A DNA stretch of 64,000 bases. It comes from Bacillota bacterium. GTDB taxonomy: Bacteria > Bacillota_I > Bacilli_A > RF39 > UBA660. Positions within the stretch are counted from its first letter, which is position 1. The number at the start of each line of letters is the position of its first letter. Shown here in pieces: positions 1 to 64,000 of this stretch. A program made the position numbers and the translations under genes. Location of the stretch: positions 27,328-91,327 of the forward strand of contig SVAN01000002.1 of NCBI GenBank assembly GCA_015059375.1, in the 5' to 3' direction. The notes beneath the pieces were generated by a model. It saw nothing but the letters and a program-made list of their open reading frames with translations, did not search any database and was not told the origin of the DNA.

Positions 1-32
1 AGAAAAATACCTTTTAATAGAGGTGTTTTTTT

Positions 33-1382
33 ATGCAATACGAAACTAATTCAAAGCTAATAAAGCCAAATGACATTTTTATTGCCATTAAAGGACAACA
101 TTATGATGGTCATAATTTTATCGAAGAAGCAATAAAAAATAAAGCAAGTAAAATTATTGGTGAAGATGATATCAAAAACATAAAAATATATAAAAAAGTT
201 AAAAATACGAAAAAATATTTAACCAAAGTTATCAGCAAAGAAAACAAAAAATTAACTAAAAACTTTAAAATCATTGGCATAACAGGAACAAAAGGGAAAT
301 CAACCACAGCAATGATTCTTTACCAAATGTTAAAACTACTTAACGTTAATTGTGCTTACATTGGTACTTTAGGTTTACATTACAAAGATGTCAAAATGAG
401 TTTAAACAATACAACTCCAGATATTTTGTCCTTAAATAAAATATTACAAAAACTAAAAGAAGAAAATATCACACATATTATTATGGAAGTGTCATCACAC
501 GCATTATGTGAAAACCGTATTAAAGGTTTAAGATTTTATAGCGCTGCCTTTACCAATCTTAGTCAAGATCATTTAGATTACCATAAAGATATGCAAAACT
601 ATTTAAAAGCTAAACTTAAAATTTTAAGATATCTTGATGGAAAAATAATTTTAAATAATGATGATCCTGCCGCTTCTTCGTTTAAAAAGAAAACAAGTAA
701 AAACATTACTATTGGCCAAGATGGGGATTATAAATTAGATAGTTTTCGCTTGTACCCTACTGGAACAATTATCAATTTTGAATACCAATACAGTAAATAT
801 ACTGTGGCCATTCCTTTAATAGGAAGATACAACATTTATAACTATCTTACAGCTCTCGCGCTTTGCAATAACTTAGGATACAGTCTTTTAGATATAATAA
901 ATCTTACTAATAGTTTAAAAGGCATCGTAGGTCGCAATGAATTAATTAAGTCAGACAAAGGTTACGCTATAATAGATTACGCTCATTCTCCCAAATCTGT
1001 CGAAGAAACCCTTCTTGCATACAGAGAGCTTAAAATTGGCAAAATGATTACTATTATTGGCTGTGGAGGGAATCGCGATAAAACAAAACGGCCTATTATG
1101 GGGAAACTAGCTACAAAGTATTCTGATTATGTTATTTTTACTAGTGACAATCCTCGTGATGAAGACCCTAAGGAGATTTTAAAAGATATTACTAAAGATT
1201 TAACGGACAATAACTATGAAGTTATCGAAGACAGACGTGCAGCAATAAAAAAAGGAGTTAAACTCCTTAAGAAAAACGATTACCTACTTATTTTAGGTAA
1301 AGGTCACGAAAATTATCAATTAATAAAAAATGTTAAATATCATTTTGACGATAAAGAAGAAGTGTTAAAATACTTACACTAG
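33..1382 (+). CDS. murE: UDP-N-acetylmuramoyl-tripeptide synthetase MurE (DAP-type motif)
   Basis: Mur ligase P-loop GITGTKGKSTT. C-terminal DNPRDEDP (DNPR motif). RBS agaggtg upstream of the ATG. Confidence 0.9.
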   Translation: MQYETNSKLIKPNDIFIAIKGQHYDGHNFIEEAIKNKASKIIGEDDIKNIKIYKKVKNTKKYLTKVISKENKKLTKNFKIIGITGTKGKSTTAMILYQMLKLLNVNCAYIGTLGLHYKDVKMSLNNTTPDILSLNKILQKLKEENITHIIMEVSSHALCENRIKGLRFYSAAFTNLSQDHLDYHKDMQNYLKAKLKILRYLDGKIILNNDDPAASSFKKKTSKNITIGQDGDYKLDSFRLYPTGTIINFEYQYSKYTVAIPLIGRYNIYNYLTALALCNNLGYSLLDIINLTNSLKGIVGRNELIKSDKGYAIIDYAHSPKSVEETLLAYRELKIGKMITIIGCGGNRDKTKRPIMGKLATKYSDYVIFTSDNPRDEDPKEILKDITKDLTDNNYEVIEDRRAAIKKGVKLLKKNDYLLILGKGHENYQLIKNVKYHFDDKEEVLKYLH

Positions 1383-2014
1383 TCTTCTTTTTTGCTTTCA
1401 ATACAATCTTTAATCATATTACGAAATTTTTCATTTACTTTTTCTAAATCATCATTCTTTCCCACTTTAAAAGGTTCTAAGAATGTAACAGTTAATTTGT
1501 TGTTCCAAAATTTATATTTACCAGTTATAGCAAACGGAACAATTGTTGCTCCGGTTTTTTGAGCCATCGAAACAGCTCCCATCTTAAATGGCAACAATGT
1601 TTCTTCAGTACGATTTCTCGTTCCTTCTGGAAATAAACCTAACGCCCATCCATTATTTAATACCTCAAGGGCCTTTTCCTTAGCATCAGAATCATGAATT
1701 GAACGATTGACACTTATACACCCTGCAGCCTTAAAAAACCATGCAAATTTGCCATCAAAGTATTCTTTTTTCGCCATATAATGGACCATTCTTTTGGTTG
1801 CCAATATTGGAGCACATTGATCTAAAATATGTATATGGTTCCCACATAAAATAATTGGCCCATCTTTTGGAATTAAATGCTTATTTACAATCTTAGGGCG
1901 ATAATATAACATAAATATTACACCTAAAGTTGCTTTAAAAAATTTAAACCCCTTTTGATTATTTTCTTTTTTTGCTTCTTTTGCCATAACTTCTACCTTC
2001 CTTAATAAGTTCAA
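1379..2014 (-). CDS. 1-acyl-sn-glycerol-3-phosphate acyltransferase family protein (PlsC-like)
   Basis: HX4D motif (NHIHILD) and FPEGTR block. Start may be the internal ATG at 1987 (MAKEAKK, RBS ggaagg). Confidence 0.75.
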   Translation of the reverse strand: MNLLRKVEVMAKEAKKENNQKGFKFFKATLGVIFMLYYRPKIVNKHLIPKDGPIILCGNHIHILDQCAPILATKRMVHYMAKKEYFDGKFAWFFKAAGCISVNRSIHDSDAKEKALEVLNNGWALGLFPEGTRNRTEETLLPFKMGAVSMAQKTGATIVPFAITGKYKFWNNKLTVTFLEPFKVGKNDDLEKVNEKFRNMIKDCIESKKED

Positions 2015-2588
2015 TTACCTTTTGTTCTAATATTTTATTTTCCTTTTCTAAATTATCAGTTTTTACATAATATGGATTACCAATAATAACTTTAACATGA
2101 TAATTAAATAGCTTTGGACCGCCTACAAACGCAAAAGGAATAATTGGTTTTCCAGACTTATATGCTAATGATACTGCACCATATTTAAATGGTAATATAT
2201 AATCTTCGGTCTTATTTATTGTCCCTTCAGGAAACAAACAAATAATTTTATTATTTTTTAAATACTCAACAGCGCTATTAATCGCACCAGGATTTTTCTT
2301 TGCCCGATCGACTCTTATAAAACCTAGTGCATTTAATATCGGCCCTAAAAATTTTACATCCATAATCTCTTTTTTAGCAAGAAAGTGAATGGGCCTAAGT
2401 GTTGACCGGCCAATTAAAAATGCATCAAAATAACTAGTATGGGTTCCCGCAAAAATAAAGCCTTCTTTATGCGGTATTCTCTTACGATGAACGATTTTGG
2501 GATTTATTGTTACTACTAAAAACAGCCAAAGAATTGGTCTTATAATGGAATACAGAATATTACTTATTACTAGATTTTTTCTTTTCAT
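1959..2588 (-). CDS. second PlsC-like lysophospholipid acyltransferase
   Basis: HX4D motif (THTSYFD) and FPEGT block. Overlaps both neighbouring genes, suggesting translational coupling. Confidence 0.75.
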   Translation of the reverse strand: MKRKNLVISNILYSIIRPILWLFLVVTINPKIVHRKRIPHKEGFIFAGTHTSYFDAFLIGRSTLRPIHFLAKKEIMDVKFLGPILNALGFIRVDRAKKNPGAINSAVEYLKNNKIICLFPEGTINKTEDYILPFKYGAVSLAYKSGKPIIPFAFVGGPKLFNYHVKVIIGNPYYVKTDNLEKENKILEQKVIELIKEGRSYGKRSKKRK

Positions 2589-4299
2589 TTTCTTCTTTTT
2601 CTAATTCTCTAAAAGCCACTTTTCCTACTAATGTTTTCGGCAATTTATCTCTAAATTCATATTCAGCAGGTAATGCATATTTTGCTACATGCTTAGTTAG
2701 TAACTCTTTAATCTCTTTCTCAATTTGTTTACTTGCTTTATAACCATCTTTTAAAACAATAAAAGCCTTAGCAACCTGTCCTTTATATGAATGCGGAATT
2801 CCAATTACTGTAGATGTTAGTACCGCATCATGAGAATTAATAATGGTTTCCAAATAAGTCGGATAGATATTATATCCACTTGAAATAATAATTCTTTTAA
2901 TTCTTTGTGAAAAATAAATTAGTCCATCTTCTCCTAAATAACCAACATCACCGGTATGCAACCATAGCTTTCCGTCTTCATGATATCTTAATGCATGCAT
3001 CGTTTCTGCATCATCATTTAAATATCCCATCATAACTAATGGTCCACTAATACAAATTTCGCCATCAATACCGACAGGCGCTTTTTCATGTGTATCAGGT
3101 ATTACTATCTTAAAATATATATCTGGAAATGGTGCACCGATAAGCCCATCATTAAAAATATGTTCTGGTGAAAGGCATGTCGCTCCAGTAGATTCGGTTA
3201 AACCATAACCAACCCTGATTTTAGCGGTCGAACCATGTTCTTCTAAATAGCTATTTACTTTATCTCGTAACGTCTTATTTAATGCATCCCCTCCACATAT
3301 TGCGGCTTTAACACAGGCCAAATCATTTGCCCCCATGTTGTTTTCAAGAAGCCCTTCATAAAGTGTCGGAACACCAGCAATAAAATTTGGTTGATTTTTT
3401 CGAATAATATCGCCAAATTTTTTATAGTTAAATTGAGGAATTAATATACATCCCATTCCTATACATAAAGGCGTATGAATACATACTCCCAATCCAAAAC
3501 CATGGAATATTGGTAAAATTGATAAAACAGTTGCCCCTGGCACCGCCTGATCAATAACAGTTGTAGCCATAATTCCTAATGCATTAAAATTAAGATTAGA
3601 AAGCAGTATCCCTTTAGGACTACCAGTGGTTCCTCCACTATATAAAATAACAGCCGGATCATATGCCTTCCTCTTCTCATGATACTCGCCTTGATATCCT
3701 TTAGAATTATGAATAAAATCTTCCCACATAATTACTGTAGAATCATCTTTAGGGATTTTTATTTTACGCCCTTTCAACATCCAATAAGCACTACTCATGG
3801 CTAAATTCATCTCTCCAGATGCTTTGGCAACTATTATTTTTTTCAAATTCGTACTATCTTTTAATTTGTAGATTTTTTCAAAAGCAACGTCAATTACTAA
3901 AATAAACTTACTATCGGCAGCATTAATGTAATATTCTAATTCTTTTTCACTAGAAAGAGGGTGAACCATATTACAAATGGCACCGACCATGTTTACAGCA
4001 TATACCATTGTTATACCTTCGGGGGTATTAGGCATGCAAATTGTTACTTTGTCATTTTCCTTAATTCCATGGTTTTTTAATGCTCTTGCCGTAACTTTAA
4101 TTTTTTCTACAAATTCACGATATGTAACTTTTCCACCATAGTAAGAATATGCCACATTATTTGGCCATTTAGTTGCTGATTCCATAACCATATCAACCAT
4201 AGCATAATCAGGATATTTTAAATTTGCAGGAACATCTCCATAATGTTTCAACCAAGGTCTTTGTTCCTTATCTAATTTCATTTGTTTCGATTTTCTCAT
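2560..4299 (-). CDS. AMP-dependent acyl-CoA synthetase/ligase (FadD-like)
   Basis: AMP-binding motifs YSGGTTGSPKG and GYGLTES. Length 579 aa. Confidence 0.85.
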   Translation of the reverse strand: MRKSKQMKLDKEQRPWLKHYGDVPANLKYPDYAMVDMVMESATKWPNNVAYSYYGGKVTYREFVEKIKVTARALKNHGIKENDKVTICMPNTPEGITMVYAVNMVGAICNMVHPLSSEKELEYYINAADSKFILVIDVAFEKIYKLKDSTNLKKIIVAKASGEMNLAMSSAYWMLKGRKIKIPKDDSTVIMWEDFIHNSKGYQGEYHEKRKAYDPAVILYSGGTTGSPKGILLSNLNFNALGIMATTVIDQAVPGATVLSILPIFHGFGLGVCIHTPLCIGMGCILIPQFNYKKFGDIIRKNQPNFIAGVPTLYEGLLENNMGANDLACVKAAICGGDALNKTLRDKVNSYLEEHGSTAKIRVGYGLTESTGATCLSPEHIFNDGLIGAPFPDIYFKIVIPDTHEKAPVGIDGEICISGPLVMMGYLNDDAETMHALRYHEDGKLWLHTGDVGYLGEDGLIYFSQRIKRIIISSGYNIYPTYLETIINSHDAVLTSTVIGIPHSYKGQVAKAFIVLKDGYKASKQIEKEIKELLTKHVAKYALPAEYEFRDKLPKTLVGKVAFRELEKEENEKKKSSNK

Positions 4300-5158
4300 C
4301 CGCTCTTACCTCCAACAATTCAGGATTATCAAATATATATTGTAGTAATTGAACACATTTAGCAAAATAATAACCATCAGCAATTCTTTCATCTAAATTA
4401 ATACCAAATTCACATATTTTCTTAACTGATCTTTCTCCACTATCATCAATAACTTCTTCATTTTTTATTTCTCCCATGGTAGCTAATGAAGAACACGAAC
4501 CAAAATCAGTTATATTATGAAAAATTGCCCCACATTTAATTGATCCTAAATTGGAAACAATCATACTACTATAATATAAATTATCTTTTATTAAAAATGA
4601 GGGTAAAATTCCTTTTTTATCGCACCACTTAAAAATTCCAACAATTGGTATTCTTAACAAATTTGGAAGTTTTCCTAGAACATCAATAGCAATATTAGCG
4701 CCTTCTTTATCAACATTATCTTTATTATCTCTAATTTTATTAACCTTTTTTCTTATTTTTTCACTGATAGTATTTAATGTATCATCTGGCTGTATGTCAG
4801 TCAAAATCATCATTTCTTCGGCATGATCGTCAAATGTTACCTTAGCAACAAAAGAAATCACAACATCATTGTGCTCATATAAATGACGATTTGCAACGAA
4901 GCGGTTTAGTTTTGGGCGATTATAAATTACTTTACCTATCGCTGTTACAAAAGTATGAAAATATGAAAGATCAATTCCTTCCATTTTCTTTTTTTCAACG
5001 TATTCAACAAGTTTAGTTAAGTCCATTTTCTGATTAATATAAACATCACTTACACTACGATTTGGCTTAAGGTCCATACTAATCTGTGCCATGCCTGTAA
5101 GTTCTCGTATGCGACGGGCATCTTTTCGGTCTCCCCATCTTCTTTTATATTTTTCCAT
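4268..5158 (-). CDS. stand-alone 2-oxoacid dehydrogenase E2/CAT-fold acyltransferase catalytic domain protein
   Basis: C-terminal block LDERIADGYYFAK resembles the E2 DHRxxDG motif, with Glu in place of His. No lipoyl or PSBD domains. Confidence 0.55.
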   Translation of the reverse strand: MEKYKRRWGDRKDARRIRELTGMAQISMDLKPNRSVSDVYINQKMDLTKLVEYVEKKKMEGIDLSYFHTFVTAIGKVIYNRPKLNRFVANRHLYEHNDVVISFVAKVTFDDHAEEMMILTDIQPDDTLNTISEKIRKKVNKIRDNKDNVDKEGANIAIDVLGKLPNLLRIPIVGIFKWCDKKGILPSFLIKDNLYYSSMIVSNLGSIKCGAIFHNITDFGSCSSLATMGEIKNEEVIDDSGERSVKKICEFGINLDERIADGYYFAKCVQLLQYIFDNPELLEVRADEKIETNEIR

Positions 5159-5228
5159 CTAAATATAACTCCCTTACTAACTATATATATAAATACTAAC
5201 ATAATTTCATTTTTTTAACAATAAAATG

Positions 5229-5256
5229 TTGAAATTTAACTTTTTTATGATATAAT
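5229..5256 (+). promoter_or_regulatory. sigma-A type promoter for tRNA-Gly
   Basis: TTGAAA, 16 nt spacer, then extended -10 TGATATAAT, 12 nt upstream of the tRNA 5' end. Confidence 0.5.
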
Positions 5257-5268
5257 TAATCATGTATC

Positions 5269-5342
5269 GCGGATGTAGTTTAATGGTAGAACATCAGCCT
5301 TCCAAGCTAATGACGGGAGTTCGATTCTCCTCATCCGCTCCA
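5269..5342 (+). tRNA. tRNA-Gly (anticodon UCC), CCA encoded
   Basis: Cloverleaf read by hand: acceptor GCGGATG/CATCCGC, anticodon loop CTTCCAA, T-loop GTTCGATTC, 3' CCA. Confidence 0.95.
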
Positions 5343-5355
5343 TTGATGATTAATT

Positions 5356-5379
5356 GATGCTTAATTGCATCTTTTTTTT
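5356..5379 (+). terminator. weak rho-independent terminator after tRNA-Gly
   Basis: gatgc-ttaatt-gcatc hairpin followed by T8. Confidence 0.45.
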
Positions 5380-5416
5380 ATGCCAAAATCCCACTCGTTG
5401 CAGATTATTCGTTGTT

Positions 5417-5712
5417 TTATTTAACATTTATATTAGATTTATTTTTAAAATAATTTCTAATATATTTTTTTATTTCATACAACGTATACCCTTTTCCATC
5501 TACTATAAATAAATTATCATTTTCATGATATAAGTCATAGTGCAACACAATCAATTCTTTTCCATTTTTACTAAATATTAATCTATGTGGCGTAATTCCA
5601 TCTACATAGCTTTATCAAATTCTATAATATAACCATAATAAAATGAAAATTTTATACCACTATGTTTAGTCATCTTAGATAGTTCTTCTTCAGTGTCTTT
5701 CTCAAGTGACAT
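5417..5712 (-). pseudogene. frameshifted small ORF (unknown function)
   Basis: RBS aggagg, then MSLEKDTEEELSKMTKHSGIKFSFYYGYIIEFDKAM* (stop at 5602-5604). Continues in another frame as VDGITPHRLIFSKNGKELIVLHYDLYHENDNLFIVDGKGYTLYEIKKYIRNYFKNKSNINVK*. Confidence 0.4.
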
Positions 5713-5838
5713 TATTTGTACTTGAATCTGACCAATATTATTCACCTCCTGAAGTTAATTTTTAACTTCACACAAACAATACTGCACAAATTTAATAAAG
5801 TCCAGCAAAAAAAAGATGAAATTTGTCATCTTTTTTTA

Positions 5839-6636
5839 TTATAACTTTTTGCTTTTATTAACAGATTCAAATAAAGCATTAACATTTTCATTATTATTTT
5901 GATTATTAACATTAGTAATGTCTTTTTGAATTTGAGCTAAAATATCTAAATCTAATTTTTCTTTTCCCACTAACATTTCTATTAATCTACTAGAAATAGT
6001 TTCAATTGGATATATCAAACATACTGCATTTATTAATGGATTTAAATCTTGCAAACATTTATTATAATCTGACAAATGTTTACTGATTATTTTTTGTTTT
6101 CTTTCTTCTTCAAAATCTTTTTGGGTTATTTTTTGTATAAATTGAATATGACCAACAGTTTGTAATAATTTAAACCCTATAATATCAATTGGGTTTGGAA
6201 CAACAATACTTCTATTATTATAATTAAGTTTTACAAGATTAATACCCAACTCACAATCTCTTGGGTCACTTATATGTAAAACATCTTTTCCTTTTGGAGA
6301 AATTTTATCAAAATCTGGTATAACATCATATAAATTAAAGACAAATGATTTGCTTGGGCCTCCAGAAATCATTACATAATCAGTATCGTTAATTTGTCTT
6401 CTAAATTGTGAAAAATTATCTTTTGCTTCAGAAGGAATAGTGTAGTTATCTCCCATTCCTATTACTCTTCCTTGTTCAACAACTATTTCTTGCATACTAT
6501 CGGCACAAATAAATGGTAACGTAGCTAATGATCCGGCCATGTAATATATAATGTTCCCATTTTCATCAACTGGTGGTTTTGTTCTATAATATAATTCACA
6601 TAAATCCCATGCTATATTTTCTATTTTTCTTTCCAT
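5839..6636 (-). CDS. hypothetical protein
   Basis: 265 aa ORF with no motif I recognise. Lies between tRNA-Gly and a decayed copy of its 3' end. Confidence 0.55.
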   Translation of the reverse strand: MERKIENIAWDLCELYYRTKPPVDENGNIIYYMAGSLATLPFICADSMQEIVVEQGRVIGMGDNYTIPSEAKDNFSQFRRQINDTDYVMISGGPSKSFVFNLYDVIPDFDKISPKGKDVLHISDPRDCELGINLVKLNYNNRSIVVPNPIDIIGFKLLQTVGHIQFIQKITQKDFEEERKQKIISKHLSDYNKCLQDLNPLINAVCLIYPIETISSRLIEMLVGKEKLDLDILAQIQKDITNVNNQNNNENVNALFESVNKSKKL

Positions 6637-6958
6637 ATATATAAACCTCCGACTATAATTCTATTATACCATTAATTCGACGTTTTTGATAAATTTGTAG
6701 GATTAATTGACTATTTATTGTGATTTCATTTGCATTTCTACATAAATGTTTTGTTGATTGATTGTATTATCGATTGTTGAATAAAATAATATTTATTTTA
6801 AAATAATTAAAATCCAAACTACTCGTTTCACAATTCATATAAAATTGTTGTTCAGAATAATTTTTTATCGTAATCGTATATATAAAAATATTAACCTATG
6901 ACAGGAATCAAAATAAAAATCCCTTTATTTATAAAGGTTTTGCTGTTTATAAGGGGTT

Positions 6959-6983
6959 CGGGAAGTTCCCCTCATTCGCTCCA
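6959..6983 (+). repeat. decayed direct copy of the tRNA-Gly 3' end (att-like remnant)
   Basis: cgggaagttcccctcattcgctcca versus tRNA cgggagttcgattctcctcatccgctcca. The last 14 nt match 13/14, and 4 nt of the T-loop are deleted. Confidence 0.45.
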
Positions 6984-6994
6984 AATGTAATATA

Positions 6995-7019
6995 ATCCTT
7001 GTAAATCAAGGATTTTTTT
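6995..7019 (+). terminator. rho-independent terminator-like hairpin
   Basis: aatccttg-taaat-caaggatt followed by a T-run. Confidence 0.5.
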
Positions 7020-7020
7020 A

Positions 7021-7048
7021 TTGTAGAAATGAGAAGAATCGAACCTTA
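7021..7048 (-). repeat. tRNA T-arm/3'-end-like remnant in inverted orientation
   Basis: The minus strand reads taaggttcgattcttctcatttctacaa. The core ggttcgattctNctcat matches the tRNA-Gly 3' half 16/17. Confidence 0.3.
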
Positions 7049-7113
7049 CGTGTCCCTAGCCTTTCGTATATATTGAATTTAGAATGTTAAATTTTACATT
7101 CATTGAATATATC

Positions 7114-7165
7114 AAATAAAAAAGATAATATAAGGAGGTTATATGAACCTACCAATATTATCTTT
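7114..7165 (-). terminator. probable terminator of pnuC (long-loop hairpin)
   Basis: 10 bp stem aagataatat/atattatctt with a 23 nt loop, followed by a T-run on the minus strand. Confidence 0.4.
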
Positions 7166-7184
7166 CTTTCATTTTAAACTGTAA

Positions 7185-7850
7185 TTATTTACTCTTAGAC
7201 CAACTATGCAATCCGTATAAATTATTTATAAGTAATAATACTGCATCAAATACCATTGGTAATAAAAGTATATTTCCATTTAATACAGGTAATCCCCATA
7301 ATATTAATAATATAAATGCATTTATTAAATAGAATAAGAAACTATATCTACTTCTTCTAACTAATAAGTATGTTGCTGTTAAATTTATATTCATGGAAAT
7401 AGTAGATACTAATAAATTACTTGTATTGAAATGTTTAAGTAGAAAAAATAATCCTACATATAACAATATATTGACAAGCAGTAAACCATGCCATTCTTTT
7501 GTTTCTATAACATTTTGTTTTACTTTTTCACTCTTATTATCTCTATTTTTTAACCAAGTATAAATACCTGAAATATATAGTGGTAAAATTACTACTAAAT
7601 ATATAATCACTTCTCCATAATATTGATTATTGTATGACATTATTGAATAAAGAATCGCTAGTAATACTCCAACAACTTGTCCCACAACATGTCCTTTTGC
7701 TTGATTTAGTGCCGAAAAGAAACCAATAAATGGCACGATAGTAGCAAGAAATCCACATTCTAAATATATTCCTAATCCTAGTATTACAACTACACTCAGT
7801 ACTAATAATATTATTTCAAATTTATTCCAACTCTTTATATAATTTTTCAT
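7185..7850 (-). CDS. pnuC: nicotinamide riboside transporter PnuC family
   Basis: 7-TM profile. N-terminal SWNKFEIILL and the AKGHVVGQVVG ... YGE ... GIYTW pattern are typical of Firmicute PnuC. Confidence 0.65.
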   Translation of the reverse strand: MKNYIKSWNKFEIILLVLSVVVILGLGIYLECGFLATIVPFIGFFSALNQAKGHVVGQVVGVLLAILYSIMSYNNQYYGEVIIYLVVILPLYISGIYTWLKNRDNKSEKVKQNVIETKEWHGLLLVNILLYVGLFFLLKHFNTSNLLVSTISMNINLTATYLLVRRSRYSFLFYLINAFILLILWGLPVLNGNILLLPMVFDAVLLLINNLYGLHSWSKSK

Positions 7851-7855
7851 ATTTA

Positions 7856-8524
7856 TTATTTATTAAATTCTTCAGGTAGATATGCGCCTTTTTTTCTTAA
7901 AAAACAAACAACATCAATTAAAGAATCATCGCCTGTAAACCCATTCATTAATTTCATTTCCTTAAAACCTAATCCATGATATAAATTTTTGGCTTGTAAA
8001 TTGTGTAACAGGCAATCGAGTGCAAATTTATTAAAGCCTGCTTTTTCCATTTGACTAATAAAATATCCTAATAATCTGGAGCCTATCTTTTTACCACGCA
8101 AGTTATTATCAATACATACATTTGGAATATACATAGTTTGAAAATCATATTTTTCAACTTCATCTAAAATTGGTCTAATATATTTTTTTATTGTAGTTTT
8201 GTAACGTTCATCAACCTTTTCTAATGTTTCATAATCATATTTTAAATTTACAGATTTATCAATAGCACAAATTACACCAACAATTTTATTTGACGTACTA
8301 TCATATGCAACATAAAGATTATTATAATTAAATATAAAACCATCTTTTAACATTTCCTCTTTTAAAAAATCTACACACTTACTTTCATTTTTATCAAACC
8401 AATATGGATATATATACGGATCTGTATCATATATAAGTCTTGCGATTTCCTCCATATTATCATCTTTCTTCGCTCTTCTAAAATAAATCAATTCATTTTC
8501 AACCAAATAACTATCATTTGCCAT
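7856..8524 (-). CDS. GNAT family N-acetyltransferase
   Basis: Acetyl-CoA binding block VCIDNNLRGKKIGSRLL (R/Q-x-x-G-x-G/A). Confidence 0.8.
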   Translation of the reverse strand: MANDSYLVENELIYFRRAKKDDNMEEIARLIYDTDPYIYPYWFDKNESKCVDFLKEEMLKDGFIFNYNNLYVAYDSTSNKIVGVICAIDKSVNLKYDYETLEKVDERYKTTIKKYIRPILDEVEKYDFQTMYIPNVCIDNNLRGKKIGSRLLGYFISQMEKAGFNKFALDCLLHNLQAKNLYHGLGFKEMKLMNGFTGDDSLIDVVCFLRKKGAYLPEEFNK

Positions 8525-8612
8525 TTTTCATTTCACCTACGCTTATCTTTTACAATTATATCATATTTGAATCTTTTGGGTTTCGCTAAAATTTCTAATA
8601 AAATAATCAGTT

Positions 8613-9539
8613 TTAAACAAACATTATAAATAACCCTATAATGCTTGCAAATATACAAACAGTCTTTTGAATAATATCTTTCTTATTTAAGTTTTCAGAA
8701 AAATATTTAGGTAAATATTTGATTCCAAGTATTCCTAAAATAAACGCAAAAGCGCCTTGGAAACCAGTTAAAATGTTTGCAAGCGCCAACGGAATTACTA
8801 GATTTATATAATTAACAAGTAAATTTGCTACTAAATTTATAAGTTCATTTATACAATTTAATCCAAAATATTTCTTACCGTTTAATTTCACCGCTTGCAA
8901 AAAAGAATCTCGAACTTTCTTTTTTATCATTAATATTATTCCAATTAATATGAAACCAACTTGATACCAGAACGCACAAGAAATATATGAACTATTTCTT
9001 ATAGCAAAATCAAAAAGTAAGAAATACACAGCATATAATAAGGTTGAAATCAACATAAACATTAAAGCATTCCATTTATTTTTACTGTTTTTATTTTCAA
9101 AATCAAAAGATATAAAAATTGTTGCTAATAAAATTATCAACGATCCAATAAGCTGAGATGTAGATAATTTTTCGTCAAAAAAGAATAGTGCTAAGAAAAA
9201 AGTAAAAACCGGTATCATTTGAAACATCATAACAACAATTGAAGTGTCATTTTTATCAAGCGCTTTATAATAAAAATAAGTAGCAAGAATATAAATTATA
9301 GCTGCAAGAAGCACAAAAATTAATGAGCTTATACTTATTCCAATCGAAAATTTGCTTACTATTAACCATACAGGAGAAATAATTAATCCCGCTATCAAAC
9401 TAGAAAAAACTAACAAGGTATTCACATTATTTGTTGATTTATCTAAATCAACCAACATAAATTTATCAATATGATTGGTTATCCCCCATAAAAATGATGC
9501 AAAAATACCAAGTGCAACAGCTAAAACCATTGTTATCAC
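8613..9539 (-). CDS. EamA/DMT superfamily transporter
   Basis: About 10 TM helices arranged as two repeated halves. 308 aa. Confidence 0.65.
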   Translation of the reverse strand: MITMVLAVALGIFASFLWGITNHIDKFMLVDLDKSTNNVNTLLVFSSLIAGLIISPVWLIVSKFSIGISISSLIFVLLAAIIYILATYFYYKALDKNDTSIVVMMFQMIPVFTFFLALFFFDEKLSTSQLIGSLIILLATIFISFDFENKNSKNKWNALMFMLISTLLYAVYFLLFDFAIRNSSYISCAFWYQVGFILIGIILMIKKKVRDSFLQAVKLNGKKYFGLNCINELINLVANLLVNYINLVIPLALANILTGFQGAFAFILGILGIKYLPKYFSENLNKKDIIQKTVCIFASIIGLFIMFV

Positions 9540-9587
9540 CGACCAATATTATTATAACACAAAAAAATAAAATGACTAGAATCGCAT

Positions 9588-10544
9588 ATGCTTAATATTA
9601 TGACAAAATTATTTTTAATAAAAAATTTTCACACTTTTCAGGGAGAGAAAAAGCTAAAAAAAACTAAAAAATATTTTGAAGGATGGTACTATAAAATTTC
9701 AAGTTCATTATTTGATATAGCATTTATACCAGGCATTAATATTACAAAAAAAATACCAAATGCCTTTATTCAAGTAATTACCAATAAAGAATCTTATTTT
9801 ATTAAATATGATATTGAAAACTTTGAATATCGATTAAATCCATTTTATATAAAAATCGGTAATAATATTTTTACTGAGGATTATATTCATGTCGATATAA
9901 AAAATAAATCACTAAAAATTTTTGGGAATGTAGATTTTTCAAATTCACAAAAAATAAAAGTTTCAATAATCAACCCAAGTATTATGGGCCCATTTTCTTA
10001 CCTTTCATTTTTAGAATGTAATCACGATATATTATCAATGAAGTCTTTAGCAAATGGTACAATCAAAATAAACAATAAACAAATAAGTCTAAAAGATAAT
10101 ATTGCTTATATTGAAAAGGACTATGGAACATCTTTTCCTAAAAATTATATTTGGTGTCAAGCTAACAACTTTATTAACCCAAAGGTTTCATTTATGTTTT
10201 CGATTGCTCGCATTCCTTTTAAAATATTTGCTTTTACTGGATTAATCTGTTTATTAAAAGTGGATAATGTTGAATATAAATTTACGACCTATAACGGAGC
10301 TAAAATCTTAGAAAGAAAAATTACTAAAGACCACATTAAAATTAAATTAAAAAAAGGAAAAATGATATTAATTGTCAAAATAAATAACTTAGACGGGAAT
10401 AAACTTATTGCCCCATTCAAAGGTAATATGAATAAGGAAATCATTGAAACACTAAATGCAAATACAGAAATAATATTAAAAGAGAATGATATTATCATTT
10501 TTCAGGGGATTAGTCTAAATTCCGGATTAGAAATTGTAACATAA
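9588..10544 (+). CDS. tocopherol-cyclase-like family protein (function unknown in bacteria)
   Basis: N-terminal FEGWYYK signature resembling the tocopherol cyclase family. Otherwise unassigned. Confidence 0.4.
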   Translation: MLNIMTKLFLIKNFHTFQGEKKLKKTKKYFEGWYYKISSSLFDIAFIPGINITKKIPNAFIQVITNKESYFIKYDIENFEYRLNPFYIKIGNNIFTEDYIHVDIKNKSLKIFGNVDFSNSQKIKVSIINPSIMGPFSYLSFLECNHDILSMKSLANGTIKINNKQISLKDNIAYIEKDYGTSFPKNYIWCQANNFINPKVSFMFSIARIPFKIFAFTGLICLLKVDNVEYKFTTYNGAKILERKITKDHIKIKLKKGKMILIVKINNLDGNKLIAPFKGNMNKEIIETLNANTEIILKENDIIIFQGISLNSGLEIVT

Positions 10545-10558
10545 AAAAATTGCCATTT

Positions 10559-11416
10559 CTAGCAATTCTTTAAATATTTTTTTAAATCTTTCATTATTCT
10601 TTTGGCATCTTTAGTTCCTAAGTCATAGACTTCTTGTAACTTATCTGGGTTTCTTTCAATAACTTTTACATTGATAGGTTCAGATGGTCTTATAACAAAA
10701 ATTTTCTTTTTATTTTCCATGTCCATTATTTTTTCAATCGTTTTATTATATTCAACATGACGATTTTTCATTGCTTTAACCAAATTAGGATAATTCTTAT
10801 ATCGCTTTTGGATTAATTTTATTTTTCTTTCTGATAATGGCTCTTTTCGATAATCCAACGGTCTTGTTAAAACAACAATTATTTTTTCATAGCCCAAGCT
10901 TTGGCATTTCTCGATAGGAATACTATCCGAAACTCCACCATCTAAATATTTATGCTTATCAATTTTAACCATTTTAGATACAAGAGGAATTGCCGAAGTC
11001 GCTCTGAGTTTTTCCATTTCTTCTAAAACGTTTTTTATTTCAAAATAATCTGCCTTACCCGTTTCGACATTAGTAGCTGTTACATAATATCCTGTATTGT
11101 TTTTCATAAAAGTATCATTATCAAACAAATCATACTTAGTCGTTACATCATAGAATGCAAATTTTTTACCGATAGCATTTCCAGTAAAAACAAAATTTAA
11201 AAGACTCATGTAGCGACGGTCTTTACAAAATCGTTTATTATATCTAAGAACTCTACCTTTTTGATTTGAATAATAATTTGGACCAAACAAAGCTCCCGCG
11301 GAAACCCCGATTATTCCATCAACATTAATTTTATTATCCATCATAGTATCTAAAACGCCAGCAGTGTACATTCCGCGCATCGCACCGCCTTCTAAAACCA
11401 ATCCTACTTTTGTCAT
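10559..11416 (-). CDS. patatin-like phospholipase
   Basis: GLVLEGGAMRG oxyanion motif, GVSAGA nucleophile elbow and a DGG Asp motif. Confidence 0.85.
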   Translation of the reverse strand: MTKVGLVLEGGAMRGMYTAGVLDTMMDNKINVDGIIGVSAGALFGPNYYSNQKGRVLRYNKRFCKDRRYMSLLNFVFTGNAIGKKFAFYDVTTKYDLFDNDTFMKNNTGYYVTATNVETGKADYFEIKNVLEEMEKLRATSAIPLVSKMVKIDKHKYLDGGVSDSIPIEKCQSLGYEKIIVVLTRPLDYRKEPLSERKIKLIQKRYKNYPNLVKAMKNRHVEYNKTIEKIMDMENKKKIFVIRPSEPINVKVIERNPDKLQEVYDLGTKDAKRIMKDLKKYLKNC

Positions 11417-11434
11417 ATTTCTATCCTTTCACAT

Positions 11435-11905
11435 CTATCTATTTAACGAAAAGCTATTCGACAATTGTTCATATGCTACATTGAAAGCCGCAGTAAAAGA
11501 AGTTTCACGATTGGTTATAAAGCGGTCCCATAGTCCATCATCATTATATAGGATTTCAGGAGTTTGAATATATTTTTCTTCTGCGCTTTCTTCCCAAATT
11601 ATAGCATACCCCTGAATGTTACTAACTAAATTCAAAACACAATGAATTAAATGTTGAATTTCTGTATTATTCATTGACTTTAATAAACTTGAGTCTATCA
11701 TATTAACCATTTCTAAAACGCTTAGTTTTATTATATCATCATATAATAGACATTCACCAGAAAAAAGTTCAATAATCTTTTTAGCTAAATATTCTTTAAG
11801 GGCACAGTCTATAACATACTTTTTATCAGTATTATCAAGATTAATAAAGTTATTTTGAATTAATCGCTCATTCATAAACATATATATATCATTCATTTTA
11901 AACAT
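11435..11905 (-). CDS. hypothetical protein
   Basis: 156 aa ORF co-oriented with neighbours. No recognisable motif. Confidence 0.5.
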   Translation of the reverse strand: MFKMNDIYMFMNERLIQNNFINLDNTDKKYVIDCALKEYLAKKIIELFSGECLLYDDIIKLSVLEMVNMIDSSLLKSMNNTEIQHLIHCVLNLVSNIQGYAIIWEESAEEKYIQTPEILYNDDGLWDRFITNRETSFTAAFNVAYEQLSNSFSLNR

Positions 11906-11986
11906 ATCATTTCCTCCCTAAGCGAAAATAATTATACCACAATTTATTTTTACACTCAAAATTTTTCAATAAAAAAAGGGGGTATC

Positions 11987-13327
11987 TCACTCCCCAATAT
12001 TAGAACTATCAATATAATAAGTATGTAACAAATCCTTAGCTTTTTTACTTAAAGGCTCTTCGAGTAAATCACAATATATTTTTACTATTTCTGGATTCTG
12101 ATGACTAAGACGAATCTTCTTAGAATTATCATTTTTATATAAAGCATTCATTCTCTTTGATTTTATTTCTTTTTCGTTATTAGGCAAGCTTTTAGGTTGG
12201 CCTCCACCTCCGATGCAACCGCCATAACAATTCATTACTTCAATAAAATGATAGGGACATTTTCCTTCATTAATATCATGAAGCAAAGGGATTATAGACG
12301 ATATTTGATTAACAACAGCAGCTTTCAATTGAAATCCTTTAATATTTAAGTTTAGTTCTTTAACATAATCTAATCCTCTTACGGGATTTAATTGTAGTAA
12401 ATCATCTGGAATATTACCATTTGTTAAAATTTTATAAACAGTTCTTACCACCGCTTCGGTTACTCCGCCTGTATTACCAAATATTATTCCTGAGCCTGAG
12501 CCATTACCTAACAAAGTATCAAACTCGCCGTCTTCTAAATTTTTAAAATCTATTTTATTTTTTTGAATTAATTCAATTAACTCAAGCGTAGTAAATACAG
12601 CATCAGTTCCTGGAAGTTCCTTTCTTGTAACTTCATATTTTTTAGAAGTACAAGGCGTTATAGCAACTGTAAAAATGTTATTAGGATTTAAGTTTAATTT
12701 CTGACAAAAATACTCTTTAACAATTGCCCCTTGCATACTTATTGGACTTTTACATGTTGACAAATTGGGTAAAACTTCAGGATAAAAATTTTCCGCATAC
12801 TTTACCCAAGATGGGCAACAGCTTGTAAACATCGGTAAAACATCATTATTTTTTATTCTTTTAACTAATTCAGTAGCTTCTTCAACTACCGTTAAATCGG
12901 CTCCTATTGTTACATCCAATACATAGGAAAAGCCTAATTTTCTTAAAGCAGTTATTAGTTTTCCTTGAGCAAAAGATGCCTTGGGCATATTAAATGCATC
13001 CCCAATTGCAACTCGCACTGCTGGCGCAGTATAAACTATACATATTTTTCCTAACCGAAGAGCATTTGTAAATTTATCAACGTCATTTTTGGGCACTATC
13101 GCTCCAACCGGACAAGCTTGTAAACACTGACCACAGTAAACGCATGCTTTACCATCACAAATATTTTTTATTTTTTGACGTTTCTCACATATTGTTTTAC
13201 ACAACCCACAATCAATACATTTATCTTTGATTCGCATTATCGCAGGATTACTTTCATCAATTGAAACTGCATTATATAATACAATATCATCAGGAATTCT
13301 TTTGTTTTTTAGCATAGTATCACGCAT
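11987..13327 (-). CDS. [FeFe]-hydrogenase catalytic subunit with two N-terminal 4Fe-4S ferredoxin motifs
   Basis: H-cluster motifs TSCCPSW, TPCTSKKYE and MNCYGGCIGGGGQP, plus CIDCGLCKTIC and CVYCGQCLQACP. Confidence 0.9.
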   Translation of the reverse strand: MRDTMLKNKRIPDDIVLYNAVSIDESNPAIMRIKDKCIDCGLCKTICEKRQKIKNICDGKACVYCGQCLQACPVGAIVPKNDVDKFTNALRLGKICIVYTAPAVRVAIGDAFNMPKASFAQGKLITALRKLGFSYVLDVTIGADLTVVEEATELVKRIKNNDVLPMFTSCCPSWVKYAENFYPEVLPNLSTCKSPISMQGAIVKEYFCQKLNLNPNNIFTVAITPCTSKKYEVTRKELPGTDAVFTTLELIELIQKNKIDFKNLEDGEFDTLLGNGSGSGIIFGNTGGVTEAVVRTVYKILTNGNIPDDLLQLNPVRGLDYVKELNLNIKGFQLKAAVVNQISSIIPLLHDINEGKCPYHFIEVMNCYGGCIGGGGQPKSLPNNEKEIKSKRMNALYKNDNSKKIRLSHQNPEIVKIYCDLLEEPLSKKAKDLLHTYYIDSSNIGE

Positions 13328-13364
13328 AACTACACTCCTTTATTCTACAAAAGATATTATATCA

Positions 13365-13943
13365 TTATTTGTCTCCAATTACCATCTTAACAATCGAACT
13401 TAAAAGATAAGCAATTAAAATCATCAAAACTATCCGTACAATAATAATTGGGGAGGTAAAACTCTCTACAATTCCCACACCAATATACCCCCAAAAATAT
13501 ACCATAAAAATCTTACTAATTATGATTGCCCAAAAAAACTTTTGAAATGACATTCCTACAATTCCTGCTGCTATATTAACCATAAATGCCGGAGTAAATG
13601 GCATAGCTAAGACAACAGTTAATGCAGGCAATGATAATCTTTTTACATAATTTAATGATCTATCTAATAATGCAGGCTTAGCCATTCTAGTTTCATACCA
13701 AGTTCGAATTCCCTTTTTCACTAAAAAATATGACAAAAAGCATCCAAGACACGTAAAAATCCAAGAAATAACAAATCCTATAAAGGTACCAAAACTAATA
13801 AAATTAATAGTTATAAATGTACACAAAGGTAATACAGGTACCATCGACTCCAACAATATCAACAAACAGGCAAAAACAGGAGCAAAAAATCCCAAAGAAG
13901 AAATAACTTGTTCAATTGCTTCTGTAATTCCTGCTAACATCAT
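13365..13943 (-). CDS. TVP38/TMEM64 (DedA superfamily) membrane protein
   Basis: Polytopic membrane protein of 192 aa with a VPVLPL-type N-terminal helix. Confidence 0.6.
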   Translation of the reverse strand: MMLAGITEAIEQVISSLGFFAPVFACLLILLESMVPVLPLCTFITINFISFGTFIGFVISWIFTCLGCFLSYFLVKKGIRTWYETRMAKPALLDRSLNYVKRLSLPALTVVLAMPFTPAFMVNIAAGIVGMSFQKFFWAIIISKIFMVYFWGYIGVGIVESFTSPIIIVRIVLMILIAYLLSSIVKMVIGDK

Positions 13944-13988
13944 ATCACCTTATATTTATTATAATACTAAATAAACTTTTTTAATAGT

Positions 13989-14243
13989 TTAATATTTTAC
14001 TTGAACAACATTGTAACCATAAAAAGTTAAAGTCGTTACAACTCTTTTGCTTAATCTGCCTTTTTCACAGATTATATAGTAAGTATCGTCTTTGTTAAGA
14101 AGTCTACTATGGTTCATAATTAATTTATCAGCATAAATATTTATACTTCGTGGATCATGTTTTTTTATATAATCTAGGGGATGTTGAACATCTATTAATT
14201 TACCCATTTTTTCATTATAATTGTTAATATTAATTGTTCTCAT
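13989..14243 (-). CDS. single-domain rhodanese-like protein
   Basis: KLIDVQHPLDY ... active-site loop CEKGRLS ... GYNVVQV. Confidence 0.7.
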   Translation of the reverse strand: MRTININNYNEKMGKLIDVQHPLDYIKKHDPRSINIYADKLIMNHSRLLNKDDTYYIICEKGRLSKRVVTTLTFYGYNVVQVKY

Positions 14244-14245
14244 AT

Positions 14246-14271
14246 AAAAAACCTCATAATAGATTATGAGG
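14246..14271 (-). terminator. rho-independent terminator after the T4CP gene
   Basis: cctcataa-taga-ttatgagg hairpin with a T-run on the minus strand. Confidence 0.55.
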
Positions 14272-14299
14272 TTTACTAGTTATTTGTTATAACCAATGC

Positions 14300-16609
14300 C
14301 TATTCATCAAAGAAATCATCATAAAATTCATCATCAGTAACAATATTTTCATTTATAACCACACTATCTTTATCAACATTGATAATTGGTTTTTGAATAT
14401 CCTCAAGTTTAATCTCTTGAGTTAAATCTAGTTCATCTTCACGATCACTTACTTTTTCATTACTTTCAATTTGTTTAATAGCTGCTTCAATCGATGGTAA
14501 TTCATCAGGGATATTTATCATTGGGGTTTCAACAATCGGTGTAGAAATAGCTTTAGAATCATCTTCTTTAAACGAAGGCAATTCAACAACCCGATCTTCA
14601 AGCTCCATTTCAATTTGTTTAGCTGAAGTGATATTCTTTTTACTTTCAGCCTCTTTTTTAGCTTTAGCTTCTTCTTCGTCAAGTTCCTTCAATTTCTTTT
14701 CAATATCTTTTACTACTTCATCTATATCTTTTGAAGTCATTTGTGAATAAGGATTAGTGCTTGAATTAGCCATTCCCATAGGAGATGAGTTTGGACTTTC
14801 AAATGGATTACGACTATTTTGTAAAAATGGATTAAACCCATTTGCTCCACTTAAAAATGGATTTGCCCCAGGCATCATACTCGGGTTATTTAACGTTTCA
14901 TCTTTCTTTTGTTCCGAAACAAAAGTTTTTAAATCAAATAAGTCAATTGGTCTAGCTTCACGGGTTGGAAGTTTTGCTTTACCAAAATTAACCCCCCAGT
15001 CGATCTTAAAGTCTGGGGTGAATTTAGTTTTGAAAGGATTCTTCCGCCAACGAATAATAATCGCTTCAAACAATTTTAATTTTTGCAAATCAGAAACTGT
15101 AACTAATGGGGTTGACGCAGTTTTATCTTTTTCTTTAGATTTAACTTCACCACACATTTTACTGATTTCTTCTAACGCTTTTAATTCAGTTGATATTAAA
15201 TATATTAAGTTACCACAGTTTCCTTTGATAACTTGTGCAATTTCATCACCATATACATCGTTTAATTGAGCAAAGTTTTGAATAATAAAGGTAAACCTAA
15301 TATCCCTACTTCGGGCCGCTGTTACCATGGAGTCAACATCCTTAAGCGGAGGCATATTTGGAAATTCATCAAGAATAAAATTTGTTCTATGTTCCAATTT
15401 TCCACCATTGGCTTGTGCACAATCAATTAAAGTTTCATAACATTGTTTAACAAAGATTGTCATTAATCCATGATAAGTTTTCTTTTCATCGTGAATAATC
15501 ATAAATACAGCTGTTTTTCGTTTTCCAATATCTCGCATATCAAAATCGCTATACGCAAGCATTTCACTTAATGTTTGACGAGTTGAGAACAACCTTATTT
15601 TTTGTCTAAATGTTGATAAAATACCACCTTTTGTTTCGTTTGGCGCATTAATTGTATTAGAGGCAAATATATATGCAGAAGATTCCTCACCTTTCATATT
15701 AAAATACTCTTTAATATATGGAGTAGTTCCCCGCCGTTCATCACCAACCGTAGACATATAGTTAATACTATTTAAGTTAACTTGCTTTTCTTCGGCATCC
15801 ATAAAAAGGCCAAGAGCTAAGCCCGAAAAATAATCCGCGGCACTCTTTTCCCAAAACGGATCAGCTTTATTTTCTTTACTATAAATAATATTTAAAGCAA
15901 CGTCATCTAGTAATTCTATGCCTTTATCAACATCGCCACTTTTATAATATTGATATGGCAAGCTAAGAGGATTCCAAGCATTCCCCTTTTCCGGTTCACG
16001 AAAATTTAAAATTATGATATTGTAACCTTGACTTTTTAGGTATTCACCGCAGTATTCATATATTTCACCTTTAGGGTCAGTTATAACCATACTTTCCCCT
16101 TTTTTAGCTAGTATATTTACTAATGGTTTAACGACACATTCTGTTTTACCTGAACCAGTTGCTCCAATAACTAAGTTATGATATTCACCATTATCTACCC
16201 AAATTTCATCTCCCTTATTAATAAGAGGAATACCGGCAGCTTCAATATTTTTATCTAACGGCGAAACTTTTGCTATACCTTTATCGGTTTTAATATCCTT
16301 CTCAGATGCCCACTTTGAATATCCGTCACTTGATTTTTCAGTAATATGCAATCCAAAGCCAGGTCCTTTTTCTTTATCAAAAATATAAGATGAAACTTGT
16401 GAAAAAATAAAAATTAATACTGCAATAAATAAACCAAATGTGTATCCTATATATTCAAATGTAAAAGCTTTAAATGGAAGCAATCCGTAAAATGTACCAT
16501 CGTTAGAAAATGAAACAAAATTTAATACTGCAATAGCACAAAAGTACAATAACAAAAAGCAATAAAAGACAAACATCATAAAATCTTTCGGGGTAATTTT
16601 AAATTTCAT
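14300..16609 (-). CDS. type IV coupling protein (VirD4/TraG family) with acidic low-complexity C-terminal tail
   Basis: Two N-terminal TM helices, Walker A VIGATGSGKT and Walker B FILDEFPNM. The C-terminal ~200 aa are P/N/E-rich. Confidence 0.85.
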   Translation of the reverse strand: MKFKITPKDFMMFVFYCFLLLYFCAIAVLNFVSFSNDGTFYGLLPFKAFTFEYIGYTFGLFIAVLIFIFSQVSSYIFDKEKGPGFGLHITEKSSDGYSKWASEKDIKTDKGIAKVSPLDKNIEAAGIPLINKGDEIWVDNGEYHNLVIGATGSGKTECVVKPLVNILAKKGESMVITDPKGEIYEYCGEYLKSQGYNIIILNFREPEKGNAWNPLSLPYQYYKSGDVDKGIELLDDVALNIIYSKENKADPFWEKSAADYFSGLALGLFMDAEEKQVNLNSINYMSTVGDERRGTTPYIKEYFNMKGEESSAYIFASNTINAPNETKGGILSTFRQKIRLFSTRQTLSEMLAYSDFDMRDIGKRKTAVFMIIHDEKKTYHGLMTIFVKQCYETLIDCAQANGGKLEHRTNFILDEFPNMPPLKDVDSMVTAARSRDIRFTFIIQNFAQLNDVYGDEIAQVIKGNCGNLIYLISTELKALEEISKMCGEVKSKEKDKTASTPLVTVSDLQKLKLFEAIIIRWRKNPFKTKFTPDFKIDWGVNFGKAKLPTREARPIDLFDLKTFVSEQKKDETLNNPSMMPGANPFLSGANGFNPFLQNSRNPFESPNSSPMGMANSSTNPYSQMTSKDIDEVVKDIEKKLKELDEEEAKAKKEAESKKNITSAKQIEMELEDRVVELPSFKEDDSKAISTPIVETPMINIPDELPSIEAAIKQIESNEKVSDREDELDLTQEIKLEDIQKPIINVDKDSVVINENIVTDDEFYDDFFDE

Positions 16610-16706
16610 AACTTTGCCTCCTTTAATCTAGACTTATTATACTACAAATGTTGATTTGGTCCAACTAAAATTTCTTATTTAAATAAAAAACCAAGCTTTT
16701 TAAATT

Positions 16707-17684
16707 TTAGCTTGGTAATGTTATTGTAAAATTCATTATCGATTTTTCTACCAAAAGGACTTTCTTTTGATTAGTACTAACAATTGAGTATTTTCGTTTC
16801 CCTTTTTCACCATTTACAGAATAACTTAGCAAATTAGTCGATAAACTACTATAAATGTCTTCTAAATTTATCACAAAATCTTCATAGTCAAAATACCTAC
16901 TTTTAGATTTGGAATCAAGCATTGAATAAGCTTTTTCTGTATTTAAATACAGTAAATTCTTAAAATAATTTAAATAATATATTGCTACATTTTGATCACT
17001 AATATTTTGCTTTTGATATTTGTTATTATTATTGCTTTCAATATTCTTAGATGATATTTTATATTCTTGTGCATAGTTGAATATTGATATATCAGATATT
17101 AAAGGAGTAATACTATAGGTACCATTAGTTTTATCAACTATGACCAAATAATTAATTTCATTTTTTTCTGTTAACATTTCGGAAGCAAAATCATAATTTT
17201 GAACTTCTCCATTTACAAAATAATACAAAATATCATTTATACCTTTAACATATATATACTTACTAATAAAAGAAATATCTTCATAATTTCTTTCCATATA
17301 ATTTTTGATGTTTTTCTTAGTGATTTGATGTTGATTGATATAGGATTTGTCTAATTTATTTAAAATTGCTGTTTTATCATCATCAATCATGCTTTGATAA
17401 TACTCATTGATTAGTGTATTTATTGTAAAATAATCATTATATTCCTTTACGTCCGTTAATGTAATTAATGTTGTACCAGAGTTATTTGTTGAATTAGAGC
17501 CATCAGCTCCGGATGAATTTCCCGGTCTTAAAGTACTGTTATTTAAATGGTTATTTGTTTTATTTGTAGTATTATTTGTGGTTAGTATAGAAGTTCCAGT
17601 AGAAGAAAAATAATAAAATAATAATGATGCAATAATAATGATGATTAAAGCTAATGTAATTATAAAACTTTTATCAGATTTCAT
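16707..17684 (-). CDS. N-terminally anchored T4SS-associated protein of unknown function
   Basis: One N-terminal TM helix, an N/T/S-rich linker and then a globular domain. Embedded in the T4SS operon. Confidence 0.5.
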   Translation of the reverse strand: MKSDKSFIITLALIIIIIASLLFYYFSSTGTSILTTNNTTNKTNNHLNNSTLRPGNSSGADGSNSTNNSGTTLITLTDVKEYNDYFTINTLINEYYQSMIDDDKTAILNKLDKSYINQHQITKKNIKNYMERNYEDISFISKYIYVKGINDILYYFVNGEVQNYDFASEMLTEKNEINYLVIVDKTNGTYSITPLISDISIFNYAQEYKISSKNIESNNNNKYQKQNISDQNVAIYYLNYFKNLLYLNTEKAYSMLDSKSKSRYFDYEDFVINLEDIYSSLSTNLLSYSVNGEKGKRKYSIVSTNQKKVLLVEKSIMNFTITLPS

Positions 17685-17693
17685 TCTATGCTC

Positions 17694-20198
17694 CTATCTA
17701 CATCCATTTTTTACGTAATTTAGATGATTACTTGAATAAGAAGTAGCACGTTTTGTACATGTTACTTCCCGATTGGCTGGTATTTCAAAATACATACAAT
17801 AGTATTTAGCCATATCAAATGCTGAATTATTCGTGAGTAAATAATTATATACTCCTTTATACGACGATTTTAATTCATAATTTAAATATGATAATTGACA
17901 CTTAACAGTAGAATATGAACTACCACAATAACTCTTTAGATTTGAATATCTACCATTATGCCATTGACATAATCCATAGCTTGTACCATTATCACCTACA
18001 GCATCAATCCTAAAACTACTTTCTGCTTGAATATTTGTCATAATTGCAGCTACTGCGTTATCAGAAAAACCACTTTGTTTCAAAGATAAACAAACAGTTT
18101 GAATATTGTTACCACCTTGAGCATACCCACTTGTTATATTAGAGCTTGGTCTAGGATTACTAGCACTAACATATTCTAGTGGGTCAACTTTCTCGTTATT
18201 TACTCGGACTTCAAAGTGCAAATGACACCCAGTTGAGCTTCCGCTAGAGCCCATTAATCCCACCTTTTGGCCTTGATTTACTTTATCTCCAACTTTAACA
18301 GACACCGAATCTTTATACATATGGGCATATACGGAAGATGTTCCATCACCATGATCAATAATTACATAATTACCATATCCACCACCGCAGGAATTACCAT
18401 ATGCACCAACACTTGCACAACCATCATTAGTTTTGGTAACCGTTCCACTACGCGTAGCTACTATTACATTACTATTACAACCATTACTTGCAATATCGAT
18501 ACCTTTGTGAAAGCTTTGAACTCCTTGAATGGTTCGATATCCATATTTACTTGATACATAAGTTACAGTAGGATTTCCTGAATATACTCCATTTATTTCC
18601 TTGCTACCACCAATAGGCCACCAATAGGCTACACTATCTGCATAGGTATAATAGGCGATATAATCTTGTAAATCGTATATTTTAAGTTTTTCATATTCAG
18701 CAGTATATTTAATTTGTTGTTCATAAGATTCGCCTTCGCTTGCTGCATCAATCCACTCATTTTTAAGCTTCTGAGTATAGGCTACATTGCCATAAGTATA
18801 TGCTTCTAATGGTTCATCAACTTTCTTCGGAAGCAAAATTTTATACTTAACTTCTTCATACGCTTCTTCCAATGCTACTTTATCATTATCAGATATTGCG
18901 TCAATTGTTGATAATACTGTACCTTTAAAATCACCATCATAATTCATAGAAACATACGTTTCTAATCCATTGTTTTTTATTAGCTTGCAACCATTATCAA
19001 TATCACAATATGGGATACCTTTATTACCGCTTTTAATATAAATTACTTTATCTGTATAATCATAGTTACCGATAGCTAACGCTAATGATTGTGCAACAAT
19101 AATCTGAGTTTTATATAATTCGACTTTTTCTTTGCTTGATAAGTGCTCTATTTGTCCTTTTAGTTCTAAGTAAGCAAATCCTTTAACAAGGTCTTCTAGC
19201 ATTACAGATTGAAGAAAATAACGATTACTTTCATCTGTATAATTATTTGTTACCATAACTACAGTTTGCGTAAAATCATATTCTTCATCTAAATACCCAT
19301 TAGACTCATCCGCTGTACTTCCTAAGATTATTACCATTATAAGTAAAAATAATAAAAGAAATACTCCACCGCCAACAAATAACCATGGATATTTGTTAAA
19401 AATTCTTTTTAAAAGGGTTTTAGAAAGTTTACTACCCGTTTGAAGGTCAACCGTTCCAGATGTTTTGGTGGTTGTATTTTTATTATCTTTGCCAGAAGGC
19501 AATGATTTAGGAGCTTTTTTTTGAGCTCCTTTTTTCGCAACTTCTTCACCAGCTTTTTTGCCTGCGGCTTTTTGCGCAGCATCGCCGGCAGCTTTTGAAC
19601 CGGCATTACCACCTTGAGAAGCTATAGTATCCACAGTATTAAGAACCGGATCTAACACTCCTTCTTCATCTAAATCAGTAAGTAGACCTTGAGTTTCTTT
19701 AATAGCTGGAGAAACTTTAGACATCTTATCAATACTTTCTGATACTTTATCATATATGGGGTCGGCTACTCCAGAATTATTGACTATACTTGCAGCTTGA
19801 CCGCCAACAGGACCGCCAAAATAAGTTGCAACAGCGTTAACAGCCGATTTTGCTGTTTTTTTTACAGCTTCATTTTCACGTTCCTTACGTGCTTCCTTAG
19901 CCAATTGTCTTTGATCATATGGACTGGCCACATAATGGGTTGGCTCTTCATCATAATATGTCGCCCCATCATCGAAGCTTTCTTCAGCAATAGAAACAGC
20001 ATCCGAAGGCACTGGCTCAGATGATTGCTGAACTGGCATACTAGGTCTGTATTCAGTTAAAGCTTGGCTTGTTGGCTCTGGCCGCTCTTCACTACCAGAA
20101 AAAGCCGCACTTTTCGGCGGCATATTATCTTGTGGATTATTAACTGGTGTCGATTGGCTGTTATTAGAAACAACTTTACCATCCTTATCTGAGTTCAT
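17694..20198 (-). CDS. bifunctional peptidoglycan hydrolase: M23 peptidase plus C-terminal phage-tail-lysozyme-like domain
   Basis: HKGIDIA ... DHGDG ... GCHLHFEV (M23). C-terminal IQAESSF ... YGLCQWHNGRYSNL. A disordered A/K/P-rich N-terminus precedes one TM helix. Confidence 0.85.
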   Translation of the reverse strand: MNSDKDGKVVSNNSQSTPVNNPQDNMPPKSAAFSGSEERPEPTSQALTEYRPSMPVQQSSEPVPSDAVSIAEESFDDGATYYDEEPTHYVASPYDQRQLAKEARKERENEAVKKTAKSAVNAVATYFGGPVGGQAASIVNNSGVADPIYDKVSESIDKMSKVSPAIKETQGLLTDLDEEGVLDPVLNTVDTIASQGGNAGSKAAGDAAQKAAGKKAGEEVAKKGAQKKAPKSLPSGKDNKNTTTKTSGTVDLQTGSKLSKTLLKRIFNKYPWLFVGGGVFLLLFLLIMVIILGSTADESNGYLDEEYDFTQTVVMVTNNYTDESNRYFLQSVMLEDLVKGFAYLELKGQIEHLSSKEKVELYKTQIIVAQSLALAIGNYDYTDKVIYIKSGNKGIPYCDIDNGCKLIKNNGLETYVSMNYDGDFKGTVLSTIDAISDNDKVALEEAYEEVKYKILLPKKVDEPLEAYTYGNVAYTQKLKNEWIDAASEGESYEQQIKYTAEYEKLKIYDLQDYIAYYTYADSVAYWWPIGGSKEINGVYSGNPTVTYVSSKYGYRTIQGVQSFHKGIDIASNGCNSNVIVATRSGTVTKTNDGCASVGAYGNSCGGGYGNYVIIDHGDGTSSVYAHMYKDSVSVKVGDKVNQGQKVGLMGSSGSSTGCHLHFEVRVNNEKVDPLEYVSASNPRPSSNITSGYAQGGNNIQTVCLSLKQSGFSDNAVAAIMTNIQAESSFRIDAVGDNGTSYGLCQWHNGRYSNLKSYCGSSYSTVKCQLSYLNYELKSSYKGVYNYLLTNNSAFDMAKYYCMYFEIPANREVTCTKRATSYSSNHLNYVKNGCR

Positions 20199-20221
20199 AA
20201 CCTTCTCCTTTACTTCTTAAA

Positions 20222-22009
20222 TTATAGTCCTCCACCAGAGCCAAAAGAATCTAATTCTTCTTGCGTTAATACAACCCTCATATTCATTCTTCGATTACCA
20301 CAAACAAATAATGCATATCCTTGTTCGTAGTATTTTATTCCTTCTCTTTCAGTTTCATTTAAATCAATTAATTTAGATAAATCTTCGACAGCTTGTTTTC
20401 TAAGTCCCATTACCAAATAGTAAGATGCGTTATCAAAAATTGCCTTACCATGCATAATTAAATTTGGAGCGGCAAAGTCAGTTGGTTGTTGGGTAATAAT
20501 AATTGTTCCTGTGTTATACTTACGACTTCTTCTTTGAATTTGTGCTAAAAATTCAGCGCCTAGTTCATTATGATTTGAAAGTAGTACGTGAGCCTCATCA
20601 ACCATCATTACGGTGTTAATATTCTTATCCAAACATAATCCCCATGCATATTTTAGTATATTAAAAAATAATGCATTTTTAATATTTTCATCACTATTCA
20701 TTAGTTCTTTAATATTAAACACAATAAAATCACTATCAATTTTTAGAGTTGTATGTCCAGTAAAATAATAACGTAGTTCCTTTACTAATGGTCGTACTTT
20801 TAATTCTAATCTTTCCATTACATCACGTTCATGCGTAGCGTCAGTCATAGAAAGTAATCGACCCTTAATAGTAGCATAAACATCGTCAAAAGTCGGATAA
20901 TCAGTACTTTTAAATTGCGTAAAGTCTGAATCATAATCTATTTTATATCTTTTATAAGTATCTTGTACAACTTCACTAAATAAAGTTAATACATCTTCTT
21001 CTATCGAAGGATTATAATACTTCATAAATGCTTTTAATTGTTGTAAAGTTCTAGTTAAAACAGTATATCCTAGCCCTTGTTCGATTTCTTCTTCATCTGC
21101 ATCAACAACAATCTCCAGTGGATTTATCATTCCAAAGTCTCCACCTTTACCTAAATCGATAAAGTCACCTTGGACATTATGAACCATCTCTTCAAGTTCA
21201 CCTTCCGGGTCAATACATACACACTTAAGGCCATTGCGTAAATGTGTTCTAAGCATTAACTTAGCAGCGGTACTTTTACCACTACCTGATGTACCAAGAA
21301 TAATCATATTGGCATTGTTTCGATTGCTTTCTTTTTGAATTTGATATAAAAACTGATTAAATAAAACAACTCCACCAGAAGCATCTACACCAAGTAAAGT
21401 TCCATTTCCGGGATCTTTAATACTATCAAAAACAAATGGATACATACCTGAGATTGTTATCGAAGGAATAGGAATTCCTATCCGTTCTTCAATATCTTGT
21501 TCTGGGAAAATAGGAATAATACTTTTTAATGCTTTTTCTTGTTCAAACATTAACGAAACAGGGCGCATTCCCATTGCATCTAAGTAGTTTCTAACTTGCA
21601 TTTTTCGCATTTCTAATTCTTCTTTATTGTCACCAGAAACCATCAAGTGCATTTGAAAATCAAAGATACGCGCTTGAGTTGACGCTAGCATCGAAATAAA
21701 TTGTTCCAAAGACTCATAATCTTGTCTAATTCTTTCTTGCGTAGTTTGATCTTTTTCACTTTGATATCTTATTTTTAAATCTGCGATTTCTTTGTTAAGC
21801 ATTTTTTTAAGAATTTCAAATGAAATTGGTATATGTTTAATTGCTAATCTTACTCCAGGCATATTAGTAATTCCTGCTAGATAACCAGGATATATACTCC
21901 GCGGATAAGAAACAATAGTCATAATTGTATAATATTTTCCACCAAGCATAAATTCAGTTGGTTTAAAATACATACCTTTTGGTGCTACTTCACTTTTAAT
22001 TTTTGACAT
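20222..22009 (-). CDS. VirB4-type T4SS ATPase (C-terminal ~3/4 of a typical Firmicute VirB4)
   Basis: Walker A ILGTSGSGKST and Walker B VMMVDEAH. The N-terminal APKGMYFKP...GGKYY...YPRSIYPGYL block is typical of VirB4. Confidence 0.85.
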   Translation of the reverse strand: MSKIKSEVAPKGMYFKPTEFMLGGKYYTIMTIVSYPRSIYPGYLAGITNMPGVRLAIKHIPISFEILKKMLNKEIADLKIRYQSEKDQTTQERIRQDYESLEQFISMLASTQARIFDFQMHLMVSGDNKEELEMRKMQVRNYLDAMGMRPVSLMFEQEKALKSIIPIFPEQDIEERIGIPIPSITISGMYPFVFDSIKDPGNGTLLGVDASGGVVLFNQFLYQIQKESNRNNANMIILGTSGSGKSTAAKLMLRTHLRNGLKCVCIDPEGELEEMVHNVQGDFIDLGKGGDFGMINPLEIVVDADEEEIEQGLGYTVLTRTLQQLKAFMKYYNPSIEEDVLTLFSEVVQDTYKRYKIDYDSDFTQFKSTDYPTFDDVYATIKGRLLSMTDATHERDVMERLELKVRPLVKELRYYFTGHTTLKIDSDFIVFNIKELMNSDENIKNALFFNILKYAWGLCLDKNINTVMMVDEAHVLLSNHNELGAEFLAQIQRRSRKYNTGTIIITQQPTDFAAPNLIMHGKAIFDNASYYLVMGLRKQAVEDLSKLIDLNETEREGIKYYEQGYALFVCGNRRMNMRVVLTQEELDSFGSGGGL

Positions 22010-22010
22010 C

Positions 22011-22571
22011 TTACATCACCGCCCTAAAATTAGTTGTTTGACCATCATTAAGGTAATTATCAAGTATCATTCTTAAATCATTATTACTTGTTTGCATCGC
22101 TTGTAATCCCGCACTTGCTAGACCACTTATTAAATTATGAATTTTCTTTTGAACAAGTTCCATTTTCTTTTCTTTAAATAAAATATAATATTCTGTATCA
22201 ACTACGCTATATTGTTGACTCATAAATAAATTTGCTTTATTAATATCTTGCATAATCATCTTTCTAATTGCCCCATTGGTACTTTGGTTATACATTACTT
22301 GAAGCTGCGCTAAATAGATATCAATGTCAACGGGTCTATCTGCAATCAAAAGCCAAAATTCATAATCAATCGTATTATAAAAATTGCCTAAGTTATATAA
22401 TACATTATTTTGTGTTCCTTGATCTAAGATAAAAATGTTACGTGGAGTTATTTTAACCCCAGTAACATAAAAACCATCATCGGTTTGAATCATTCCATTA
22501 GCTATCGCCTTAATAGGCAGCCAATCTTCAGAATATTTAGAATCATAAGATGAATTATTCGTTTGTGTCAT
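22011..22571 (-). CDS. VirB4 N-terminal-domain-like protein (separate ORF)
   Basis: WLPIKAIANGMIQTDDGFYVTGVKITPRNIFIL resembles the extreme N-terminus of full-length Gram-positive VirB4 proteins. The stop TAA lies 1 nt before the next ATG. Confidence 0.55.
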   Translation of the reverse strand: MTQTNNSSYDSKYSEDWLPIKAIANGMIQTDDGFYVTGVKITPRNIFILDQGTQNNVLYNLGNFYNTIDYEFWLLIADRPVDIDIYLAQLQVMYNQSTNGAIRKMIMQDINKANLFMSQQYSVVDTEYYILFKEKKMELVQKKIHNLISGLASAGLQAMQTSNNDLRMILDNYLNDGQTTNFRAVM

Positions 22572-22866
22572 CTTTCACACACCAACCCTTCCAATAATAT
22601 TTCTTTCTTCCAAATGCAAAACTAATTATATTGGATAATAATTGCATTACATTATGATAATGTGCAATTGGAAAAACCATTAATGCCGCGAAAAGCAAAG
22701 GTAATATTGCAATTATTAATTCTAAAGTTGTTGGATCTTGTAAAATGATTAGTAATAGTACCGTTAATCCCCCACCAATTCCGCATACAATTAAATCCGT
22801 TAAAGTAAAAAAACCTAGAATTAATTTAGATTTCTTACTATTAGCAGGAATTAAATATTGGTTCAC
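22555..22866 (-). CDS. PrgI/VirB3-like small membrane protein
   Basis: 103 aa with 2 TM helices, immediately upstream of the VirB4 genes. Confidence 0.5.
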   Translation of the reverse strand: MNQYLIPANSKKSKLILGFFTLTDLIVCGIGGGLTVLLLIILQDPTTLELIIAILPLLFAALMVFPIAHYHNVMQLLSNIISFAFGRKKYYWKGWCVKDDTNE

Positions 22867-22886
22867 TTTTTATTCCTCCTTTGTTA

Positions 22887-25058
22887 TTACTTTTTATCTT
22901 TACCAGCGTTTCGACTTTCAGCAGCTTGACGAATACGAGAAGATTCCGATCTAGCACGTGAACGTTTATGCTTGTACGCAGTAACGATATCATCCATTTT
23001 ATGTCCACCATCAGAAATTGTAAATGAAGTAAATTCTTTTCCTTCATCTTCGTCACGTACATAACTACCGTCTGCTTTAAATTGAGTTTCGACTTCATTA
23101 GCAAAGGATATTGATTCTGTAATATCGCCACTTTTTAAACCGTATTTAGTATAATCGCCTTTAAGAATATCATCTTGGAATCTTAATCTAGATTCTTTCC
23201 ATAATTGATTGTACATATTATTCAAATCAGCAACTTTATTTGCGTGTTCTCTTGCCTTAAGCTCAACAGCCTCCAAATATGCGTCATTATCTAAAACACC
23301 ATTTACTGTATATTGTTGTTTGTCAACCATAGCGCTAAAATCTGTAATTCCTTTTAATCTATCTATATCAGCTTCAATTGCTGCCATACTCATTCCCCTA
23401 TATCCTTCGAAAAGATTGTTTAATCTAGCAACTGTCGCATCATCTCCTTTAAAGCCTTTTTTACCATTAGTTGTATCCGTCATATCGGCTACAAGCACAG
23501 TGTTTGTTCTGAGTTTTTTCTTCATAATATCTTCTGAAGCATCTTCAAATTTTTTAAATTTACTTTCAATAGCATCAGCAGCTCTTATCTCACTATTATA
23601 TTGTTCAGCGCCTCCAGTCGCCCAGTCTTTTATGCCAGCGCCAACATCCGCAATATGGCCCCAAGCAGCACTTTTTGTAAACACATTATTGCCAGATGCC
23701 CTATATCTTGTTACACGATCTTCTCTCGCTCCACGCGCTTCGATTGTTTCATCAGCAGCTCTCCTTGAGCTAGCAACCATTTCAGACCATGAGCCAGCAT
23801 TTTTTCCATTATTTAACCCACGTGCAGTTCCACTTCCAGCTCCTGCTATAGTACTTCCGACACCTTTAGCCGCAACGGCAGCTCTTTCATACCATTTTTT
23901 ACCTTTACTATCTTTAAAATTCCCATATGCGTGCGTCGCATTTCTTGTCATTGCTGTTACTCCACTACCAACAGCAGCTCCCGCAGCAAATGCTCCGCCA
24001 CCTTTTAATTTTTCTTTAATACCAAGACTCACATCGCCAAAATTAAATATTTCTTCTATTAATTTAGAAGCAGCCTTCATAAATGTAACAACACCTAGAA
24101 TAATAAAAGCATTAGCAAATAGTTGAACTCCGGCCGAACAATCATCACAAGCGTTTGCCCAAAAAGAATCAGAATTATATATTTCTGCCACAATTGATAT
24201 TAAGTATACACCTAAATTCATAATAAATATTCTAATAAATAATGCAATATATGTTTTATATGTTGCGCTCCACCAGTTCTTAAATATATTAGCTTTATCT
24301 GGTAAAATACGACTAGAGATAGCAATCGGAGCTATTATTTGATAAAAAGCTAATTTACAAACCCGCACTGCCAAATCAAAACAAAACGAAACTATTACAT
24401 AACATAAATAGCAGCCTGCCACAATGGCAATAAACCAATAAAATTCTATTTCTCCGGACGCAACATTAGTTGCAAAATCATTAAATACATACATATCGCC
24501 CTGTGATTGTGCAATTTCCTTTGCTTCCTGTAAATTTTTTCCTCCATCACCATTTACTTTAGCGTCGTTCCCGTTGGCTGCATTAAAAAATGCCTCAAAA
24601 GTATTCGATGCCATAACGTATCCGCCAGCTTTGATGCTTCCTTCACCGTCATAGCCAGAAACTTTAACGTCGCTAAAAAATTTAGTAAAAATTTGTTGAT
24701 CAAGTATTGCGTCAGAAACTTTAAACGCAAACGAAAACAAAGAAGGACATAATACAATCAAAATAAAAGACGTTACTATGTTTTTAAGCATTTTTTCAAC
24801 ACTGGCTCCTCCTTTATTTTTATCAGGATCAACAACCAACATCAAAAAATTGTATGCAATAACAAAAAGCATTACAACTCCTAAGACAACATAAATCTTT
24901 TCTGTTAAAGCAGCGTAATGTTCTTGTTCAAAAATATTTTGTTTAGCTAAAACCAAAAAAATTTGGTAAGTATAATTTACCACTTGAAAAATACTAGCAA
25001 CAAGACCAATGATAATTCCCCAAAAGAATTTACCTAAACCTAAAAAATCCAAAAACAT
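22887..25058 (-). CDS. VirB6/TrbL-like polytopic channel protein with long soluble C-terminal domain
   Basis: About 8 TM helices in the N-terminal 350 aa, followed by a G/A-rich linker and a 330 aa charged domain. Confidence 0.6.
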   Translation of the reverse strand: MFLDFLGLGKFFWGIIIGLVASIFQVVNYTYQIFLVLAKQNIFEQEHYAALTEKIYVVLGVVMLFVIAYNFLMLVVDPDKNKGGASVEKMLKNIVTSFILIVLCPSLFSFAFKVSDAILDQQIFTKFFSDVKVSGYDGEGSIKAGGYVMASNTFEAFFNAANGNDAKVNGDGGKNLQEAKEIAQSQGDMYVFNDFATNVASGEIEFYWFIAIVAGCYLCYVIVSFCFDLAVRVCKLAFYQIIAPIAISSRILPDKANIFKNWWSATYKTYIALFIRIFIMNLGVYLISIVAEIYNSDSFWANACDDCSAGVQLFANAFIILGVVTFMKAASKLIEEIFNFGDVSLGIKEKLKGGGAFAAGAAVGSGVTAMTRNATHAYGNFKDSKGKKWYERAAVAAKGVGSTIAGAGSGTARGLNNGKNAGSWSEMVASSRRAADETIEARGAREDRVTRYRASGNNVFTKSAAWGHIADVGAGIKDWATGGAEQYNSEIRAADAIESKFKKFEDASEDIMKKKLRTNTVLVADMTDTTNGKKGFKGDDATVARLNNLFEGYRGMSMAAIEADIDRLKGITDFSAMVDKQQYTVNGVLDNDAYLEAVELKAREHANKVADLNNMYNQLWKESRLRFQDDILKGDYTKYGLKSGDITESISFANEVETQFKADGSYVRDEDEGKEFTSFTISDGGHKMDDIVTAYKHKRSRARSESSRIRQAAESRNAGKDKK

Positions 25059-25068
25059 AACTACACCC

Positions 25069-25482
25069 CTAACTTATACCACAAGTACCATATACATCAA
25101 TTAATCTAAGAATAGTTTCGATAATGGTTGGTAATAAGAATAACATGACAGCATAGCACAAACGATTAAACGCCGTTTTAGCTAATGGCTTATACATATC
25201 TTTATCTTCTCCTAAAATTGCTTTACCAAAATCAACTATAGTGAGCACAATGCATAAGATAATTCCTAAATATTTCATAACATCTAGAACTTTTTGTAGA
25301 TAATAAGCTAAATCTCCAGGCTGTTCAGGATCCCCAAATAGAGCATCACATTCTTTAGTTGTAAGATTCGTAGCAAAATTTTCATATACAGAAACATCTG
25401 TTTTTGATGTAGCTTCCACAAGATTCATTCCAAGAAAAAGAACAAATCCAGCAAAAAATAACAATATAATTTTTTTCATCAT
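25069..25482 (-). CDS. small secreted 2-TM protein (candidate pilin-like/VirB2 analogue)
   Basis: Signal peptide plus two C-terminal TM helices. 137 aa, in first or second position of the T4SS operon. Confidence 0.45.
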   Translation of the reverse strand: MMKKIILLFFAGFVLFLGMNLVEATSKTDVSVYENFATNLTTKECDALFGDPEQPGDLAYYLQKVLDVMKYLGIILCIVLTIVDFGKAILGEDKDMYKPLAKTAFNRLCYAVMLFLLPTIIETILRLIDVYGTCGIS

Positions 25483-25540
25483 TAACTACCTTTCTAGTAT
25501 ATACTTTAAGTATACACCATCGAACAAAAATACTCAAATA

Positions 25541-26020
25541 TTATGAGTATTTTTTTATTAGTTGATCGCACGTTTTAATCGAAGTCAAACATTTTCCACA
25601 ATCAGTAAATTGTGATGTTGATTTATCATAATTATGAACACCTTCCATAAGCGAATAAATAATGGTCGGTATAAAGAAAATAAACGCTCCAACTATAAAT
25701 TTTGTCAAAAGCAACTGGGCCGATTTTTTCAAAGCGTTATCATCTTCATAAACAACAGCTTTTCCTAAATTCATTATTCCAGTAACAATCAACATAATTG
25801 GTACCATAACTTTGATTACCACAATAATAACAGCAAAAATTTTTACTGCTTTTATTACCCCTGGTTCATGACACACTACAATCGAAGGTCGATTATCTGA
25901 TAAAGCTAACACTTGCATTTCATCCGAATCCGCTAATACTTCTTGAGGATAGCTTCCAAATCCTACAGATAAAGCAGCCAAAAATAGTATAAATATTTTA
26001 ATGAGCTTCATAACAAACAA
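25541..26020 (-). CDS. small secreted 2-TM protein, same architecture as the downstream 137 aa protein
   Basis: Signal peptide, two TM helices and a Cys-containing tail. 159 aa. Confidence 0.45.
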   Translation of the reverse strand: MFVMKLIKIFILFLAALSVGFGSYPQEVLADSDEMQVLALSDNRPSIVVCHEPGVIKAVKIFAVIIVVIKVMVPIMLIVTGIMNLGKAVVYEDDNALKKSAQLLLTKFIVGAFIFFIPTIIYSLMEGVHNYDKSTSQFTDCGKCLTSIKTCDQLIKKYS

Positions 26021-26077
26021 TACCCTCTTTCACGAATTATTATAAACTATCAATCGCGAGTTTACAAGAAAAATCCC

Positions 26078-28015
26078 CTATTCTTTATCTTTTATTTCAA
26101 AAAGATATATGCTTAAAATAAGAAGGCCAAACGCGAAAATAACAATAGTTATTAAAGACGGTATAGAAACGGAGAAATATATTATTTCATAATAACTAGA
26201 TAAGACCGCTAAAAGATTATTAAGAAAATGCAAAATCATAGGAACAACAAGCGATTTGGTTTTGATATATGTATAGGCTAACATTAACCCCAATATAAAA
26301 GCAAATATTGATTGCAACCAATTCAAATGATATATTCCAAAGATTAAAGCACTACAAATTATTGCTATAACACTTCCGAATTTCTTTTGAAAAGAATTAA
26401 AAATAACTCCTCTAAAAAGGATTTCCTCAGAAATTGCCGGTAGAACCGCTACTACCAAAACTGACATCAATAAATTATCAAAAGACAAAAAAGATTCAAA
26501 AACGCTATAGTCTTTAACAACACTTGGAAAAATAATTGCTACAAATTGAATAATAAAGTTAGCGATTATGTAGACAGCAATATACATCATTAATGAATAA
26601 CAAAATTTAGAAAATTCAAACTTATTTATTTTAAGTCCTTTTTTAAAATCGAAATTAACAAGTGTCCCAGAAACTAATACAACTAAAGCAATTGTAAAAG
26701 GCATTATTGAAACCAAGAAATATTTTGAAGTATTAATAAAAATAAGCGAAAAATACATAGCTAATAGATATGTTATTACTGCCATAAATATAGAGGCCAA
26801 TACACTAAAGTACACCTTTTTGCTTTTGCCATTTTTAAAGCTTAAATAAAGCATATTTTTAGTGTTAAATAAAATATCCTCTTGATTGTACAACTTTGAA
26901 ATAATTATAATTAGTAATATAGAATATATAATTGTTGATGCAAAAGTTAAAATAACAAAAATAAAATCAATGTTGGTTGCTAATGCATTATTAAATAAAA
27001 GTGATATATTCACAAACGGAATTAAAGCATATTTTAATGATGCATTCACACCAAACATCGGAAGCAATGAAATAAGTGTAACAAATAGTTCTAAAGGATA
27101 CAAAGAATTTTGAGCTTCCTTTAAATTTTTAGAAAAAATTGTAATACTAAGAAGAAGGCCACTGAAAAGAAGCGAAATAAGCAAAATTGCAATCAAAAAA
27201 ATTAATAAACTTTTAAAGCCAATTGTTAACCCACTTACTCCTAGCATACTAAGTGTATTTCCAGCAAAATACATGGTACCAAATAGCGAAATATACGTCA
27301 AAATTCCGGACATCGAAGATAAAGCAAAAACCGTTATAAACTTACTAGTAATTAACTCCGATTTTTTAATAGGCAAACTTAACAACGTTTCCAAAGTTCC
27401 TTTTTCTTTTTCTGAAGTAGTTACATCTATTGCAACAGAAAAACACACTGAAGAGACAATCATAATTAAAGCCATCGAGATAACTGAAGGAATTAAACTT
27501 CCCATCTCAGTTACACTCTCTTGAACAAATGTAACATTAAAAGAATTTTTTATTAATTGATAATCAACATTTAAATCATTAAGTGTGTTTTCAATATACA
27601 ACTCACGATAATCTTTATAAATATTTTCCACAATAATACTACTAGCAATAAAACTACTATTACTTTCATCATAATGTAGTTCATAATTATTACCATTATT
27701 GATTACGTACACGCCAATTTCATCATTATCAAACATCTTTTTTAACGAATCCACATCATCATAAATAATAGTTATTTCATAATCATCCGAATATTTGTTT
27801 ACAAAATGTTGAAAGTCATCAGTCACATGATAATTAACCCCAAATTTAATAGTATCATCGACTTGTGTAAAGGTCGTCATTATGATACTCATCATCCCAA
27901 TTAATAGTGGAAAGATTAAAAGTGGCAATAAAATCATTATTAGAAACGATTTGCGATCACGAATAATATTTAGAAATTCTTTCTTTAGTAAAGACAAAAT
28001 TACATTAAATCTCAT
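26078..28015 (-). CDS. ABC-2 (NatB-like) permease fused to a CPBP/CAAX intramembrane protease domain
   Basis: N-terminal ABC-2 permease topology. C-terminal CPBP motifs EEILFRG, FGIYH and HFLNN. Confidence 0.8.
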   Translation of the reverse strand: MRFNVILSLLKKEFLNIIRDRKSFLIMILLPLLIFPLLIGMMSIIMTTFTQVDDTIKFGVNYHVTDDFQHFVNKYSDDYEITIIYDDVDSLKKMFDNDEIGVYVINNGNNYELHYDESNSSFIASSIIVENIYKDYRELYIENTLNDLNVDYQLIKNSFNVTFVQESVTEMGSLIPSVISMALIMIVSSVCFSVAIDVTTSEKEKGTLETLLSLPIKKSELITSKFITVFALSSMSGILTYISLFGTMYFAGNTLSMLGVSGLTIGFKSLLIFLIAILLISLLFSGLLLSITIFSKNLKEAQNSLYPLELFVTLISLLPMFGVNASLKYALIPFVNISLLFNNALATNIDFIFVILTFASTIIYSILLIIIISKLYNQEDILFNTKNMLYLSFKNGKSKKVYFSVLASIFMAVITYLLAMYFSLIFINTSKYFLVSIMPFTIALVVLVSGTLVNFDFKKGLKINKFEFSKFCYSLMMYIAVYIIANFIIQFVAIIFPSVVKDYSVFESFLSFDNLLMSVLVVAVLPAISEEILFRGVIFNSFQKKFGSVIAIICSALIFGIYHLNWLQSIFAFILGLMLAYTYIKTKSLVVPMILHFLNNLLAVLSSYYEIIYFSVSIPSLITIVIFAFGLLILSIYLFEIKDKE

Positions 28016-28772
28016 AATTCCCTCTTATTATTTCAAAAAAAGCATCGCGTAAATTACTTGTTTTAGTACCATCTAATATCTTACCAGGAGTATTTTCACA
28101 TATTTTTTGACCATGATCAATAAACGCAACATAGTCACAAATATTTTCGGCCTCTTCCATATAATGGGTAGAATAAATAATTGTTTTACCTCTTTTCTTC
28201 TCTTCTTTAATAAAGTCAATTATAATTTGGCTACTTATTACGTCCAATCCCGAAGTAGCTTCATCAAAAATATAATACTTTGGATCATGAATAAAACAAC
28301 GTGCAAGATTTGTACGTTGAACTTGGCCAGTAGATAAATTTCCTATTTTATTATCTTGAAATTTTTGCATATTAAGAAGCCCAATTACTTCTCTAATTCG
28401 ATTGTTTAAGATATCTTTTGGAATTCCATAAATATCACCAAAAATATGCAAGAGCTCTTTTGGTGTAATATTTTCATATAATTTAGTATTCCCAGACAAA
28501 AAAGCCACTTTATTTTTTATATTTTCGCTATCATTTTTATAACAAGAATCGTCTATTAAAATATTTCCTTTAGTTGGTTCCATAATTCCGGAAATCATTC
28601 GCAGAAGCGTCGTTTTTCCCGCTCCATTTTGGCCTAAAATTCCGTATATTGTTCCTTCTTCAATTTTTAAAGAAATATCCTGCACGGCATAAAATATACT
28701 ACTTTTTTTGCCAACATTTTTAATAAATTTCTTATAAACATTCTGCACTAGTATCATAGCTTGTCCTTTCAA
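28005..28772 (-). CDS. ABC transporter ATP-binding protein
   Basis: Walker A GQNGAGKTT, signature LSTGQ and Walker B YIFDEATSGLD. Confidence 0.9.
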   Translation of the reverse strand: MKGQAMILVQNVYKKFIKNVGKKSSIFYAVQDISLKIEEGTIYGILGQNGAGKTTLLRMISGIMEPTKGNILIDDSCYKNDSENIKNKVAFLSGNTKLYENITPKELLHIFGDIYGIPKDILNNRIREVIGLLNMQKFQDNKIGNLSTGQVQRTNLARCFIHDPKYYIFDEATSGLDVISSQIIIDFIKEEKKRGKTIIYSTHYMEEAENICDYVAFIDHGQKICENTPGKILDGTKTSNLRDAFFEIIRGNYEI

Positions 28773-29852
28773 TTAAAACTTTTTAGGTACTACGCAATCC
28801 TCGTAATCAATTTTATATTCATTTTTCAGCTGCGGATATCTTTCTAACAATTCTGGATGATGAATAATGACTGTATCAAATAATTCATATAAATTTTCTT
28901 TGCCATCACCATAAATACGCATATCATTTTTAGAATGATTAATAATATTTTGAATTGTTTGTAAATATGGGTTTATTCCATCTTTAAATTGCAATCCAAA
29001 CTTTTTAAATAATTTTAAAAGTTCAGTAATAGCAAATAATTCTGCCTCTGCTTCATAAGAAATTAGCGAATAATTGTCATTATAATAATTAGGGACATAC
29101 GCCGAAAGAATTTCTTCTTTAATTTCTTTCATTGCATACTCATCATATTTTTTATCTATCATAATTTCTTTATACTGTTTAATATGACCAAGTTCATGAA
29201 ATAAGTTTTTTATCGCCTTATACTTTCCAGAATAATAAAACGAATAAATATCTTCACGATTTAAGAAAACTGATTCTTTAATTGAATAACTTTGCATTCC
29301 TAAAAGGGCATTTTCATTAACCACATAACATTTAGGATTAGGAAGATATTCGCGCATTTTTAATAAAGCATAGTTACGAAATAAATTTTCAAAGGCATCA
29401 TAACTAAGTTCAATATTGCCAACCAAAACCATTTGTAAATAATACTCATAAACTAACGTTTCATCTTCTACAAGATTATTATTTATCAAAAACTCAATAC
29501 ACAACAAATCCTCGGGTTTTAATTTTCTCTGTAGACTAACCGAACGCAATATTCGCAAATAGCTTTTATTTAACTCATCACGATAATGATAATCCTCTAA
29601 TAAATTACTAACTTCTTTTATATAATATTTTTCTAATAAATATAATTGATTAAAAAAGCTATTTATTGGCATTCGCTGAATATTTAAAGTATTCAATACA
29701 TTTTGAACGTCATTTACTAAGCGAATTATTCTTTGAGTATAGTGGTGCCGCTCTAAATTTGAAGTTTTAGGATCAAAAATCCGAGGCACATAAAAAGAAA
29801 GCACAGAACTCTTGCTATTAAGATATTTAAAAATATAAGCATCTTGTTCCAT
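28773..29852 (-). CDS. cytoplasmic HExxH-motif protein (putative zinc metallopeptidase), function unknown
   Basis: FHELGHIKQY motif and no signal peptide. Its stop abuts the ABC ATPase start, so they share an operon. Confidence 0.5.
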   Translation of the reverse strand: MEQDAYIFKYLNSKSSVLSFYVPRIFDPKTSNLERHHYTQRIIRLVNDVQNVLNTLNIQRMPINSFFNQLYLLEKYYIKEVSNLLEDYHYRDELNKSYLRILRSVSLQRKLKPEDLLCIEFLINNNLVEDETLVYEYYLQMVLVGNIELSYDAFENLFRNYALLKMREYLPNPKCYVVNENALLGMQSYSIKESVFLNREDIYSFYYSGKYKAIKNLFHELGHIKQYKEIMIDKKYDEYAMKEIKEEILSAYVPNYYNDNYSLISYEAEAELFAITELLKLFKKFGLQFKDGINPYLQTIQNIINHSKNDMRIYGDGKENLYELFDTVIIHHPELLERYPQLKNEYKIDYEDCVVPKKF

Positions 29853-29938
29853 TTAAACTCTCCTATTATTATTTAATAATAACATAATATCAAAAAAAAA
29901 TAAATTGCTTAACACAACTTATTTTATTTTCTAAATAA

Positions 29939-30052
29939 TTATTTAGTCTTTTTTGCTTTCTTCTTAAGAGGAACCAATTTTACTTTAACCCCTTTAACTA
30001 AAGCATATTGTTTTTTTACACCTTCTGGCAAATTTTTCTTTAATACTTTCAT
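29939..30052 (-). CDS. unannotated 37 aa highly basic small protein
   Basis: RBS gaggtg then ATG. MKVLKKNLPEGVKKQYALVKGVKVKLVPLKKKAKKTK*. Below the ORF-track length cutoff. Confidence 0.35.
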   Translation of the reverse strand: MKVLKKNLPEGVKKQYALVKGVKVKLVPLKKKAKKTK

Positions 30053-30119
30053 TTCACACCTCGCAAAAAAATTATAGCATATTTTCCTCAAATGTACAGA
30101 TATTTTAAAGCATAAAATA

Positions 30120-30707
30120 TTATTTTTTTCTTGAAAAGGCTACTAAAGCAGCTCCGCCACCTAAAACAACAGCAAAAATACCAAGAATAATTATTGTGTC
30201 ATATTTAGAATTACGATCTTCTTTAATAATTTCTTCCTTAATGCAAGCTTCTCTTAATGTTTCGCTTTTAGATTTGCCATGACTTTGAGCAACTTCCTTT
30301 ACTAAATCAACATATGTTTCATTTTGATATTCTTGCAATGCCGCTTCAATCATTTCTGTACCTAGTGCACTAGTAAAACCGTTTTCTGAATATGAATTAC
30401 CAATAACTATATATGGAACGCCTTGTAGTGTATCCCCCATTTGCTCAGCCACATCATTAAGCAATTCATTATTATAACTGTTTTCCCAAACTTCATAGGC
30501 TTTAACTTCAAAATAATCTGAATACATTCCAGCATTTTGATTAAAATAAGTTAACGCACTACGGCAAAAACTACAACCGTTACCTCTGAAAACGTAAATT
30601 GTTACCTTTTCATGATCAGTAACTGCGGGCAATTCTAATTCATCAGCATGAACATTCATAATTCCCAAAGTCAAAAAACAAACTAGAACTATTATAAACT
30701 TTTTCAT
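30120..30707 (-). CDS. extracytoplasmic thioredoxin-fold protein with C-terminal membrane anchor
   Basis: Signal peptide, CxxC motif (GCSFCRS) and a C-terminal TM helix. Confidence 0.6.
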   Translation of the reverse strand: MKKFIIVLVCFLTLGIMNVHADELELPAVTDHEKVTIYVFRGNGCSFCRSALTYFNQNAGMYSDYFEVKAYEVWENSYNNELLNDVAEQMGDTLQGVPYIVIGNSYSENGFTSALGTEMIEAALQEYQNETYVDLVKEVAQSHGKSKSETLREACIKEEIIKEDRNSKYDTIIILGIFAVVLGGGAALVAFSRKK

Positions 30708-30763
30708 TTTACCTCCTCAAAATATTCTATCATTTTATTAGTTAATTAACAAGTTATAGTGAA

Positions 30764-31450
30764 TCACTCATATCTTTCCAAGCCCACTACGTCATCAACT
30801 GGTAAAGACAAGCATATACCTTTCGCCTCAGTTTTGATTCCTACGCTTTTAGTAATCTCGTCCATTACTTTTTGGCGATCTTTCTCATGTACTATATTAA
30901 AAATAATTTCTCTTTCTGGTTCAATACTTATACCTAAAATTTTTTTAGGAATCATACTGGCTAACTCTCTGCCCTTAATAACTGTCCCACCTAAACAGCC
31001 AGCTCTTTTCACTGCTGTAAGAACACTTTCCAAATATCCTTCTAACACCATCGTAATAAGTAAATGATAAGCACAATTTTTCTTTTCCATTTTTTCTTTT
31101 TTCCCTTCCGCATTTTTCTTTAAAGTATCTGATAAAAATTTATTCGAACTTGAGATAGGCAGCGCAAAAGCGATTCCAGTTCCTTCTTTTTCTAAATTAA
31201 AAGCACCTTTTATTTTTTGAATAACTTTATTCTGGGTTTCATCTAAAATTATCGAAATGTATATACTTTTTTTGGTTTCTACTAAGCCAAAGTAATCTAA
31301 AATACTAGGAGAAGCAGTTCCACTTGCGGATAACACTAGTTTTACTTTAACGCCTAGACGATTCAACAGCGCATTCATTTTTTTATCATATCCCTCGTCT
31401 AAAATAACAAAGAATAGTTTAATATTATTCATATGAAACCTCCCAATCAT
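30764..31450 (-). CDS. tandem P-II-like signal transduction protein
   Basis: Two P-II-like halves. The position downstream of a DUF1538-type membrane protein is the usual context for this family. Confidence 0.5.
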   Translation of the reverse strand: MIGRFHMNNIKLFFVILDEGYDKKMNALLNRLGVKVKLVLSASGTASPSILDYFGLVETKKSIYISIILDETQNKVIQKIKGAFNLEKEGTGIAFALPISSSNKFLSDTLKKNAEGKKEKMEKKNCAYHLLITMVLEGYLESVLTAVKRAGCLGGTVIKGRELASMIPKKILGISIEPEREIIFNIVHEKDRQKVMDEITKSVGIKTEAKGICLSLPVDDVVGLERYE

Positions 31451-32927
31451 ATTCTATTATTGAATCATCATAACTTTCAAAACGTTCGTTGTAATTCATA
31501 CCAATTTGATACAACAAACCTACTATCTCAATTGTTATAATTGGAATCAAAGACACCATCGATGCTAAACCAAATGCATCCTTATAAACATTACCACCTA
31601 TAGCAACACATGCACCTATAGACATTGGAAGCAAAAAGGCTGTTGTTAATGAACCCCCCGTGGCACCACCGGCATCAAATGCAATTGCAGTAAAAACTTT
31701 AGGAATAACAAATGTTAACAAAAAAGCAATACCATATCCAGTGATAACTAAATAAAAAAATGGTGTTTGAGTAAATACTCGTAACATCGACATTCCTGAA
31801 GCAATACTCACTCCTAAAGCCAGAGCAATTTTTAATGCTTTATCAGAAATACCACCGCCAGTATATTCCTTAACCTGATCGATTAAAATTATAACTGCCG
31901 GTTCTGCAATAGCAATAAAAAACGATAATATCATAATAATAAATACTAAAAAATACTTATAATTAGTAGAAGCAAAAAAATTCCCCAAGGCATAACCCAT
32001 ATTTAGAAAACCAACATTGGCGGCCACTAAAAACAATGTCAAACCAATAATCGTTATAACTATTCCAAATAAAATTTTACGCATTTCCATCTTTTTTACA
32101 TTATTAGTAATTATATTATAAATTATAAATACCACTAAAATTGGGCTTATAGCTAAAATAACTTCTTTAAAGCACTTAACTACTTGAATAAAATAATTGG
32201 AAAAAGCAAAACTATGATACAATGAGCTATCAAAAACAATCGTATCTGTTGGGGCATAAAATAGGCCTAATATTAAAACCATAATAATCGGGCCAGTAGA
32301 GCCAAGAGCAATTAAACCAAAGCTATCTTCTTTAGCTTTTTTATCCATTCGATTAGCTACCAACCCCATCCCTAGTGTAAGTAAAAAAGGAATACTAATT
32401 GTCCCGGTTGTTACCCCTCCCGAATCAAATGCAAACGGTATAAATTCTATAGGAACAAAAAAAACTAGCAAAAAGATAATTGCAAAACTAATGATAAGAA
32501 TAACATTTAAATCCCAACCCCAGATAGCACGAGCCGCAGCAATAAGTGTACATATTCCCACACCCAAACTTATTAATAGTATTAGCGTTACACTTGATAT
32601 TGAAGTTATTTGTTCCGCTAAAACCATTAAATCCGGTTCTGCAATTGTTACAAAAGTCCCTATTAACAATCCTACAATTAAAATTAAAGGAATCTTTTTG
32701 CTTTTAACTAAATCCTTACCAATTTTATTACCAATATAAGCAAGGGACAGGTCAGCACCAAAAGTAAATAACGATAAACCAACTATCAATAAAATTGAAC
32801 TTAATAAAAATGATATAATCAAATTTATATCAATTGGAACAAACAAAGATAAAATAAGAACAATAATAACAAGGGGCATTATTGTGTTTATCGCACTAGT
32901 TAAATTTTTTTTTAATTCTTTAATCAT
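31425..32927 (-). CDS. DUF1538-type polytopic membrane protein (duplicated)
   Basis: Two homologous membrane halves (FDSGGVTTG / FDAGGATGG blocks). 500 aa. Confidence 0.6.
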   Translation of the reverse strand: MIKELKKNLTSAINTIMPLVIIVLILSLFVPIDINLIISFLLSSILLIVGLSLFTFGADLSLAYIGNKIGKDLVKSKKIPLILIVGLLIGTFVTIAEPDLMVLAEQITSISSVTLILLISLGVGICTLIAAARAIWGWDLNVILIISFAIIFLLVFFVPIEFIPFAFDSGGVTTGTISIPFLLTLGMGLVANRMDKKAKEDSFGLIALGSTGPIIMVLILGLFYAPTDTIVFDSSLYHSFAFSNYFIQVVKCFKEVILAISPILVVFIIYNIITNNVKKMEMRKILFGIVITIIGLTLFLVAANVGFLNMGYALGNFFASTNYKYFLVFIIMILSFFIAIAEPAVIILIDQVKEYTGGGISDKALKIALALGVSIASGMSMLRVFTQTPFFYLVITGYGIAFLLTFVIPKVFTAIAFDAGGATGGSLTTAFLLPMSIGACVAIGGNVYKDAFGLASMVSLIPIITIEIVGLLYQIGMNYNERFESYDDSIIEYDWEVSYE

Positions 32928-33055
32928 AACTATGTTCCCTATACTATAAATAGTATATCAAAATTAAAAAAGTTAATAAAGATTTATTATTAAAGAACAC
33001 ATATTTTTCATTATTTATTAAAAGTGCTATAATAAATCGTACTAGAGGTGAAAAC

Positions 33056-33529
33056 ATGTTACCATCAGAAGAATTAAGATTACAAATATCTAATAAATAT
33101 AACATAAATTTAGAACAATTTGCTTGGGGAGAAGAATTTAAACGCCAAATTTTTTCTATACCTCTAGATAAACTTTTAGAAACAAACGCCGATAGTTTAG
33201 AAGAAATTTTTATATGCGGTTTTAATATTGGACACTGCGGCCTAACATCTAGATACATTGCAAGAAAATTTAATGATGCAACTCTTTATTATGGAAAAAC
33301 ACCATTATTAATAGGCACTAAAAATTCACCATATGGTGAACACGCTTGGACTATTATAGATAATAATATTATAGATACAACATTGATGATATCAATTCCT
33401 GCAAACATAGCTAAAAATCTTGGATATACTGCTGAAAAAGAAATTGCACCAATTAGTGCCAGAATATTATCTGAATATGATTGTTATAATATGGAATTTG
33501 AATTAAAAAATCGTACTAAATTTAGATAA
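33056..33529 (+). CDS. hypothetical protein with possible papain/transglutaminase-like Cys-His-Asp arrangement
   Basis: GHCGLTS ... GEHAWTIIDNNIID. Extended -10 TGCTATAAT lies upstream. Confidence 0.4.
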   Translation: MLPSEELRLQISNKYNINLEQFAWGEEFKRQIFSIPLDKLLETNADSLEEIFICGFNIGHCGLTSRYIARKFNDATLYYGKTPLLIGTKNSPYGEHAWTIIDNNIIDTTLMISIPANIAKNLGYTAEKEIAPISARILSEYDCYNMEFELKNRTKFR

Positions 33530-33584
33530 CTTTAAAAGTTGCAGTGCTCTGCTTACATAAAGATTAGAATTAAATAACTCCAAC

Positions 33585-33953
33585 TTATATAACAAAGCTT
33601 ATAAAAACTAATAATATAAAGGTTAACATTAATGATATCGCATAATACTGTATAAACTTTACATCACTATCAGTTAAATATTTACCATTTTCTTTTTTTA
33701 ATATTTTTATTTCGCTTCCAACTTTTAGCGGTTTATAATTTAATGTACCACCTTTAAGAATTTCTTTTTTTTTGCCATTTTCTGTAAATTCTATAATCGG
33801 ATGTAAATATCGCCCAATTCTTTTGTATTTTATAAGAGTACCTTTAATTGTATAATTAGCTTCTAAGTTCTTTTTTTGCTTAAGACCTACATAATACAAA
33901 ACGATACCGATTATCAAAATTATAATTGCCATAATTATTAATGTTAAGTTCAT
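33585..33953 (-). CDS. small membrane protein (DUF3592-like architecture)
   Basis: I prefer the ATG at 33953 (RBS aaggaag) over the track start at 34001. TM helix, beta-rich core, then two TM helices. Confidence 0.5.
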   Translation of the reverse strand: MNLTLIIMAIIILIIGIVLYYVGLKQKKNLEANYTIKGTLIKYKRIGRYLHPIIEFTENGKKKEILKGGTLNYKPLKVGSEIKILKKENGKYLTDSDVKFIQYYAISLMLTFILLVFISFVI

Positions 33954-34041
33954 GATACACTTCCTTATATTTATAAAAAAAACTTTGTACTTTCGTACCA
34001 AGTCTTAGATTAACGAACTCATTGGTTCGACTAAATCTCAA

Positions 34042-34115
34042 TGGCAGGGGCGGAGAGAATCGAACTCCCATCAAAAGTTTTGGAGACTCCTATGCTACCA
34101 TTATACCACGCCCCT
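34042..34115 (-). tRNA. tRNA-Trp (anticodon CCA)
   Basis: AGGGGCG...anticodon loop CTCCAAA...GGGAGTTCGATTCTCTC...CGCCCCT-G-CCA, folded by hand. Confidence 0.95.
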
Positions 34116-34209
34116 AAGCGCAATAAAATTATAACACATCTTTTATCAAATATGCAATAAAATCATTAAAAATCGTGAATAATGTTAATATACAAGCATA
34201 TAGTATAAT

Positions 34210-34756
34210 GTAAAAGCGCTGGACATAAGTAACAAAATATGATAACATTTCTACGTGGTGCATTATGCTAGTCACAAACACCATTTGAAGACGGGGCTAA
34301 AAATCCGTCAATTGATTTCGACACTTTGTATGTTTGCTTCTTCGGCCCAAGTTGGGGTGAACATATAATTTTAAATATTAGGGAGAGCGTAATGGCATAC
34401 GACTTTATCCCCTATTATTAGATATCAGAAACTAAAAAATCATGTTGTGCGTGGTTATTAGGGATTAACAAATAAGATAAGTTATGAAATTTTAACTGCA
34501 AAAGCAAATAAGAATGATTAGTTTGTGTCAGAGAAAATCTCTAGCGTGTAGCTTACCATAAGGATTGAAGTACGGACTAATGTGGCAATCGAGTAATCAT
34601 TAAGGCGACTAATGATTATATTCCATAAAGGAGAAATCGCCTAAGGGTAACCAAAGGAAGGTATATAGAGAAACTCAACTCGACCAAAGCCGTAAAATTA
34701 ATTTATGGTAAACCATAGGCTTTAGGCGTTATAACTATGTTTATAACGTTTTTTTA
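34210..34756 (+). ncRNA. large structured non-coding RNA, best guess OLE RNA
   Basis: About 540 nt with no ORF and visibly higher GC than its surroundings. Many local helices (gacgg/ccgtc, ccaa-g-ttgg, agaga/tctct, ggcga/tcgcc, taatcatta/taatgatta). TATAAT at 34204-34209. Ends in cgttataa/ttataacg plus T7. An OapA-like gene follows immediately downstream. Confidence 0.5.
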
Positions 34757-34816
34757 TTGATTAGACAAAAAAAATAAACTATGTTATTATTACTATCGCA
34801 TATTACAGGAGGATAT

Positions 34817-35335
34817 ATGAAAAAGAACACTTGGATTTGCCAAATATTTCTATGGACATTCATTTTATCAATCACATTCAGTTATATAACTAATATTATA
34901 TCAACAAATTCTACAACCATTGTTACTGCCATTATAATTCTTATAGTTATAGCAGTTGGGATTCTTTTCGACATGCTTGGAGCCAGTTGTTTAACTAGTA
35001 AGGAGTCAACATTTCATGCAATGGGTGCAAAAAAAATTAAAGGCGCAAAGCAAGCAATCAAATTAATACGTAACAACGTCAAAGTATCTAGCGTATGTAA
35101 CGATATTGTTGGTGATATTTGTGGAATTATTTCTGGCGGTCTTGGCGCAGTACTAGCAATTGATTTAGCCAATAATTTCGAAATTAATTTAGCCTTTATA
35201 ACAATGATTACTTCAGCAGTTATTTCTGCTTTAACCGTTGGTGGTAAAGCAATGTTTAAAAAAGTAGCAATCAAAAATTCCGATAAAATTTTATTTAGAA
35301 TTAGCAAAATAATTTGTTTTTTCAAAAGAAAATAA
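34817..35335 (+). CDS. DUF21/CNNM-transmembrane-domain-like 4-TM protein, candidate OLE-associated protein OapA
   Basis: Start moved to the ATG after RBS aggagg. KGAKQAIKLIRNN...CNDIVGDICG resembles the DUF21 helix-loop and contains DxxxD. No CBS or CorC domains. Confidence 0.5.
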   Translation: MKKNTWICQIFLWTFILSITFSYITNIISTNSTTIVTAIIILIVIAVGILFDMLGASCLTSKESTFHAMGAKKIKGAKQAIKLIRNNVKVSSVCNDIVGDICGIISGGLGAVLAIDLANNFEINLAFITMITSAVISALTVGGKAMFKKVAIKNSDKILFRISKIICFFKRK

Positions 35336-35375
35336 CACAAACCACAAAGAATCATACTATAAATTAGGTGATTAA

Positions 35376-35795
35376 ATGATTGTTTCTTATACCACTAAAG
35401 ACGTGGAACTCTTAGCAAGGATTATTAGAGCAGAAGCTTTAGCAGAAGGTGATTTAGGCATGCTAATGGTCGGGAATGTAGTCGTTAATCGTGTTTTAGC
35501 ACATTGTTTAACATTTAAAAACATCAATAACATATATGATGCTATTTATCAAAAAAATCAATTTGTTGGTACCCAAAGTTCATTATTCCAAGCTAGTCCT
35601 ACAGCCAAAGAAAAAGAATTAGCTAAAAGGGTTCTCGCTGGAGAATATTATTATCCAGCTACTAATTCACTGTGGTTCTACGCTCCAGGAGCCGCCTCAT
35701 GTAAATCCACTTGGTATAGTCAAAATCTAGCAGGTTCCTATAAAAATCATTGCTTCTATAAACCGGATCCTGGCATTTGTAATACAATTCATTAA
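35376..35795 (+). CDS. SleB/CwlJ-family cell wall (spore cortex) hydrolase domain protein
   Basis: LLARIIRAEALAEGDLGMLMVGNVVVNRV block typical of the Hydrolase_2 family. Confidence 0.8.
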   Translation: MIVSYTTKDVELLARIIRAEALAEGDLGMLMVGNVVVNRVLAHCLTFKNINNIYDAIYQKNQFVGTQSSLFQASPTAKEKELAKRVLAGEYYYPATNSLWFYAPGAASCKSTWYSQNLAGSYKNHCFYKPDPGICNTIH

Positions 35796-35823
35796 AAACA
35801 CATTTTATAAAATGTGTTTTTTT
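35794..35823. terminator. bidirectional terminator between convergent genes
   Basis: Near-perfect palindrome aaaaacacatttt-ata-aaatgtgttttt flanked by A and T runs. Confidence 0.6.
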
Positions 35824-36346
35824 AAATATTTATAAAATCAATTATTTCTCCATCCACTGAATAAATTATAAATTCTTTATTTTCATAAATACAATAACTA
35901 GCTTTGCTACCATATCTTGGTTTAGATATTGAACCAACACAAATATAAACAACATCATTAACCTTTTCAATATACGGACAATGCTCATGACCATAAATTA
36001 TAACTCCGCCAGTTCCTAGAAAACTTAATTTATGATAATTATAACCATCACCATGAGTACAATATATATCTAATCCTTCATCAGTTATTTTCAAGTAATC
36101 ATTTGATACTGCAACCTCTAATCTTTGATAATCAGCAAGGTAATCACAATTTCCTTTTACACATAAAATTTTATCATTATATTCATTAATTAAGCGATCA
36201 ACTTCATTATTATCATTATTCATGCCGTTATGAACATCTGAACTATAAAGGTCTCCTAAAAGAACCAACTTATCAAATTTATGATTTCTAATAACATTTA
36301 GATTAGTAATTACTCCGTGAATATCAGATATAAATAAAATTTTCAT
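35822..36346 (-). CDS. YfcE/MJ0936-family metallophosphoesterase
   Basis: ISDIHG, GDLY, GNCD and GHEH motifs. Confidence 0.8.
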   Translation of the reverse strand: MKILFISDIHGVITNLNVIRNHKFDKLVLLGDLYSSDVHNGMNNDNNEVDRLINEYNDKILCVKGNCDYLADYQRLEVAVSNDYLKITDEGLDIYCTHGDGYNYHKLSFLGTGGVIIYGHEHCPYIEKVNDVVYICVGSISKPRYGSKASYCIYENKEFIIYSVDGEIIDFINI

Positions 36347-36398
36347 ACTACCTCATTTAAATACTATAATAAACTAAAAAAAGATTTTTGCAAATCTT

Positions 36399-37571
36399 TT
36401 AATTTGGAATAGTTAGTTTTTGACCCACACTTAACAAATTACTACTTAAATTATTTAATCTTTTAATTGCATCTACAGTTGTATTATATTTTTTTGCTAT
36501 TGAATACAAATTATCTCCAGAAACCACTACATATGTTACTAGGCTGGTATTCTTAGGAATTTTTAGACTCTGTCCAATAGATAGATTGGTTGTTGATAAA
36601 TTGTTTAAATTTACTAAATTAGATACTGTCGTATTAAACCTACTAGCTATAGCATATAAAGTATCTCCAGATTGCACTATATAAGTAGCAGTATCTACTG
36701 AAGGTGGAATTTTTAACTTCTGTCCTATTGATAAAAACGTTGTTGATAAATTGTTATAATTCATAAGTTCATTAACTGTAACACCAAAATTTTGAGCAAT
36801 ATTATAAAGCGTATCGCCATTTTTGATTGTATATACATCACCATTATCTGAACCTTGAGAGTTAATTACTAATTTTTGACCAATACTTAAAAAATTTGTG
36901 GATAAGTTGTTTAGCGTTTTTAAGTTGGCTACACTTGTGCCCAATTTTTTAGCTATACTCCATAAAGAATCTCCCTTTTGAACAATATAGTAATTCTCTC
37001 CAGGAATAGTATATGCAACTCCGACATATCCTGCCAATGCTTTTACAACCGCTTCCGCAAGAGATTCCCAATTATTTTTTATTTGAGAAACATCATCACC
37101 TGAGCTGTCAGTAAATCCATATTCAACAATTATAGTTTCGTTGTTTGGTGTATCGCGAAGTAAATAGTAATAGTCTTTTGCAGGATTACTAGGTAATCGT
37201 CTTTGATAATATTTTCGAACATTTTGACCAGCGCTTTCAAACTCGTTAGCAATCCTTCGCGATAAGTTATCACTATTTCGAAGAGAATAAATAATTTCTG
37301 CACCATCACCACCACCGGCATTTAAGTGATTAGAAATCACAATTACATCACTACCATTTCCATAAAAACTTTGCACTTTTTTAGGTCGCGTTGTTTGATC
37401 CAACAGCTCATCTGTAGTCCTCGTCATACTATTTTCAATTCCTAACTCATCCAATCTTTTTTTTATATAATTACTAATTTTTAAAGCATATTCTTTTTCA
37501 ACAATACCATTATTTACCGTTCCACTATCAACGCCACCATGCCCTGCGTCAATCACAACTTTTTTTGCCAT
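36399..37571 (-). CDS. N-acetylmuramoyl-L-alanine amidase (Amidase_3) with four LysM repeats
   Basis: VVIDAGHGGVDSG N-terminal domain, plus four copies of Y.V..GD.L..IA......V..L...N.L. Confidence 0.9.
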   Translation of the reverse strand: MAKKVVIDAGHGGVDSGTVNNGIVEKEYALKISNYIKKRLDELGIENSMTRTTDELLDQTTRPKKVQSFYGNGSDVIVISNHLNAGGGDGAEIIYSLRNSDNLSRRIANEFESAGQNVRKYYQRRLPSNPAKDYYYLLRDTPNNETIIVEYGFTDSSGDDVSQIKNNWESLAEAVVKALAGYVGVAYTIPGENYYIVQKGDSLWSIAKKLGTSVANLKTLNNLSTNFLSIGQKLVINSQGSDNGDVYTIKNGDTLYNIAQNFGVTVNELMNYNNLSTTFLSIGQKLKIPPSVDTATYIVQSGDTLYAIASRFNTTVSNLVNLNNLSTTNLSIGQSLKIPKNTSLVTYVVVSGDNLYSIAKKYNTTVDAIKRLNNLSSNLLSVGQKLTIPN

Positions 37572-37633
37572 AAATTATCACCTATGATAATTTATGTTTA
37601 GTTATTTTTTTAGTGAACATATATACTTTAAAG

Positions 37634-37661
37634 CAGAAAAAAACATGTGTTTCCACACGTT
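37634..37661 (-). terminator. terminator of dut
   Basis: aacgtgtg-gaaa-cacatgtt hairpin with T7 on the minus strand. Overlaps the stop codon. Confidence 0.5.
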
Positions 37662-38115
37662 ATTTATCAGTAGAACCAAAACCTCCCATTCTGATTCCGT
37701 TTGCAGCATCGTCATCCGCTAAAAGATATTTTTGAAATATGACCTGACCAATTACATCACCTTTTTTTATAACTAAATCGTTATAACTAAAATTAAAATA
37801 CTGAAAGTAAAAATGTCCGTCATTATTATCATTGCCATAATAATCAGCATCAATTACACCAATGCCATTAGCCATTACAAAACCTTTTTTAGGGCCTGAA
37901 CTTCTGTTAGCTAACATATACCATTCGTCATCTTGGCAATACGCTTTTAACCCTGTAGGTATTAATGTAGGCTTTTGTCCTGGCTTGTATGGTGGTATCA
38001 CAACATCTTCAGCAGCTTCCACATCATATCCAGCAGAAAATTTTGTTTTTCTTACTGGCAAATTAATTTCCTTATCTTCCCAGCCTTTTGCAATCTCAAA
38101 TCCTCTTCGTTTCAT
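37660..38115 (-). CDS. dut: dUTP diphosphatase
   Basis: SAGYDV motif and C-terminal RMGGFGSTDK motif. 151 aa. Confidence 0.85.
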   Translation of the reverse strand: MKRRGFEIAKGWEDKEINLPVRKTKFSAGYDVEAAEDVVIPPYKPGQKPTLIPTGLKAYCQDDEWYMLANRSSGPKKGFVMANGIGVIDADYYGNDNNDGHFYFQYFNFSYNDLVIKKGDVIGQVIFQKYLLADDDAANGIRMGGFGSTDK

Positions 38116-38139
38116 AATTTTAATCTCCCCATTGATTAT

Positions 38140-39033
38140 TTACATTTCATTAATATAGCTCATTGCCAATATCGCAGCTATTGTTCCATCATTTACTGCG
38201 GTCGTTAATTGACGAACATCTTTCGTTCGACAATCACCAGCCACAAAAATTCCTGATTTAACAGTTTTACAATCATCCGACAAAAAGTATCCGTTCGATC
38301 CTAACTCTAACAAATCACTTGCCAACTCATTATTAGGATCTAATCCTATCGATATAAATAAACCTTCTACCTCTATTTTTTTCTGTTTACCATTTTCATC
38401 AACAATAATGCTTTCTAATTCTGCGCCATTTATTTTTTTTATATTAGAATTATATAAAATATCAACATTTGCCATATCTTCAACTTTTTGAAGTAATCTT
38501 TTTTCACATTTTAATTTATCTTTGCGGCATATTAAAAACACTCGTTTGCAAATGTTAGATAAATATATTGCATTCTGAACAGCAGTATTGGCTCCGCCTA
38601 CTACTGCTACATTCTTATTTTTATAAAAAGCTCCATCACACGTTGCACATAAATGAATTCCTTTTCCAAGTAGATCAGATTCATTTTCTAAACCCAATAG
38701 ACGATGACGAGCTCCAGTTGCAATAATAATTGCTTTGGCCTCATATTCACCAATGTCTGTTATAACCTTTTTTATTTTCCCATCAATAATTTTTACAACT
38801 TCCTCAATTTCAAAATCAGCCCCCAAATTAATGGCTTGATTAAAGAAATGATTAGATAATTCTGCACCACTTATTTCTTCGTAGCCAGGATAATTTTCAA
38901 CAACAGGTGACGACGATATTTGCCCACCGATTGTTTCTTTTTCCAAAATTAAAGTTTTTAAATTTGCGCGGCGAGCATAAATGCCTGCAGTTAATCCTGC
39001 AGGCCCTGCTCCGATTATAATTAAATCATACAT
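38140..39033 (-). CDS. trxB: thioredoxin-disulfide reductase
   Basis: GAGPAG FAD motif, redox-active CATCDG and GGANTA NADPH motif. Confidence 0.85.
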   Translation of the reverse strand: MYDLIIIGAGPAGLTAGIYARRANLKTLILEKETIGGQISSSPVVENYPGYEEISGAELSNHFFNQAINLGADFEIEEVVKIIDGKIKKVITDIGEYEAKAIIIATGARHRLLGLENESDLLGKGIHLCATCDGAFYKNKNVAVVGGANTAVQNAIYLSNICKRVFLICRKDKLKCEKRLLQKVEDMANVDILYNSNIKKINGAELESIIVDENGKQKKIEVEGLFISIGLDPNNELASDLLELGSNGYFLSDDCKTVKSGIFVAGDCRTKDVRQLTTAVNDGTIAAILAMSYINEM

Positions 39034-39035
39034 AA

Positions 39036-41372
39036 TTATATTTTAAATTCTCCAATTGCCTTCTTAATATTAGATAAATTACAAATGTTTTCAGCATTAC
39101 CATTTTTGATAATTACAAGTGTAGGAGCTTGTTTAATCTTATATTTTTTGGAAAGTTCAACATTTTCTTCGGCATCAATAAATTTATAATCTATTTTTGC
39201 TTTTTCAAGCAAACTCTTTGCCACAGTACAATTTGGACAAGTTTTTGTTCCAAAAAGCATTACTTCATCCTGACACTTACAATCACAACTAGTTTTATGA
39301 AGCTTTGATTTTTTCATGTCATATACTTCACGCATTTGATACTCTTTTGCTTTACCATCATTCCAATTCTTAACAGGACGATAGTAACCAGTTATACGGC
39401 TATAAACTTCAGTTTCTTCACCACAATCAGGACATTTCCAAACTTCTCCACGAAGATATCCATGTTTTTTACAAACAGAATAAGTTGGTGATAAAGTATA
39501 ATACGGAAGTTTATAATTCTCTGCAATTTTACGTACTAAATTTGCAGCTGCCTCCCAATCATTTAATCTTTCTCCTAAGAAAGCATGGAAAACAGTCCCT
39601 GAAGTATATAATGTTTGAAGTTCATCTTGAATATCTAACGCTTCAAAAATATCATTCGTGTAACCAACTGGTAAGTGACTTGAATTTGTATAGAATGGAG
39701 TTTCATCTGATGCTGTTATGATATCTGGATAAAGAGTTTTATCCTTCTTCGCTAAACGATAAGATGTTGATTCTGCCGGGGTTGCTTCAAGATTATATAA
39801 ATCTCCATATTCTTCTTGATAATCAGATAATTTCTCTCTCATGAAATTAAGTACATCTTTTGTAAACTTTTGAGCTTTTTCATTTGTCAGGTCTTCTTTA
39901 ATCCATTTTGCATTTTGACAAGCTTCATTCATACCTAATAAACCAATTGTTGAAAAATGATTGTTAAAAGTTCCTAAATATCTTTTTGTATATGGATATA
40001 ATCCTTCGTCAAGTAATTTAGTTATAACATTTCTCTTAATTTTTAATGATCTGGCAGATAAATTCATTAATTTTTCTAAGCGGTCATAAAAATCTTTTTC
40101 ATCTTCAGCAAGATATGCGATTCTAGGCATATTAATTGTAACTACACCAACAGAACCTGTAGATTCTCCACTACCAAAGAAACCACCACTTTTCTTTCTA
40201 AGTTCCCTTAAATCAAGTCTTAAACGACAGCACATACTTCTTACGTCAGATGGTTCCATATCACTATTTATATAATTTGAAAAGTATGGAGTCCCATATT
40301 TAGCAGTCATTTCAAATAATAATTTATTATTTTCTGTTTCTTTCCAGTTAAAATCCTTAGTAATTGAGTAAGTAGGAATCGGATATTGGAACCCACGACC
40401 ATTGGCGTCTCCTTCAATCATGATTTCAATAAACGCCTTATTAATCATATCCATTTCTTTTTGACAATCTTTATATTTGAAATCTTGTTCTTCGCCGCCA
40501 ATAATTGCATTTAACTCTGCTAAGTCATTGGGAACAGTCCAATCTAACGTAACATTTGTAAACGGAGCCTGCGTTCCCCACCGTGATGGTGTATTTACTC
40601 CATATACAAACGATTGAATACATTGTTTAACTTCTTTTTGAGTTAGTTTATCTTTTTTTACAAATGGGGCCAAATAGGTATCAAAAGACGAGAAGGCCTG
40701 AGCTCCTGCCCATTCATTTTGCATAATTCCTAAAAAATTAACCATTTGATTACATAATGTACTTAAATGTTTAGCAGGACTACTAGTAATTTTTCCAGGT
40801 ACGCCACCTAAACCTTCAACAATAAGTTGTTTTAAACTCCATCCAGCACAATATCCTGTGAGCATCGATAAGTCATGCAAATGGATATCACAATTACGAT
40901 GCGCATTGGCAATTTCCTCATCATAAACTTCCGATAACCAGTAATTTGCTGTTATAGCTCCAGAATTACTTAAAATCAATCCCCCAACAGAGTATGTTAC
41001 AGTCGAATTTTCTTTAACTCGCCAATCTGTTACATTGATATAACTGTTAACAACTTGTTTATAATCTAAAATAGTTGATTGCATAGCTCTTTGTTTTTCA
41101 TGTAGTTTACGATATAAAATATACGCTTTAGCAACTTCGGTATAACCAGCCTTAGATAAAACTGTTTCAACACTATCTTGTATATCTTCAACATTAATGA
41201 TATTATCCTTAATTTTTGAAACAAAGTCAGCAGTAACTTTTAACGCAAGAAAATCTACTACTCCCTCATCATAATTTACCTCTTCAGCTTCAAAAGCCTT
41301 AATAATAGCATCAGTTATTTTTGCTATATCAAATGGAACAATTTTTCCATCTCTCTTTCTTACTTTATACAT
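39036..41372 (-). CDS. nrdD: anaerobic ribonucleoside-triphosphate reductase NrdD with fused C-terminal glutaredoxin/NrdH-like domain
   Basis: N-terminal ATP-cone, catalytic loop SMCCRLRLD, EATPAES, Zn-ribbon CPDCG and glycyl-radical region SRITGYYRP. An extra ~80 aa tail carries CPNC. Confidence 0.9.
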   Translation of the reverse strand: MYKVRKRDGKIVPFDIAKITDAIIKAFEAEEVNYDEGVVDFLALKVTADFVSKIKDNIINVEDIQDSVETVLSKAGYTEVAKAYILYRKLHEKQRAMQSTILDYKQVVNSYINVTDWRVKENSTVTYSVGGLILSNSGAITANYWLSEVYDEEIANAHRNCDIHLHDLSMLTGYCAGWSLKQLIVEGLGGVPGKITSSPAKHLSTLCNQMVNFLGIMQNEWAGAQAFSSFDTYLAPFVKKDKLTQKEVKQCIQSFVYGVNTPSRWGTQAPFTNVTLDWTVPNDLAELNAIIGGEEQDFKYKDCQKEMDMINKAFIEIMIEGDANGRGFQYPIPTYSITKDFNWKETENNKLLFEMTAKYGTPYFSNYINSDMEPSDVRSMCCRLRLDLRELRKKSGGFFGSGESTGSVGVVTINMPRIAYLAEDEKDFYDRLEKLMNLSARSLKIKRNVITKLLDEGLYPYTKRYLGTFNNHFSTIGLLGMNEACQNAKWIKEDLTNEKAQKFTKDVLNFMREKLSDYQEEYGDLYNLEATPAESTSYRLAKKDKTLYPDIITASDETPFYTNSSHLPVGYTNDIFEALDIQDELQTLYTSGTVFHAFLGERLNDWEAAANLVRKIAENYKLPYYTLSPTYSVCKKHGYLRGEVWKCPDCGEETEVYSRITGYYRPVKNWNDGKAKEYQMREVYDMKKSKLHKTSCDCKCQDEVMLFGTKTCPNCTVAKSLLEKAKIDYKFIDAEENVELSKKYKIKQAPTLVIIKNGNAENICNLSNIKKAIGEFKI

Positions 41373-41403
41373 ATTTCCTCCTCCTTAAATTCGTATAAAT
41401 ACT

Positions 41404-42093
41404 TTATATTCCTCTAACGCTTACGTTAGGAAACTTTCTTTTTAATATCGCTTCAATATTTAACAAAACATCATTAGTATACGCTACAAGATTTTTGTCT
41501 AATACAGATTCTTTGTCTTCAAAATTTTGCAAATAATATTTTTCATTTTTTCCTAAGTATTCGCAAATTTTAGTTAACCTCTCAATATCATGATAATTTT
41601 TCATAATTGTCGTTCTAAATTCATGTTCAACATTAGATGCTTTTATTATCTCAATACTTTTTTTAACATTATCAATATTTACTTTTTTCATATTAACAAC
41701 AAGATTATATTCATCAAAAATGTTTTTTACATCCATAGCAATATAATCGATTAATTTATCATTTAATAGTTTTTTTAATACCTCAGGATTACTTCCATTA
41801 GTATCTAATTTTACGCATAATCCAATATCTTTTATTTTCCTAATAAAACTTATCAAATCGGGTTGAATAGTAGGCTCCCCGCCACTAATAACAACACCAT
41901 CCAATAAATTCTTACGTTTTTGCAAATAAGAAAATATATCATCTTGCTTTATCAGAGCCTGTTTCTTGCATTTAATTAACCCAGAATTTTGACAAAATGC
42001 ACAATTATAATTACAACCTTGGGTAAACACTATACAAGCAATTTTTTTAGGGTAATCTAAAAGGGTTAGCTTGGTTAATCCACTAATATTCAT
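41404..42093 (-). CDS. nrdG: anaerobic RNR activating radical-SAM enzyme
   Basis: CNYNCAFCQN (CxxxCxxC) motif and GGEPT block. Confidence 0.85.
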   Translation of the reverse strand: MNISGLTKLTLLDYPKKIACIVFTQGCNYNCAFCQNSGLIKCKKQALIKQDDIFSYLQKRKNLLDGVVISGGEPTIQPDLISFIRKIKDIGLCVKLDTNGSNPEVLKKLLNDKLIDYIAMDVKNIFDEYNLVVNMKKVNIDNVKKSIEIIKASNVEHEFRTTIMKNYHDIERLTKICEYLGKNEKYYLQNFEDKESVLDKNLVAYTNDVLLNIEAILKRKFPNVSVRGI

Positions 42094-44026
42094 CTTTTCC
42101 TACCACCAATCTTGCAAATTCTATTTTACTACTATTAAGCATTTCTAAAGCATCAGCCACTTTTTTCAAAGTCGCTTTTTTTGATAAATTCATTTGCACC
42201 AATTTACCACCAGCAAACTTTTGCTGATATTTTGCAAGCTCCTTGTAAGTTTCTACCATATCCACATCAAGTAAATCGTACGTTTTCTTATCATTAACTT
42301 CAGCAATGCACCCATATATAGCTTTGTCGATAGCCAGCAATTTTTTCCTTGCCCGAATATCCACTGGCTCACATAAACCAAAGTTTAGTTTTGTTTCTCT
42401 GGTATATAAGTCACATTTTTCGTTTAAATAATTAAGAATGTCACTTAAGATTTTTAATTGCTTCTTAGAATCTTTTTCTAAACAACATACACACTCTTTT
42501 AGACCAATTATTCCTATATTAAGAATTCCATTTTTAATAACTTTTCTAATTTTTTGACCTATTTCCAGTTTTTCATCATCTAAGATATTTCCTTTAAATA
42601 AAACTTGATAATAATTCTTGTTTTTTCCACCAATTGTCTCAAAAGCTAATAACAGTTCATTTTTCACTTGCTCAACTACAATTTCTAATTCGCGATAGAA
42701 TTCATCAATTTTCTTATTATGAAATTTTAATCCTAACCGAGCTAAATTAACAGAGGTTGAACTAACTACCATCCGACCTATCGAATTATTTTCATTATCA
42801 TTAGCATTTTCATAAATTCTAGTTCCATCAATAAAATAGTTTATATCACGATATTTTTGTATAAAATGTATCCCTACCATATCGTTTGTTTCCAAAATTT
42901 TTGCAATTCTAGTTGTTACATCCATATCTAAGCCATTAATTTTAACTATAAAATTTATTTTTAAAAAAGTATTTTTAGATAATATATTATATATTTTTTG
43001 ACACAATAACTTTCCAAAATCGGTATCATCTAAGCCAAAACTTATCGTATATTTAGCTTGACGTTCTGTCCTTAATTCAAGTGCATTAAATATTTTCATC
43101 AAAATTTTAACACTTATTTCATCTACATATGATTTAGCATCTTCGATTGCTGCCCTCATAATTTCTAAAAGATGTTCATTTACCATAAACGCCTGATATT
43201 TTTTTATGTCAATATTATAACTAGTTTCATCATTGATCATTTTTTCTATATTAGAGTAATTTACCAATTCTAAAAAACCCATTAGTTTTAAATATTTTTT
43301 TAAATTATCTTTCAAAGCAGTTTTAAATTTATATAATATAATAGGAGATAACAATCTATCAATATCAATAACAGATATTTCTTCGAACACTTCTTTTTCA
43401 ATTTGAATAATATTGTTTATAAGCAAATCAATATCTGTATCTTCATTTACTTCCAATTTTATATGAACTTTAGGAAAAATACCTAATGAAAAATAATCCA
43501 AATCATGAATGTATATATTTCCTTCTTCAGCAGCCCTAAAGGATTTAGTATCTAAAACATAAGATTTAGCATACTCGCTAGAAATTATCCGACCGAAATC
43601 ATATATCAAATCATTCGCGCACTTCGAGTTATCTTTATTAAGAGTACTTTCTTCAATCTTTTCTATCGCGCGAACAAATTTATGTTGTTGTTTTTCTGCA
43701 AAGACTTTTCGAGATAAAGCGCGCTTTTGACGATAATCTTTAAAAGCATTATAAACATCGTAATACTTTTCATTATATAGCGTAGATTCAATTATATCTT
43801 GAATGTCTTCAACATTAATTGTTTTTCTTTCTCTATAGTTATTATTGATAAAATTTAATACTTTTTCAAAAACTTTAAAAATCTTTTTATCATCACTATT
43901 ATCTACACTATCGAAAGCTTTTTTAATGGCAATAGCCACTTTTGAGGCATTAAAAGCAACACGCTGACCACTTCTCTTAACAACGGTTAATTCTTCTAAA
44001 ACTTCATTATGCATCAACTTCACCAT
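42083..44026 (-). CDS. ATP-cone-containing NrdD paralog lacking catalytic Cys loop, Zn ribbon and glycyl-radical domain
   Basis: ATP-cone VVKRSGQRVAFNASKV. Collinear NrdD blocks (GRMVVSSTSVNLARL ~ GSVGVVTINMPRI; LCEPVD ~ EATPAES). No CCRL loop, and it ends before any RxxGY motif. Confidence 0.65.
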   Translation of the reverse strand: MVKLMHNEVLEELTVVKRSGQRVAFNASKVAIAIKKAFDSVDNSDDKKIFKVFEKVLNFINNNYRERKTINVEDIQDIIESTLYNEKYYDVYNAFKDYRQKRALSRKVFAEKQQHKFVRAIEKIEESTLNKDNSKCANDLIYDFGRIISSEYAKSYVLDTKSFRAAEEGNIYIHDLDYFSLGIFPKVHIKLEVNEDTDIDLLINNIIQIEKEVFEEISVIDIDRLLSPIILYKFKTALKDNLKKYLKLMGFLELVNYSNIEKMINDETSYNIDIKKYQAFMVNEHLLEIMRAAIEDAKSYVDEISVKILMKIFNALELRTERQAKYTISFGLDDTDFGKLLCQKIYNILSKNTFLKINFIVKINGLDMDVTTRIAKILETNDMVGIHFIQKYRDINYFIDGTRIYENANDNENNSIGRMVVSSTSVNLARLGLKFHNKKIDEFYRELEIVVEQVKNELLLAFETIGGKNKNYYQVLFKGNILDDEKLEIGQKIRKVIKNGILNIGIIGLKECVCCLEKDSKKQLKILSDILNYLNEKCDLYTRETKLNFGLCEPVDIRARKKLLAIDKAIYGCIAEVNDKKTYDLLDVDMVETYKELAKYQQKFAGGKLVQMNLSKKATLKKVADALEMLNSSKIEFARLVVGKDEY

Positions 44027-44186
44027 CGCTTCCTACCTTGAAACTATCATAGCACGCAAAGAAAAAATGAGCAATGTTTTTTTGCGTCTTTTTTTACTTT
44101 TTTGTTTCACATGTAAAACTCATTTTTTATTTTTTGGGTAAAAAAAACATTTTATATCCATGAATCCGAGTTTTATCATATGAACA

Positions 44187-44212
44187 TAAAAAAAGCGATC
44201 CAAAATCGCTTT
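44187..44212 (-). terminator. rho-independent terminator
   Basis: agcgat-ccaaa-atcgct hairpin with T7 on the minus strand. Confidence 0.55.
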
Positions 44213-44242
44213 ACAATTTAATTAACAGTTTACTTTACTCTA

Positions 44243-44767
44243 TTAATTTTCTGTTTGAAAATCTTCTATTTTAGAATTAAACCTATCTACTATCTTTTCA
44301 AATTGTTCATAATTTTCTGTTAAATTTCGCTTGCTTTTTTCTAAAAGCATTAACTGTTCTTGGCGATATTTTTCGAAAGCATTTTTATTCTTTTCCAATA
44401 ATTCTCTAGCACTTTGAATTTCGCCAAACGTTCGATTTTTTTCTTGCTCAAAATCAATTTTTATATCTTCAAGATCCTGGTATTCTTTTTTTATTCTCTG
44501 CTCAAACAAAAATTTCATCTCATCAAACTTTTGTCTTTCAAAATCTAGATTTTCTTTTTCAGAAATTAAATTTTCTTTATATGCCACAAAATCAGTCACA
44601 CGCGAATCCGCATTTTCAACTCGGCGCTCTAAATCCTTCAATAGATCTGTTAAGCTATCTTCAGAATTACCTTGCTGTATCAAAATATTCCCCATCACTT
44701 CTTCAGGAAATTGCACTTCCAAAGGATACTCTCCTTTTTCATTTAATTCTAATTCTACACTTACCAT
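44243..44767 (-). CDS. coiled-coil protein of unknown function
   Basis: E/K/Q-rich heptad-like sequence. 174 aa. Confidence 0.5.
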   Translation of the reverse strand: MVSVELELNEKGEYPLEVQFPEEVMGNILIQQGNSEDSLTDLLKDLERRVENADSRVTDFVAYKENLISEKENLDFERQKFDEMKFLFEQRIKKEYQDLEDIKIDFEQEKNRTFGEIQSARELLEKNKNAFEKYRQEQLMLLEKSKRNLTENYEQFEKIVDRFNSKIEDFQTEN

Positions 44768-44860
44768 TATATCCCTCTTATTCAGTTTAATTTTACTACA
44801 TCACAGCACTTTTATCAATAAATTTTGCAACCTAAAAAAGACCCTCACAGCCTTTTCTAC

Positions 44861-45433
44861 TTATTTACGCCGATTAGTTATTTTATCAATATGTTTATCA
44901 AATAAACATGTTATTTGGCCGCCATTAACCGGCTCTAAAATATAGCCCATTTTTCCAACAGCAGTCATATATTCAGCATTAGTTTTGGGAACTTCAAATG
45001 TAAGCATTTCGATGTTTTGCAACTCTTTAATAGCGTTTTCTACTTCAGCAATAAATGATGTATATAATTCCTCTTTTTGTTTATTAGCCATATTATCTTC
45101 AATAAGAACAATTTCACCCATTAAAGCATTATTTTCATTGTTAGGCACTCCTAATTTAACACGACCCACTGCTAGCAGGTTAGAGTTCATATCATACGCG
45201 CCAAGCATAATACATTTCAATTCATTATAAGCCATGGCAATAGCATTAACAGTCCGATTATAGTTGCTATCTATTATTAGTGTTAATGGCGTTGGATTAC
45301 CACCAGCTTTTAGCATTTTTTTAGTACTAGCACTAAAATTTGTTTTACCAAATAATTTTTCAAAAAATTTATAATACGAAAGATATACTGGTTCTAATTC
45401 TTCTTGTTGTAATATTTTTAAATAAATTTCCAT
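44861..45433 (-). CDS. hypothetical protein
   Basis: 190 aa ORF with no clear motif. Confidence 0.45.
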   Translation of the reverse strand: MEIYLKILQQEELEPVYLSYYKFFEKLFGKTNFSASTKKMLKAGGNPTPLTLIIDSNYNRTVNAIAMAYNELKCIMLGAYDMNSNLLAVGRVKLGVPNNENNALMGEIVLIEDNMANKQKEELYTSFIAEVENAIKELQNIEMLTFEVPKTNAEYMTAVGKMGYILEPVNGGQITCLFDKHIDKITNRRK

Positions 45434-45483
45434 AAAAGCCCTCCATGAGCAGTATCTATTTTAACACAAAACTTTTACTTAGT

Positions 45484-47196
45484 CTATTCTTCCTCTTGTA
45501 ACTTTTTAAAATCAATTTTTCCCATTTTTGTTTTGGGCAAAGATTTTCTAAAATCATACTTATATGGTTGTTCAAATTTTGCTAAATGTTTCTCACAATA
45601 TTGTTTGATACTAGCCCTAACAATTGGAGTATCTATATAATCGTTTTTCAAAACTATACAAGCTTTAGCAACTTCAACTTTATACGGATGAGGGATTCCG
45701 ACAACAGTACAACTAAGAACAGCTTCATGGTTTTCTATGGTTTCTTCGATATGTTTTGGGTAAACATTATATCCACTGGTTATAATCATTCTTTTTAATC
45801 TTTGTTTGTAAAAAATCATTCCCTCTTTGTTAACGCTACCAATATCACCAGTGTGCAACCATAAAAAACCATCATCATGTATTTGTAACGCATTGTTAGT
45901 TTCTTCTTCATTATTCAAATATCCCAGCATCATCGTAGGTCCACTAACACAAATTTCTCCATCTTCACCATCTTTTACTTCTTTTTGACTAAATGGTTCC
46001 ACAATTTTAATATCAGTTCCTGGCGTTGGAATTCCAATGCACCCAGGCTCATCACATTTATCTATATTTATTACCACACCAGCTAAGCATTCAGTCATTC
46101 CATAACCTTGTGAAACGGTTATCTCAGCTTTATGCTTTTTAAAATAGTCATTAATTCTTTTTTGCAAATTACCTGATAGACTATCTCCACCACAAATCGC
46201 ATATTTTAAATATGACAAGTCTAAATTATCATCGTCATTTTTTAGCATTCCCTCATACAATGTTGGAACGCCAAAAACTATATTTGGTTTATATTTATTA
46301 ATTATCTTGCCAAATTCGCCCACTTTAAATTTAGGTATCAAAACATCTTCAATTCCCATGCATAGTGGTGCATGAACCCCTAAGGCTAAGCCAAATCCAT
46401 GGAAAACAGGCAGAATGGCCAAAGCACGATCTTGAGGCTGCAATTTCTTTACAATTACTTTTGCTTGAACCACCATAGCATTAACACTACCATTAGATAA
46501 AACAATCCCTTTAGCAACCCCAGTGGTGCCACCGCTTTGCAAAATCAATGCTGGTTCTTCCCTTACATCTGCCGTTCTTCGAGGATTGACCTCATCGGTA
46601 TGCATCTTTAAAAATTTTTTCCAACTCATAAATATCTGTGGATTTGGTTTATTATATTTTCTCATCGTCGCCATTTTATAACCCGCTTTTAAATAAAATG
46701 GCATACTTGATCCTGCGCTAACGCCAACTATACGCTCTACTTTTGTATCGCCTAAATAATGATTAAGTTTTTCGTACGCAGCATCAATAACAATAACAAC
46801 CTTACTTCCAGTATTCTTTAAGCATTCATCAATTTCTGTTTCACTTGATAAAGGATGAATCATATTACTTACAGCACCAATTTTGTTTACTGCATAAAAT
46901 GCAATTACCGCCTCCGGCGTATTCGGCATCACAATAGTAACAATATCAAATTTTTTCACACCTAAACACATTAACGAATCAGCTACATCATCAATTTGTT
47001 TTAACATTTTTCCATAAGTTGCTCTTCTTCCAAAATAATTATATGCTTTATGCTCTAAATGTTTATGGGCATACTCATAGAACATCTCGTATACGGTTAA
47101 ATTAGGAACTTCAACTTTGCGCTCACCTTTAGAATAATAGTCTGCCCATTTAGAGTAAGCTTTGATTTTTCTTTTAATTTTACTTAATATAATCAT
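45484..47196 (-). CDS. AMP-dependent acyl-CoA synthetase/ligase, paralog of 2560-4299
   Basis: QSGGTTGVAKG and GYGMTE motifs. Collinear with the other FadD-like protein. Confidence 0.85.
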   Translation of the reverse strand: MIILSKIKRKIKAYSKWADYYSKGERKVEVPNLTVYEMFYEYAHKHLEHKAYNYFGRRATYGKMLKQIDDVADSLMCLGVKKFDIVTIVMPNTPEAVIAFYAVNKIGAVSNMIHPLSSETEIDECLKNTGSKVVIVIDAAYEKLNHYLGDTKVERIVGVSAGSSMPFYLKAGYKMATMRKYNKPNPQIFMSWKKFLKMHTDEVNPRRTADVREEPALILQSGGTTGVAKGIVLSNGSVNAMVVQAKVIVKKLQPQDRALAILPVFHGFGLALGVHAPLCMGIEDVLIPKFKVGEFGKIINKYKPNIVFGVPTLYEGMLKNDDDNLDLSYLKYAICGGDSLSGNLQKRINDYFKKHKAEITVSQGYGMTECLAGVVINIDKCDEPGCIGIPTPGTDIKIVEPFSQKEVKDGEDGEICVSGPTMMLGYLNNEEETNNALQIHDDGFLWLHTGDIGSVNKEGMIFYKQRLKRMIITSGYNVYPKHIEETIENHEAVLSCTVVGIPHPYKVEVAKACIVLKNDYIDTPIVRASIKQYCEKHLAKFEQPYKYDFRKSLPKTKMGKIDFKKLQEEE

Positions 47197-47284
47197 ATAT
47201 CCTCCGTTTTAATATCTCCTTCATTATAACACTATCATATATTTTTAGTAACTAAAGCATCAATAAAATCACATTTTTTTCAAC

Positions 47285-47318
47285 AAAAAACATCTATTTT
47301 AAAAAATAGATGTTTTAT
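47285..47318 (-). terminator. terminator following the displaced tRNA-Cys 3' half
   Basis: 12 bp stem aacatctatttt/aaaatagatgtt with a T-run on the minus strand. Confidence 0.55.
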
Positions 47319-47324
47319 TTACTA

Positions 47325-47368
47325 TGGAGGAACCAACCAGATTTGAACTGGTGCTCAGGGTGTTGCAG
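47325..47368 (-). pseudogene. 3' half of a disrupted tRNA-Cys (anticodon loop to CCA), one att junction
   Basis: The minus strand reads CTGCAAC-ACCCT-GAGC-ACCAG-TTCAAAT-CTGGT-TGGTTCC-T-CCA. TGGTTCC pairs with GGAACCA at 63354-63360. Confidence 0.8.
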
Positions 47369-47498
47369 TCCCATACATACCTATTTAGTTATTATATAAA
47401 ATTCATTAAAACCTAGGTAAATAAAGGGTTTAGTAGAAGTTTGTATAAATCGATATTACTATCATTTTATTAAAATTTACTACTAAATTATCATCAAG

Positions 47499-47523
47499 TG
47501 ATACGTTTTTGATACGTTTTTTT
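47499..47523 (+). repeat. tandem GATACGTTTT(T) repeat (putative integrase arm-type site), left arm
   Basis: gtGATACGTTTTTGATACGTTTTTtt. The same tandem recurs at 63053-63076 and 63221-63243. Confidence 0.6.
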
Positions 47524-47571
47524 GAATATGTATTAACAAATAAACTCATTGTGTAACTTCAGTTTATTTGA

Positions 47572-47587
47572 TGATATAATTATATCA
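47572..47587. promoter_or_regulatory. perfect 16 bp palindrome overlapping a TATAAT box (possible operator)
   Basis: TGATATAATTATATCA, 22 nt upstream of the first element ORF. Confidence 0.3.
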
Positions 47588-47609
47588 TTTAAAGATAGGA
47601 AAAAACAAT

Positions 47610-47894
47610 ATGTCTTATGTGGAAAATGATTTAATTCAAACTATAATAGATGATTTAATATTTCTTAATAAGAAGTATGGCAAAAAGATGTTTATAGTTA
47701 AATTGGGTAATCAATGTATAGATATAACATATAACAAAAGAACCTTTAATTTGTATATCTTACATAAAAATAATAATATACTATTACATTTAAAGTACTT
47801 AAATAAATTGATTTATGAAATAGATATAAGTATAGGCATTAGAAGATACTCTATTAAATTAGTAATGAGAGCAATTAAAAAGTATAAGCCATAA
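47610..47894 (+). CDS. hypothetical protein (element)
   Basis: 94 aa ORF with RBS aggaaaa. Confidence 0.45.
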   Translation: MSYVENDLIQTIIDDLIFLNKKYGKKMFIVKLGNQCIDITYNKRTFNLYILHKNNNILLHLKYLNKLIYEIDISIGIRRYSIKLVMRAIKKYKP

Positions 47895-48021
47895 TTAAAT
47901 GTATCTCTTTTAAACTCTAGGAAAAGATTAGTTAAAGTAATATAAATTATTAAATTAATCTGTTTCGTTTATCCATGATATCCCAAATTAATCCAGGATA
48001 ATAAATTTTAACTAATTAAAA

Positions 48022-48046
48022 TAAAAAACGATAAATAGATTATCGC
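48022..48046 (-). terminator. terminator of the XRE repressor gene
   Basis: cgataa-ataga-ttatcg hairpin plus T6 on the minus strand. Confidence 0.5.
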
Positions 48047-48060
48047 TTTAGATTACATTA

Positions 48061-48074
48061 CTTACAAACTTACA
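48061..48074 (-). repeat. TGTAAGTTTGTAAG motif, copy 1
   Basis: Exact 14-mer on the minus strand, 15 nt downstream of the XRE gene stop. Confidence 0.7.
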
Positions 48075-48088
48075 CACTTTTCCATATA

Positions 48089-48379
48089 TTAGTATTTAGT
48101 TTTAGGTTTTCTTGTACCTGTTACTTCATCTAATCTATTAGGTGTATTATAATGTGATTCATCATCTTTTAATAATAGATAAGTATCTATGTTTAGAGCA
48201 AGTGCTAGGTCGTCTAACTTTTCAAGACTAGGACAAAACTGTCCTCTTTCAAGGTCTGATATGTATTTATCAGTTAAATCTGTTTTTATAGCTAGGTCAA
48301 CTTGTGTCATCTTATTTTCAATTCTATAATATCTTAGATTAATTCTAAAAATTTCTCTTATATCTTTTCTTATACTCAC
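48089..48379 (-). CDS. XRE-family HTH transcriptional regulator (cI-like repressor)
   Basis: MTQVDLAIKTDLTDKYISDLERGQFCPSLEKLDDLALALNI HTH. Divergent from the replication genes. Confidence 0.8.
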   Translation of the reverse strand: MSIRKDIREIFRINLRYYRIENKMTQVDLAIKTDLTDKYISDLERGQFCPSLEKLDDLALALNIDTYLLLKDDESHYNTPNRLDEVTGTRKPKTKY

Positions 48380-48620
48380 AGTTTTACCACCACCTTATGT
48401 AGTTTAATTATAAGGATTTCACTTTATGATACACACCTAGTCAAAAAGTGATATTATTTATATCTCTTTTAAATTCTGGTTAATGTTTTTAGTATTTTAA
48501 TGTATTTATATTTCAAAGGTATTTCGTTTAATAGGGATTAAATGGGATATCTTTTTTATATATGTTAAAGTTTATAAAAACTGATTATAATAATCTAATG
48601 AATTTAGAAAGGTTGATTTG

Positions 48621-49028
48621 ATGAATGATATTATATTTGATGATACAAAGAACGAAAACAATAAACTCATTTATGTATATAGTGAAGATAAAGACAAAAG
48701 AAATAAAATCTTAAAAGTTATAAATGATTCTCTACTAAATACAAGATTAGCAGTGATGATAAATACAAAAGAATTTATAGATAATAAGAATATTCTTGAA
48801 GATATAAAGAATAATGATATTGATACTTTTATAGTTGATGATATTGAACTATTAAGTAATGATTATGAATTACAAACTTTATTCTTTAATACATTTAATC
48901 ACTTATATACTTATGATAAAAAATTAATATTACTATCAAGTCTATCTCCGACTAAACTTATTGGATTTAATAAGAGATTAAAAGCAAGATTATCTTGGGG
49001 TAAGGTTTATTGTTTAGATGATATTTAA
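48621..49028 (+). CDS. DnaA AAA+ domain-III-only homolog lacking a Walker A P-loop
   Basis: IDTFIVDDIELL, LQTLFFNTFNHL, KKLILLSSLSP and RLKARLSWG parallel DnaA LLIDDIQF, EEFFHTFN, QI.LTSD..P and RL.SRF.WG. The P-loop position reads YSEDKDKRNK. Confidence 0.65.
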   Translation: MNDIIFDDTKNENNKLIYVYSEDKDKRNKILKVINDSLLNTRLAVMINTKEFIDNKNILEDIKNNDIDTFIVDDIELLSNDYELQTLFFNTFNHLYTYDKKLILLSSLSPTKLIGFNKRLKARLSWGKVYCLDDI

Positions 49029-49097
49029 GAATAAAAATGATGTTAAATATTTTAAAAATTAATTATAATAAGCCCTAATTGAAAGTTTAGTGATAGT

Positions 49098-49796
49098 ATG
49101 ATTCATAGAGTTGTTAAAAATAGTAATTACACAATAGTAAATAATGTATATTTAAGAGATAAAGCTTTAAGTTTTGGGGCTATAGGATTAATGACTAATA
49201 TACTATCTTGTAAAGATGATACTAATTTTAATGTTAAATTCTTAAGTATGTTGACTAGTAAGAGTGAAAAAGTTGTAACTAAATATCTAAATGAATTAAA
49301 ACGAAATGGTTATGTTGATGTAGAAAAATTAAATAGTAAAGATGGATTTTACTATAATTATTATGTTTATGAATCTAAAGAATTAAATCCTAAATATTCT
49401 TATAAAAGCCCAGATACCCAAAACCCAACCTGGGAAAGCCCACCTTTGGGTTTGGTAGATACTAATAAATACTTATATAAACAAGATAAAATAGATAAAT
49501 TACATTTAGACTTAAATAATATAACTATTTATTTAGTAGATAAAGGATTAATTAAGGTTGATGACATTACTCTCTTTGCTTATGATGACTTTATAAAAGA
49601 GTTATTTAATAATGAAGATTATAAAAAAGTAGTCAAAAGTATTTCTTATACTACTAATCATATATTAAAGAATAAGTTTAGAGATGAATCACATCAACCT
49701 ATATTAAATTTATTCTCTTATTTTAAAAGTTCAGTAATTAGTAATATTAATAGACAATACACTAATGAAGAATTAGAAGATTTATATGATATTTAA
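49098..49796 (+). CDS. winged-HTH replication-initiator/DnaD-like DNA-binding protein
   Basis: The N-terminal pattern YTIVNNVYLRDKALSFGAIGLMTNILS...FLSMLTSKSEKVVTKYLNELKRNGYV is typical of plasmid and phage Rep wHTH proteins. Confidence 0.5.
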   Translation: MIHRVVKNSNYTIVNNVYLRDKALSFGAIGLMTNILSCKDDTNFNVKFLSMLTSKSEKVVTKYLNELKRNGYVDVEKLNSKDGFYYNYYVYESKELNPKYSYKSPDTQNPTWESPPLGLVDTNKYLYKQDKIDKLHLDLNNITIYLVDKGLIKVDDITLFAYDDFIKELFNNEDYKKVVKSISYTTNHILKNKFRDESHQPILNLFSYFKSSVISNINRQYTNEELEDLYDI

Positions 49797-49913
49797 TTAC
49801 ATATTACTCAAAATTTTAAATATTATTATTTATAATAATATTTAAGAAAATTTGGCTATGTATTTTTATAAAATCTATAATTATAATATGCCTTCAAGAA
49901 AGGCGGTGTGATT

Positions 49914-50174
49914 ATGAATAACAAAGATATTTTACTACTTAAAGAGATAATTAAAAACAATAGAATATTAGTTGATGAAATGTTTGTGTCTTTTGATGTA
50001 GAAAAAAATAGTATATCTAATTCTTTTAAAAGTATGTTAGAATTAGTTGAGAATATTTTAAAAGAAAAAGACTGTCCATACTGTAAGGAAAATAAAACTG
50101 ATAGTATTGACCCTAATGTGCTATGTCCATCTTGTAGAAGAACTTTTGGGCATAGCTTTTTTAATGAGTTATGA
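49914..50174 (+). CDS. small zinc-ribbon protein
   Basis: CPYC ... CPSC pair. RBS aaggcgg. Confidence 0.45.
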   Translation: MNNKDILLLKEIIKNNRILVDEMFVSFDVEKNSISNSFKSMLELVENILKEKDCPYCKENKTDSIDPNVLCPSCRRTFGHSFFNEL

Positions 50175-50189
50175 AAGGAAAATAAGAAT

Positions 50190-50435
50190 ATGTATAATAA
50201 TTTAGTATATGTTATAGGCAAAATAAAAGAAATAGACAAAGATATAGTAAAAATTAAAGTTAAAAAAGATGATAAAGAATTTAATATAATAACTTGTCAA
50301 TTACTTAATATGTCAACAGAATCACTAGAAGTTGATAAATTAATCGGTATTAGAGGTTTTTTAGAATCTGATGAAAATGATAATATAAAAGTTATTGTAT
50401 TAAAATTAACTCATTTGCCAAGTTTTGAGGAGTAA
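50190..50435 (+). CDS. mini OB-fold (SSB-like) protein
   Basis: NLVYVIGKIKEI...FNIITCQLL...DKLIGIRGFLES follows the SSB OB-fold strand pattern. No acidic tail. Confidence 0.4.
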   Translation: MYNNLVYVIGKIKEIDKDIVKIKVKKDDKEFNIITCQLLNMSTESLEVDKLIGIRGFLESDENDNIKVIVLKLTHLPSFEE

Positions 50436-50442
50436 GATACAA

Positions 50443-51153
50443 ATGAATTATGTAAGAATATATTATAAATTAAGTTTTAAATATAGATTATTATTATGTT
50501 TATTAAATAATTATTATTTAAATCATTATGCAAAGAATAAAATTAATAGTAAAATTGTAGTATCATCTCCTGATGAGTCAAAACTCATGAGAGATTATGA
50601 GATTATATTTAATGTTATTAAGAATTTAAAAATAGATGATTTAATAACATTAAGAAAATTTATACCTAAACATCAAATAGAAATAATTAAAATCTTTGAT
50701 GAATTAAAGAAACAAGATATAGACTATAGTAAGATTATTGATGATATAAAGAAAGAATATGTTGAAGATAATAGTATTTATTATAATGATTATTGTGATG
50801 ATTATGAGTATGACTATGACTTAAAGAAAAATAGTATTACTGAAGATACAAAAATACTATTTTTAGAGAATTCCTATTTAAAAGAAGTATATAATAAGCA
50901 TTTAATTAGAAATGTATTTAGCACAGATAATTATTCTATATGCAGAATGAGGTCTGGTAGCAATAATGAATTTTTAGGAACTCTAACAAGTTATGCTTTA
51001 AAATATAAGAAAATAAATAATATAGTAAGAGACATCACTAGTATTAATTTAGAAGATGATTCTTACTATTGCCTTAATTTATATTTAGAAGCAAATGATG
51101 ATGTTATAAGTTATATACAAGAAGATTTATATAATGCGAGAATTGATGATTAG
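50443..51153 (+). CDS. hypothetical protein (element)
   Basis: Start set at the ATG after RBS gaggag. No motif recognised. Confidence 0.45.
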   Translation: MNYVRIYYKLSFKYRLLLCLLNNYYLNHYAKNKINSKIVVSSPDESKLMRDYEIIFNVIKNLKIDDLITLRKFIPKHQIEIIKIFDELKKQDIDYSKIIDDIKKEYVEDNSIYYNDYCDDYEYDYDLKKNSITEDTKILFLENSYLKEVYNKHLIRNVFSTDNYSICRMRSGSNNEFLGTLTSYALKYKKINNIVRDITSINLEDDSYYCLNLYLEANDDVISYIQEDLYNARIDD

Positions 51154-51169
51154 ACTTGAGGTGTGAAAT

Positions 51170-51568
51170 ATGAATAGATTAACTCCAACATTAAAAATGT
51201 TAGAAAAAATTAAAGAAGATAAAATATTTAAAGCATACGTTAGACAATATAAAGAAAATTCTACTATCAATATTGAGTTGCTTAAAGAATTAATTACTCA
51301 TTACAGAGATTTATTAGAAATATATTACAAAGTTAATATAGTGTATGTAGGGAAAAATAATTTAAAATCATTTAGTAACTTAAGTGATAATATAAAAGAT
51401 ACTAATCATCATTTTAATAGACACTTATATTTAGATGATATACACTATTTTAATGAATTTATATTTAGTGACTACGAACTATATTCTAAAACTAGGAAAA
51501 CAATTATAGATGAATTATTAGTTTCTAAAGAAGAGATAGAATTATTAAAAGAATTTGAAGAATTTTAG
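51170..51568 (+). CDS. hypothetical protein (element)
   Basis: 132 aa with RBS gaggtg. Confidence 0.45.
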   Translation: MNRLTPTLKMLEKIKEDKIFKAYVRQYKENSTINIELLKELITHYRDLLEIYYKVNIVYVGKNNLKSFSNLSDNIKDTNHHFNRHLYLDDIHYFNEFIFSDYELYSKTRKTIIDELLVSKEEIELLKEFEEF

Positions 51569-51645
51569 TAATAAGTAATTAACTTAGTTGTCATTTTGTG
51601 TTATACTCTTTATAAGATAAACTAACTGTTTTACTTCTAGTTAGT

Positions 51646-53004
51646 TTGAGAGGAGTATGTAGTGTGGTTAATTCTAATATTATAAGAAAGATAAATGATT
51701 TTTTTAGCAAAAAAAAGGTTATTAAACATATTATATTGTTATTATTATTTGGAATAATAACAGGATTTCTTTATGTATCTAATGATATATTTATGCTTAG
51801 AGCTAAAATTATAGTTATTGTTATAGTTATATTAATTTATTCTTCTATACTACTATGTAAAAGTTTTTATAAAATAGATGATAAATATAACTGGGATAAG
51901 CCTCCAAAAATATACTTTTATGTTAGTATGTTTCTACCTATTGTAGGTTTTATAATGTGGTGTGTATTAGTAAATCATAAACCTAATTCAGCAAAATTGA
52001 CTATTAAAGGTTGTTTATGCAGTTTATTATTACCTATTTTAACATTTATAATAAGTTTACCTATATATTTTGTTAGCGCAGGTATCTCAAGTACATTAAG
52101 AAATACTATATATTCTGATAGTTATACTGAAACTTATAATATTGAATTAATATATAATCAAGATGCACACATTGTAGAAGCAGATGATTTAGATGTAAAA
52201 ATAACATTTAAGGGATATAAAGATGATTTAGAAAAATTTAAAAAAAGCGAAGATTTTAAGAAATATTTTGAAAGTAATCAACTATCTATAAGTTTGAAAA
52301 CTTGTCAAGAAACTTGTGATTTATCTTCAATAATTGAATACTATGTTAAAAATAGTACAAAAAAATATAATTTAAAGTATAAAATAGATAATAAAATTAT
52401 TGCTAAAATATATGACAAAATATCGACTGTTATAACTGTTTATAGTGAAGAAGATACACATATACAATATGATACATTAGTAGATTTGTATTTATATTCT
52501 AGTGATGATAAGGTATATGCTAAAATAGGTAATAAAATTAAATTAGCTCAAAATTTATCTATAAACGCAAAAGAAAGTAAAGATATAATTATATTCGGAA
52601 CAAAAGAGCAATTAAATAATATTCCACATAATGAATATTTCAAAATCAAAGTAGTTAAAACAGGAACAAAAAATGTTTTCTTAAATTACAAAGAAGTTAA
52701 TGTAACTGAATTTGAAAAAATATATGAAGAATACAAAAATTCATTTGTTAGTAAAGAAGTAAATATCAAAATAAATACTTTAGGTAGTAGTGATTTAAAA
52801 ATCATTGATATAAAAACTTATCCTGAAAAAATAAAAATTACTGGACCAAAAGAAGTAATTGATAATATAGAGATTATAGAAATAGATGTTAATGTCGATG
52901 GATTATCAGAAAATAAAACTTTAAAAGTAACTATACAAAAACCAAATGGAGTACAAGAAATAAGTGAAAAAGTTGCAAATGTAGAAATATATGTAGAAGA
53001 TTAG
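51646..53004 (+). CDS. multi-TM protein with extracellular C-terminal YbbR-like domain
   Basis: 4-5 TM helices. C-terminal PEKIKITGPKEVIDNIEIIEIDVNVDGLSENKTLKVTIQKPNGV...VANVEIYVE fits the YbbR repeat pattern. The start may be the GTG at 51664. Confidence 0.55.
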   Translation: MRGVCSVVNSNIIRKINDFFSKKKVIKHIILLLLFGIITGFLYVSNDIFMLRAKIIVIVIVILIYSSILLCKSFYKIDDKYNWDKPPKIYFYVSMFLPIVGFIMWCVLVNHKPNSAKLTIKGCLCSLLLPILTFIISLPIYFVSAGISSTLRNTIYSDSYTETYNIELIYNQDAHIVEADDLDVKITFKGYKDDLEKFKKSEDFKKYFESNQLSISLKTCQETCDLSSIIEYYVKNSTKKYNLKYKIDNKIIAKIYDKISTVITVYSEEDTHIQYDTLVDLYLYSSDDKVYAKIGNKIKLAQNLSINAKESKDIIIFGTKEQLNNIPHNEYFKIKVVKTGTKNVFLNYKEVNVTEFEKIYEEYKNSFVSKEVNIKINTLGSSDLKIIDIKTYPEKIKITGPKEVIDNIEIIEIDVNVDGLSENKTLKVTIQKPNGVQEISEKVANVEIYVED

Positions 53005-53015
53005 GAGTTTTTTAG

Positions 53016-53531
53016 ATGAAAGATGTATTGTATAATGAGAAAAACGATTTCAATGAAATAACTATAAAAGAAGATTTTATTAAATTAAAAAAAGACAATA
53101 ATGTTAAAATATATTACTTTGATTCTATAGATTTAAAAAATAGTTTTAAAACTCATATAGAAAATGATTTTGTAGAAATTTCACTATTAAGCAATAATAA
53201 AGAAATTCTATTTATGATTAAAAAATCTAATTTTTTAAAATTTAAAGAGGTAATAAATCCTATAAAAAGAGGTTATTTAAATCAAGATTTTTCCTTTGAT
53301 GAAAAAGTAGATAATAACGAAAAAAATTATAACCCTAGTGAAGATGATGATGTTTCTCCAATATATGGCGTTATAGGGTTTTTTATACCTATCATTGGGT
53401 TTATTATATGGTTAGTATTAGTAAATACAAAACCTAAATCTGCAAAAATTGCAGGAATTAGCGCATTAATTGGATTTATAATTAATAGTATAGTTTATTT
53501 CTTTTTGCTTGGCCCTATTATATTTGAGTAA
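53016..53531 (+). CDS. membrane protein sharing a TM motif with the preceding gene
   Basis: PIIGFIIWLVLVNTKPKSAK versus PIVGFIMWCVLVNHKPNSAK in the 452 aa protein. Confidence 0.5.
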   Translation: MKDVLYNEKNDFNEITIKEDFIKLKKDNNVKIYYFDSIDLKNSFKTHIENDFVEISLLSNNKEILFMIKKSNFLKFKEVINPIKRGYLNQDFSFDEKVDNNEKNYNPSEDDDVSPIYGVIGFFIPIIGFIIWLVLVNTKPKSAKIAGISALIGFIINSIVYFFLLGPIIFE

Positions 53532-53544
53532 AGAGGTTTGTTAA

Positions 53545-54063
53545 ATGAGTTTAATTAAATGTCCTGAATGTGCAAAAGAAATAAGTAATAATACAAATGA
53601 GTGTATTTATTGTGGTTATAGATTAAAAAAAGAAGTTAATATTAAAAATAATAGTAAAGTAATAATTCATAGTTATAATGACCCATATTTGTATAGTCCA
53701 GCAATTAAAGTTTATAATAATGGAGAGTTTATAACTGAAATTAATAAAGGTCAAACTATATCATTATCTATTGATAATGACACTATTTTTACTTTTAAGC
53801 ACTCAAATAAAAGTATAGATGTCAAAGTTTTGTGTAATAGAATAACTGAGATACAATTATTTTATACAAGAGGTGTTGCCTTAAGAGCAATTACTAATAT
53901 TCAAGGTAAAGATGCAGAATCTAATGTTATCAATAATAAGACTTTTCAAGAAACTATAAGAAAGCAAAAAGCAATTAATAACATTTGGATAACTATTGCA
54001 ATTATCTTAATTATAATTGGTTTAATATGGGGAATTATTGATGGTATACAAGCAATAGGTTAA
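53545..54063 (+). CDS. zinc-ribbon protein with C-terminal TM anchor
   Basis: N-terminal CPECAKEISNNTNECIYCG and a C-terminal hydrophobic helix. Confidence 0.55.
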   Translation: MSLIKCPECAKEISNNTNECIYCGYRLKKEVNIKNNSKVIIHSYNDPYLYSPAIKVYNNGEFITEINKGQTISLSIDNDTIFTFKHSNKSIDVKVLCNRITEIQLFYTRGVALRAITNIQGKDAESNVINNKTFQETIRKQKAINNIWITIAIILIIIGLIWGIIDGIQAIG

Positions 54064-54086
54064 GACACAACAAAGTGTCTTTTTTG
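54062..54086 (+). terminator. rho-independent terminator
   Basis: aagacac-aacaaa-gtgtctt followed by a T-run. Confidence 0.6.
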
Positions 54087-54238
54087 TTTGAAAAATAATT
54101 TAGCTAGTAATGATATACTATATACTATCTATCATTTTTGCACTCTTTTTATATATTAATAATGAAGATGATGATTGATGAAATATAATGATTTGTTATC
54201 AATTATAATAAATTTTATATTTTCAAAAAGAAAGGAAT

Positions 54239-54679
54239 ATGTACATTATGTTAAATAATAATATTATAGTTATAAGAGGTCATGCTGGAAGTTACAAAAG
54301 TGATTTAGCTCAAATTTTAACTAACTCTATTAATGATAGAAAGTGTTGTTATATTGATTTAGATATTAATAAGAAATTAAAATTAAATGAAAATATAACA
54401 TTATATCAAGATAATATAAAAGATTTCTCTGTTGTCGAAGAAATAATAAATCAGAATGATGTAGTTGTTATAGATTATTTGTCGTTGTTTAATCTATTTA
54501 TTAATGAAAATGCTTTATTACATAAACTTTGTGTATTAGTTAAAAAACGTAAGAAAACTCTTATAACAGTAGAATGTATTAGTTGTAATAGAGATTTGTT
54601 GTCAGATGAAAAATATCAAGTTTTAAAATCGAATGCTGATTTAATTATAACTTTGGATACAAATTTAATCACTATGTAA
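54239..54679 (+). CDS. mini RecA/KaiC-like ATPase-fold protein with degenerate Walker A
   Basis: IIVIRGHAGSYKSDLA (Tyr in place of the P-loop Gly) and the Walker-B-like VVVIDYLSLF. Confidence 0.4.
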   Translation: MYIMLNNNIIVIRGHAGSYKSDLAQILTNSINDRKCCYIDLDINKKLKLNENITLYQDNIKDFSVVEEIINQNDVVVIDYLSLFNLFINENALLHKLCVLVKKRKKTLITVECISCNRDLLSDEKYQVLKSNADLIITLDTNLITM

Positions 54680-55068
54680 TGAGAGGAATGATTTGTGTGG
54701 ACAAAAGTAATGAGATTAATAATCAAAAGTATGTAAATGATAGATTTATTAGAATTAAAGAAGTTTGTAATAGAACTGGATTTTGTATGCAGACTATTAG
54801 AAATGCAATTAAGAAAAAAGAACTTCGAGGTTATTTAATTAACAATAGATGGTATACTACTGAAAGAGATTATGATAAGTATATAGCTAATACTTTCAGT
54901 AAAAGTATGTTTGGATTAGATATTGATAAAATGAAACTTGTTATTGATTATTTTGAAAAAGAAGAAATGAAGAAGATTCAAAAAGAAGAATTGAAGAAAA
55001 TTGAAAAAGCTGAAGAATTAAATAAGACTTTGAATTCTAATATTAAAAATGAAGTTAAAACTAAATAA
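54679..55068 (+). CDS. excisionase/MerR-type HTH DNA-binding protein with K/E-rich tail
   Basis: FIRIKEVCNRTGFCMQTIRNAIKKKELRGYLINNRWY. True start uncertain (ATG 54688 or GTG 54697). Confidence 0.5.
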   Translation: MRGMICVDKSNEINNQKYVNDRFIRIKEVCNRTGFCMQTIRNAIKKKELRGYLINNRWYTTERDYDKYIANTFSKSMFGLDIDKMKLVIDYFEKEEMKKIQKEELKKIEKAEELNKTLNSNIKNEVKTK

Positions 55069-55118
55069 TTAATGAAAATGTTTATGTAGATTTTGCCTAT
55101 GTACGAATAATTTAGTTT

Positions 55119-55228
55119 GTATTAAAATAACCCTACCAACAATTAGTATTAAAATTGTTTAATAAAAGGAATGTTAATAAAAACTGTATTTGATAAAATA
55201 TAATACATTACATTAAACGTATTAAAAT
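55119..55228 (+). repeat. three exact GTATTAAAAT 10-mers upstream of the internal recombinase gene
   Basis: Copies at 55119, 55146 and 55219, plus variants at 55186 and 55235. Confidence 0.35.
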
Positions 55229-55293
55229 ATCTGTGTATTAATTATTAAACTTGTAGTAGAATATTTAAAATAAATTAGAAAGAGGTTTTTATT

Positions 55294-56256
55294 GTGAATA
55301 ATGATATTACTATAATAGATAGTAATACTTTGATTACTATTAACTCAAATCAAGAAATAATTAATAAATGGTTTAAAATGTCTGAATTGACTAATAAAAA
55401 TACCAAACAAACTTATTTGGAAGGACTTTGTAAGTTTGTAAGTTTCATAAAAGAAAAAGGAATTGTTAATCCTACAAGTGAAACTATAATTGATTTTAAA
55501 GAATTTTTAATGAATAGATATTCTAATTCATCATCATACAATTATTTAAGTGGAGTAAAAAGTTTTTATAAATTTTTAGAACTACAAAATATAAGTCAAG
55601 ATATTACAAGAGGAATTAAGTTACCAAAAATTCAAAGAGGAAATAAAAAAGACTCTTTAACTTTAGACCAATTAAAGAGTTTGTTCTCTATTTTGAATCA
55701 AGACACTTTATTAAATGCACGAGATTGCTGTATAATTCAATTAATGATTAGAACTGGTTTAAGAAGTTGTGAAGTTATTGGAGCAAATATTGAAGATATT
55801 CAAAATAAAGAGGGAGAAAAAGTCTTGTATATCAAAGGTAAAGGACATACAGAAAAAGATAATTTTGTAGTGATAGAGCCAGACTTAATGAATATCATAG
55901 ATAATTACTTAAATAAGAGAAAGAAATATATAGATAAAGACCCTTTATTTATAAGTTTAAGTAATAATACTTATGGAGAAAGATTAAAAAGTATTAGTTT
56001 TAGAAAGATAGTCAAAGAAAAATTAAGAGAAGCAAATATTGATAGTAATAGAATTAGCACTCACTCTTTAAGACATACTGCAATTACTCTTGCACTAATA
56101 TCAGGTTCAACTTTAGTAGAAACTAGAGATATGGCGAGACATACAGATATAAATACTACTGCTGATTATTTTACAAATCTACAAAGAGTACAAAATAGTC
56201 CAGAAGCAAAAATAGGTAAATTTATTAAAGAAAATATCACTTCTGATATAAATTAA
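55294..56256 (+). CDS. XerC/XerD-like tyrosine recombinase (internal)
   Basis: RTGLRSCEV (Arg I), HSLRHTAIT (H-x-x-R) and ARHTDINTTADY (catalytic Tyr region). GTG start with RBS agaaagagg. Confidence 0.85.
   Translation: MNNDITIIDSNTLITINSNQEIINKWFKMSELTNKNTKQTYLEGLCKFVSFIKEKGIVNPTSETIIDFKEFLMNRYSNSSSYNYLSGVKSFYKFLELQNISQDITRGIKLPKIQRGNKKDSLTLDQLKSLFSILNQDTLLNARDCCIIQLMIRTGLRSCEVIGANIEDIQNKEGEKVLYIKGKGHTEKDNFVVIEPDLMNIIDNYLNKRKKYIDKDPLFISLSNNTYGERLKSISFRKIVKEKLREANIDSNRISTHSLRHTAITLALISGSTLVETRDMARHTDINTTADYFTNLQRVQNSPEAKIGKFIKENITSDIN
55429..55442 (+). repeat. TGTAAGTTTGTAAG motif, copy 2 (inside recombinase CDS)
   Basis: Exact 14-mer. Confidence 0.7.
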
Positions 56257-56330
56257 AAAGGATTTAGGTATCTATAATTATTATTATAGTTACCAATTTT
56301 TTTTTAAGCAATTTTATATATAAAAACTAT

Positions 56331-56344
56331 TGTAAGTTTGTAAG
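56331..56344 (+). repeat. TGTAAGTTTGTAAG motif, copy 3
   Basis: Exact 14-mer, intergenic. The upstream flank ttatataaaaa is shared with copy 4. Confidence 0.7.
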
Positions 56345-56350
56345 TCAAAT

Positions 56351-57442
56351 TTATAAAATTTTAGAATTTTTACATAATTCTATTAGTAACATTTCATCAT
56401 TTTTAGAAGAATCTTTAAAACATGATTTTATAGCATTAGTATTATTAATCTGTTTGTTAATTTCTTCATTGTTTAATTCTTTAAGTTTACCTACTAAAAT
56501 TTTACAAGAATTATTTAAATTATTTCTAGTGTTGTTTTTGTGAAAGTTTGGGTCCTCATTAAAACAACTACTGCAAAGATTTTTAGTTAGTCTGATTGTT
56601 GGTATTGAACATCTATGACATATATTAAAGATTGTACTATTAAGATAAACACAATTTAAAAAATAATAGACTATTGCTTGAACCAAATTGTTAGTTTCAA
56701 TGTAATTTTCATTAAGGTTATTTATAATTTGACTATTATATTGTTTGTAAGATGAAATATATAAATAATATTCTTGTTTAAAACATTTGATATAATAATT
56801 TAATTCTTCAACATATATTTTAACTTCTTGTAATTCATTAAAACCCATAATATTATTTAAATGAAGTTTATCATTTTTATTTAGTTTAGTATCAATAATT
56901 TTTTTAATTTCTGCTAATACATATATAGTAATTGAAGTAAAAATTAAATCTTTAGCTCTAACAGCTAGAGATATACCGTTATTGTGACTTTCTTCAATAA
57001 GCTCTTTATCTATATTTTCATAGTAAGGTAACCCATTTTTATGACAAAAGTCTATAATTAAATCAAATATAAGTTTATCTTCAATTAATTTATCATAATT
57101 TTTAATTTTAATAACGTGATTAGTATTTGGTTCTATATCATCATATAAATTAAAATCTATGTTATTTTTTTCTTCAAATGTATTAGTACCTTTTAAAGAT
57201 AATAATACTATTTTCATATCTTTTCTCTTTTTAATAAATATTTTACTAAAATAATCTATACCTTCAATTTGAAGGTATAATTTTTTTCCTAAATTACATA
57301 ACTCTTTAAATTTAGTTTCTAAATCTTCAATTTTTGTATTATATGATTCATTTCCAAAGCCCTCAATAATATAATAATTAAATATTTTTTTTAAATTATA
57401 GTTTTCAAAAGTATAAACATTTCTTTTAAGATTTAACCTCAT
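56351..57442 (-). CDS. hypothetical protein, sole long antisense-oriented gene of the element (cargo candidate)
   Basis: 363 aa with a C-terminal CHRC...CSSC pair and its own RBS aaaggagg. Confidence 0.5.
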   Translation of the reverse strand: MRLNLKRNVYTFENYNLKKIFNYYIIEGFGNESYNTKIEDLETKFKELCNLGKKLYLQIEGIDYFSKIFIKKRKDMKIVLLSLKGTNTFEEKNNIDFNLYDDIEPNTNHVIKIKNYDKLIEDKLIFDLIIDFCHKNGLPYYENIDKELIEESHNNGISLAVRAKDLIFTSITIYVLAEIKKIIDTKLNKNDKLHLNNIMGFNELQEVKIYVEELNYYIKCFKQEYYLYISSYKQYNSQIINNLNENYIETNNLVQAIVYYFLNCVYLNSTIFNICHRCSIPTIRLTKNLCSSCFNEDPNFHKNNTRNNLNNSCKILVGKLKELNNEEINKQINNTNAIKSCFKDSSKNDEMLLIELCKNSKIL

Positions 57443-57692
57443 ATAGTCCTCCTTTTAAAAAAATCTATCAATTAATACCACTTTTTTCCGACTTATTTAT
57501 TTGGATTTTATTATATAGTATTCTGTTATTGCTGGCGTTAATTGTGAAAACTTTTCTGAATTTGCATTTCATAATTAACTAATTGATATTATTTTAACTA
57601 AAGGTTAAGAAAATGTCTAGGAAATTCAAATAATATTGAGGAAAATTTTTTAAGAAAGGAAACTACAACTATTCTTCCTCTAATTTATATAG

Positions 57693-58181
57693 TTGTGGTT
57701 AATGGAACATGTTATGCAAATAACAGATTATGATAGAATTAAAGGGAATGAAGAAAGTGAATTTAATGAAAGAGCGAGAAGACGTCTTGAAATAAAGAAA
57801 AAATTCCGCCAAAATGAGCGTTGTAAAGGTACTTATGACCCAAAAGAAGGAGTTTATAATGTAGTTATTGGCCAAATTTCTATTAAAGAAAATAGAAACG
57901 GCAATTCTTATATGCAATTTGTTTGTCACAACCTAGATAAGAAAGAAAAATTATATGCTTCTTATTATTTAACAGATGGCACAGATGAATCTTCAATAAC
58001 TGATTTAAGATGTTTACTTGATGAATTTAACCAAGATGATTTTACTGATTATGAAATAGTTGATGATTATGCTATATTAGAAAGATTACAAATACTAATT
58101 GGTGAAGAAGCTAAATTAGTAGTTGAAGACCAAGATGGTTATATGTCAGCGAAGTTATACAGAGAGATTCCAAATGAATAA
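57693..58181 (+). CDS. DUF669-like putative ssDNA-binding protein, translationally coupled to polB
   Basis: GVYNVVIGQISIKENRNGNSYMQFVCHNLD pattern. Its stop overlaps the polB start. The start codon is uncertain. Confidence 0.4.
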   Translation: MWLMEHVMQITDYDRIKGNEESEFNERARRRLEIKKKFRQNERCKGTYDPKEGVYNVVIGQISIKENRNGNSYMQFVCHNLDKKEKLYASYYLTDGTDESSITDLRCLLDEFNQDDFTDYEIVDDYAILERLQILIGEEAKLVVEDQDGYMSAKLYREIPNE

Positions 58182-59976
58182 TCTTATATATTATGACATA
58201 GAAGTTTTTTGTCAAGATTGGCTATTTATAGCCAATCTTGATGAACACTTTATTGTAATTCATAATGATAAAGATAAATTAGATAATTTTATAAAGAAAC
58301 ATAAAAATTACTGGTATGTTGGTTATAATAATTATCATTATGATGACTTAATATTAACAGATATTCTTAACGGAAATAATCCGTATTATTTAAGCAAAAT
58401 GATTATTAATAAAACTGAAAATATTAATATTGATGTAATTCCAAATTTTAAAAGTTTAGATTTAATGCAAGATATTCAAAAAGAAAATAGTAATACCTTT
58501 ATGAGTCTAAAGAAGATTATGGGAAATTTAGGATTATCTATTGTCGAAAGTTCAGTCTCTTTTGATATTGATAGACCACTTACAACATTTGAACTTGAAG
58601 AAACAATAAAATATTGTTCTAATGATGTATTAGGAGTAAAAGTATTATATAAATATAGATATAAATATTTTGAAACAAAATTTACACTTATAAATGAGTT
58701 TGATTTACCTATTGAAACAATTAGATTAGATGAAAATAAATTAGTGTCATTAATCTTAAAATGTAAATGGTTTAAGGAGCCAAGAGATTATTTATCTTTT
58801 GATTATTGTAAACAAATCGATTTTAATTTAATTCCAAACGAAGTATTAGATTTTTACGCTGATATAGAATATAAGTATTTTAAGGGTATGGATTATAAAA
58901 AAGCTATTATTAGTGTTGGTAAAAAAGGAAAATTAAATACAAAACTTTTAGGAGTTCAAACCAACTATGGTTTAGGAGGTTTACACGCTTGTTCTAAAGC
59001 ACGAATGTTTGTAAATAATATTATGCAAATAGATGTGAGTTCTTATTACCCAACACTTATGGTTAATAATGAATTTTATAGTCGTTCTTTTACAAAACCA
59101 GAATTATACAAAAGTATTTATAACAAAAGAATGAAATTAAAAGAAGTTGATAAGTTACGTTCCGATGCGTATAAATTAATTTTAAATAAACCTATTGGCT
59201 GTATGCGTAGTGAAATGATTATGAAAGATTTTCATAATGCGAATAATATTATAGTTAATGGGCAGTTGATACTTACTCAATTAGTTATGGAACTTAAAGA
59301 TTATATTATCTTATTACAAATAAATACTGATAGTATTACTTTCAAATATAATAAAAGAAACTACGATAAAATATTAAATATTATCTGTGACTTTGAAAAG
59401 AGGTTTAATCTTAAATTTGATAAAGATAAAGTTAAGTTTTTATACCAGAAAAATGTCAATAATTATTTTTTAATTATGGAAGATAATAAAATGAAATTTA
59501 AAGGACAAGACTTTAAAAATTATGATAAACATGACTTTATTTATTTAAATAATAGTCGAAGTATTATAAGTAAATGTCTAGTTGAATATTATAAGAATAA
59601 AACTCCTATAGAAGAAACAGTTAGAAAATGTTATGACAATGATGAAATAGATAGATTCCAATTAATAGTATCCTATGGAAATAAATATGACAAGTGCTTT
59701 TTAGAATATCAAGGTAAACTTATCGAACAACCACAAAAAGTTAATCGTGTATTTGCAGTGAAAAATAATGAATACGGATTAATTTATAAGTGTAAAAAAG
59801 TCGATAAAGAACAAGATAAAAATACCTTTGAACAAAATGGTTGCTTTTATAAGAAAGAGAAAATGCCTAATTCTTTTGAACACAATTATATATTTAATGA
59901 TGATATATCAAAGTTCGATAAAGCGTTATTAGATTTAGATTATTATATCAAAATTTGCAAGAAGGAGTTAAAGTAA
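58174..59976 (+). CDS. compact family-B DNA polymerase with 3'-5' exonuclease domain
   Basis: ExoI YYDIEVF, ExoII NNYHYDD, ExoIII YCSNDV, motif A DVSSYYPT, motif [10 protein letters not shown], motif C NTDS. Start set at MNNLIYY. Confidence 0.8.
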
Positions 59977-59977
59977 A

Positions 59978-61498
59978 ATGAAAGATTATTATAAAATTTT
60001 AGGAGTAAGTAAAAATGCTAGTGTTGATGAAATAAAAAAAGCATATCGAAAACTAGCAAAAAAGTATCATTCTGATAATAAAGAAACTGGCAATGAAAAA
60101 AAGTTTAAAGAAATCCAAGAAGCATATGATACATTAAATAATGAAGAAAAGCGACAAGCATATGATACATTTTGCAAATCCAATACTAATTATGAGAAAA
60201 CTACAAATGATGATTATAAAAAAGATTTAAATGCTATGTTTAAATCATATGCTGAAGATGATAATTTGTATTTTATAACATACCTTGCTGAATATTTAAG
60301 TAAAACATATTGTTTTAAATTATATAATGGTTTATTATATGTTAAGTTTGATAAAAAGTATATTAATAATGAAAAAGAAATAATACAAAGATTAAATCAA
60401 GATATAAAACTTACTAAAAGACATTTTAAGGAATTGATGTATCAATTAGAATTATACGCAGAAAAAATTACAGACCAAGTTAATAAAATTCGATTAAATA
60501 ATGGAATATTAACTTTAAGTGATAAAGGTATATACGAAGTAATTGAAGATGATGGTAGTTTTTGTCCTTATAATCTAGATGTAGACTATAATGCAGATTT
60601 AACAGATGAAAAGGTAAATAATTTTTTAAATGATGTTAGTTGTAATAATACAGATATACTTAATATGTTAACAGAAATGATAGGCAGTATCTTAATTACT
60701 GAACCTAAATCACAATTTATGTTTTTTATTCACGGCGTTAAAGGTAGAAATGGTAAAAGTACATTTACTTCTGCGTTAAGGGAATTTGTTGGAAAAGATT
60801 TATCTTCAAATGTTAGTATCACAGGTTTTAAGGATGAAACTAAATTAAGTTCTTTGCGAGGTAAGATTCTTAATATTTGTGATGACGCTGACTACGAAAA
60901 AATATATCTAGAACGTTCACAAACACTTAAGTCATTAGCGAGTGGTGAGTTAATAAATTGTCGCCCGATTTATAGACATCCAGTTAGTTTTTTTAATACT
61001 GCAACAATTATTTGTACTACAAATACTATGCCTGAATTTGCAGATAAAAGTGGTGGAACTCGTCGTAGATTAATTATAATTGAATTTAATATGGTTGTAG
61101 ATAAAAATAATAATAATCCAAATTTACTTGATGAATTAACAACTAATACTGCTAAAACAACATTTTTAAATATTGCTATTAAAGGTATGAATAGATTATT
61201 GAATAATAACTATTATATTACCGAAAATGAAACTCTTACTAAAACTTTAGAAGAATATTATCGAAGTAGTGATACAGTTAAGGATTTTATTGATAGTGGT
61301 GCAGAAATCGAAAATCAAATAGTTGCCAATGTATATAACGCTTATGAAACATTTTGTGATAAAGTAATTTGTCGTGAAAAAGAAAGCAAAAATGTTTTCG
61401 GTATGCGCATGAAACAATATGGATATATTTCTAAAGTTGACACAAAAACAAGAGATGATAGAAAAAAAGTTTCTCAAAGAATTTATATAAAAAAGTAA
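59978..61498 (+). CDS. J-domain :: D5_N-like :: SF3 (P4/D5-type) helicase fusion protein
   Basis: N-terminal [31 protein letters not shown]...[19 protein letters not shown]. Walker [11 protein letters not shown], Walker B NICDDAD, motif C ICTTN and RRRLIIIEF. Confidence 0.85.
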
Positions 61499-61499
61499 A

Positions 61500-61512
61500 T
61501 GTAAGTTTGTAA
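61500..61512 (+). repeat. TGTAAGTTTGTAA motif, copy 4
   Basis: 13-mer beginning 2 nt after the helicase stop codon. Confidence 0.65.
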
Positions 61513-61583
61513 TACTTATATGTACGATTTAAAAAAAATATTTTATAATATCAAATTAACATAAACTAAGGAGATGATAACTT

Positions 61584-61874
61584 ATGGAAGATATACGAAA
61601 TATGAAAGTTGGAGACTTTTTAGATTTACTGACAACATTGATTAACAATAAACAAGAAAATGATACAGAAAAAAAGTATTTATCTAAAAACGAAGTTTTA
61701 GAGCAATACCCATTATTTACCGAAAGTAGTTTATCTAAAGCTGTTAAATTTCAAGGTTTAGAATATATTAAATCTGGAAGATGTAGATACTATGCAAAAG
61801 ATTCAATAGAAAAATGGCTTGAAAATCAAAAACAAAAAGAAATTTATAATCGATTTGAAGGAATTAAATTTTAG
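61584..61874 (+). CDS. xis: excisionase-family HTH protein
   Basis: Small HTH protein (KYLSKNEVLEQYPLFTESSLSKAVKFQGLEYIKSGR.RYYAKDSIEKWL) immediately upstream of int. Confidence 0.6.
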   Translation: MEDIRNMKVGDFLDLLTTLINNKQENDTEKKYLSKNEVLEQYPLFTESSLSKAVKFQGLEYIKSGRCRYYAKDSIEKWLENQKQKEIYNRFEGIKF

Positions 61875-61894
61875 TTAGAATTGAGGTACTTGTT

Positions 61895-63055
61895 ATGAAT
61901 ACTAAAGATGAAGATATGAAATATATTACAATTTTACCTAATGGTTCAAAAAGAATTAGTGTTAGAATTGGACGAGGTATTGATGGCAAATACCTTTATG
62001 ATACTAAACAATTAGGTAAAGAAGTAGATATAAAAGAAGTAAAAAAACTTCGTGATAAAATGGTAGAAAATAAACAAAATATAAAGAATATAGATGGAAG
62101 TATGTTAGTAGAGACTTTTGCTAAAAAATGGCTAGTTGAAGTTGTTTTAGCACAGTCTCCTAATACTTATGATGATAATTACTCAAAATTAAAACATCAT
62201 ATAATTCCTTATTTTGGTACAAGTAAATTAAAAAATATCACTCAAGATAAAGTTCAAGAATTAGTAAAATATTTAACCACTAAAAAAGCAATGAATAAAA
62301 AAGATTCATTATTAAGCGTCACTACTATAAAACATATAGTAAATGTCTTAAGTTCAATGATGAATTATGCTATAGAATTAAAAATGATTAAAACTAATCC
62401 TTGTCACGATATAAAATACCCAAAAGGAGAAACTTTTGAAAAAGAAGTATATAACGTTGAAGAAATTGGTATTTTAATAAATCATTTAAAACTATTACCA
62501 TCTCAAAATAAAGCTTTGTATATTGTATTATTAACAACTGGATTAAGGCGTGGTGAGTTAATAGGATTACATTGGAAAGACATAGATTTTAAAAATAAAA
62601 CAGTATCTATTAAAAAAGCATATTATAAAACAAAGGTAAGTGGTAAAGTAACAACTAAACCAAAATCTAAATATAGTATTAGAACAGTCGGTTTAAGTGA
62701 TTTAGCTATTGAATGTTTATTAGAATATAAGAAAGAACAAGATATATGGAAGAAAAAATATTCAAGCGAATGGAAATCTCCTAATGTATTTACAGATGTA
62801 TTTGGAAATATTTTAAGTCCTGATGCAGTGTCTAGTAGATGGACAAGACTAGTTAAGAAAATACCTGTTAAAAATATTAGACTACACGATTTAAGAGCAA
62901 GTTATGCAACATATTTAGTTTATAGTGAAACCCCAATAGCAGATATATCTAAAACTATGGGACATTCAAGAATAAGTACAACTGTTGATATGTATGTAAA
63001 AAGTTACGATAAATATTATGAGTCAGCACGAAATAATATTAATAAAATTCGTTGA
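61895..63055 (+). CDS. int: phage-type tyrosine integrase
   Basis: TTGLRRGEL (Arg I), HDLRASYAT (H-x-x-R) and GHSRISTTVDMY (catalytic Tyr), with an N-terminal arm-binding-type extension. Adjacent to the att end. Confidence 0.9.
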   Translation: MNTKDEDMKYITILPNGSKRISVRIGRGIDGKYLYDTKQLGKEVDIKEVKKLRDKMVENKQNIKNIDGSMLVETFAKKWLVEVVLAQSPNTYDDNYSKLKHHIIPYFGTSKLKNITQDKVQELVKYLTTKKAMNKKDSLLSVTTIKHIVNVLSSMMNYAIELKMIKTNPCHDIKYPKGETFEKEVYNVEEIGILINHLKLLPSQNKALYIVLLTTGLRRGELIGLHWKDIDFKNKTVSIKKAYYKTKVSGKVTTKPKSKYSIRTVGLSDLAIECLLEYKKEQDIWKKKYSSEWKSPNVFTDVFGNILSPDAVSSRWTRLVKKIPVKNIRLHDLRASYATYLVYSETPIADISKTMGHSRISTTVDMYVKSYDKYYESARNNINKIR

Positions 63056-63076
63056 TACGTTTTATTGATACGTTTT
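63053..63076 (+). repeat. tandem GATACGTTTT repeat, copy overlapping the int stop codon
   Basis: tGATACGTTTTATTGATACGTTTT. Confidence 0.6.
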
Positions 63077-63093
63077 AGTAAAATTGACATTAA

Positions 63094-63129
63094 AAAAGGA
63101 ACTCTAAATGCTAGAATTCCTTTTATTTT
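63094..63129. terminator. bidirectional terminator between int and the element tRNA-Cys
   Basis: aaaaggaa / ttcctttt stem with T-runs on both strands. Confidence 0.5.
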
Positions 63130-63133
63130 CTTA

Positions 63134-63207
63134 TGGAGGAGCCAGTCGGATTTGAACCGACGATGGAGGTGTTGCAGACCTGTGCCTTACCACTTGGCTA
63201 TGGCTCC
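63134..63207 (-). tRNA. intact tRNA-Cys (anticodon GCA) carried inside the element
   Basis: GGAGCCA-TA-GCCAAGTGGTAAGGC-A-CAGGT-CTGCAAC-ACCTC-CATC-GTCGG-TTCAAAT-CCGAC-TGGCTCC-T-CCA. Confidence 0.95.
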
Positions 63208-63220
63208 ATTTTTTGATAAC

Positions 63221-63243
63221 TGATACGTTTTTGATACGTTTTT
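63221..63243 (+). repeat. tandem GATACGTTTTT repeat, right arm
   Basis: tGATACGTTTTTGATACGTTTTT, preceded by the half-copy GATAAC. About 80 bp inside the att core. Confidence 0.6.
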
Positions 63244-63323
63244 AATAATTTTATTAAATTTTTATTTAATCATTCCTTTAATTACGAGGGTTTGCAACGC
63301 ATTTATACTTAAGAGTACGAGGC

Positions 63324-63360
63324 GTTGCAGACCCACGCCTTACCACTTGGCTATGGTTCC
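63324..63360 (-). pseudogene. 5' half of the disrupted tRNA-Cys (positions 1-37), other att junction
   Basis: The minus strand reads GGAACCA-TA-GCCAAGTGGTAAGGC-G-TGGGT-CTGCAAC, followed by non-tRNA sequence. Confidence 0.8.
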
Positions 63361-63429
63361 ATAATACATTATATGCTTTTTCAAGCAATATAATTGTATT
63401 ATATTTTCTTTAGACTGTCAACTTTTATA

Positions 63430-63999
63430 CTAATTATTAACCTTCAAATTAACAAAGTAACGCTTGTTTCTAACTGTAATCACTGCCTGAATTATACTAG
63501 CGTCTTCAATTTCAGCAGGGACTTCAAAGGCCATAAAATTTGTAACTTGTTGAGGCGTAACATTGATACTTTTATCAGAATACGTGGAATCACCAATCTT
63601 ATATTGAATGTTAACAAAATTTTCAGCAAATAACTGCAATGACGTATATGACCTACCATACAGAGTATTAGGATCATGTTTATATTCAACTGGCAAAACC
63701 AAAATTTTATTTTTATATCTTTCACTAGTTATAGGAACTGTAACAGCGCCACTATAGTTTTGACACTGGCCACTTGAAGTACAAGCTTCATATAAATAAA
63801 TATACTTTTTTTCAATTGTGTAATTATTAATCGTTAATTTAGTATATCCAATATAAGTATCATCTAAACTAATGCTCTGATTAATAGAATAATTGCCTAC
63901 TATTGACATTTCTGGTATTAGCAAAGGGTTTATCTTCACAAAAATGTTACGATCATTGTATTTTCCATCATTGTATACACTACCATTATATATTTTCAA
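63430..63999 (-). CDS. hypothetical protein, 5'-truncated by the window edge
   Basis: The ORF runs to the window end. The track start is only an edge TTG. No motif recognised. Confidence 0.45.
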   Translation of the reverse strand: MKIYNGSVYNDGKYNDRNIFVKINPLLIPEMSIVGNYSINQSISLDDTYIGYTKLTINNYTIEKKYIYLYEACTSSGQCQNYSGAVTVPITSERYKNKILVLPVEYKHDPNTLYGRSYTSLQLFAENFVNIQYKIGDSTYSDKSINVTPQQVTNFMAFEVPAEIEDASIIQAVITVRNKRYFVNLKVNN

Positions 64000-64000
64000 T

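Follow-up and report, generated by a model that had tools for sequence, protein, structure and literature searches.

The window, as the whole analysed stretch of 64,000 nucleotides is called here, comes from an uncultured, low-GC member of the Bacilli from the gut or rumen. It contains an integrated mobile element, an island of ~15.7 kb adjoining a tRNA-Cys gene, with a GC content of 0.21-0.25 and a change in the sign of the GC skew between ~47.5 and 63 kb. The island is bordered by two 26-nt direct repeats, putative att sites that are 96% identical to each other (pair D11); a further repeat pair is present at 63049-63076. Inside the island lies a gene for a protein that joins a DnaJ-type J-domain to a superfamily 3 (SF3) helicase. 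The features of the locus are listed in Table 1.

Table 1. Features of the island and of the J-domain-helicase fusion gene (positions in the window).
Feature	Position	Strand	Evidence or remark
26-nt direct repeat, left copy; putative att, left boundary of the island	47496..47521		two tandem TGATACGTTTT units
Small XerC/D-like tyrosine recombinase, 320 aa, inside the element	55294..56256	+	Pfam
SSB-like (DUF669-like) protein, 155 aa	57714..58181	+	phrog_378 SSB, E 1e-4; overlaps the PolB start
Family-B DNA polymerase (PolB), 600 aa	58174..59976	+	phrog_1252, E 6e-105; start from L094 gene call
J-domain-helicase fusion gene, 506 aa	59978..61498 (stop codon included)	+	ORF listing, sequence
J-domain, residues 3-63	59984..60166	+	Pfam PF00226, PDB DnaJ matches, AF2 helices, dN/dS 0.10-0.14
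HSD tripeptide (CAT TCT GAT); canonical form HPD	60068..60076	+
Variable, disordered linker, ~residues 66-83	60173..60226	+	pLDDT, length and sequence variation among fusions, dN/dS
N-terminal helicase domain (D5_N-like), ~residues 84-238	60227..60691	+	weak Pfam D5_N, SaPI5 alignment, model
SF3 ATPase core	60728..61072	+	Pfam DUF5906, TIGR01613, invariant motif columns, Foldseek to 7ola, D5, E5
Walker A	60734-60763
Walker B	60875-60892
Motif C	61010-61024
Arginine finger RRRL	61061-61072
C-terminal helix/strand domain, winged-helix-like, Pox_D5-like, ~residues 440-506	61295..61495	+
Candidate iteron/origin element TGTAAGTTTGTAA	61500..61512	+	starts 2 nt after helicase stop
Excisionase-like HTH protein, 96 aa	61584..61874	+	weak HTH_17, PHROG HTH families
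Tyrosine integrase, 386 aa, right end of the island	61895..63055	+	Pfam Phage_integrase and SAM-like; phrog_1, E 7e-67
tRNA-Cys(GCA), adjoins the integrase gene	63134..63207	-	ARAGORN
26-nt direct repeat, right copy; putative att	63218..63243

The genes for the SSB-like protein and for PolB are located directly upstream of the helicase gene and are translationally coupled to it. The SSB-like protein is conserved in all related loci and resembles a DUF669 protein encoded before PolB in a prophage of Anoxybacillus (E 3e-6). PolB matches solely PolB structures in profile searches, its AF2 model has a pLDDT of 92.6, and archaeal-type PolBs are its top Foldseek matches. Downstream, the HTH protein keeps its position between helicase and integrase. 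This set of SSB-like protein, family-B polymerase, helicase, Xis and integrase is a phage-derived module. The small recombinase inside the element is replaced by a serine resolvase in related elements and probably resolves multimers, to judge from pipolins (PMC11551731).

Immediately behind the helicase gene lies TGTAAGTTTGTAA, of which the window has four exact 13-mer copies, all within the island. The motif ACTTACA/TGTAAGT is found 2-28 nt 3' of the helicase stop codon in four of five related loci; in the fifth, L102, no copy directly follows the helicase gene. The iterons bound by Cch2 lie a short way 3' of the gene that encodes it (PMC7581432), and by analogy with Cch2 and SaPI Rep, TGTAAGTTTGTAA is a candidate origin iteron. 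It could alternatively be a recombinase site, a regulator site or a terminator element.

Two further proposals on the absent primase were rejected. A 363-aa gene on the reverse strand, considered as the missing primase or initiator, matches no family, has four close homologues and is not conserved among related elements; hence, it is variable cargo or a regulator and not part of the core replication machinery. The neighboring polymerase, considered as a piPolB or an A-family CcPol that would explain the absent primase, is contradicted in this role by profile, tblastn and fold.

The fusion gene is a single ORF that starts with ATG and runs without interruption. A Shine-Dalgarno sequence, GGAG at 59964-59967, lies 10 nt 5' of the start codon, and the stop codon of PolB (TAA at 59974-59976) is separated from it by 1 nt. 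The sequence-only reading had described the product as a J-domain joined, in one gene, to a P4/D5-type SF3 helicase without primase, and this description is supported by Pfam, NCBIfam and Foldseek.

The identity of the N-terminal ~65 residues, claimed earlier to be a J-domain, is clear. The Pfam DnaJ profile is matched completely (profile positions 1-63, E 8.5e-23, 80.7 bits vs. a cutoff of 27.8), and the top PDB entry by sequence is 6jzb, a bacterial DnaJ (E 7.5e-20). A structure prediction, which had been suggested as a check, yielded the four-helix J-fold: in the AF2 model, the helices span residues 4-8, 16-30, 40-53 and 56-70 with a pLDDT of 83-92, and the tripeptide loop lies between helices II and III. 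This domain shows 73-78% identity to the N-terminal parts of complete class-A DnaJ proteins, which have zinc-finger and C-terminal domains, and at the level of sequence, its source is evidently the class-A DnaJ of a Firmicute. The tether that follows is disordered (pLDDT below 50 for residues 69-80) and differs in length and sequence between fusions. The dN/dS ratio is 0.10-0.14 for the J-domain, 0.04-0.19 for the helicase domains and 0.7-2.0 for the linker, all approximate values as dS among the four fusion genes is near saturation (1.1 to >2) and the window's own branch is not separable. The J-domain is thus under purifying selection (dN/dS ~0.1), and the linker is neutral.

As noted in the sequence-only reading, the window's copy carries HSD instead of the HPD that characterizes J-domain proteins. 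Among the 187 J-domains collected for this analysis, it is the sole exception, the other 186 having HPD. All three sister clusters of the fusion, too, retain HPD, with CCT or CCA as the proline codon. The identical protein occurs on seven contigs from at least five samples; hence, HSD is not a read error. It is genuine but confined to the window's lineage and cannot be generalized to the fusion as such. The other functionally important residues of the J-domain are retained in the alignment: the basic face of helix II, H31, D33, F43 and KRQAYD. In E. coli DnaJ, substitution of P34 by alanine reportedly abolishes in vivo function, a result attributed to Genevaux and colleagues in 2002. The proline of HPD constrains the orientation of H33 and D35 (PMC13012618) and contacts P419 of DnaK (PMC8215388). 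Since a serine at this position should loosen the His/Asp geometry and remove one DnaK contact, the window's J-domain is probably a weakened or re-tuned activator of DnaK rather than a dead one.

The remainder of the protein is a helicase. Pfam DUF5906 covers residues 251-363 (65.9 bits vs. a cutoff of 27.6), VapE-like matches are found as well, and the C-terminal domain of NCBIfam TIGR01613 ("phage/plasmid primase, P4 family") covers residues 170-462 (166.8 bits vs. 108.7). The helicase motifs quoted earlier are in place: Walker A at residues 253-262, ICDDAD at 300-305, ICTTN at 345-349 and RRRL at 362-365. In an alignment of 14 sequences, G253, G256, G259, K260, T262, D302, D303, D305, N349, R363 and R364 are invariant. 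The top Foldseek matches, with 340-450 aligned columns, are the SaPI5 primase-helicase, vaccinia D5 and mpox E5. The region in front of the ATPase core had been called D5_N-like; in Pfam, the match stays below the cutoff (17.3 vs. 22.4 bits), at the right position, while the fold (SaPI5, D5, E5) speaks for the assignment. This domain is well folded in the model and aligns to the SaPI5 primase-helicase from residue ~359-385 on. At the other end, Pox_D5 is matched below threshold (15.0 vs. 21.4 bits) at the expected C-terminal position, and relatives show Pox_D5 and RFX_DNA_binding matches over the same region; the C-terminal domain (~440-506), composed of helices and strands in the AF2 model, is presumed to bind DNA.

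No AEP or Toprim primase domain was matched in Pfam or NCBIfam, in agreement with the earlier claim. In 96 of the best 147 helicase representatives, the helicase is preceded by 120 aa or more, and those sampled carry Prim-Pol or PriCT there, as do relatives of 610-640 aa. The helicase belongs to the P4/D5/SaPI-Rep/Cch2 lineage and has lost the N-terminal primase domain of its more distant relatives. The J-domain is attached at this former primase N-terminus, via a disordered tether of 20-40 residues, in one small clade. In the favored reading, the fusion is the replicative, probably self-loading SF3 helicase of the integrative element.

The architecture is extremely rare. Besides the window's protein, the fusion is present in three sister clusters (72-80% identity) that span at least 15 further contigs, which makes four clusters among 5.8 billion. 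Elsewhere, a J-domain joined to an SF3 helicase was encountered in none of the best 147 helicase representatives of 1.84 billion, a search that covered the best-scoring 150 representatives and whose reach ended at ~122 bits, below which a distant J-domain with a distant helicase would fall. Within the sequences searched, the fusion was encountered in one tiny clade. In the phage, plasmid and viral-contig collections searched, the fusion was not found, and IMG/VR has virtually no members of the helicase clade. The query is not covered to 80% or more by any phage or plasmid record, and the 80 viral J-domain ORFs that were examined, all of at most 424 aa, include no helicase fusion; the idea that the architecture is common in phages was rejected on these grounds. 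An alignment with phrog_864 starting at residue 17 had suggested J-bearing phage members, and no phage record agreed.

The literature searched on J-domains in connection with helicases, primases, phages, SF3 proteins and large T, to which a J Mol Biol review by Barriot et al. (2020) does not belong, gave no bacterial case. A large survey of J-domain protein architectures does not mention a helicase or primase partner, and surveys of viral and mobile-element replication proteins do not mention DnaJ. The statement that no bacterial or phage counterpart had been described thus holds for this literature and, outside the tiny clade, for the sequences searched.

Within the clade, the J-domain is not universal. 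Members without it measure 430-450 aa, those with it ~505-520 aa. The J-less helicases are ~80% identical to the fusion (81-87% over the helicase part) and have the same gene order. They nest, as the P0005-7 lineage, inside the J-bearing clade, whose monophyly was recovered in 0 of 1000 bootstraps (explicit bipartition count). The J-domain was gained in one small clade and then lost in a nested sub-lineage; hence, it is an accessory part, and it was lost without loss of the element. The idea that the J-less loci encode the J-domain in a gene of its own was considered and rejected: in L001, the polymerase gene ends 10 nt before the helicase gene, and no gene of the locus has a DnaJ family on record.

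The most plausible role, to which about an even chance is given, is that the helicase of this mobile element recruits host DnaK in cis through its J-domain, for assembly or remodeling at the origin. With one J-domain per subunit, a hexamer would display six. These would recruit ATP-bound DnaK and trigger its ATPase, upon which DnaK would clamp either the helicase itself or a neighboring protein. Such clamping could convert inactive oligomers or aggregates into loading-competent subunits; it could also promote assembly or ring opening at the origin, with the candidate iteron TGTAAGTTTGTAA as the putative site, or serve to recycle the complex. After unwinding, the products of the two upstream genes, SSB-like protein and family-B polymerase, would copy the DNA. 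Two observations run counter to this role: the J-domain is dispensable for the module, as J-less relatives keep the gene order, and the window's copy has no canonical HPD.

One rival, although unlikely, is a decaying relic in this lineage. Here, the ancestor and the HPD-bearing sisters would be functional, and the change from proline to serine would have inactivated the window's J-domain, leaving a neutral appendage heading for loss as in the P0005-7 lineage. The uniqueness of HSD among the 187 J-domains, the structural and contact roles of the proline and the complete loss already seen in the nested sub-lineage are in its favor. Apart from the proline, however, the window's domain is as close to the sisters (70-75% identity) as these are among themselves (66-74%); frameshifts, stop codons and indels are absent from it, and the protein is identical in the seven contigs from at least five samples. 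Moreover, J-like domains without HPD, such as Pam16, may retain regulatory roles.

Manipulation of the host is about equally improbable. The abundant, multimeric helicase would then be a scaffold on which the J-domain captures DnaK in order to perturb the host's stress response, to remodel another protein of the element or of a helper phage, or to counter host defense. A precedent that is regulatory and not replicative exists in phage RB43, whose stand-alone J-protein Rki is reported to redirect DnaK toward sigma-32 (PMC3486835). An accessory J-domain, gained and lost while the replication genes remained unchanged, fits conflict and adaptation, and the elements do have variable cargo and a fast-evolving reverse-strand gene adjoining the module. 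On the other hand, a free regulator needs no fusion at the ex-primase position of a polymerase-coupled replication helicase; the 80 viral J-domain ORFs, none of them helicase-fused, indicate that free J-proteins are the usual solution, and no cargo gene matches a PADLOC defense model.

A structural role independent of DnaK has a still smaller chance. The small helical J-fold would aid solubility as a tag, form a collar at the N-terminus or dock the polymerase or the SSB-like protein, and would stand in for a structural function of the lost primase domain. Its position where Prim-Pol was lost and the tolerance of HSD in one lineage would agree with this. The conserved residues, however, make up precisely the set that interacts with Hsp70 (the basic side of helix II, the loop's H and D, and F43), HPD is retained in three of the four clusters, and the long disordered tether speaks against a fixed collar. 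Finally, an artificial joining of two genes by a frameshift, a chimeric assembly or a wrong start, suspected solely for the unusual architecture and with no positive evidence found, can be dismissed, given the uninterrupted ORF with its well-placed Shine-Dalgarno sequence and the polymerase stop 1 nt upstream, the identical protein on seven contigs, and the three diverged sister genes, which keep the frame in independent JGI, ENA and Logan assemblies with a codon alignment consistent across the J/helicase junction.

Chaperone-aided initiation of replication is a classic theme (lambda P/DnaB, P1 RepA, HPV E1, SV40 large T), in which the bacterial J-protein has so far always been a separate host factor. 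If recruitment of DnaK in cis is indeed the function, the fusion would be the first helicase of a prokaryote to carry its own J-domain, and it would mean that a replisome component can be selected to recruit DnaK by itself, a convergence with polyomaviruses. It would also offer a minimal, genetically tractable model for the Hsp70 requirement of large T and E1. The HPD, HSD and 80%-identical J-less forms are natural controls in one gene context, by which the role of Hsp70 at an SF3 helicase becomes directly testable in a small soluble system. The fusion is a new architecture among class-C J-domain proteins. Furthermore, the gut Bacilli harbor a family of small integrative elements whose phage-derived replication module (SSB, PolB, helicase) has no recognizable primase, and no prior description of this family was found.

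In several respects, the element resembles pipolins. These, too, are small tRNA-associated integrative elements with their own DNA polymerase and with two recombinases, swapped between tyrosine and serine types among relatives. The polymerase here shows piPolB-like departures, NTD for DTD and K-x-K-G for KxY (vs. PMC5695915). PiPolBs are defined by a TTD in PolC, KTRG in place of KxY, TPR1/TPR2 insertions and a place in the piPolB clade; the polymerase here, with NTD and K-x-K-G, departs from the canonical motifs in a similar way and lacks the defining residues. Its fold is nearest to the RNA/DNA-primed archaeal-type PolBs and not to the phi29 or piPolB type, and tblastn did not hit the piPolB plasmids pSE-12228-03 and pLME300. 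The CcPol-MP-Cch2 system likewise has a polymerase and an SSB-like protein beside the helicase; CcPol, however, belongs to family A.

The closest solved relative is the SaPI5 primase-helicase (7OLA/7OM0), with a phmmer E of 6e-19, a profile E of 4.7e-26 and a Foldseek E of 9.4e-15. With SaPI Rep and SCCmec Cch2, the fusion shares its setting, a Bacillota integrative element beside site-specific recombinases; the candidate iteron 3' of its gene recalls the origins described for those helicases (PMC7581432, PMC9371898). In those systems, an AEP primase or a PolA-SSB primase precedes the helicase or is fused to it (PMC10061031), whereas here a DUF669-like SSB and a family-B polymerase lie upstream. 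A J-domain has been reported in none of them; here, it forms the N-terminus. More broadly, the helicase half passes the cutoff of the P4-family primase-helicases (TIGR01613) and shares the fold of D5, E5 and ASFV C962R. The same type of PolB is paired with such a protein in the Paenibacillus siphophages Wanderer and LincolnB, in the Staphylococcus siphophage HHU-22 and in an Anoxybacillus plasmid prophage; those proteins have 600-800+ aa with an N-terminal AEP/Prim-Pol, in contrast to this clade without primase.

The analogy with polyomavirus large T, drawn in the sequence-only reading, stands for the architecture and fails for homology. Large T consists of a J-domain, a disordered region, an origin-binding domain and a helicase, and it activates Hsc70 through HPD (PMC11720896). 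The layout is alike here, with an N-terminal J-domain of ~70 residues, a disordered linker and an SF3 replicative helicase, the hexamer and origin recognition being predicted in the present case. Nevertheless, only the generic J-domain and SF3 folds are common to both. The Pfam families of large T (origin-binding domain, helicase) gave no match at E ≤ 0.01, and large T is absent from the best 50 structural matches, which are of the D5, E5, SaPI5 and ASFV type. The invariant HPDKGG of large T (PMC11720896) corresponds to HSDNKE here and, among the sisters, to HPDN[KQ]E. In a bacterial host, moreover, DnaK would take the place of Hsc70. The two architectures are convergent, not homologous, the helicase being of the D5/P4/SaPI-Rep type. 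A more far-reaching reading, proposed tentatively and at less than even probability, is that a mobile element independently arrived at the large-T solution, with DnaK as a dedicated in-cis factor for helicase assembly and loading at the origin, and that the HPD, HSD and J-less forms represent tuned chaperone dependence.

Rki of RB43 is another mobile-element J-domain presumed to engage host DnaK; it is not helicase-fused (PMC3486835). The proposed logic of remodeling by Hsp70 and a J-protein is that of lambda O-P-DnaB (with DnaJ/DnaK/GrpE), P1 RepA and mini-F RepE, which are served in trans by DnaJ/DnaK, and of HPV E1, which is served by Hsp40/Hsp70 (PMC8215388). In all of these replication systems, the J-protein is a separate protein of the host, whereas here the J-domain is part of the helicase polypeptide itself.

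The fusion gene, as the sequence-only reading had described it, is one unbroken frame of 506 aa. A GGAG lies 10 nt 5' of its ATG and the TAA stop of the preceding gene (59974-59976) ends one base before it, so that translation of the two genes is coupled. Seven contigs, from no fewer than five samples (four JGI, one ENA), encode the identical 506-aa protein with its HSD tripeptide. Furthermore, the J-linker-helicase frame is equally continuous in independent assemblies of three sister clusters (P0002-P0004; 72-80% identical).

The N-terminus is indeed a J-domain. The Pfam J-domain profile (PF00226) is matched over its full length at residues 3-63 (E 8.5e-23, 80.7 bits; gathering score 27.8), and a bacterial DnaJ (6jzb, E 7.5e-20) is the best match in the set of solved structures. 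An AlphaFold2 model from an alignment of 14 sequences, a check proposed with the first description, predicts a four-helix J-domain (4-8, 16-30, 40-53 and 56-70; pLDDT 83-92), followed by a disordered stretch at residues 69-80. Complete class-A DnaJ proteins share 73-78% identity with the fusion J-domain over their N-termini, suggesting that it was captured from a host dnaJ gene. The representative search also returned a protein (P0123, 679 aa) made up of six J-domains in a row (E about 1e-15 each), an unusual architecture with no relation to the fusion.

The HSD tripeptide in place of HPD, already noticed in the sequence, is the same on all seven contigs. The middle codon of the three sister fusions is CCT or CCA (Pro); hence, HSD goes back to one C-to-T change that became fixed in the window's lineage, and is not a fusion-wide trait. 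HPD is present in 186 of the 187 J-domains gathered, and HSD only in the window's copy. The Hsp70-interaction surface is otherwise kept: the basic helix II (YRKLAKKY), H31, D33, F43 and the KRQAYD motif. The fusion protein belongs to the J-domain superfamily by fold and by profile, with the defining HPD lost from the window's copy. Genevaux et al. reportedly found in 2002 that changing P34 to alanine abolishes DnaJ function in vivo. The HPD proline terminates helix II and thereby makes H33 and D35 face one way (PMC13012618), and it touches DnaK P419 by hydrophobic contact (PMC8215388). In view of these published roles, the HSD J-domain is likely a weakened or altered activator.

The rest of the protein belongs to the P4/D5/SaPI-Rep helicase lineage, in agreement with its first assignment as a P4/D5-type SF3 helicase, and the helicase motifs quoted for that assignment all fall in invariant alignment columns. 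The C-terminal helicase part of NCBIfam TIGR01613 ('phage/plasmid primase, P4 family') is matched at 166.8 bits (curated cutoff 108.7), a Pfam DUF5906 match spans residues 251-363, and VapE-like matches occur too. The SaPI5 primase-helicase (7OLA, residues ~359-769) is the closest solved structure both by sequence (E 6e-19 with the single sequence, 4.7e-26 with a profile) and by fold (Foldseek E 9e-15); vaccinia D5, mpox E5 and ASFV C962R come next in the Foldseek ranking. The region called D5_N-like is matched at the right position but stays below the Pfam threshold (17.3 bits vs. 22.4). No AEP or Toprim primase domain was detected in the fusion protein with Pfam or NCBIfam, as had been stated.

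The domain-architecture search for J plus D5/P4 co-occurrence found PF00226 and PF19263 combined, among the matches listed from a collection of 5.8 billion protein clusters, only in the window's protein (P0001) and P0002-P0004. When 1.84 billion representatives were searched exhaustively with HMMER, using a profile built from the fusions only, D5-type helicases were plentiful; the listing covers the top 150 representatives, and the best 147 helicase representatives all lack a J-domain, even at E <= 0.1. Across 50,697 phage genomes and 72,556 plasmids, not one record spans both query halves. The helicase clade is practically missing from 2.9 million viral contigs, and the 80 viral-contig ORFs with a J-domain, none longer than 424 aa, include no helicase. 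Literature searches gave no description of a bacterial or phage J-helicase fusion. A JDP architecture survey of 280,000 sequences mentions no helicase or primase partner, and two surveys on the replication proteins of viruses and mobile elements make no mention of DnaJ. In line with the supposed lack of a described bacterial counterpart, none turned up in the literature searches or, outside the one small clade, among the sequence matches listed.

In Nei-Gojobori comparisons among the four fusion genes, dN/dS is 0.10-0.14 for the J-domain, 0.04-0.19 for the three helicase segments and 0.7-2.0 for the linker, ratios that are rough because dS is high (1.1 to saturated). J-domain identity is 70-75% between the window's copy and its sisters and 66-74% among the sisters, the window's copy being no more diverged. 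The nearest J-less helicases (P0005-7; about 428 aa, 80% identical) begin exactly at the linker end; in the J-less locus, the polymerase ends 10 nt 5' of the helicase start, and no separate J gene is present. In a tree of the helicase part alone (1000 NJ bootstraps), monophyly of the J-domain carriers was recovered 0 times. The clade of P0001-7 has 99.4% support, and P0004, a carrier, is sister to the other six with 99.3%. The simplest history is that the J-domain was gained once, at the root of this small clade, and was later lost once or removed by recombination. With such a history, the J-domain is useful enough for long conservation, yet demonstrably dispensable. More distant relatives (about 610-640 aa) have a Prim-Pol or PriCT primase domain ahead of the helicase, and at least 120 aa precede it in 96 of the 147 best representatives. 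The lineage therefore first lost its primase domain, and one sub-clade then gained the J-domain at the same N-terminal position.

Features of the island in the window and of corresponding modules in related loci (L001, L004, L099); att sites are putative, with approximate core boundaries
Feature	Locus	Position (strand)	Remark
26-nt direct repeat bounding island	window	47496-47521; 63218-63243	25/26 identical
Tandem TGATACGTTTT pairs	window	47496-47521; 63049-63076; 63217-63243	
13-mer TGTAAGTTTGTAA, exact copies	window	48062-48074 (-); 55429-55441 (+); 56331-56343 (+); 61500-61512 (+)	
DnaA-like ORF	window	48618-49028 (+)	136 aa
66-nt repeat	window	51931-51996; 53382-53447	79% identity
ORFs around 66-nt repeat	window	51646-53004; 53016-53531; 53545-54063	
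XerC-like gene	window	55294-56256	tyrosine pair with integrase
Variable upstream gene	window	56351-57442 (-)	325-410 aa across loci
Variable upstream gene	L001	2488-3696	
Variable upstream gene	L004	4244-5428	
Variable upstream gene	L099	4354-5586	
Family-B polymerase	window	58174-59976	phrog_1252
Fusion gene	window	59978-61498 (+)	ATG start
HSD tripeptide	window	60068-60076 (+)	CAT TCT GAT
Tyrosine integrase	window	61895-63055	island end, adjoins tRNA-Cys
tRNA-Cys	window	63134-63207 (-)	
Disrupted second copy, tRNA-Cys 5' half	window	63310-63362 (-)	89% over 44 nt
Serine recombinases (resolvase; large serine recombinase)	L004	3613-4236; 10762-12498	
Serine recombinase	L099	3703-4308	

Along the island (about 47.5-63.2 kb), GC falls to 0.21-0.25 and GC skew flips sign. 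The conserved core has the same order in all related loci: an SSB-like protein, the polymerase (~600 aa), the helicase, an HTH protein (about 80-100 aa, excisionase-like) and a large recombinase. The first protein (146-166 aa) is weakly SSB-like (phrog_378, E 1e-4) and homologous (E 3e-6) to a DUF669 protein preceding PolB in an Anoxybacillus prophage. The core is preceded by a small recombinase and, just 5' of the replication module, by a variable gene that runs on the reverse strand in four of five loci. In relatives, serine recombinases replace the tyrosine recombinases at both positions, the replication module staying constant. The variable gene is non-homologous between related elements, except L001 and L004 (32% identity); the window's version has a C-terminal CxxC...CxxC, no family match and, in 5.8 billion clusters, no more than 4 homologues. 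The gene thus resembles hypervariable cargo, a regulator or a conflict gene.

At the island's left end, the DnaA-like ORF matches the DnaA ATPase domain (PF00308) over its C-terminal two-thirds only (positions 57-159, E 2e-13), and the ~1.1 kb 5' of the ORF (47.5-48.6 kb) holds no ORF of at least 100 aa; the DnaA-like ORF may be what is left of a truncated DnaA/DnaC-like gene. The 66-nt repeat is shared by a YbbR-domain gene and the following small membrane/zinc-ribbon genes, paralogous segments of island cargo. The tandem TGATACGTTTT pairs and the disrupted tRNA-Cys copy, about 155 nt beyond the intact gene, suggest that integration happened repeatedly or that an att/tRNA unit was duplicated.

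The polymerase is clearly of family B. Its family has no Pfam model; with a profile of 34 homologues, PolB structures are the sole matches, and archaeal-type RNA/DNA-primed PolBs are closest to its AF2 model (pLDDT 92.6). The family is widespread in temperate Firmicute phages. In temperate Firmicute siphophages, related polymerases are accompanied by full primase-helicases; hence, the SSB-like/PolB/helicase module is phage-derived. The element that houses this module lacks virion genes in the window and was not found among viral contigs; hence, it is an integrative island or satellite, probably with episomal replication. Motif C of the polymerase is invariantly NTD, not DTD, with K-x-K-G at the KxY site, which resemble but do not equal the departures of the primer-independent piPolB (TTD and KTRG, PMC5695915). 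A piPolB was rejected, as the fold is not phi29-like, known piPolB plasmids are unmatched and the motifs differ. Primers may come from host DnaG or from a candidate priming ability of the PolB, alone or paired with the SSB-like protein. On a Finegoldia magna plasmid (NC_010371.1, 162381-163193), a 'primase C-terminal domain-containing' protein matches the palm region of the window's PolB (residues 268-541) and may be a PolB palm fused to a primase/helicase.

All four exact copies of TGTAAGTTTGTAA in the window lie within the island. One begins 2 nt 3' of the helicase stop codon. At three sites the TGTAAG unit is doubled with a spacing of 8 nt. TGTAAGT/ACTTACA occurs in one or two copies 2-28 nt past the helicase stop in four of five related loci (background about 0.2-0.8 per kb, both strands). 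Cch2 binds iterons just 3' of its own gene, where priming begins (PMC7581432). By analogy, the 13-mer may be a helicase-binding site or origin iteron; it may also be a recombinase or regulator site.

Recruitment of host DnaK in cis by the J-domain is the reading with the best support, and we give it about an even chance. In this origin-recognising and self-loading helicase family, flexibly tethered J-domains, six per hexamer and placed at the former primase site, would capture DnaK, which would help the helicase to assemble, to open its ring or to load at the origin, or to be recycled. The domains, the tether, the selection pattern, the placement at the former primase site and the character of the family are shown; whatever concerns DnaK is inferred. 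Free DnaJ/DnaK act likewise on lambda O-P-DnaB, P1 RepA and mini-F RepE, as do Hsp40/Hsp70 on the papillomavirus SF3 helicase E1 (PMC8215388); the large T antigen carries its J-domain function built in (PMC11720896). An inactivated relic in the HSD lineage, where the tripeptide is changed and the domain is no more diverged than in the sisters, is unlikely. We likewise doubt that the helicase is a scaffold capturing DnaK for host or helper manipulation. A structural, DnaK-independent role of a J-domain whose Hsp70-interaction surface is otherwise kept seems quite improbable. An assembly or frameshift artefact is next to impossible with the identical protein on seven contigs and the frame kept in three sister clusters. 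The clade is tiny and uncultured, and the window's copy has a probably weakening substitution; natural controls are at hand in the HPD, HSD and J-less forms.

Among known systems, the SCCmec CcPol-MP-Cch2 operon parallels the island's SSB-PolB-helicase module in layout. CcPol-MP, an A-family polymerase with an SSB-like protein, forms a primase beside the helicase (PMC7581432, PMC10061031), whereas the window's polymerase is of family B. The likeness to the large T antigen seen in the sequence-only reading stands for domain architecture but not for family membership: the origin-binding and helicase domains of large T and its HPDKGG motif are all missing from the fusion protein, the fold neighbours of which are D5-type instead. 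It is a rare and genuine fusion that evolution has maintained, and it converges with this famous viral protein.
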